A stretch of DNA of 36,701 nucleotides from Elsinoe ampelina (lineage: Eukaryota): positions 852,178 to 888,878 of the forward strand of contig ML992509.1 in NCBI GenBank assembly GCA_010093995.1, read 5' to 3'. This document shows positions 1-36,701 of this stretch, piece by piece (the first letter of the stretch is position 1; the number at the start of each line of letters is the position of its first letter). The notes below the pieces were generated by a model. That model saw only the letters and a list, made by a program, of their open reading frames with translations. It was not told the origin of the DNA and made no database searches. Made by a program: the position numbers and the translations under genes.

Positions 1-1
1 G

Positions 2-274
2 GACAGCTCGAGCGACGATGAAGGTGTCCCATGCTACTCTTGCAGCTGCAGCGCAACTGTCCGTGAGAACAAAGATGGATCGAAGAAAACCACTGTCTGG
101 AGCGGACCAGCATGTCAGAAGAAGGATGTGGTGACGCCATTCTGGCTCATCACTGGATTCACTGTGCTCATGATCTTCCTCGTCTCATGGGCGATTGGCA
201 CGATCATGACGATGGGCAATGAGGAGCTACCGAGCGTGATTGGCGCAGGTGTGAGCGGCGTGCCGAGGAAGTAG
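2..274 (+). CDS. 3' end of DUF3844 (Vps3844-like) membrane protein, truncated by the window edge
   Basis: Frame 2 reads ...CYSCSC...WSGPACQKKDVVTPFWLITGFTVLMIFLVSWAIG...EELPSVIGAGVSGVPRK*, matching the recalled fungal DUF3844 C-terminus (Cys motif, TM helix, ELPxVIGAGV). Not in the ORF track. Confidence 0.8.
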   Translation, partial: DSSSDDEGVPCYSCSCSATVRENKDGSKKTTVWSGPACQKKDVVTPFWLITGFTVLMIFLVSWAIGTIMTMGNEELPSVIGAGVSGVPRK

Positions 275-431
275 AAATGTGATAGCCGTACGAAGGTGGA
301 CAGAAACATGAACCCTAGCGCAAGGAAAGGCTTAGGAAGGGAGCAAGCATCTGACATTATGTACTCTGGCGCTGTTTACCAATTAGCTTCTCGCAGAATC
401 AAACAACCTGTACAATCCCCCGCCCCCTTTC

Positions 432-3400
432 TCATCCCCCTCCCATCCCCTTCCCCTCCCACTCCCTCTCCACCCTCCTCGCCTCCTCCACCGTAAACCC
501 AATCTCCCCCCTCCTATCATCCGTCAACCGTCCCCACTCCAACAACAACCTAAACATATAAACCTCCATGTCCTCCTTCCTCAGCACCTGCCCCGCCCAC
601 TCCCTCCCCGCCTCCGCAATCCCCATCCCTTCCTCCTCCCTCCCTCGCATCCGCGCGTGCTCCCTCCCCTTTTCCGCCGGCCATCCCATGAAATACACCA
701 ACGTCGCCCAGAGCCCCGTCCCTCGCAGGTCCAGCGGGACGAAATGCGCCCATGCCTCGACGCGGTCGTCGTACCATTCGCGAAACAGGGCGGCCTTGAA
801 GGGGAGGCTGCGGGACTGCAGGAAGGGTAAGAAGCGGCCTGAGAAGCCCGCGCCGTCGAGGTCGAGGAGGTACTTGTAGGTCCAATGCGATTGGAAATCC
901 GTCGGGGCGACGAGTGGTTTCAGGGCTTGGGCTTGCGCGGTGCAGTCCGGCTCGCCGCAGCGGAGGATTGGGTCGGTGAATTTGACGTCTGGGGAGAGGG
1001 TGAAGCGGAGGTGGGACGAGGGGAGGTAGGTGTACTTGTACTTGGACGAGGAGGTGGGGAGGAGGACGAGGGCGGAGGGCGAGACGCGCGAGTTGAGGAG
1101 TTGGTGGAAGCGTTGGCGCACGAAGCCGGTCCAGGCGTTGGAGCTGGCGGAGACGCCTTCGGTGGTGGCGCCGCGCCAGAAGAGGATGGATTTCTTTTCG
1201 GCGTAGATAGGGTCAGGTAATTCGGAGGTGGGGGAGTAGATGGCTTTGTCCATGTAGTTCCAGGCGGAGGGGTAGAGGATGTCGTTGAATTTGGGGGCTT
1301 TGGATTGGGAGAAGATGGGAAGGAGTTTATGGGTGCCTTTGAAGGAGGCAGGAGAGGCGAAGAATCCGTGGAGATGGCCTAGGTCGGGTTGGGAGCAGAT
1401 GTCGTTGGACAAGCGCCAGTCGGAAAGGAAGATGACGTCGGAGTGCTGCTCGATGCAGGTGGTGCAGAGCTGTGAGCGATCCCATACGTGTTTGGCAGCC
1501 ATGGCTTTCCGGTTCGGACAGGCACGAGCGCCGTATGGCTGGAATATGTTCTGGTATGACAGCTCGTCAAAGGCGGCGCCTAATAGATTCCCGTCTGGGG
1601 GTGGATCTTGCCATGTTCCAGCTCGGTCCTGACTGAAGGACGGCCGAAGGTTTTCGAAACCGGCAGTAGACGTCGCGTGTCGCTTTTGTACGGTCGTCTG
1701 TTGTCGAGTTGCATCAATCCAGCCCTCGAGACCTGCCATGACTCTTGTTTCATCATTGGTGTTGAAGGCCAGATCCATGTCTGGAATGTGTTCCTCAAAG
1801 GGACGGATCATTCTCTGAACACCTTCCATCATCCACCTGTGTGTGTCTCGAACTTTGTATATGCTTGTCTTGCCTCCTCGGATAGCGAGACCGGTGACAT
1901 CGTTGTCCGGACTCGACATGGCTTCCCAGGTCCGACTTCGAAGCTCATTCGGCTGGAACAGGCTGAATGGTTCGAGATCTCTCCAAATGCTGTCAAAATC
2001 GTCGATGACGTTCGAATTCCGCGACACTGCAAAAGCATACCACTTGTCGAAGCCTGGTGGCGGTGGCTGATTGTAGCGTTGTTCGTAGTTCATGACAGCT
2101 TCAGACAGAGTCTTTGATGTCTTGGCCTGTAATTTCCAGCTCTGATGTCGACCTTTGGCATCGTGGATCAAACGGTCGATCGGATGTTGATCTACAATGC
2201 CCGGCCGCCGTAGCTGTACCACAGTACCGAAAAGCAGGAGAAATCCAAAGAAGACGCCGAGGAAGAGCCTTTGTTGCCGGCTACTTTTTGCTGTTGACCG
2301 GTCTGGTAATTTAGTAATAGCACTGGCTTGAGCTTGGAAGATGCAACTTCCGCACGTGATCCAGAATCCAACCAGAGCCAGATTTACGCTCCAGGCTGGT
2401 AGAGATGTGATTGACGAGAAGTAATAGCCGAACGCCATGCTGATACAGACATTGAAAACGGTACCGGACATACCAAGGTGAATTATCTGCAATTATCAGC
2501 GCTGAATGAGAAGATGTGGAGCTTGTAGCTTACTGAATGGGTGGCACTGATAGCCATACCACATACTAGAAGATCAAGCCTGAAAGCAGCACGCAGAAAA
2601 TTCAGGGGTATCGAAATGGTCCAGTACCGATCCTCTGGCACGAAAGCAAACCAAATAATACCGTGGAAGATTACACACATTGAAGTAATCTACATGATGT
2701 TAGCGCTTTGATTCCAAGACGTTGGCAGAATACGTACGCCAAAGGTGAGACTAAGAAGAGAGACAGAAGTCTTGACCGGGACCTGACGTCCACTAGCGTC
2801 TGATAGGAGAAGAGCAGCGATAGAAAGCAATATCACGAGGTCTGCTAGAGCGGCGATGAACTGAAACGCGGATGCTGGTAGGCCGAGAAGCCATAGGCCT
2901 GAGGCAGGGCAGATGACGCTTGATCTAGGACCATTACTACCAATCCGCATCGAGACCGAGCCAAAGGCATATAGCAGGGAGCCTATGAGTACAAAGGCTC
3001 GTCGTCTGCGCTCGAGCGCTGCTCCTCGACCGGGCTCTAACACACTCTTGATTGGGTCACGGAGTTGTACATCCGATCTTCCAAAGTCCTCGAGTGCCAT
3101 GTACAACGGCAACAAGGTCTACCGGGATCAGCTCGGGAGACTCGTTTTGAGGTTCGACAACTTACCACGGACGATATCACTACCGGTAGGGTCAAGCATT
3201 CAGCATGCCGAGTCATCTGCTTGAACGTGACAATGCGGACGCCCAGAGCCAGGACGAGGGCCAACACTGGCTTTCTCGCCCATGTCGGAAAACTCTCATT
3301 AGTGAGCCTGACCAGATGATGGTTGCTAAGTCGCCCGAGAATGCCATCTTGCGGGCCGAGAAGATGTATAGACTCATCATGGCTGTTGTACTGATCTGCC

Positions 3401-3656
3401 GGCGGTAAGAAGCGCTTTGAGAAATGGCCAAGAACAGCCAAGGTGACCAAATAAATCAGGGCCAAGTGGACGGGGCGGTCTGTCAAAAAGTGAGTTTATG
3501 ATCCCTGTCGCAGTCTTTGCAGAAGCGTCCTACCGTATGCCCATGAATCCGCGCTTTCGAAAATGTAGTGCGTCGAACAGTAGCTAAGCAATCTGCACTA
3601 AATGAGTATATTTGCCTTTTTACGCAGGGCGATTTTGCGAGGCTCACATGCTGCAT
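432..3656 (-). CDS. Glycosyltransferase family 90 (CAP10/Cxt1 beta-1,2-xylosyltransferase-like) with N-terminal TM region; multi-exon, 5' end uncertain
   Basis: ORF 432..2492 has PPPGFDKW, PDMDLAFN-DE, FWRGATT, KYLLDLDGAGFSGRFLPFL, WAHFVP and EDMEVYMFRLLLEWGR. Upstream hydrophobic ORFs (2483-2680, 2690-3115, 3037-3486) are linked by GT-AG introns (e.g. ~2487-2533, ~2690-2737). Confidence 0.85.
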
Positions 3657-4241
3657 ATCCCTGTCCAGTCTTGCTTGGATAGCCAACGTGGCCATGTGCT
3701 TGACAGGGGCCAGCTGTGGCTCAGAGGAGCTCGCGCCGGAGAATGGTCCATGTCGTTACGGTCCTGTCACGTGCATGTCGTGGCGCTGTCATAAATCGCC
3801 ATGGAGTTTATGCCGATCGACATGCGAGCGTCGAGAGGAGAGATATGGAATAAAGGCTGCCTGAGGAGAAATTATAATGAGGCGTCTTGTAGCTGAAAAG
3901 AAGGCGGGTGGTGTCCCAGACTGACACGCTTTGGGCCACTCCTATCGCTTGCCCTGATTATTAGTGGCGTCAATGATGGACGGCACGGCTGTCTCTCGCT
4001 TCCGTTCTTCCCTGCTTTCTCCATCAACGACATGGTTGTCGCCATCACATCTGATCATCAAGATGGTTCTCTGCAAGAGAAGCAAGCAATCCAAGTGCAT
4101 TGAAGAATTTTCCGCTATTAATCATGATAATAAAGACAACACTTTCTGCACTTACAGCCAGCTATTCTAACGGAAATAACTAAGCCCGCACCAAGAGATG
4201 TAGGACTTCGAACAGGCATGCGCGCATTCGATATCATCAGA

Positions 4242-4790
4242 TTAACTACGAGAACCAACCAATGTGGCACCCCTTGCTTTACTATCCTGGAAGGACGCCC
4301 CAACCGTAGATTTCAAGAAACACTTACCCTCGACCATGTCGACATGCACGCATCCTGTCGCCTTTTCGCACATCTCAATGCACGACATGAAGTTGCCCGG
4401 CTGCACCACCTTGAAGTTCCCGCCACGATGCCGAACACCGCACTCGATCCCAAACGTCGATCCGGCTCTGGTCGTCACGTTCTGCTTGTCGAACCACGGA
4501 CAGCTAGGACCAGAATCCCAATTGCCAATCGTGATGCGCGGCCCCTTCCGTATCTTGCCCCCGTCGGTTGTAGTCAGCGTACCATTCGCGTTGTTCGAGC
4601 CGAATGTATTGTTGTAGTCCGGCTGTGGCCAATCCAGCACCAAGACAGTATTCACCCAATCTGCGCAGTCAGCTTGAGGTCCTTTCCTTTGTTGCACACA
4701 CGTACCATGCTTCGGCACAACACTACACGGTGCTTCAGGCTGACACTCCTCTGCCGTGCCCCATCCCAGTGCTCTCCCCGAAGCTATCAC
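4242..4790 (-). CDS. Small Cys-rich protein with a C-terminal Apple/PAN-like domain; true start/first exon not resolved
   Basis: CPWFD...FGIECGVRHRGGNF...FMSCIEMC...GCVHVDMVEGKCFLKS...GATLV fits the fungal PAN/apple cysteine spacing. The ORF has no upstream in-frame ATG or signal peptide. Confidence 0.55.
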   Translation of the reverse strand: MIASGRALGWGTAEECQPEAPCSVVPKHGTCVQQRKGPQADCADWVNTVLVLDWPQPDYNNTFGSNNANGTLTTTDGGKIRKGPRITIGNWDSGPSCPWFDKQNVTTRAGSTFGIECGVRHRGGNFKVVQPGNFMSCIEMCEKATGCVHVDMVEGKCFLKSTVGASFQDSKARGATLVGSRS

Positions 4791-5184
4791 GGTCGGTACA
4801 AGTTGCGCTGCCCTTTATGTAGATCTACCAGTGCTGAATGTCGATATCAACTCCCCATTCATATACACATACTGGTCTAGGTCGAGATCGCCCTCGCTCC
4901 ACAGAGAAGGTCGTTCGGAGTGAAAGGCCATAAATGAAGCTTAAAGAGAAGTGCTGGTGATTGACTAGAGTTATGCCTGAATGGGGGCAGAGTGAGGCGG
5001 ATAATGAGGCGGGAGATCGCTGGACATTGAAACCAAGGATGGGGTGTCGGGTTTGCTTGAAAGTGAGGCTCTGGAGCGCCGGTAACAACAAGTATTTACT
5101 GTTGAGAGTGTTGAAAATCCCACTCTGATATTCTGGGAGTTTTGGGAGATGCATAAAATTTACATTGCGCTTCTGCAAGCCGGC

Positions 5185-6709
5185 TTATGCCTCCGTAAAG
5201 TTCTTGTACGATACCGTCTTCGTCTTCATGAACTCATCCATGCCCCACTGTCCATTGAAACGGCCCCACCCACTCTTCTTCACGCCGCCGTGACCGAGAG
5301 TGGGCTCGTCATGCACCGACATTTGGTTGATGTGGATAGCACCGCTATCGATCTCGCGAGCAATTCGGAGGGCTCGTCCAAGGTTTTCGGAGAAGACAGC
5401 ACCAGATAGACCATAGTCTGTGTCGTTGGCAATGTCGATGGCCTCCTGCTCGGTCTCGAAGGGGATGAGCGAGACAGATGGGCCGAAAGATTCCGTGTAG
5501 TACAGATCCATACCTGGCTTGACGCCAGTGACAATGAACGGTCGTATCCGGTACTCGTTCTCGGCATTGAGCGCAGTGTCGAGGTCGCCGTAGATGAGCT
5601 TGGCGCCCTTGCTCGTGGCGTCTTCAATGAGCTTCTTGTTCTTCTGCACTGCAGGTTTGGCGACCAGTGTAGGTCCATCTCCAGACTTGGGGTACACCTT
5701 CTCCACTGCCTCCTTGAGCGCCTCGGAGAATGGCTCAAGAATAGACTTGTCGACTAAGATTCGCTCGGTGCTCATGCAAATCTGTCCACTGTGAATGAAA
5801 GCGCCAAGCGCGCACTGCATGGCCGCGTTCTGTAGTTCTGCGTCCTTGAGTACAATTGCCGACGCTTTGCCTCCCAACTCCATCACGACCGGCTTGAGCT
5901 CCTTCCCTGCCTTTGACGAGATAATGGAACCAACGGCTGTCGATCCAGTAAAGTTGACCTTCTTGGTATAAACATTTTCGATCAAAGCGTTCGTGACTTC
6001 GACAGCGTCAGAGGGCTGATGGTAGATGACATTGAGCACGCCAGCAGGAAGACCAGCTTCGTGCATGACGGAACCGAGGGACCAGAAGCATCGTGGGCTC
6101 AATTCGGAACCCTTGAGGACTACTGTGTTGCCGGTTGCGATAGCATACAGGAAAGCTCGAGTACCGAGGATGAAGGGAGCGTTCCAAGGGGCGATGCCGA
6201 CGTTGACACCATATGGCTCCTTGAAGACAAAAGCTCCGGTACCCTCGACAGTGGTCTCGGGAATCACACCAGTTATGGTAGGAGCCCTGCCACCCACATC
6301 CTTCAGCATCTCAATCGTGGTTGGCAGCATGAAGCCGTTCGCGACAGGGTCTGGCGCACCGGTCTCTTCCATCTGGTAGCTCGCCAACTCCTGTTGCCTT
6401 CGCTGCATAATCTCTGCTGCCTTGAAGAGTATGTCCCTGATCTTTTGAGGTTTTGTTTTCCGCCATGTCTTGAATGCCTTTTGCGCCGCCTCGACTGCTT
6501 GGTCTGTTTCTTTTTTCGTTGCTCCGTAGCATTTCCAGATCTGCTTGGAAGTGGCTGGTGACTGTATATCGAATACAGTGGAAGTGGTTACCTCCTTGCC
6601 ATCAATCCATAGAGGGCTGTCATCACATTAGAGGCAGAAGATGGTGGGGGTAGGAGGGGCATGGGTACATTGTGTAATCTGTCCCATTTGAAGTGCCGTT
6701 GGCAGCCAT
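5185..6709 (-). CDS. Aldehyde dehydrogenase, salicylaldehyde/vanillin dehydrogenase-like
   Basis: Motifs IAPWNAP, FTGSTAVG, MELGGK (catalytic Glu), GQICMS (catalytic Cys) and ESFGP. ATG at 6709 (MAANGTSNG), intron 6617-6668, then in frame to the ORF ending at 5185. Confidence 0.92.
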
Positions 6710-7155
6710 GATGTCGTATTATGCGGGGTGTAGCTACTATAGCGTTTGTTAATTGTAGCCCAATCGAAAGAAGCAGCAGTTGTCGCGAAAGAGAGACTTA
6801 CCATGATTCATAAATCTTTCTGATGCTCCCGGGATAGGTTGGAGGACCGGGGAGGGACCGGCAATGGCAGATGGGCATGGCAGATGCGGGGTTCACACCG
6901 GCGAGACCTCAGCCACCCAAGGACCGACTCGCAGCTCCGCGACTAGTGTCAGTAAACTTCCGGGCAGGGTGCGCCTAATTGCCCAGAGCAGAGCTTGAAC
7001 CAATCCTGTCCGTCGAGGAGGGCGATGGTGTATGCCACGTTGTCCTACAGTACCTACCTTGTGTGTAGATTAACCGCCAGCTGACATTGACTGCTCGTCA
7101 ACGAGAAACACAATCAGCACTGGCCATTCGAGCACGACCAGGATACTTGATCATA

Positions 7156-7516
7156 ATGGCGACTGCAGAACCTCCAGTCTCACCCGTGAGAACGAACAGA
7201 CCTGAGCTGCGCGTGGATGCCGCCGCCATCAACAATGAGCCAATTGAGCTAGACGGAACCCCCACAACTCCTGCAAGATTGAGGGCCAGGGCTGCGGAAG
7301 GACAGGCAATACCATCTCAGTCGCAAGATGCACCGCCCATCAGCGAAGATGAAAAGAGGGTGAGCACAAACGATAAGACATCAAGAACAAGATGATAACA
7401 CAAGACAGCGGTTGGCCAAACTCATCTCCGAACGGAAAGCAAATCCAGCCGTCCTGGTCGACATTCCTCAAACGCCGCAAGCAGAAGAACTGAACGTGGC
7501 CGAGAAGACGAATTGA
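7156..7516 (+). CDS. Small hypothetical protein (~103 aa), 2 exons
   Basis: ATG 7156; intron 7360-7408 (GTGAGC...ATAAC...CAG) joins ...SEDEKR to RLAKLISERKANPAVLVDIPQTPQAEELNVAEKTN* in frame. Confidence 0.65.
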
Positions 7517-7926
7517 GCCATGTGAGATGTGAGGAATGTAAAAGTGGTTTCCTATCACATGCCATCCCGGACATGACTTCACACGACTTCACGCCAACCA
7601 CCGCCGCAGCTAGACTCGACGCTATATGAGCTTTGCCAACTCGTCCAGCCAGGCTATTGAGAAGTAGGTATTATCAATGAGGCGGTGGAGATTCTATTGA
7701 CGGCAGAAGCAACGTGGTTACCAATCATGAATTGTAGGGACCCGTTTGGCTTTGTCTGGCCGGAAAGGGTATTGTCTGAGGTCCGGTCAATCAAACGACA
7801 GAGGTTCACAATTGTCTTTGTCTATACACCTATTCTCTCCAATGGAAGAATTACTACTTCGATTATCTGCACGAGGCCAGACTGCTGTTCTATTCCACAG
7901 CCCCGACCGTCGACTCGCTCCTCAAC

Positions 7927-9480
7927 ATGTATAGCCCTCAGCCAGTCTCCAAGAAGCCTCCTGGCGTGCTCAAGTACACCAGTTCCGAGACCAGAGACAC
8001 TTCACAGCACTCCATACCCTCGTTCCAGTCATTCATAAAGAGCACGCCGCCACTCCAAGACGCTCAAAAACCTCTCCCACCAAATCCTCCGGCCAACTCC
8101 ACAACTGCAGATCAGGAGACGTCCCAACTCAGGCGACGTTCTTCGAGTGTCTACAGCCGTGTCATCGACCAGTGGGCGGCAACGCCGGAATCGTGGACAA
8201 GCTCACCCATGTCTTCACCCATCAAGTCTTCGGCTTCGACTCACCAGTACAGCTTGGACAATGGTGAGATTCTACAACCAACAGTTTTCCGACCGGCAAA
8301 ACCGGAGTGGGACAATGGTCACGATTCCGGTATTCAACTTTCCACTTTCAAGCCAGTCTCTGAATCATCCTTTGACAAGCCCGAAGATGTAAAGGTTGGG
8401 CCCAACGAGAAGACAGTGACTCTACTACTGCCAGAGGAATGGAGACAGAAGGCAGCAAACAACAAATCGATTCACAGCGATATCAGCAATCACAAGGATA
8501 CTTCGGACGAAGATGACGAAGCTCTCAAATCCCCGGGGAGCGTCCGATTTGATCTTCAGAACATGGTGGCGTACGCCAAACAAAAGCCATTGAACATGCC
8601 ACAAACATCGTACAGCGATCCATACCTGAGATACGCCGACGCCTATCGCAAAGACTCTGACTCATCTCTGCTCAGCTACGAGGCTCGCGGCCGCACCACC
8701 AGCCGACAGTACTCCGCACCGCAAACACCTATTCGCTATGGGCCCCCTAATGAGGATGGAGCTCTTGCTCCTCGTGTGCCGTCAGAAGCTGAGCGTTTGG
8801 CACACATGTACCACGCCGTACTGCGCGATCAATCACTCCACTCCAGTCGCAATAGCAGTACCTACTCGCGCTCGGACAGTCCGGACACGAGAACACACAT
8901 GAAAATGATCCCACAACCACTCTTCCACAACCCAAGGACGATTTCCGACCACCGCGCCAGGGAATATTCAGCACCTCGCTTCAACAATGCCTCGCCCGGA
9001 TCCTCGGGAGCTCGCAGCATCTTGAAGAACGGCAGCTCTGCTCCAATTGCAACGCAAGAGATCCGATCCAAAAAGCCTCTCCTACCAGGAATCATGGCCA
9101 CAGCGTCCCGTCACAACATTGACTTCTCGGACCTTAGCCCAAGAAGCGACAAGTCCGACACTCCAATTCTCGGCCGATTCGCAAGCCTCCCAAAGGTCAG
9201 AAACAGCAGCCCACACCTGCACAGCCCCACGAAGATCACCCACAGCAATAGCGGGACGTTCGCAACCATGAAAGACATGGTCAGCTCACTCCCCTCTAGA
9301 AGGCTTTCGCTTCACATGCCGGCCGCCGTCAAGAACGTGCATATCGACACGGAAAAGGTGAAGGAGACACTGGGCAAAGTAGGGACGATGCTGGAGAGCA
9401 AGGAGAAGAAGAGAGAGAAGGAGAAAGAACAGAGGAAGAAGGACTTGAAGAGGATGATCAGGGTGATCCCGAACGAATGA
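7927..9480 (+). CDS. Ser/Pro-rich low-complexity hypothetical protein (517 aa) with a charged C-terminal helix
   Basis: Long uninterrupted ORF; the C-terminus EKKREKEKEQRKKDLKRMIRVIP resembles ends seen in disordered fungal proteins. Confidence 0.75.
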   Translation: MYSPQPVSKKPPGVLKYTSSETRDTSQHSIPSFQSFIKSTPPLQDAQKPLPPNPPANSTTADQETSQLRRRSSSVYSRVIDQWAATPESWTSSPMSSPIKSSASTHQYSLDNGEILQPTVFRPAKPEWDNGHDSGIQLSTFKPVSESSFDKPEDVKVGPNEKTVTLLLPEEWRQKAANNKSIHSDISNHKDTSDEDDEALKSPGSVRFDLQNMVAYAKQKPLNMPQTSYSDPYLRYADAYRKDSDSSLLSYEARGRTTSRQYSAPQTPIRYGPPNEDGALAPRVPSEAERLAHMYHAVLRDQSLHSSRNSSTYSRSDSPDTRTHMKMIPQPLFHNPRTISDHRAREYSAPRFNNASPGSSGARSILKNGSSAPIATQEIRSKKPLLPGIMATASRHNIDFSDLSPRSDKSDTPILGRFASLPKVRNSSPHLHSPTKITHSNSGTFATMKDMVSSLPSRRLSLHMPAAVKNVHIDTEKVKETLGKVGTMLESKEKKREKEKEQRKKDLKRMIRVIPNE

Positions 9481-10319
9481 CGTGGATGATGGGCTTGGTG
9501 GCGATGGCTTCAAAGAACTCTTGAGCTGATCAGCGTAGCATGCAGTTTTCCCACAGTATCTCATTCTCAATCACTGTTTCTCCGCTCGCGACTCCCTTCA
9601 TAGCCAAGGGAACCGAAGACCGCGGCGCTAATGGGGTTCGTCGCCCAAGCAGTGGGACGTGGAGTGGTCGAAACATGAACTACCGTGCAAACCCAGACTC
9701 GGCAGAGAAGCAAAAGCCTTAGGGAAGGGCTATCTTGTCGCTCCTGCTGAAGTACGAACGATTCGTGTGACGTCCTTCCGGTCTGAAAAGTCTAAGGTAC
9801 GAGTGGTCTCCGCCCGTGCTTTACGAGAATGGTTGACGATCACGTGACTGAATCGGCTCAGCCTGCTAAATTCTTCGTTGTAGATCTGCGTCCTTATCAC
9901 TCATCCCGTCATACCGAAATTGAAGGTAATCAGTCACGCCTCCATACAACGAAACCTGGTAGTGCCTGCACGACAAATCCCTGCCATCGCGTGACTGCGC
10001 CTGACATGGAAATGTCCCTGACTCCCCAGCCGTTCGAAGCATGTAAAAATAGAGAGAGACTTCAACGTCGTACGGGTATAGAACTTCTACCGGTCCGTAA
10101 TGCCCGAAATACATGAGACTTCACACTTTTGTACATCTCCGCCGACTGTGGTGAGACACTTCGTACAATGACATGTCCTGACGAAGGTGAGTATATAATC
10201 GACCTGCTTTCTAGTAGGACATACTCCATCATCTCACCAACTTCAAGCAACATCTTCCATCTCCTTACATCATCCTCCTGAACCTCAGCATCTCAGCCAT
10301 TCGCCGACATCAACTCAGC

Positions 10320-11309
10320 ATGCGTTCCGCCCTCTTCATCTCCGCTATCATTGCCAGCGCCTCTGCTGGCAGCCTTCTCGCAAGGCAAGAAGGTCCTTGC
10401 CAGGTCAAATACAATCAGTGCATTGCTACTGGCAGAGCGGAGGTAGCATGCTCTTGCGATCGACAGGCTTGTTTCGGCGGGGACAGTGCTCGTGCTCGGG
10501 ACTACTGTTCGTCTGCGACTGCTACCCTCACTGGTACCGCCGCCACCGGGACTGCAGTAGCCGTCGTCAAACTTGGCGAAGTCTGCTCCAGCGACGCACA
10601 GTGCCCAAAGGGCGTGCAATGCAAGAACACTCCCGACCTGATCAATCCCAAATTCCAACAGAACATCGTCTGCGGCGGCTATAACGCGACCTGTACCAGC
10701 AATGCTCAGTGTCAGTACAACACATGCAAGGCTGGACTCTGCAACGGCGCGCCTATCACGGTCACATCCACCACTACTTCTGCGGCTCCCACCAGTCCTG
10801 TCGTCGCTGCCCCTACTCCTACTCACGTCAAACTCGGCGAAGTGTGCTCGAGCGACGCACAGTGCCCAAAGGGCGTTCAATGCAAGAACACCCCCGATCT
10901 GATCAACCCCAAGTTCCAGCAGAACATCATCTGCGGCGGCTACAATGCGACATGCGCCAACAACGCACAGTGCCAGTACAACACATGCAACAAGGGTCTC
11001 TGCAATGGCGCTCCTCTCGTTTCGAACACAAGCTCAGCTGCCTCTACCATGACCGTACCAACCACTCACGGTCCAGTCGTCAAGCCCGTATCCACTACTA
11101 CAACTACTTCCGTGTCCACCGTCCAGACCCCAGTCGTCAAGCCTGCCTCTGCAAGCACTACTGCTGTAGCGATCAAACCTTCGACCAACGCCACAGTCAG
11201 CTCTCGACCTGCCACCAGTTCCGTTGTCACATTCAAGGGTGCCGCCGACAAAGTTAGCATTGGTGGAACCATCATTGTGCTCGGTAGCATTGCCGCGTTG
11301 TTTCTGTGA
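10320..11309 (+). CDS. Secreted, probably GPI-anchored Cys-rich cell-surface protein with two 8-Cys repeats and an S/T stalk
   Basis: Signal peptide MRSALFISAIIASASA, duplicated 63-aa module, Thr/Ser/Pro-rich linker, FKGAA omega-site region and a hydrophobic C-terminal tail. Confidence 0.9.
   Translation: MRSALFISAIIASASAGSLLARQEGPCQVKYNQCIATGRAEVACSCDRQACFGGDSARARDYCSSATATLTGTAATGTAVAVVKLGEVCSSDAQCPKGVQCKNTPDLINPKFQQNIVCGGYNATCTSNAQCQYNTCKAGLCNGAPITVTSTTTSAAPTSPVVAAPTPTHVKLGEVCSSDAQCPKGVQCKNTPDLINPKFQQNIICGGYNATCANNAQCQYNTCNKGLCNGAPLVSNTSSAASTMTVPTTHGPVVKPVSTTTTTSVSTVQTPVVKPASASTTAVAIKPSTNATVSSRPATSSVVTFKGAADKVSIGGTIIVLGSIAALFL
10566..11015 (+). repeat. Intragenic duplication: 189-bp units at 10566-10754 and 10827-11015
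   Basis: VKLGEVCSSDAQCPKGVQCKNTPDLINPKFQQNI(V/I)CGGYNATC...CNGAP; 58/63 aa identical, with numerous synonymous differences. Confidence 0.95.
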
Positions 11310-12147
11310 GGCGATCCGAGAATAGCATCGAGTTAGGAGTGCATTCGACTACAAGGATATTGAAGTTTTAGCATTGCGAGCATCGGGGGTTCATCTGCAT
11401 ATCTGTTCCAGCATCGTACCGGTTTTGGGAGATTAATCATAATACATCGTTGTCTTTGATCCATATACTGACATGCTTTGTGTGCCGAAATCAACAGAAC
11501 TCAAGCGAGTCCTTCTCAATTCAAACCTGGATTGCGTTGCCAGCATGACCGTTTCGTCCATGGTCACGTGACCTTCACGTCAAATCGCACTGAACCAGAT
11601 CCACCTGGACTTGCTCAACACCATATTTGCCAATTTTCTTCCACCATGAGATTCATCGAGCCACTGAATGTCTGATTCGGACTACTGGGCAATTCACTAC
11701 CACAACTGCGCGTATGCCGGTCACTTGTGCGCTCGCGGCGACGAGGCTGACGACACGTTTTTCGGCGCGCACAACGTAAGATCTGTGGCTACCTACTTGA
11801 CCTTGTGGCATTGAGCCAAGCTTCCTTGCATGCATTGATTGTCACCGAGCGGACGGGACAACTGGCCACTCTTCTCGATACAAGCATCACATTTTCAGCG
11901 ATGGATTGAACAAGGCGCTGGCAACTAGCAAGCTGTTCTGTAGCCCGGAACAACACTGGTTTTGTATGTTGCCCCCAAGAAGAAAAGACCAGATGGCATA
12001 TGTGATATCATATCAACGCTGGATTGGCATCATGCTTGAGCCTGCTGGCTCTTCCGTGGGGTATCTCACTTCCCATAAGTGGCTCTCATCCCTTTCATTT
12101 CTGCAGCTGTTGCTGTTTGACCTTGACTTCCCAAGCCTCTATCAAGC

Positions 12148-12858
12148 ATGAGAATCACACTGACTGCAGCTGCTTTCGCAACCCTACTGGCTGTGAGCGC
12201 AGCAGAAACACAAGAACCAGCCACCGCCGACCCAGCAGCATCTGCGTTTCTCCATGGCGATGGCTCCCTTCTGGACATCGCCATGAAGAACGTCGAAGGC
12301 GCTGATCGGCCAGACGATCCAGCTTGGCGTGATGGGCAATGCGTTAGTCTCTCCGCCCTCTCGTTACTACCCATCTAACACCACCAGGGACCTTGCATCC
12401 TGGATACTCTCGACCGCCAAACAGACCCCACGCTCGACACTGTGGTAGCCGAATGCGCCGAGCAATCGCCACCTGCGCTCAGACGTCGACAACATACCTG
12501 CGCCATCTGCGGCGCTCCCGGTAAAGCTGCGACCATGGGTGTACCCGAGAAACCTCAACGACGCCGCAAAAGAACACCACAGGAGCCGCCGACGCCAGTC
12601 TCATCTGCGCCGCAGCCGGAGTCGGCTCCGAGTGGAGGGGATGATGCGAACGCTGTTGTACGAAGGTCTGCTTCTGGCGGCAAGACGCCCGGTGGGTTTG
12701 AAAGAAATACATGTAAGAATCCCAATGAGGTGGCGATGAAGCTGAGTGAGACGTGGGATGATAGGGTCCCGGAGACGGAGGAGCTGAGGGCGAAGTTTGA
12801 GAAGGTGTTTGGGATGATTCTCGAGGAGGAGAAGGGAAAGAAAGGAACGCCGGCGTGA
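12148..12858 (+). CDS. Small secreted protein (~221 aa), effector candidate, 2 exons
   Basis: Signal peptide MRITLTAAAFATLLAVSAA; intron 12343-12387 (GTTAGT...CTAAC...CAG) fuses ORF 12148 to ORF 12442 in frame (GQC|GPC). Confidence 0.75.
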
Positions 12859-13404
12859 AGACCGGGATGGGTGATCAATGATCATGGATGCTGGCCCACC
12901 AACAAGCTCTCGAGGGGTATAGCCCTTACCGAAACACGCTCGCAGCTCTGCAACCGGCTCACACTGCTCGAGGGAGAATTTGAACTTGCCATTAAACTTC
13001 TGTTTGGCACGCATACACCCCGACCCCGTCGAACCACCAACGTGCGAGCTCTTCAGCAACGACGCGGCTATAAAAGCGTAGTGTGATCGAAGATCAGGAG
13101 CTGCACGGGTCTTTCTCAAAGACAAGTCATTGAAAGCTCCACTGTACGGCGTGTGTAACAACTTCAGGTGCTTGGAGCAAATCAATACTTCGGCGAGGGC
13201 AGATGGTGCACATGTGGTGCAGGGCGGCTGATCAAACCAGATCCAATGGCTCAACCGCGCCGCGTGCAAAGTGGCTATCCATGATACGCGGAGACTTGTA
13301 GATAAACTATATACTAAGCATAGCAATTCAAGTGATCTCTCACAAACCTCTCACCTACCAGCCCAGCACGTCTAACATTACATTGGGTGCAGTGGTGTCA
13401 AAAA

Positions 13405-14371
13405 ATGACACCAGAAAGCTCCAGCCGACCTGCAGCCTTCGAAACATCCACCTTTACCTTTGAGAGTGCGAATCCAGTCGCTCGTTTTGCTCTGAACATT
13501 CTGCATTGGAACGACCCATCAGGATCATCGTGTGTACAGAGGATAACATCACTCCGAGATGTGGCTAATCATGTCAGTCTGCTAGATAGCGGCGCTCACT
13601 CGGATTGCCAGATCAAAGCGAAGAGCGGAAGAGTCTTCAAGCTCCACCTTGTCATCATCACACGAGCATGTCCGTATTTTGAAAAGGTTTCTTGCGGAGG
13701 CTTCCAGGTAAGGCGGTCTCTGTCCGATACTCGATACATAACAGCTGAGCAACTTCTCACAGGAGGCGGAAGAGAAGATCCTAGACTGGTCTCAGCACGA
13801 TGAGCTGGTGATCGAAGCGACGCTGAAGTTCATCTACGGCAACGATGCCTCCAACATGTTTCCTCACCCGGAAATGGCAGATCTTGGAAACCACGTCCGA
13901 CTCTATGGCTTTGCCGACAGTATCCAGTACATAGTTCTCAAGCAGGCCGTGGTGAAACACTTGCGCCGCACGTCACAGACCAAGATGACCGCTGCCACTC
14001 TCAAATCGCTTCTGGAAAGCGTCAACCAAGTCGATCCACATAGTCAAGACCTGCTTGATGTCGCAACGGAATGGGTCGAGACGAACCTGGCAGTGATCAA
14101 GAAGTTGCCTGAAGACGAGAAATCCAAATACGCCCAGGAGACGCCCCTTTTGGCGCTGCTACTTCTGAGAGCTGAGTCGGGACCTATCTCTGAAGAGCAT
14201 CTCTATACATGCCAGAGTGACGATTGTGGCAAGTCCTTTCGGATCAAAGACAGAGACGACGTACTATATTGTCCGGCATGTGGCAAAGGTCCATCGCCCA
14301 TCTTTTCCTTCGCACAAACGCCCGAGAAACGAACAATTCCAAGTCGGCAGAGAGCTACTGGTTCCACCTAG
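13405..14371 (+). CDS. BTB/POZ-domain protein with C-terminal zinc ribbon (paralog 1)
   Basis: HSDCQIKAKSGRVFKLHLVIITRACPYFE...GGFQ|EAEEKILDW...LKFIYG...VRLYGFAD; C-terminal CQSDDC...CPACG; two introns. Confidence 0.85.
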
Positions 14372-14813
14372 AGGATGCAGGCGGATATTTTGCAGTCTCC
14401 TTCCGAGCCGTGCACTATTGGATGAATATCGAAAGCTTGCGAAGTGTTTGCGACACCTACGCCGAGGCAGATGAAGTGACAGCGCATGGAGGAGGCAGTG
14501 GAAGTGACGGCAAGCATGAACGATATCGTATCTCTCAGTCGTGACGAGTGCTTCAGCGAAGACCAAGACGTCAGGTGAAAGAGGACTGAGTGCCCACTGA
14601 TGACGACCTGGTGGTGGCCATCGGACGGGTCTGTTTCAAGACACCTGCATTCACATGCTTCTAATCACATTTCCCATTGTCATTTAGCTCGACTTTTTCA
14701 TCCTGCCTTTCATCGAGTCTTTGAAATTTCTGCTTTTCACTTTAAGCACTAGAGTCACTACCACATCTTCATCACCTGTCATATCTTGGAGCGTCCTGCA
14801 GACTCTTCCAACC

Positions 14814-15685
14814 ATGGCGGCAGCAAAGTCGACGACCGCAGATCCGACCAAGGACAGCTTCGCGCTGACCTCAGCTCACTGGATGGGACCAACCGGATCA
14901 GAGTATGTCGGATCGCCCGCTAATCGGTCGTACCTAATGAATATCACAGGCTTCTCTCTTCCGGCGTAGAGTCAGACTGCATCATCAAGGCAAGCAACGG
15001 AAAAGCATATAAGCTCCATCTCTTCATCTTGACGAAGGCATGCCCCTATTTCGCCAAGGCTTTCTGCGGCGATTTCAAGGTGAGATCCATCGTCCATGAC
15101 TTTAAACCCATCAATGACAAGTTCCAGGAGGGTGGTGAGAAATGCCTGGACTGGACCGAGTACGAACCCGACCTCGTCGACGCCACGATCGCCTTCATCT
15201 ACGGACGTGCTTACGATAAGCTCTTTCCGCCGAAGCTCGACACCACCCTCTCGTCCTACGTCCGCCTTTACAACTTCGCCGACTTCTGCCAGTACATGCC
15301 CCTCAAAGACATGTCCATCAAGTACCTACGCGACCATGCCGGAAGCTTGACCACTCCGGAACCTCTGGTCCAGATGCTCCAAGCCATTCAAGAGCTTGGG
15401 CCTGACGATCCAGCTCTCAAGGATACGGCGATCAATTGTGTCAAGAAGAACGTGGTAGCACTTAGAAGCCTCCCCTTGGCTCAACGCCAGAACATGGTCA
15501 GGAGGACACCCCTGCTTGGAGCGCTTCTGATCGATCACCTGGTTGTCCTTGGCGATGGCCACTCTCTAGCACGCTACGTCTGCACGAGGTGCAAGTCTGG
15601 GTTTCAGATCGCCAGTGCCAAATCTATCAGGCACTGTCCGGCTTGTGGCTATGGCTATCCAGGATGTTTCCAGAAAATAGTCTAG
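14814..15685 (+). CDS. BTB/POZ-domain protein with C-terminal zinc ribbon (paralog 2)
   Basis: ESDCIIKASNGKAYKLHLFILTKACPYFAKAFCGDFK|EGGEKCLDW...FIYG...VRLYNFAD; CTRC...CPACG; same two intron positions as paralog 1. Confidence 0.85.
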
Positions 15686-16118
15686 GCGTCAACGCTATGG
15701 ATTAGACAAATCTGAGACTCGATCAACAATGCGTAGACGAAGAGTATCATCATCGCTAGGTGCTAGAGGACTACAAAGGCTTTGGAGTGATAAGCTTGGT
15801 CACGTTTGGGAGCGAGAGAACGGTCGGAGACAGGATCAATGCGACATCTTTACCGGTATATAGCGTAGATTGCACTGCATAGAAGCGAATCATTCCAAAT
15901 CGAGCCGTTGACAGATTCCATGTGTGACCACTTCGTCCTTCGCCACTGTTGATCAATGCGGCATGAGAGCGCTCCAAGCGGGATCCCGCATCCTGCCCTC
16001 CTTCGTGGCTATGAGTTCGTCTTTGAGTTCCGAAGCTAATGCTCCGCGATAGGTCCAGCCCACCATCTTCCATTGTCTCGTTGTTCTACGACCTTGCCTT
16101 GAAAGACCACATACTACC

Positions 16119-17039
16119 TCATCGTCCGCGTCTGTTTCTGACTGGCGGGAACTCGAAGAGATCGTCTTCATTGCCACACGCTGGACAGCAGTGTGGAAAA
16201 GTACGACCAGCGGTTCCCGCGGTATGGACGCGGAAGCTGGCTGCACAACCGTTGCAGTACCAATTCCGGCCGCCGTCTTCTTCTCCTTTGAGTGTGACCC
16301 TGATTGATATGTCCAGCATAATGCCTCCTAGCATCGGCGTATCGCGACTTAGGGACATCTTTGTGTCGTTTGGCAGCTTGACCAGCTCGTGGTACCCGCC
16401 CCTGACACAATTGACAGCGACTTTGTGCATGTCGTCGTTCTCCGTCAAAGACAGCCCGTCGATCGTGTTGAGTACAGCCGTGATCTCCTTGATAGGGATT
16501 TTCGTCGTTTTTTCGATTAGGAATGACGAAGCGGCGTCCTTGAGGGGCTGGTACAGGAGTCGATCAGCGAAACTGTACAGACGGACGTGCGTGTTCAGGT
16601 TGGCATCGTTGGGCAGGACAGAGGGGTAGCGACATCCGTAGATGTATCGCAGGAGGGCTTCAACCAGGACTTCTTCTTCCGTAGTCCAGTCGATGCACTG
16701 CTCAGTCGCTTCCTGCAATCGTCATTGAACCACACTTGCATGGGGAACACTTCGGAAGGGGAGCCACCTTGAAACTACCGGCTAGAGCCGTCTCGAAGTA
16801 GGGACACGCCGCGGCGAGTATGTTGCGGTGCAGCTTGATTGTCTTGCTGGCGACCTTGATCTCGCAGTCCGAAAATCGCCCGCTGGTCAAGAGACTGATG
16901 TTTTGTTAGATACTAGCAGACTGCCGACTATTTTCACAGCATACTCATATCCAGAGCGATTGACCCAGCTCTCTGGGCCGATATTGAAGTTGTCGGCATT
17001 GGATAGGACGTCCTTGTTGGTTTCTGCAGCGCTAGCCAT
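16119..17039 (-). CDS. BTB/POZ-domain protein with C-terminal zinc ribbon (paralog 3, inverted)
   Basis: FSDCEIKVASKTIKLHRNILAAACPYFETALAGSFK|EATEQCIDW...LLRYIYG...VRLYSFAD; CNGC...CPACG; same two intron positions. Confidence 0.85.
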
Positions 17040-17265
17040 GGTCTTCAGGGCAGCAGTGGAACAGAAGACCGGAGATGTAAAGCGATGAAAGTATGAAGAG
17101 AGAAAGAGGATGTGAAAAGGAAAGGGACCAACCGTAAAAGGATGTTTGTCAGGTGATGTCACATGTGAATACGCCGAAAGCACTTTTTCCCGTCAGACAG
17201 GGCAAGCACTGGCTCGCCGGTCGCCGTCGTGTATCATTTGTCTCGTCTACATCATGATCACCAGA

Positions 17266-18818
17266 CTACATCTTGCCATTCGTCTCCTTCTCCTGAAGCA
17301 CGCAGAAAGCCTTGAATGTCGTGAATGCCTCGTTCGGTGATGTGCTTTCCAGTACCGCAGTTGCCGTGGCGCCCACGAAGAACACGTGACCCTCCTTCAC
17401 TACCTCTTCCTTGGGACCGACACTGATCTTGCCGCTGCCTCCGGTGCAGATGATGATGCTCGGCCCCTCGATGGGCTCAAAGGTCGCTTTGGCTCCCTGC
17501 TGTTTGAGGTCGGTCTTGACAACGCTGAACTCTTCGATTGGAGGATCATAGAGGGTGGCGGAAGAGCTCGAGGTGTATGCGATCTGATTGAGGGTGACGA
17601 AAGGGTAGTCCGTGGGCGCCATCTTCTGTTCGCTGATCGGGGCGTAGCTGTACGTGAGGGTGTTCGTCAGGGTATCGACATCCTTGAATTTGGGCGTGAA
17701 GCCTGCTCGAATGACATTGTCGGAGCTGGCCATACATTCGATGATATCTTGGGGGGGTCAGCACTCATCCTAGTCAGGTCACCCACAGCAGCTCACCTCC
17801 AGACAAGTAAGCATGGATGTCGTCAGCCTTCAGAAACATGGCCTCGCCAATTTCCAGTTTGACGTAGTTAAGGAAGAATGTCACGAACAATCCAATATCG
17901 GCAGGAAATTGTCCATCGAGGCGGACCATCAAATCTGCGAGCTCTTTGCCGGTGTTGCTGGGACCGCCACTGCCAGCGAATTCCTCTCCTTCTTCTTTGG
18001 CCTGCTTGATCAGCTCCTTTGACTGCTCCTTGATCTTTTCCGGATCAGCCTTCATCAGAGCCGAGAATACTGTCTGAAGAGCCTTCTTGTTTGAGTCTTC
18101 TGCATCTTCGTCCTCCTCTTTGCCCTTGACCGTGTCGATGAATTGCTTCGCCTTATCTTCTCCTACCAGAGACCGCAGGCTAGGCACCTTGTCGAGGAAG
18201 TGTGAGATCTCAAGTAGAGGTCGGAAGCCACAGAGTCCATCGAAGGGCGTGATCGCGATTGTCATCTCAGGCTTGTGGTTGTCATCCGGGTAGTTCTTGG
18301 GATCTTTGGCGTGGAGCTTCTCTGCCAACTTCTTGTTCGGATGTGCTTGTATCGAGAGCGCTTTGTTGATGGAGAGGACCTTGAAGAGGAAAGGGAGCTT
18401 GTTCTGGTATTTCGACGAAATCTCGTGCGACATAAGTGCTTGGTTGTCCTCTACCAGGTCGAGGAGTGTGCGCTTCGTTTCGTAATCTTTCGATGGGTTG
18501 CTGGGATGCGTGCCCATCCACAACTATTTCGCGTCAGAGGTACTCATTGAGCTCGACACCATTTGCCTAACCTCTGCGTATGGTTTCTCATCTTGGATCC
18601 TGAAGTCATCCGAGGGAGTCGCTGCTGCAAATCGAGCTGCCGCGGAATCCTTCCCAACCTTGCCTGGAGAGCAGCATCAGAGCAATGCCGTCGGACCAAC
18701 AAGCCACACACATACCCCACTCGTAGCTGTTGCAGCCTGTTTTATGTCAATGCCAATTCATCAAAAACCACGTCATAAACAGCTTACCGCATTGCAATCT
18801 TAATAAAGGTACCTGCAT
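17266..18818 (-). CDS. PMI40: Mannose-6-phosphate isomerase (class I)
   Basis: [61 protein letters not shown] and [11 protein letters not shown]; four introns. Confidence 0.96.
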
Positions 18819-19238
18819 GATCGCGTCTTGCTTTCTCAGAGTGTGAAACGTAATGCTGCTATGCTTGAAGTCCAGTAATGGTAGGGCAGGGGTACCAACA
18901 GATGAAAGAAGATGTGTCAAAGTTTTGCTCTTGGTTTGCCTGTTGTGATGAAGCCGGAAGAGCTGCCCCGCGATTTTGTGGTGGGTCCCGAACCCCTTGT
19001 CCGGGCTGAAGATCTGCAGAGCTCACAGAGCCGCATGGCGGGCCGCTCCTGGCGAGAAGCGGGCGGGCGAGATCGGCTCCATGCATTCGACTTGTCCATG
19101 CGCCCACTCTTTCTTCTACATACCTGCCCATAGTGGCGATCGCATACCTTGGCAATTATTAATTGAGAGCCGGGCTCGTTCCTCTGGATATACTGAACAA
19201 TTGCTGGATGTGTACGATATCGCCTCTACCTCCACAAC

Positions 19239-20590
19239 ATGTCACGAAGCAGACAACCACGAGCAAACCACAACCAGGATGCTGATGAGGAGAAGAGACT
19301 ATGGGGTCAGATCAAGGCTGAGGCAAAGAAGATTGATTCTATGATCGTAAGAAAGAAGTCCATTGCTCGTACAGTCAGAAGACTGAGTCATGAAGGCCAG
19401 ATGTGGGTCCATAGGCAATGAGATTGTTGAGATTGAGAAGCAACAGGCAGCTCTGCTAGGTCCGTATGTGCTCTTGATAACGCAGCCGCAAACTAACCGT
19501 ATGTCCGAAGATGCGGACAAGCTGTCCGATGCGGCACTCGACTCGAAGCTAGAGGAGCTGTACCGAGAGAACGTCCGGCTGAGCGAGCAAATACAGCACA
19601 TGATCGAAGGTAAATCAGACGAGGTGAATCTGTTGGATAACATTCGGATTCTCCAAGCACTGCGAGAGTCTGCCGAGGAGTCCGTCCCTCTCAGTGCTAG
19701 TTCTGTTAGAAGCGCATCAGCAAATGGTGGAGCCAAGTCACGCGCGGCGCTAGTGGCTAAACGGAAAGCCAACGGCAATCCTGGCAGTGCGATTACAGAT
19801 GATGGCGACGACAGTACTATCTCATCTCCTCGAGGCTCCGGTCGACTCAATGCAGTACCAGGAAGGGAGAAGTCGGCACGTGGGAGCAGCGCCGCCCCTA
19901 GCATGCGAGAAGCAAGCGTCAAGATCGAAGATGGGGCGGAGAGCGTCACTAGCAGTGTCGACGGCGGAGGTACTGCCTCCAAGCCAGCATCTGAAGCCGG
20001 CAACCTGGCCATTAACATATCAAGTAAGGAGACGCGCGGGCCATTGTCTGCGACGTCCAACACTTCAGGAACACCTCTGACGCCGACAGCCACACAACAA
20101 GCACGACAAGCGTTGATACCAGGGGCCATGGTCTTCTATCGTAACAAGGGTCGAGCACAAGAGGGCGAAGGTATACTATGCCGAGTCACAAGTGTCATAG
20201 GCGAGGGCAAGCAGAGACGTTATGAGATACAAGATGCCGATCCAGATCCACAACCTGGCACCGGCGAGATCCCGGCTCCGTATCGGGCCAGTGTCAGTCA
20301 TCTATACGCTATCCCCGCCTCCAATGCTCTGCCTGATCTGGCAAAAGGAAGGAATGTGCTGGCGCAGTATCCCGTAAGTACAACATGGTTGCCTATGATC
20401 ACCTGGCTCATGTGCATAGGACACAACCACCTTCTATAAAGCAGAAGTCTCCACTCCCTGGCGAGCTAAGGATCTCTCCGGAGAGAAAGGCGCTTACGTC
20501 CGACTTCGCTTCGAAGGCGAAATGGAAGAAGCCAAAGAGATGGAGGTCGAGCGACGATTCGTTGTGCCTGACCCGCCAACATCGAAGTGA
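19239..20590 (+). CDS. SGF29: SAGA complex subunit Sgf29 (tandem Tudor domain)
   Basis: N-terminal coiled coil; EGILCRV...RYEIQDADPD...VLAQYP|DTTTFYKAEV...LRFEGE...EVERRFV; spliced, last exon ends at TGA 20590. Confidence 0.9.
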
Positions 20591-21076
20591 TGCCTCCGCG
20601 GCGACCGAGATGCCGAGAAGCATCAAACCGACCATTCATACCATCACTTGAATAAGAACAGCAGGATATTCGAAGGATGTTCAAAGACTACAAGAAAGTA
20701 GAAAAACGCTAGACCTGTCCAACCCGAGATGACCAAATGTCGGACAATTGAAGACTCAAGAGACAGCGTCCGAAGAAGAATTCCCCTTCTCGCTCGATCC
20801 AATGTCCGTGTATGCTTGGAGACAACTCCGTCTCCTGTATCCCATCTGCCCATCCATGCCCGACCCTTCTCCCCAATCATCACGACAATCCCAAACCCCA
20901 TCCCCGATCTAAGACACCACCCTCCGGCATCGTCGACGCTTCAACAACGAAACGAAAGTGAAAAGGGTATACAACTCTTCTCCCCTCCTGCCCCTCCCCG
21001 CTCGTGCGGGCCCAGAAATGACAACCTGTAACCAAAACCCCCCGGAAATCTATCACCTCTCCCAAGGCACGCAATA

Positions 21077-21777
<701 letters not shown>

Positions 21778-22490
21778 GGTGACGGTGGTGGGGTGTGAGT
21801 GGTTTGAGATGGGTTCGTCGCTTTCTCTCGTGGTGTGTATGCTCTTATATGCGCTTGCTCGTCAGGCCGCTTCAATCTCGGTGATGTTGTACAGGAGTGG
21901 TTTCAGATGATGCGAGGCGCTTGTTGCGGCTTTGGTCCTGGAAATGTCTGGGTAGTTGCAGTAATGTCGCTCGGAAGAACAAAAGGTCGCTTGGATCTTT
22001 GACCAGCCACCTCAAAGTCTTTCACCCGACTAGTCGTTGGCTATAGGGACGGTGGAACGTTGTGCGCGGCAATGTTGTAACGGGGAACAAAGTGGGCCGT
22101 TGGATCGGAGAGGCCTCAGGTACGGAAGGTCGAAATGTCGCGTGGATGTGGATGCGGTATTGCGCGAGGTGATTCAATGCTTCCGCGAGAGCTGCAGAGT
22201 GCGGCGGAGATGCTAATAGGACGCGAAATTTGGTCCCTGAAATGGTGTATCGCCTATCCCTATTGCCTGCAGTGCCTACTCATCAAGTTAGATGAGGCCG
22301 AGGCGGGAGCTGTCCACGCTGTCCAATCAGCCCCACCGGAAGCTCGAGTCTATTCAATATTCTGTCGGTTTCGCTCGATTCCGAATGGTGCTAGCCTAAT
22401 CGAGGAATAATCATCAGAGCTTGGACGGCATCATACATTCATGTCTTGACGAGGATTATTTTGTAGACATCATTTCATCTGTGACCGCTA

Positions 22491-23381
22491 TCATACAATC
22501 ATACCCTGAAAGGAGTCCTCTCCTTCTATCACGGTTCTTTTCACCTGGCTTTCCATATCTGCAGACATCGACTTCGACGTCAGGTCCGCCGTGGAGAGGC
22601 GCATGACATGCGTTCCTCCCTTTTGCAGCTCTGGCACCAGCCTCTCCCACAGATACTTGACCTGCTCATTCGCGTACCGGTAAGTGTTCTCCTTCATCGT
22701 GCAAAGCCCCTCGCAAAGAGCTCGCTCGATCTCCATCTCATCGCGTCCCTGCTCGACCAACGAAGCCCAGGTCTTCAACTCCTCGTAGCCAATCGCCTTC
22801 CATATTCCCCTGCCTCTCATGTCTCCGCCCGCGTCGCTCTCCATTCTCCAAAGCTCTCGAACCTCATCTAGCATCCCCGAGTGCAGCATGCCATCGAATC
22901 GTTTACTGATGCGCTCCCGCGTCACATTCTCTGGTGGGCATACCACAATGACCTGGAGATGGCGGCCCTGCCGAGATATCTCCCTCAAGACTGGTCCAGA
23001 GAAGCTCATACTCCCTCCGCAGACGACAACCGCTTTGCCCTTGCGTTGTATTTGGTCCATCGCAGTGAAGAAATCATCAAAGTAAGTTTTCGGCTCTTCG
23101 TCTGGAGGCAAGTAGGTCACAAGATGGTGCGGTGCCTGTGCCTTCTCCTCGGCCGAAGGAGCGGCGGTGAGGATAGGAGCATGATAGTAGACTTGTAAGG
23201 AGTCAAGAGAGATGACCTCCCCGTCAAGAGCCCGGGCGACTTGAATAGCGAGGGCAGTCTTGCCTGATGCCGTAGGGCCGAGGACAGCGATGATCGGAGG
23301 ACGCCCCAGGGTTGTCGTGGACAGTGGAACAGACATGGTGATAGGTTTTGAGAGAGATGCAATTGTCGGTACCGAACCCAT
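22491..23381 (-). CDS. ipt: Stand-alone isopentenyltransferase (IPT/DMATase fold), probably adenylate-type cytokinin synthase
   Basis: P-loop GPTASGKT, DSLQVY, PHHL, CGGSMSF, RISKRFDGML..GMLDEV, KAIGYEE and TYRYANEQ. Only 296 aa, without the large tRNA-binding insertion or C-terminal Zn finger of Mod5-type enzymes. Confidence 0.88.
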   Translation of the reverse strand: MGSVPTIASLSKPITMSVPLSTTTLGRPPIIAVLGPTASGKTALAIQVARALDGEVISLDSLQVYYHAPILTAAPSAEEKAQAPHHLVTYLPPDEEPKTYFDDFFTAMDQIQRKGKAVVVCGGSMSFSGPVLREISRQGRHLQVIVVCPPENVTRERISKRFDGMLHSGMLDEVRELWRMESDAGGDMRGRGIWKAIGYEELKTWASLVEQGRDEMEIERALCEGLCTMKENTYRYANEQVKYLWERLVPELQKGGTHVMRLSTADLTSKSMSADMESQVKRTVIEGEDSFQGMIV

Positions 23382-23797
23382 TCCTGAAGGCGAGATTAGG
23401 CAGGGGTTGGTCTGTGTCGGCGTTGTTAGACCTTTATGACATGGCTGCGGTACTTCCCCTTTTAAACGTCCAGATCACGAGGTAGTTGCGAGAGCCTGCA
23501 TTGACCGAAGATCATGTTTCAACCTTTCCAGAGCATATGACCTTAGTCGATGTGGACCACAGTCGACTTCTGAGTAGGGCGGGCCGTGCCCTGATTGCCG
23601 CTCGTAGCCTCCGACATACATACCATTTCGGTGAAATCCGTGGAGCCGTACTGTATGAACTAACGCACACGACTCGAGTGTATCCAGGTTTCCGTCCGTG
23701 TCGAGAGAACAGATCAAATGTCTCGGACCGAGCACGGGGCAGCAGGTGCCATGACTTGTTACGTGACGAATATATATAGGCTTTCCTGGCTGAGGAA
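23382..23797. promoter_or_regulatory. Divergent (bidirectional) promoter region shared by IPT and LOG
   Basis: 416 bp between head-to-head ATGs; TATATATA at ~23771-23778; palindrome CTCGGACCGAG at 23722-23732. Confidence 0.6.
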
Positions 23798-24628
23798 ATG
23801 GTCCCACCAGGGAAACATCCTACGCTCCAGGAGCTTGCTACAGGGACCATGACTTGCTCTCAGACCATCACACCCCAGGTGACAGGAGACGGACACGGAT
23901 CTAGGCCGTTGGCCATCTGCGTGTTCTGCGGTGAGCGACCCATCATTCGTACACGGCCTGAAAAGACCACTCATGCAATCCAGGAGCCAGCGATAGCATA
24001 AGACCTGCATTACCAAGAGCAGTTCAGGACCTTGCTAAGGGTATCGCCGCCAAGCACTGGTCGTTGGTCTATGGCGGCGGGACCAGGGGCCTCATGGGCC
24101 TCCTGGCAAGTGCCGTAGTATGGTCGTGTGGGGCCAAGTCGGTTCACGGAATCATACCTCGTGCCATGATCGAGACCGAAGGTGGCGTCGTCCAGGTGCC
24201 TAACGAGGATCGCTTCGGGCGAACGACTATCGTTTCGACCATGCATGAACGCAAGCTTCGAATGATGCAGGAGGCGGATGCATTTGTGGCGCTTCCTGGT
24301 GGATTTGGGACAATGGAGGAACTGTTCGAGATGACGACGTGGTGAATGATTCCGATGCGATGTAAGGTGGGGACAAACGAAATAGGCTAATGTTGGCCAC
24401 AGGAATCAGTTGGGTATCCACCACAAGCCGATTGTTGTTTTCAATATTGAGGGCTTCTTCGACGAAATGCTAGCTTGGGTGAAGAAGTCGGTGGAGTACG
24501 GTCTCATCCCCGCCGATCAGGCCTCCATCATAGTGGTAGCCGACACAGCTGATCGGGTACTCGAAGCGGTGGAGAACTACCGAAATGCCCAAGGACGATA
24601 TCTGCTCGATTGGAGTATCAGCAATTGA
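23798..24628 (+). CDS. log: LONELY GUY (LOG) family cytokinin riboside 5'-monophosphate phosphoribohydrolase
   Basis: Exons 23798-23930, 23984-24341 and 24403-24628 give ICVFCG|AS, LVYGGGTRGLMG, VHGIIP, MHERK, PGGFGTMEE (PGGxGTxxE motif) and TW|NQLGIHHKP. Confidence 0.93.
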
Positions 24629-25171
24629 AGTCGATAGCCAGACACTTGTCTGCAAAACTATGAAGCGAGAAGTTCTGAACGATTCAGATCAAAAAATCAC
24701 ATCACAGGGTTCCCGAAGCTTGACTGATGACACGCCAATCTCTTGTTGCCGGTCTTGTTTCTTGCCCTATAGCCTCGAATTCCCCGCGCTTTCGGCGAGA
24801 AAAGAGCGAGTTTTCGCGCTGAGAACAGGACTGCCTAGTGGTCTGGTGCATCCGAAGTATAAACCAGCCCAAAGCATGCTTGTCCCACACAAGCGTACTA
24901 AACCTAGGGCTTGCTTGGCAATGTATCTGTGTCGCAACGTGTCGCTGTTGGTCAGTAGGGCAGGAATTACACGTAAATTCTCGCGGGAGATTTGCCGCTA
25001 ACAGGGAATATTCGTCGATCAACGCACGAGGAGATGGCTTCTCAATGGGTGGAGAACCTCTTAATGCAACAGGACTCCAGTCTGCCATTCGCAGTCCTGT
25101 CGCCGTATGATTTTGACCACCGAAATGCGACCGTATGATGACCTCGCCTAGATTCGTACGCACCGGCAGAT

Positions 25172-25261
25172 GTCTAGCCAATGGAAACCTGTTTCCTGAG
25201 TCGGACCAGCTGACATGGAAACCTGTTTCCTGAGTCGGACCAGCTGATCCGTTGGCTAGAC
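25172..25261. repeat. 33-bp tandem duplication flanked by a 14-bp inverted repeat
   Basis: ATGGAAACCTGTTTCCTGAGTCGGACCAGCTGA at 25181-25213 and 25215-25247; arms GTCTAGCCAATGGA (25172-25185) and TCCGTTGGCTAGAC (25248-25261), one mismatch. Confidence 0.9.
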
Positions 25262-25608
25262 TGTAACACGCGCCAGTGGAGGAGCAGCAGCTTCAGATGT
25301 CGCAATCAAGGGCTACTATAAGATATGATCCAACAGTATGATCCCACGCCTCATGACTCCACCTCGCTGCCTCACCGTATGATCTAAACTCGGCGTTCAG
25401 TAGTCATAGGGCGCGGACCTTCGCTTCTACCCCCTGAAGCGACTAGCCACAGAGGACGAAGCATGATGGAGTGGGCGGAATGAGCCGATACGCATCCGTG
25501 CTACCGTGACCGTCATTCATCGGCTGACCTCTGTGCTACCGACGACGGTACTTGGCTTCCACAGTCCTCGTTCACATTCGTCCAGAGACTCCCAGATCGG
25601 ATGACAGC

Positions 25609-27309
25609 ATGTTAACGACAGTCGTTGTGGGCGTAGCAGCCTTCATGTTTGCAAGACTGCTCCTGTCGTGGCCGATATCCATAGCAGTACTAGCGAGCAT
25701 TCTTGCATGGCGCATCGGCACAAGAACCCAACAGTACCTCCGCCTGGGTCACATCCCAGGCCCCCCCACGACCGGCTGGCTTGAGATCTGGCATTCATGG
25801 GTGATCTTGCGGAACCAGTCGCACATCAAGTATGCAGAGGCGTGCGAGCGATATGGTCATCTCGCTCGTATTGGTCCGAACGACCTGATCACGGACTGTC
25901 CAGAGCTTCTGATACATATGAATTCTCCTCGGTCCGGGTACACCAAGACTGAATGGTTTTACAAGTCGACTCGACTTGAGCCAGGGAAGGATACTTGCTT
26001 CAGTCAGACTGATCCTGTGCTGCACCAGAAGCGGAGGGCGCAGTTGGCAGCAGGAGTGAGTGAAGGCGACTGCATGTGTACCAGACAGATGATTGACATA
26101 TACCAGTACTCAGGGAAGGACAATCCATTGCTAGAGTCAAAGATTGACGAGCACGTGACTGACCTGGTAGCCCTCTTGCGGAGGTTTGCCGCGAGTGGCG
26201 GCAAAGTGGACATGGGTCGAGTCTGCCAGTATTATTCCCTGGACGTCATCACAGACATTGGCTTCGGCGCCTCCTTTGACGACCTCAAAGATGGCACCGA
26301 TAACTTTGGATACCTCAAGACACTCGAACAGACTCTTGCACAGGTGGCATCCAGTTCAGCAACAGGTCTGTCAAGGTTGCTGCAGTATGACTGGTTCGCA
26401 AGTCGCGTATTACCCACAGGCGATGAATCGGAAGGTATGGGAAGGATTGTCCAGTAAGCTCAGATGGCCTGATCGCTGCGGAATCGTGCTGATAGTGCCA
26501 GAATCGCCCGGAGAACTATTCAGGAAAGATTCCGGACTGTCAAGGAGGATTCTGGGGATATGGTGTCCTCGTTCAAGAGGAAGGGACTGACTGAGGAAGA
26601 GATAGTGACAGAGTCCCTCTTGACTTTCGTGGCTGGCAGTGACACAGTGTCGTCCTCGCTGCGAGCCATTCTGCTGTTCCTTGCCCAGCATGACCAGGTG
26701 TACGAGAGATTGCGAGCAGAGATCGCCAGCTTTGTGGTCGGGGCAAGTGTCATCTCAGACGCGGATGCTCAACGACTGCTCTGGCTCAACGCTGTGATCA
26801 AGGAGTCGCTCCGACTACATCCGCCCATCACTGACATAGTCCCTAAAACAGCACCAGCGCAGGGCGATACGGTCGAGATTGATGGAACAAGCTACTTTAT
26901 CCCGGGCGGAACCAATGTAGGCTACTCAGCTTGGTCCCTCCATCGGCGGAAGGACATCTTCGGCGAAGACTCCGGAAACTTCAAACCAGAGCGATGGCTG
27001 GCGGAAGGTAATGATGAAGCTCAGTTGGTCAGGAGAAACAAGGTCTTCGATCTCATGTTCGGATCTGGACGCCATCAATGCCTGGGAAAGCAGATCGGCT
27101 TGATGGAGCTGCGGAAAGCTGTAGTTGAGGCAAGCTCTATCCGAGTACAGGAGCTTATTGATCCGTCACTGACCATTCCACAGATCACCCGATGCTTTCG
27201 GTTGTCTGTGTGTAATACAAGAAGGCCGTGGAACGAGACCAATTATTTGGGGCTCTGGGTGGCGTCCGATTTCTGGATGAAGGTGTCGCTCCTGGACGGA
27301 GTGGCATAA
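25609..27309 (+). CDS. Cytochrome P450 monooxygenase, candidate cytokinin trans-hydroxylase
   Basis: N-terminal TM, HIPGP, ARIGPNDL, AGSDT, ESLR, PERW and heme motif FGSGRHQCLG; introns 26056-26106, 26454-26501 and 27130-27183 (GC-AG). The P450 call is firm; the substrate is inferred from context. Confidence 0.92.
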
Positions 27310-27939
27310 CGCAGCGTGTGGGACTGTAGCTATCTTGCAGGAATGACCATTCGTGATATTCGTATTGCCACGCCAGATCCATCGTACCAAGTGCTCTTTC
27401 ATCCGTTGATAATAGGTGGCACGGAATTCTAGGTCCTTCTAAAATCGCAATCTCGGTGCGCTCTGTTGTAATGGAAGACTGGTACAGCTTCTCTGGTACT
27501 GAAGAACTGGTACTGATGAGTCAGCGCACGCACAGTAGATAATCGGTAATTGTAACTCTCTGAATGAATTACACGTCTCTCGATCCGATTTGCCAATTAC
27601 AACACGCTCCATCACCATGCCCACACGGAAGTGCATGTATCGAATTGGCCAAGAGGCTCCTCAACGGTCCTAACGACCACACCGGAGAAGCAAAACCGAG
27701 CCGACTTTGGCTCATACTTGGCGATGCAAGACGATATACACCAACGGTTGCACCTTAACGGCGTACCAGAAGCAGAGACAATGTACATGTTAAGGTCATC
27801 CATACCGCGTGCATGGCACGTGTCCCATAACCAACCCCGGCGCACGTCATGCCAAATGTCCGTGCTATGCTCCCCTGTCTATAGTACAACACCCAAGAGT
27901 CGAGTAATGCCCTGCCCTTGCCACGCCATGCTGCACCAA

Positions 27940-28993
27940 TCATGTCAACGTTCGCATAACGCCCTCGAATGCCACCAATGCCATAGCGTTCGCTGGGAAC
28001 GCCCGCAAGAAACATGGTACAAAACCTCGCCAGTATCCTCTGAAGCCACCTTCGCGCCCCACTGCCACGGCTGCATCTCGCCAGTTGTAGTACCTCCTTC
28101 TACCGTCGAGCTGGTCCGTCATGATGCGCTGCTTGATCACGTCGGAGGGGTAGCTGGTCATCCAGAATACCTGGGCGCTTAGGCCGCCGGCCCAGAAATT
28201 GATGGCGGGGTTTGATAATGAGGTGTTCTCCTTGAAGAAACGATTGAGGAGGTCGTAGGATCCCCACCAGAAACAGAAGAATGTGCGGAAGATGAGGGTA
28301 GCGCTCAAGCCATGGTAGAGTCCAGCTATGCCGTGCTGTTGGAAGATCTTTCTCGTGCAGTCGATTGGTCCAGCGTAGAGGCGCTGTGCCTTGTTGGCCG
28401 CATACTGGACCTGTAACCGTGCTTTGACATGCTCGATTGGGGCAGCGATGAACGACACTGTCCATCCCGCCATAATTCCTGCAGCTGCATGTCCAATCGT
28501 CGGTAATCGCTCATCCCGTACTTGGAGGAAGGACGTGTTCGAGGTCGTGACGGTCCTCGTCCGTAGTGGTTGGAAGAAGTTCTCGTTCAACAGCCGTCGG
28601 TATAGTGTGAGCGACCCCAGCATCAAGCTGTCCATGAACATCCATCCCACCAATGGAGGCGTTGCACCCTTGTAGAGACCCGACGCTCCTTCTTTCCGTA
28701 ACGTCTGCAGCAGACATTCTAGTGGTCCTCTAAACTGTGCTCTCTCTGACGTCTGTAACCGGACCTTTATCGTATCGAACGGGTGGCCAACTAGGGAGGA
28801 TCAGTACCCCGCTCTGTGTGACAGTGGTATAGCAGGATCGCTTACCGCTCAACTTCGCGATACCACTGAAGACGCCGGCGACGAAGCCCTTGTAGTTGTT
28901 GTCCGGCACGGTGACGGCCTTGTGCGGTTGCGGTAATTGTATCTTTGGTGCTGCTTGAGCATTTGGGATGTCCTCCCTCACCGACGCCGACAT
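27940..28993 (-). CDS. Mitochondrial carrier protein (YMC1/carnitine-acylcarnitine/amino-acid carrier-like)
   Basis: Three carrier signature motifs: HPFDTIKVRLQ, APIEHVKARLQ and YPSDVIKQRIM; ends RAFPANA; one intron near 28791-28845. Confidence 0.93.
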
Positions 28994-29934
28994 CGGATTA
29001 ATGACTTTGTATGCGACGTCTTGTCAGCAGTCATGCCGCCTCAAGATGAACACTGGTAGGCAAGGTTGAGAGAGTGTAGGGTACAAGATTATATTAAATA
29101 TGCAAAACGCGAAACACTCACTTCGGAGAGCGAGCTTACAAAAAGTCAAGGTGATCGACAACGACCTCCAGATCGCGACTAGGAACGCTTGGTGACGACA
29201 CCAATTGTAGATTCGGCGCCGACCAATCGCGGAGGAGCAATTCTTCTCCGACCGCAGATATCTCCGTTAAGTCCACTGGCTTTGTGTCAGCTTGTGTGTA
29301 GGGAGAAAGAGATTTATTACTGCCTAATCCACCAAACTAAGGTAGATTGTAACTACATAAATACTTAACCTAATAAACTAAGAGATAACTAAATTAATAG
29401 AACTCCTAAATAACAACAGATTAAGACAATAACTATCTAATTTANNNNNNNNNNNNNNNNNNNNNNNNNNNNNNNNNNNNNNNNNNNNNNNNNNNNNNNN
29501 NNNNNNNNNNNNNNNNNNNNNNNNNNNNNNNNNNNNNNNNNNNNNNNNNNNNNNNNNNNNNNNNNNNNNNNNNNNNNNNNNNNNNNNNNNNNNNNNNNNN
29601 NNNNNNNNNNNNNNNNNNNNNNNNNNNNNNNNNNNNNNNNNNNNNNNNNNNNNNNNNNNNNNNNNNNNNNNNNNNNNNNNNNNNNNNNNNNNNNNNNNNN
29701 NNNNNNNNNNNNNNNNNNNNNNNNNNNNNNNNNNNNNNNNNNNNNNNNNNNNNNNNNNNNNNNNNNNNNNNNNNNNNNNNNNNNNNNNNNNNNNNNNNNN
29801 NNNNNNNNNNNNNNNNNNNNNNNNNNNNNNNNNNNNNNNNNNNNNNNNNNNNNNNNNNNNNNNNNNNNNNNNNNNNNNNNNNNNNNNNNAGGCTATTAGC
29901 CTCCTCTACTATATAGCTTACTTAGTAGTCTCTA

Positions 29935-30121
29935 TATAAGGGCCTAGTATTAGAGTAGCACTTAGTAGTAGCTAGTCCTACTTACATAATATACCTACTT
30001 ATCTTACGTAGCGCTTATACCTTAAACTTAATAGTAATTAGTTCTACTACTAACGGACTATTTAGTTAAATAGGCATTCTCTATATTACAATATATATAG
30101 CTTTAATATAAGGCTTTAATA
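29935..30121 (+). repeat. 5' LTR
   Basis: Aligns without gaps to 36405-36591 with 18 mismatches, all transitions; TA...TA ends are consistent with RIP-mutated TG...CA. Confidence 0.92.
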
Positions 30122-30199
30122 GTTCTAATTGCTCCCCTATAGTTATAATCTATTAGACTCTATAGATAACTAGAACTCTATCGGCAAGGCGCTAGTGCC

Positions 30200-31714
30200 T
30201 TATATAATTAATATTATAGAGATAGACTCTATTAAGTAAACTCCCCTAGAGGAATAAGAGACTCTTATAGAGTAGCTACTATACCTACGCTCTAAGCGTA
30301 AGTACTTAGAGCTAGAGCTCGAGACTTAGAGCCTCGAGGAAGAAATTAAGTAAATATATTATATATATAATATAGAATACTACTAAGGGAGCTTCGATTA
30401 TAGCTCGTATACTTCTACTAAGCCCGTAGTAAGCAAAGCTAGTATATAGAGTATATATAGCGCTAGTAGACTATTTATAAGGCTATTCTCTAGATAACCT
30501 TAACTAAGGGAACTCTATCTCTATTAGAGTAAGACTCTAAAAGAGGTAAGATCCTTCCTAAAGAATCTTAAGGTTATCTTTACTCTAGCCTCTAAAGCTT
30601 ATTCTACTAACTAGTAGAAGGTACTCTATAGAGTTATATTTCTTATAAGCGAGCTAGATAAGACATAGTATTACCGTAACTACGTAGATAGCCTAGAAGG
30701 CTATATATAGGAGTAATTCCGCTACTTCGTATAGGACGTAGTTAATAATTCTATTAACTATAAGGTATATATAACTCTTATATATAAAGGCGCTTAATAA
30801 CGTAAGAGCTAATCTATCTAGGCTTTTACTTCGGAACTTACTACTCTAGAGAAGTAACTAGCTCCCTACTTAGAAGAGTAGAGGGTATACTACCTCCTTA
30901 CTAAGCTATAGTCTACGCTACGTACTACTATTATTAAGTACTATACTATCCTAGCTACTTACTAAGAATTAGTATCTCTTAGTTCTTATATTAAATTAAT
31001 AGACTATATAAGCTATAAGCGCTCTACCTATAGAGAGGACTTAGACCTACTATATAAGTATAAAGCCTAAGGTAGCTCTTAAGGAGGATACTACTACTAG
31101 CCTAGTAGTAGCCCTTAAGCTTGTCGTAAGTATAAAGCTGCTAACTTATTTACTAAGTAGTCTAGTAGATAAGGGGGCTTCTCCGATATATAGAAGAAGG
31201 ACGCTAAGTATTATAGCTATAGTAGAACTAGTTATATTAAGCTAGAGTATAGGTTAAAGCACTTATAGAAGAACAATAAGCTATAGGCGGTACGTAAGGT
31301 TACTACTGCTAATAAGGTTAATAACTCTAAGTTAGTAAACTCTAAAGGCTTAGCTAAAGAGTATAACTAAGCCCTTCTTCTCTCCTAATTAACGCTTATC
31401 TATTACTGCTCTATTATAGCGCTATTATAGCGCCTATAGGGCGTAAAGACTATATATTTCTTATAGATAATTATATAGAAGTTAATCTTATATCTTAGGT
31501 ATTTACCCTTCGTTACGATCTACTAAGAGTTAAGTATACTTAGTATCTAAGTATCTCTTCCTTTATAGAGTAAGCTAGATTCTACTATAGCGCGTACTAG
31601 CTTCGTATATACCTAGTAGACTTCTATAGTAACCTTAGGGAGATAATCGGCCTCTTCTACGCTATAGACTTAGAACTAGGCCCTCTAGTTATTTTAGGGC
31701 GCCTATAGTAGAGA
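30200..31714 (+). pseudogene. RIP-degraded gag and aspartic protease
   Basis: 31209-31250 YYSYSRTSYIKLEY back-mutates to a Cx2Cx4Hx4C zinc knuckle; ~31460-31495 LIDNYIEVNLI resembles the protease active-site motif. Boundaries approximate. Confidence 0.7.
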
Positions 31715-32374
31715 NNNNNNNNNNNNNNNNNNNNNNNNNNNNNNNNNNNNNNNNNNNNNNNNNNNNNNNNNNNNNNNNNNNNNNNNNNNNNNNNNNNNNN
31801 NNNNNNNNNNNNNNNNNNNNNNNNNNNNNNNNNNNNNNNNNNNNNNNNNNNNNNNNNNNNNNNNNNNNNNNNNNNNNNNNNNNNNNNNNNNNNNNNNNNN
31901 NNNNNNNNNNNNNNNNNNNNNNNNNNNNNNNNNNNNNNNNNNNNNNNNNNNNNNNNNNNNNNNNNNNNNNNNNNNNNNNNNNNNNNNNNNNNNNNNNNNN
32001 NNNNNNNNNNNNNNNNNNNNNNNNNNNNNNNNNNNNNNNNNNNNNNNNNNNNNNNNNNNNNNNNNNNNNNNNNNNNNNNNNNNNNNNNNNNNNNNNNNNN
32101 NNNNNNNNNNNNNNNNNNNNNNNNNNNNNNNNNNNNNNNNNNNNNNNNNNNNNNNNNNNNNNNNNNNNNNNNNNNNNNNNNNNNNNNNNNNNNNNNNNNN
32201 NNNNNNNNNNNNNNNNNNNNNNNNNNNNNNNNNNNNNNNNNNNNNNNNNNNNNNNNNNNNNNNNNNNNNNNNNNNNNNNNNNNNNNNNNNNNNNNNNNNN
32301 NNNNNNNNNNNNNNNNNNNNNNNNNNNNNNNNNNNNNNNNNNNNNNNNNNNNNNNNNNNNNNNNNNNNNNNNNN

Positions 32375-34945
32375 ATATTAATAAAGCGCTAGGTAGACTA
32401 GTTAACACTATCTATATTGTCTACCTTAATAATATTCTTATCTATAGTAACTTAAGAGAGAACTATATATATTATATATATAAGATTCTAGCGAGGCTAT
32501 AGAAGTTTACTTTATATACTAGCCTTAAGAAATATAAATTCTTTACTAAGGAGGTAGAATTCCTTAGCTATATTATCTCTACTATAGGTGTCTCGATAGA
32601 TCTAAGTAGAGTAACTATAATTAAGAATTAGCTAAGGCTAAAGAGTTATTATAAAGTCTAGTAGTTTACTAGCTTTATAAATTTCTACTACTACTTTATA
32701 TAGTATTACTCTAAGATTATTACTTCTCTCTCTAGCCTCCTTAAAGGCTTAGTTAAAGGTCGTAAGTATAGCTCTTTTATATAGAGTATAAGTAAATAGT
32801 AGACGTTTAAGGACATTAGAGACATATTTACGCGTACCTCTATTCTTCGCTACTATAATTCTATACTACCTCTATATATTAAAAGTAATATATTAAAGTT
32901 TATAGTAGTAGCAATTCTATCCTAACTATTTAATAGTACTTAGTACCTAATAGCCTTTTAGTTAAGGAAGTTTATCCTAGTAGAGTATAACTATAAGATA
33001 TATAACTAAGAGTTATTAGTAATTATATACGTATTTAAGTAATAGTAACACTACCTCGAAGGTGCTATATATATAATTTATATACTTACTAACTATAATA
33101 ACCTCCGAGAATTTATAAAGCTAAAGTAGCTAAATAGCTAATAAGCCTACTAGGCTACCTTCCTTACTGCTTTTAACTTTATAATAGAGTATTAGCTAGG
33201 CATAAGGAACCTAGCTAACGCGCCCTTAAGACGCCTTAACTATATAACTAAGAAGTAGAAGGTATCTTACCTTCTTCTAACTCTTTAGAATAAGCTCCGT
33301 ATCTAGGACTAGACTACTAACTCTAAAGAAACTACTCCGCTAGTTAGATATATTTATGCTATATATAAGGCTACTCTAGGATATACCTAGGCTACCTATA
33401 TACCGTATAAAGGTAAAACTTCTTCTAAGAACTCCTAGGGTCTTATAACGACCTAGTAAGTCGCTATTATAGCAATAGTAAGAGAGGATCTCTTTAAGGA
33501 TCTATCTACCGATCTATTATTAGTAGTAGAGCTACTATAAAGATAAGACTCTAAGATTATAAAGCTACGTTCGTAAGCGTCGAGTAGTAGAGACAAGAGT
33601 AAGACACTATAGAATCTATAAGATAACCTCCTATTCTACTATAATACGCTAGTTATCCCGAATAATAGTGCTATTAAGGCGTAGGTACTATATATATACT
33701 ATAATAGTAAATAGGCTAGTTATTTTAGTAAGGATAAGATACTTAAGCTTCTCTTATAGAAATACTTCTAGTAAACTATAAGAAAGAATATTAATAACTA
33801 CGTATAGTTATACTAAGTTTGCTAGAAGTATAAAGCGTACTACTATTACCTCTATAGCGAGTTACGTATACTACTAATACTAGATCGCCTATAGTAAGAA
33901 ATTATAATAGATTTTATTACTAACCTACTACTAAGTAAGTAAGGTAATAGCGTCTATAATACAGTGCTAGTAATTATAGACTAATACACTAAGATGTTAC
34001 TATATATTTCTACTACTAAGAAGTGTATATCTATAGAGCTTATAGAGATTCTATATAACTACGTAATTTGCTACTATAGTATTCCTAGGGGAATAGTAAG
34101 CAATTAAGGATTAGTCTTTACTAGCTAGTTCTAGAGTAAATTCTATTACGAAACGCATATAAAACGTAGGCTTAGTATAGCCTTCTACCTATAGATAGAT
34201 AGTTAAACTAAATAGTAAAACTAGACGTTAGAGTAGTATCTAAGGTACTACTATATAGAACTATAGAACGACTAGGCTAAGTGTCTATTATAAGCGGAGT
34301 TCGTAAGCAATAATAGCATCTATACTATACTACGTATAAGCCTCTTCTAAATAATATATAGCTACTACTCTAAGTTAGAGGTAATAGCTATTAAGCCTTA
34401 GAATAAGACTTTAGAGGGAAGAGTACTAGTAGCATTAGAGTTAGTATAACACTTACAAGACATATATATAAAGCTAGTAGAGTAATAGAAAGAGACTTCC
34501 GCCTACTAGGCTAAGTATTATAATAGGAAGTATATGCTAAAGGTATATAGTGTAGGTAACTTAGTACTACTCTCGGCTAAGAACTTATAGCTACCTATAC
34601 TAAAGAAGAAGATAGAACTATAATTCCTTAGTCTATTTTATATACTTAATGTAATTAGATTATAGGCGTATTACCTAGCCTTACTAAGTTAGTATCGTAT
34701 CTATAATGTCTTTTATATATCTCTTCTTAAACTATAGATAGGTAGAACTAGTAAGGAGCTAGAAGAAAGTATACCTCTCGTAGATAAAGTAGACAAGTAG
34801 ATAGTAGAGAAAATCCTAAGTAGAAGAACTATAAAGGGTAAGGTTTTCTACTTAGTAAAGTAGAAGGACTAGCCTACTAAGTTTAATAGCTAGGAACTAG
34901 AAGAGAATTGCGTAAATATAAGAGAGCTAATTACTATATATAAGT
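32375..34945 (+). pseudogene. RIP-degraded pol (RT, RNase H, integrase, chromodomain)
   Basis: VYLNNILIYS (YLDD, 32422-32433), KEVEFL, TNYNNL (TDHNNL), NLANAPLRR, EIIIDFI, SIAFYL*IDS*TK (STAFHPQTDGQTE) and *IVEKIL...YLVK*K...S*EL (chromodomain); many TAG/TAA stops. Confidence 0.92.
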
Positions 34946-36404
34946 TATAACTATAGGCGCCTAAGATAGGTTATAGAAGGTATAAGTTATAGAGTATATA
35001 AGTAGATAGATTATATAAGTTTATAAAATTAGTTAAAGAGTAGACTCCTTACCTAGAGTAATATATTTAAGTAAGCGCTATACTTACGCTACTATTAAGA
35101 GTATTAACCTAAACTCCGTGCTCTATTATACTCTATATAAGGCCTTATTATAGGTATAGCACTAGGGACATACACCTAGCTTATATATATCTACTCTAGC
35201 TCCTTCTTACTCTTCTCTCTCTTCTCCCTTTCTAAATCCTCTACTATAGGTACTATAGAGGCTATAAGCTACCTACCGGCTATAACGTAGTTAACCTTAG
35301 TAGTAGAACTACCCGAGTTATATACTATCTAAACATGTTAGCTATATTTGCTACGTATAAGGAGTATAGTTAACTTACTTCCTTACTAACTATAATTAAG
35401 CTATAAAGGCTATACCTAATCTTCTATAGCTCCTTAACCTTCTTATACTTAAGCGCGACACTACCGAGTATATTATCTATAGCTCCTATATAAGGAGTCG
35501 AGGCCTTACTAATAACCTTATTCTTATTAGTGTAGTATACCTTAAGTATAGTCTTAAACTTCTTAACCTTAGGGGCATTCTTACGGGCTATAGTATATAT
35601 ATACTTCTTAGCTATAGTAATACTAGTCTAGTTAGGGGCCTTAAGCTTAGTAACTACATTAAAGGCGTTAAGGTATATATTATATAGGATAGATAGAAGT
35701 AGTTTATATATGTGCTTACTATAGGCGTAGTATTCGTACTTACGATAGAAGAAGATACTAAAGTTACCTCTAGTATAGATATAACCTACTACGAATTAGT
35801 TATGTCCCTTATAAGAGCTCTATTAGCTTACCCTTAGTAACGCTATTAGCGTACTTAGTATAGGTATTAGCCTCCTCTTTAGGAAGTAAGGGGGTTATAG
35901 AGTCGGCGCTAGTAGTAATAGCTCCCTAGGCGCTAGTAGACCTTACGCTATAAGTGTTAGCTATAGGGGGGCTAGAGTTAGATAATATAATAGTTATAGG
36001 TAGTACGCTTATATAGTAAAGAGTTAATAAAATATAGATGTGTTTTAATATAGAAGAAGAAGAATATAAGGAGGAACGATAAGATTATATAGACTAACCT
36101 CTAGTATACTAGATCTTTATTATAGCTACTAGCGTAAAGCGTATGTCTCCTATAATACTACTAGGAATCTCTAGAAAAGGAATATTATCGCTACCGATTA
36201 GCTTTAGTACTATAGCGACTAGACAAACGCCTCTATAGGAACTAGATCCCTAGGATTACTACTACTAAATAGTATATAAGATATATATAAGGCTTTTATA
36301 TAAATGCCTTAACTACCTTAAGTCTATATTACTTCTAGAAGGCGCTATACGTTATATACTTCTAGTTAAGAGCTAAGAATAGCTCTTCTAGAGGAGGAGG
36401 CAAT

Positions 36405-36591
36405 TATAAGGGCCTAGTATTAGAGTAGTACTTAGTAGCGGCTAGTCCCGCTTACGTAACGTACCTACTTATCTTACGTAGCGCTTACGCCTTAAACTTA
36501 ATAGTAATTAGTTCTACTACTAACGGACTATTCGGTTAGATAGGCGTTCTCTATATTGCGATATACGTAGCTTTAATATAAGGCTTTAATA
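36405..36591 (+). repeat. 3' LTR
   Basis: Copy of 29935-30121, preceded by a PPT and followed by the TSD. Confidence 0.92.
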
Positions 36592-36701
36592 CTCTATAAG
36601 AGTAAGTAATTTAGCTTCTATACTTAAGGTTATAACTATTAGCTACTTAGTAGCCTTCTAGTTAATTAAGCCTTAGAATATCTTAAATAGATAGCCTTAA
36701 A

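Follow-up and report, generated by a model that had tools for sequence, protein, structure and literature searches.

The window analysed here, a stretch of 36,701 nucleotides from Elsinoe ampelina, a fungus of the grapevine-pathogen type, carries neighbouring and intact genes for an IPT, a LOG and a P450, which we predict, with somewhat better than even confidence, to form an unfused locus of three genes for cytokinin biosynthesis independent of tRNA. To our knowledge, the cytokinin pathway in fungi has so far been known only with a fused enzyme, and no description of an unfused cluster was found in the literature searched.

Layout and transcription of the locus

The three genes make up a compact 5-kb island with housekeeping genes on either side:

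~20700..21770, minus strand: small GTPase, left border, outside the cluster (spliced translation; coordinates approximate); from our own reading of that translation we take it to be of the ARF type
22491..23381, minus strand: IPT, a single exon with a 296-aa ORF, Pfam IPPT and IPT
23382..23797, no strand: divergent intergenic region between IPT and LOG, 416 bp between the ATGs
23798..24628, plus strand: LOG, exons 23798-23930, 23984-24341 and 24403-24628, introns of 53 and 61 nt, 238 aa
25609..27309, plus strand: P450, exons 25609-26055, 26107-26453, 26502-27129 and 27184-27309, 515 aa
27513..28846, minus strand: mitochondrial carrier, right border, outside the cluster (Pfam Mito_carr, 7.8e-54)

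The preliminary description had claimed three adjacent intact genes at these positions, and this is borne out by the open reading frames, the domain matches and spliced transcript contigs in all four runs. Its account of IPT and LOG as unfused, head-to-head genes is likewise correct, the two lying on opposite strands; the region between their start codons is presumed to be a bidirectional promoter. The transcript evidence consists of RNA-derived contigs from four runs in three studies, which cannot rank expression or show co-regulation; they cover all three genes in every run (4/4), and all of the LOG and P450 introns (5/5) are skipped, the third P450 intron being of the GC..AG type. For the IPT, contigs span about 22456-23539 with no joints or differences in 4/4 runs. 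In runs X1 and X2 one contig crosses the IPT/LOG intergenic region; in run X8 this region is without cover, and IPT and LOG are found on separate contigs. The flanking genes are also represented: the minus-strand introns 21232-21293 and 21597-21683 of the GTPase gene are skipped in RNA contigs, and the mitochondrial carrier gene has an RNA contig and a visible minus-strand intron. Beyond the carrier gene, an AT-rich block, marked by a drop in GC, begins at ~29200.

The IPT and its relatives

The IPT, which in the database version P0001 begins at Met16 and has 281 aa, matches Pfam IPPT at 2.2e-28 (100 bits) and PF01745 IPT at 3.5e-10 (40.1 bits, cut-off 20). It contains the P-loop GPTASGKT and the sequence SLDSLQVYY (DSxQ(V)Y), with P36, K41, D60 and S61 invariant in the family alignment. 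The P-loop and DSxQVY are shared with Mod5 and MiaA, which, among proteins of solved structure, it also matches best in sequence (3eph, 2e-24) and in fold. In Mod5 and MiaA, an insertion domain and a C-terminal extension bind tRNA, as their known structures show. The window IPT, in contrast, has neither. The insertion domain, Mod5 residues 103-197, aligns to merely 23 of its residues, and the protein ends after the core, with no match beyond Mod5 residue 310, where the C-terminal zinc-finger extension of eukaryotic Mod5 lies; the Pfam scan of the IPT also gave no zinc-finger family. In 10/10 family members aligned, ~72 MiaA or ~135 chytrid Mod5 residues are missing, as a clean gap. The score of the IPT against the NCBIfam miaA equivalog, 127.2 bits, falls below the cut-off of 148.65, and a fused Fusarium protein likewise falls short (130.1 bits). 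Given the missing insertion domain and C-terminal extension, a tRNA enzyme of the Mod5/MiaA type was rejected as the identity of this protein.

The structure model of the IPT (pLDDT 84.4) fits best to MiaA chains in which the insertion domain is unmodelled (3crm, TMt 0.81; 2qgn, 0.79), compared with a TMt of 0.50-0.65 for full MiaA and Mod5 chains. Its compact fold resembles that of the hop adenylate IPT 3a8t (TM 0.69/0.71), although the sequence match to 3a8t (6.7e-14) is weaker than that to Mod5. A fold search gave 3exa and 3eph at about 1e-13, and Tzs was found by the fold search only (1e-06), the IPT sequence search not retrieving it at E<=0.01. Atlas features place the window IPT nearest to plant adenylate IPTs (0.97; 27/30 hits), which we regard as a lead only. 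The origin of the enzyme looks independent of the plant and bacterial adenylate IPTs.

An exhaustive HMMER search for relatives of this protein found 17 of 1.84 billion representatives at E<=1e-30, followed by a gap to Mod5/MiaA-like proteins at ~1e-25; all but two of those 17 are short IPTs of 260-324 aa, and the two have 469 and 489 aa. A profile search gave eleven proteins at E<=1.8e-89, with the next one at 2.3e-48, and a metagenome scan gave just three matches, all to MiaA-like N-termini. Among the 19 proteins scanned by Pfam, P0241-P0256 account for 16, two of which (P0253 and P0254) have IPPT together with Lysine_decarbox, the other 14 having IPT families only. Named members with the fused architecture come from Fusarium oxysporum, F. 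nematophilum, Ilyonectria and Claviceps africana, and named stand-alone members from Venturia effusa and Sphaceloma murrayae. Some representatives that appear to stand alone end in tails resembling the start of a LOG and are probably truncated fusions, which makes it uncertain how many members are truly unfused. One relative bears the automatic name 'tRNA dimethylallyltransferase'.

A careful maximum-likelihood (ML) tree of 40 rows, none of them a plant or Agrobacterium IPT, supports this short-IPT family, with the IPT domains of the Claviceps and Fusarium IPT-LOG proteins inside it, at 100/100, and the family branches among long proteins of the Mod5 type. The kinship with these fused enzymes that had been proposed for the IPT is therefore upheld, the identity being 35% to the Claviceps africana IPT domain (252 colinear residues, E 7e-43) and 37% to the F. 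oxysporum protein P0389. Within the family, the window IPT falls in a clade of 13 stand-alone rows (98/94), where it and P0002 adjoin S. murrayae and P0267 (95/89), whereas every named fusion is placed in the other clade (90/81). The unfused architecture is thus a feature of a clade and not a one-off, since the window IPT belongs to a sister clade of stand-alone IPTs. The branch of the window IPT and P0002 is long (1.35), with 30-37% identity to other family members.

The LOG and the question of fission

Apart from its start codon, the LOG is the same as database protein P0121; counted from its second Met it has 221 aa. It scores 176.9 bits against TIGR00730 (cut-off 96.35), and the motifs GGGxxGxMG and PGGFGTMEE are both present and invariant in the LOG alignment. 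In the PDB it comes closest to 5ajt, 'phosphoribohydrolase Lonely Guy' (3.5e-45), and AtLOG, 2a33, is matched at 2.9e-42; for the bacterial equivalog NF058542 its score of 119.5 lies below the cut-off of 300. Judged by these matches, it is a cytokinin riboside 5'-monophosphate phosphoribohydrolase of the canonical type.

In the LOG phylogeny, the fused LOG domains form a clade of their own (97), apart from the clade of 21 rows (98) to which the window LOG belongs. The window LOG shares 39% identity with a fused LOG domain, compared with 57-61% for free fungal LOGs. Holding it together with the fused domains costs 34.98 lnL (p-AU 0.0296), for a group that was named after the tree had been seen. 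The motifs differ as well: where the window LOG reads the canonical ALPGGFGT, the fused Fusarium LOG domain reads ALSGGYGT, and it contains GAPGSGF as an additional stretch. Of the origins suggested in the preliminary description, fission, at least as the simple splitting of a fused gene, is disfavoured, because the window LOG and the fused domains belong to different LOG lineages.

Proposed pathway and origin

Family membership suggests that the first step would be the prenylation of free AMP with DMAPP by the short IPT, to give iP riboside monophosphate; the enzyme has kept the P-loop and the catalytic motif DSLQVY of tRNA-IPTs, whereas the domain with which those hold the anticodon stem-loop of the tRNA is gone. 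The divergent LOG would then strip off the ribose phosphate to leave the free base isopentenyladenine, and the P450, to go by its position, may hydroxylate the side chain of that base, giving a cytokinin of the zeatin type. The first of these reactions has been measured with the homologous IPT-LOG of Claviceps, which, in the excerpts of PMC7913349 used here, preferred DMAPP as donor and did not use ADP or ATP as substrates. For Fusarium, the corresponding excerpts of PMC5203792 report that overexpression of IPTLOG leads to iP, and that addition of the P450 leads to tZ.

Assignment of the P450 as the cytokinin side-chain hydroxylase, to which its adjacency points, is the weakest step in this pathway. 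Splicing yields an uninterrupted frame of 515 aa that includes an N-terminal membrane anchor, the haem motif FGSGRHQCLG and ESLR, and exon 3 matches Pfam p450 at 3.4e-43. Among P450s of solved structure, however, those closest to it are generic class II enzymes, and the similarity is generic to the P450 superfamily. It is thus conceivable, though unlikely, that IPT and LOG make up a working two-gene isopentenyladenine module and that the P450 is an unrelated neighbour with no part in it. Beyond the lack of diagnostic similarity, such an arrangement would fit the divergent region that IPT and LOG have in common, the position of the P450 ATG 980 bp past the LOG stop, its own transcript contigs, and the finding that the IPT/LOG region and the P450 upstream region share no word beyond shuffle level. 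On the other hand, the three genes lie within one compact island between housekeeping genes and are transcribed in the same four runs, and a P450 clusters with each of the characterised fungal IPT-LOG genes in the excerpts of PMC7913349 and PMC5203792.

A product other than iP or trans-zeatin, namely a non-classical N6-prenyl-adenine derivative, a cytokinin-like secondary metabolite arising through some other P450 oxidation, seems quite improbable. The divergence of the IPT, seen in its long branch and low identities, the unclassified P450, and the 'unique cytokinins' with which reviews credit such a cluster in Fusarium pseudograminearum (excerpt of PMC12066119) could all be read in its favour, but the LOG is canonical and there are no extra acyl- or glycosyl-transferase tailoring genes between the housekeeping flanks. 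Still less probable is a chance gathering of a decayed or repurposed Mod5 paralogue, a general-purpose LOG and an unrelated P450: the automatic name of the one IPT relative could be read in its favour, but the IPT has kept its catalytic motifs, has a confident fold and is transcribed, its family includes enzymes that make cytokinin from AMP (PMC7913349 and PMC5203792, in excerpt), and an IPT-LOG adjacency is unlikely to arise by chance when the sister clade combines just these two activities in one protein.

The predicted three-gene pathway has its closest parallels in Claviceps and Fusarium. The de novo cluster of Claviceps purpurea consists of cpipt-log and cpp450 (Hinsch et al. 2015, via excerpts of PMC5203792, PMC5521058 and PMC7913349), and the Fusarium CK1 and CK2 clusters consist of IPTLOG1/2 and P450-1/2 (Niehaus et al. 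2016, PMC5203792, in excerpt). As in Claviceps, the window has an IPT of the insertion-less family and IPT, LOG and P450 activities side by side; unlike in Claviceps, IPT and LOG are encoded separately and on opposite strands, the LOG is from another lineage, and the fungus that carries the locus belongs, by its source name, to the Dothideomycetes, compared with the Sordariomycetes for Claviceps. With CK1 and CK2 the locus shares the IPT family and an adjoining P450, whereas the Fusarium enzymes are fused and, in the IPT tree, group in the sister clade. In predicted chemistry the locus also resembles the plant CYP735A, LOG and adenylate IPT enzymes, bacterial Tzs/Tmr and Rhodococcus fas; we know of no clustering of the plant cytokinin genes.

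How did the unfused arrangement arise? The stand-alone form is most simply read as the state before fusion, since the outgroup tRNA-IPTs are unfused to LOG and the window LOG is of another lineage. On this view IPT and LOG would have been brought together on two occasions, here as clustered genes and in the Hypocreales as a fused one. Possession of such a cluster need not mean delivery of the hormone, as the fused Fusarium clusters are described as silent both in culture and during infection in the excerpts of PMC5203792 and PMC6337686. We propose only tentatively, and at slightly less than even weight, that the Dothideomycete scab and anthracnose fungi (Elsinoe/Sphaceloma and Venturia) carry a pre-fusion adenylate IPT that evolved a single time from Mod5, losing the tRNA-binding parts, and was afterwards coupled twice, independently, to a LOG, the fusion having involved another LOG lineage, and that de novo cytokinins may serve these fungi as a host-manipulating factor. 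If this is true, fungal de novo cytokinin synthesis would extend to a second class of fungi.

Gene models, transcription and surroundings of the cluster

The window consists of fungal nuclear DNA that has spliceosomal introns and, in its gene-rich part, a GC content of 51-59%. When the gene models were re-derived, the three-gene layout that the preliminary description had placed at 22491-27309 was recovered with the same extents:

22491-23381, minus strand: isopentenyltransferase (IPT), one open reading frame of 296 residues; Pfam IPPT 2.2e-28, PF01745 3.5e-10
23798-23930, 23984-24341 and 24403-24628, plus strand: LOG, three exons derived from reading frames
25609-26055, 26107-26453, 26502-27129 and 27184-27309, plus strand: P450, four exons with an open frame of 515 residues

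The IPT and LOG genes lie on opposite strands with their starts 416 bp apart, and 980 bp separate the LOG stop from the P450 start. The LOG model agrees, except for its start codon, with the database protein P0121, which is 100% identical to the window LOG and is named in its source 'lysine decarboxylase-like protein [Elsinoe ampelina]'. It carries the motifs YGGGTRGLMG and LPGGFGTMEE, scores 176.9 bits with TIGR00730 against a cut-off of 96.35, and has as its closest solved structure 5ajt, 'phosphoribohydrolase Lonely Guy' (3.5e-45). The P450 has a hydrophobic N-terminal anchor, an ESLR motif and the haem motif FGSGRHQCLG; Atlas and PDB comparisons of its class gave generic matches and nothing more specific. 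Scans of the whole window for tRNAs and Rfam families gave no matches. A common promoter word for the IPT/LOG spacer (23382-23797) and the region upstream of the P450 (24629-25608) was rejected, since the two share a single 10-mer where 0.74 would be expected, and no shared word reaches a length of 11. Complex prediction for IPT with LOG scored 0.00, which has no bearing either way.

Each of the three genes is transcribed, and the splicing follows the models. Contigs were compared from four sequencing runs, X1 and X2 from organism A and X6 and X8 from organism B, belonging to three studies. None of these runs is catalogued as RNA, and the contigs were judged by intron skipping: in every run they omit introns with GT..AG ends and are thus derived from cDNA. 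Every intron of the LOG (two) and of the P450 (three) is absent from the contigs of all four runs, including P450 intron 3 (27130-27183), which is bounded by GC..AG rather than GT..AG. The IPT is covered colinearly and without differences in each run, over at least about 22456-23420. In X8 the IPT, LOG and P450 occupy one contig each, with zero depth in the bin 23433-23773. In X1 a single contig of 2611 nt (within 22486-25210) joins the IPT to the spliced LOG across the 416-bp spacer, and X2 is similar. Because the contigs are unstranded, this bridging contig may reflect mere overlap of divergent transcripts, or it may represent a transcript from the plus strand that runs antisense to the IPT. 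Contig cover is missing in places (24797-25137 is one example, in X2 and X6), and contig depth cannot be used to rank the genes or to judge co-regulation. The base differences and indels listed between the window and X2, X6 and X8 all fall in the flanks, at 20470-21460 and 27511-27960; none is listed inside the cluster genes (22456-27400), though all four runs cover them.

The gene-rich DNA stops abruptly at about 29200, where an AT-rich block begins (GC about 23-36%) that continues to 36701 and is broken by two stretches of N (about 29446-29890 and about 31716-32380). The cluster therefore lies less than 2 kb from an AT-rich, gene-poor region. At 27462-27608, where the P450 and a mitochondrial carrier gene converge with their 3' ends, the summed contig depth rises far above its surroundings, to about 2028 in X1, and many contigs branch on both sides into unrelated sequence. 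This segment has the appearance of a dispersed repeat or of a knot in the assembly; it contains no tRNA or Rfam family, and an inverted-repeat search of about 27400-27700 found no convincing terminal repeats.

A short isopentenyltransferase family shared with IPT-LOG fusions

A word-seeded search with the IPT found a single close relative, P0002 (66% identity), the remaining matches being bacterial MiaA proteins whose alignments, at about 1e-25, take in about one third of the IPT. Exhaustive HMMER searching of 1.84 billion representatives returned 17 proteins at E<=1e-30, each matching the IPT end to end in one stretch; below them comes a gap, and then two-stretch matches of Mod5/MiaA type at about 1e-25. 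Among the 16 proteins P0241-P0256, Pfam assigned IPPT together with Lysine_decarbox to two (469 and 489 aa), which by their domain content are IPT-LOG fusions, and IPT families only to the other 14. Four representatives without a LOG domain (P0244, P0246, P0255 and perhaps P0391) have C-terminal tails such as RVVCLL, comparable with RVVCLFGGS, with which the fused LOG domain begins, and are probably reading frames of fused genes truncated at an intron.

Names for the relatives came from a search with a profile built from the family members found by HMMER, which gave 11 proteins at E<=1.8e-89, the next being at 2.3e-48. The fused members are from Fusarium oxysporum (484 aa), F. nematophilum, Ilyonectria and Claviceps africana (502 aa), and the stand-alone members are those of Venturia effusa (289 aa) and of Sphaceloma murrayae (324 aa). 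Over 252 colinear residues, the IPT domain of the Claviceps africana protein and the window IPT share 35% identity (7e-43).

The family lacks an internal segment that tRNA-modifying enzymes have. The top solved structure by sequence, yeast Mod5 (3eph, 2e-24), aligns in two pieces, IPT residues 30-126 with Mod5 4-102 and 150-269 with 198-310, so that about 95 residues of Mod5 correspond to 23 in the IPT; the Mod5 C-terminus has no counterpart in this alignment. The C-terminus of eukaryotic Mod5 is a zinc finger, and the missing internal segment is the insertion domain, by which Mod5 and MiaA clamp the anticodon stem-loop. In a MAFFT alignment the same clean gap is present in all ten family members included, corresponding to about 72 residues of bacterial MiaA and about 135 of a chytrid Mod5. 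The IPT scores 127.2 bits with the miaA equivalog, under its cut-off of 148.65.

A confident AlphaFold model of the IPT, made with 17 sequences (pLDDT 84.4, pTM 0.81), fits best those MiaA chains whose structures leave the insertion domain unmodelled (TMt 0.81 for 3crm and 0.79 for 2qgn), compared with 0.69/0.71 for the hop adenylate IPT 3a8t and 0.50-0.65 for full-length MiaA and Mod5. ESM Atlas features, which we treat only as a lead, place the IPT nearest plant adenylate IPTs (0.97, 27 of 30 hits), and the Atlas structure listing, a lead likewise, includes a 117-member Ascomycota IPT+LOG cluster. Scanning metagenomes with the IPT yielded three loci, MiaA-like and matching just residues 12-157 at 37-49% identity.

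Two trees were built, a quick one of 52 rows and a careful one of 40 (27 family members, nine long Mod5-type proteins and four bacterial MiaA), from which a chimeric Clonostachys protein of 676 aa had been dropped, as had some outgroups. One long Mod5-type row is named (P0283, from a chytrid), the others being taken as eukaryotic by their length of 432-540 aa. In the careful tree the family members form a single clade (100/100). Its stem is long (1.06) and branches amid the long Mod5-type proteins, away from bacterial MiaA, and a bacterial transfer was rejected on this placement. Within the family, one clade of 13 rows (98/94) consists solely of proteins without LOG: the Venturia group, several unnamed proteins, and the window IPT with P0002 (100/100) beside Sphaceloma murrayae with P0267 (95/89). 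The other, of 14 rows (90/81), holds every named fusion and all of the LOG-tailed reading frames.

Two annotations merit separate mention. P0397, the 676-aa protein from Clonostachys rhizophaga, joins an acyltransferase of TRI-like/BAHD type (PF02458, PF22664) to IPT and LOG and probably results from genes merged in annotation; in that case the IPT-LOG gene of this species has an acyltransferase gene beside it. P0393, the stand-alone Venturia effusa model, ends in a piece of COX7a (PF02238, 2.8e-09) and likely merges the IPT with a downstream COX7a gene, which implies that the same-strand neighbour of this IPT is not a LOG.

LOG lineages and the origin of the unfused layout

The LOG tree comprised 47 rows, namely the named LOG relatives and the LOG halves of seven fusions; its lineages are unevenly sampled because the rows came from a word-seeded search with the window LOG's own exon. 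In it the fused LOG domains group in a clade of their own (97), beside LOGs of Xanthoria and Truncatella. The window LOG falls in a separate clade of 21 rows (98) with proteins of Pyrenochaeta, Alternaria and Pseudovirgaria and a few from Fusarium, Neonectria, Colletotrichum and Pyricularia. Forcing it together with the fused domains cost 34.98 lnL (34 rows, long-branch rows dropped), with a p-AU of 0.0296 that gives only moderate support, the group having been named after the tree was seen. The window LOG is 39% identical to the fused LOG domain of F. oxysporum, compared with 57-61% to free fungal LOGs, and it lacks the LSGGYGT variant and the extra GxPGSGF stretch common to the fused domains and 5ajt. 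Sequence clusters in the window-LOG lineage contain 1-3 sequences for Fusarium, Neonectria and Colletotrichum and 6-79 for Alternaria-like proteins, hinting that in Sordariomycetes the lineage is patchily distributed and accessory.

The preliminary description had left the origin of the layout between several possibilities, ancestry and fission among them. Since the outgroup enzymes are unfused to LOG and each architecture has a distinct LOG lineage, the stand-alone form is most simply ancestral, and an origin by the splitting of a fused gene is disfavoured.

Proposed pathway and significance

In Claviceps and Fusarium, IPTLOG makes iP and an adjoining P450 turns iP into tZ (PMC5203792); CpIPT-LOG is described as preferring DMAPP and not using ADP or ATP (PMC7913349). 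Homology makes it likely that the window IPT prenylates AMP. Release of the base would then fall to the adjacent LOG, for which the case is reasonably good. Position and analogy suggest, tentatively, that the P450 acts in the pathway as its counterparts do.

De novo (tRNA-independent) cytokinin synthesis in fungi has been called, in one paper, an 'evolutionary relic' of some Sordariomycetes (PMC6337686; PMC7913349). In the literature accessible to the search, the genes for it appear solely as fused IPT-LOG with a P450, in Claviceps and Fusarium, and no paper on a stand-alone fungal adenylate IPT or an Elsinoe cytokinin gene was returned. Compared with the Claviceps and Fusarium clusters, the window has an IPT of the same family, but one that stands alone and is accompanied by a LOG of different lineage. 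Relative to the literature searched, what appears to be new is the occurrence of an IPT-LOG-family IPT as a separate gene with another LOG lineage, in a clade with Sphaceloma murrayae and Venturia effusa.

The fungus infects mainly young tissues, as stated in the abstract of one paper (PMC8295512). Simple knockout and expression tests are possible for a contribution, if any, of cytokinin to diseases of young, growing tissue. The split and fused architectures offer a natural pair for the study of how metabolic coupling evolves, and more plant pathogens may make their own cytokinin.
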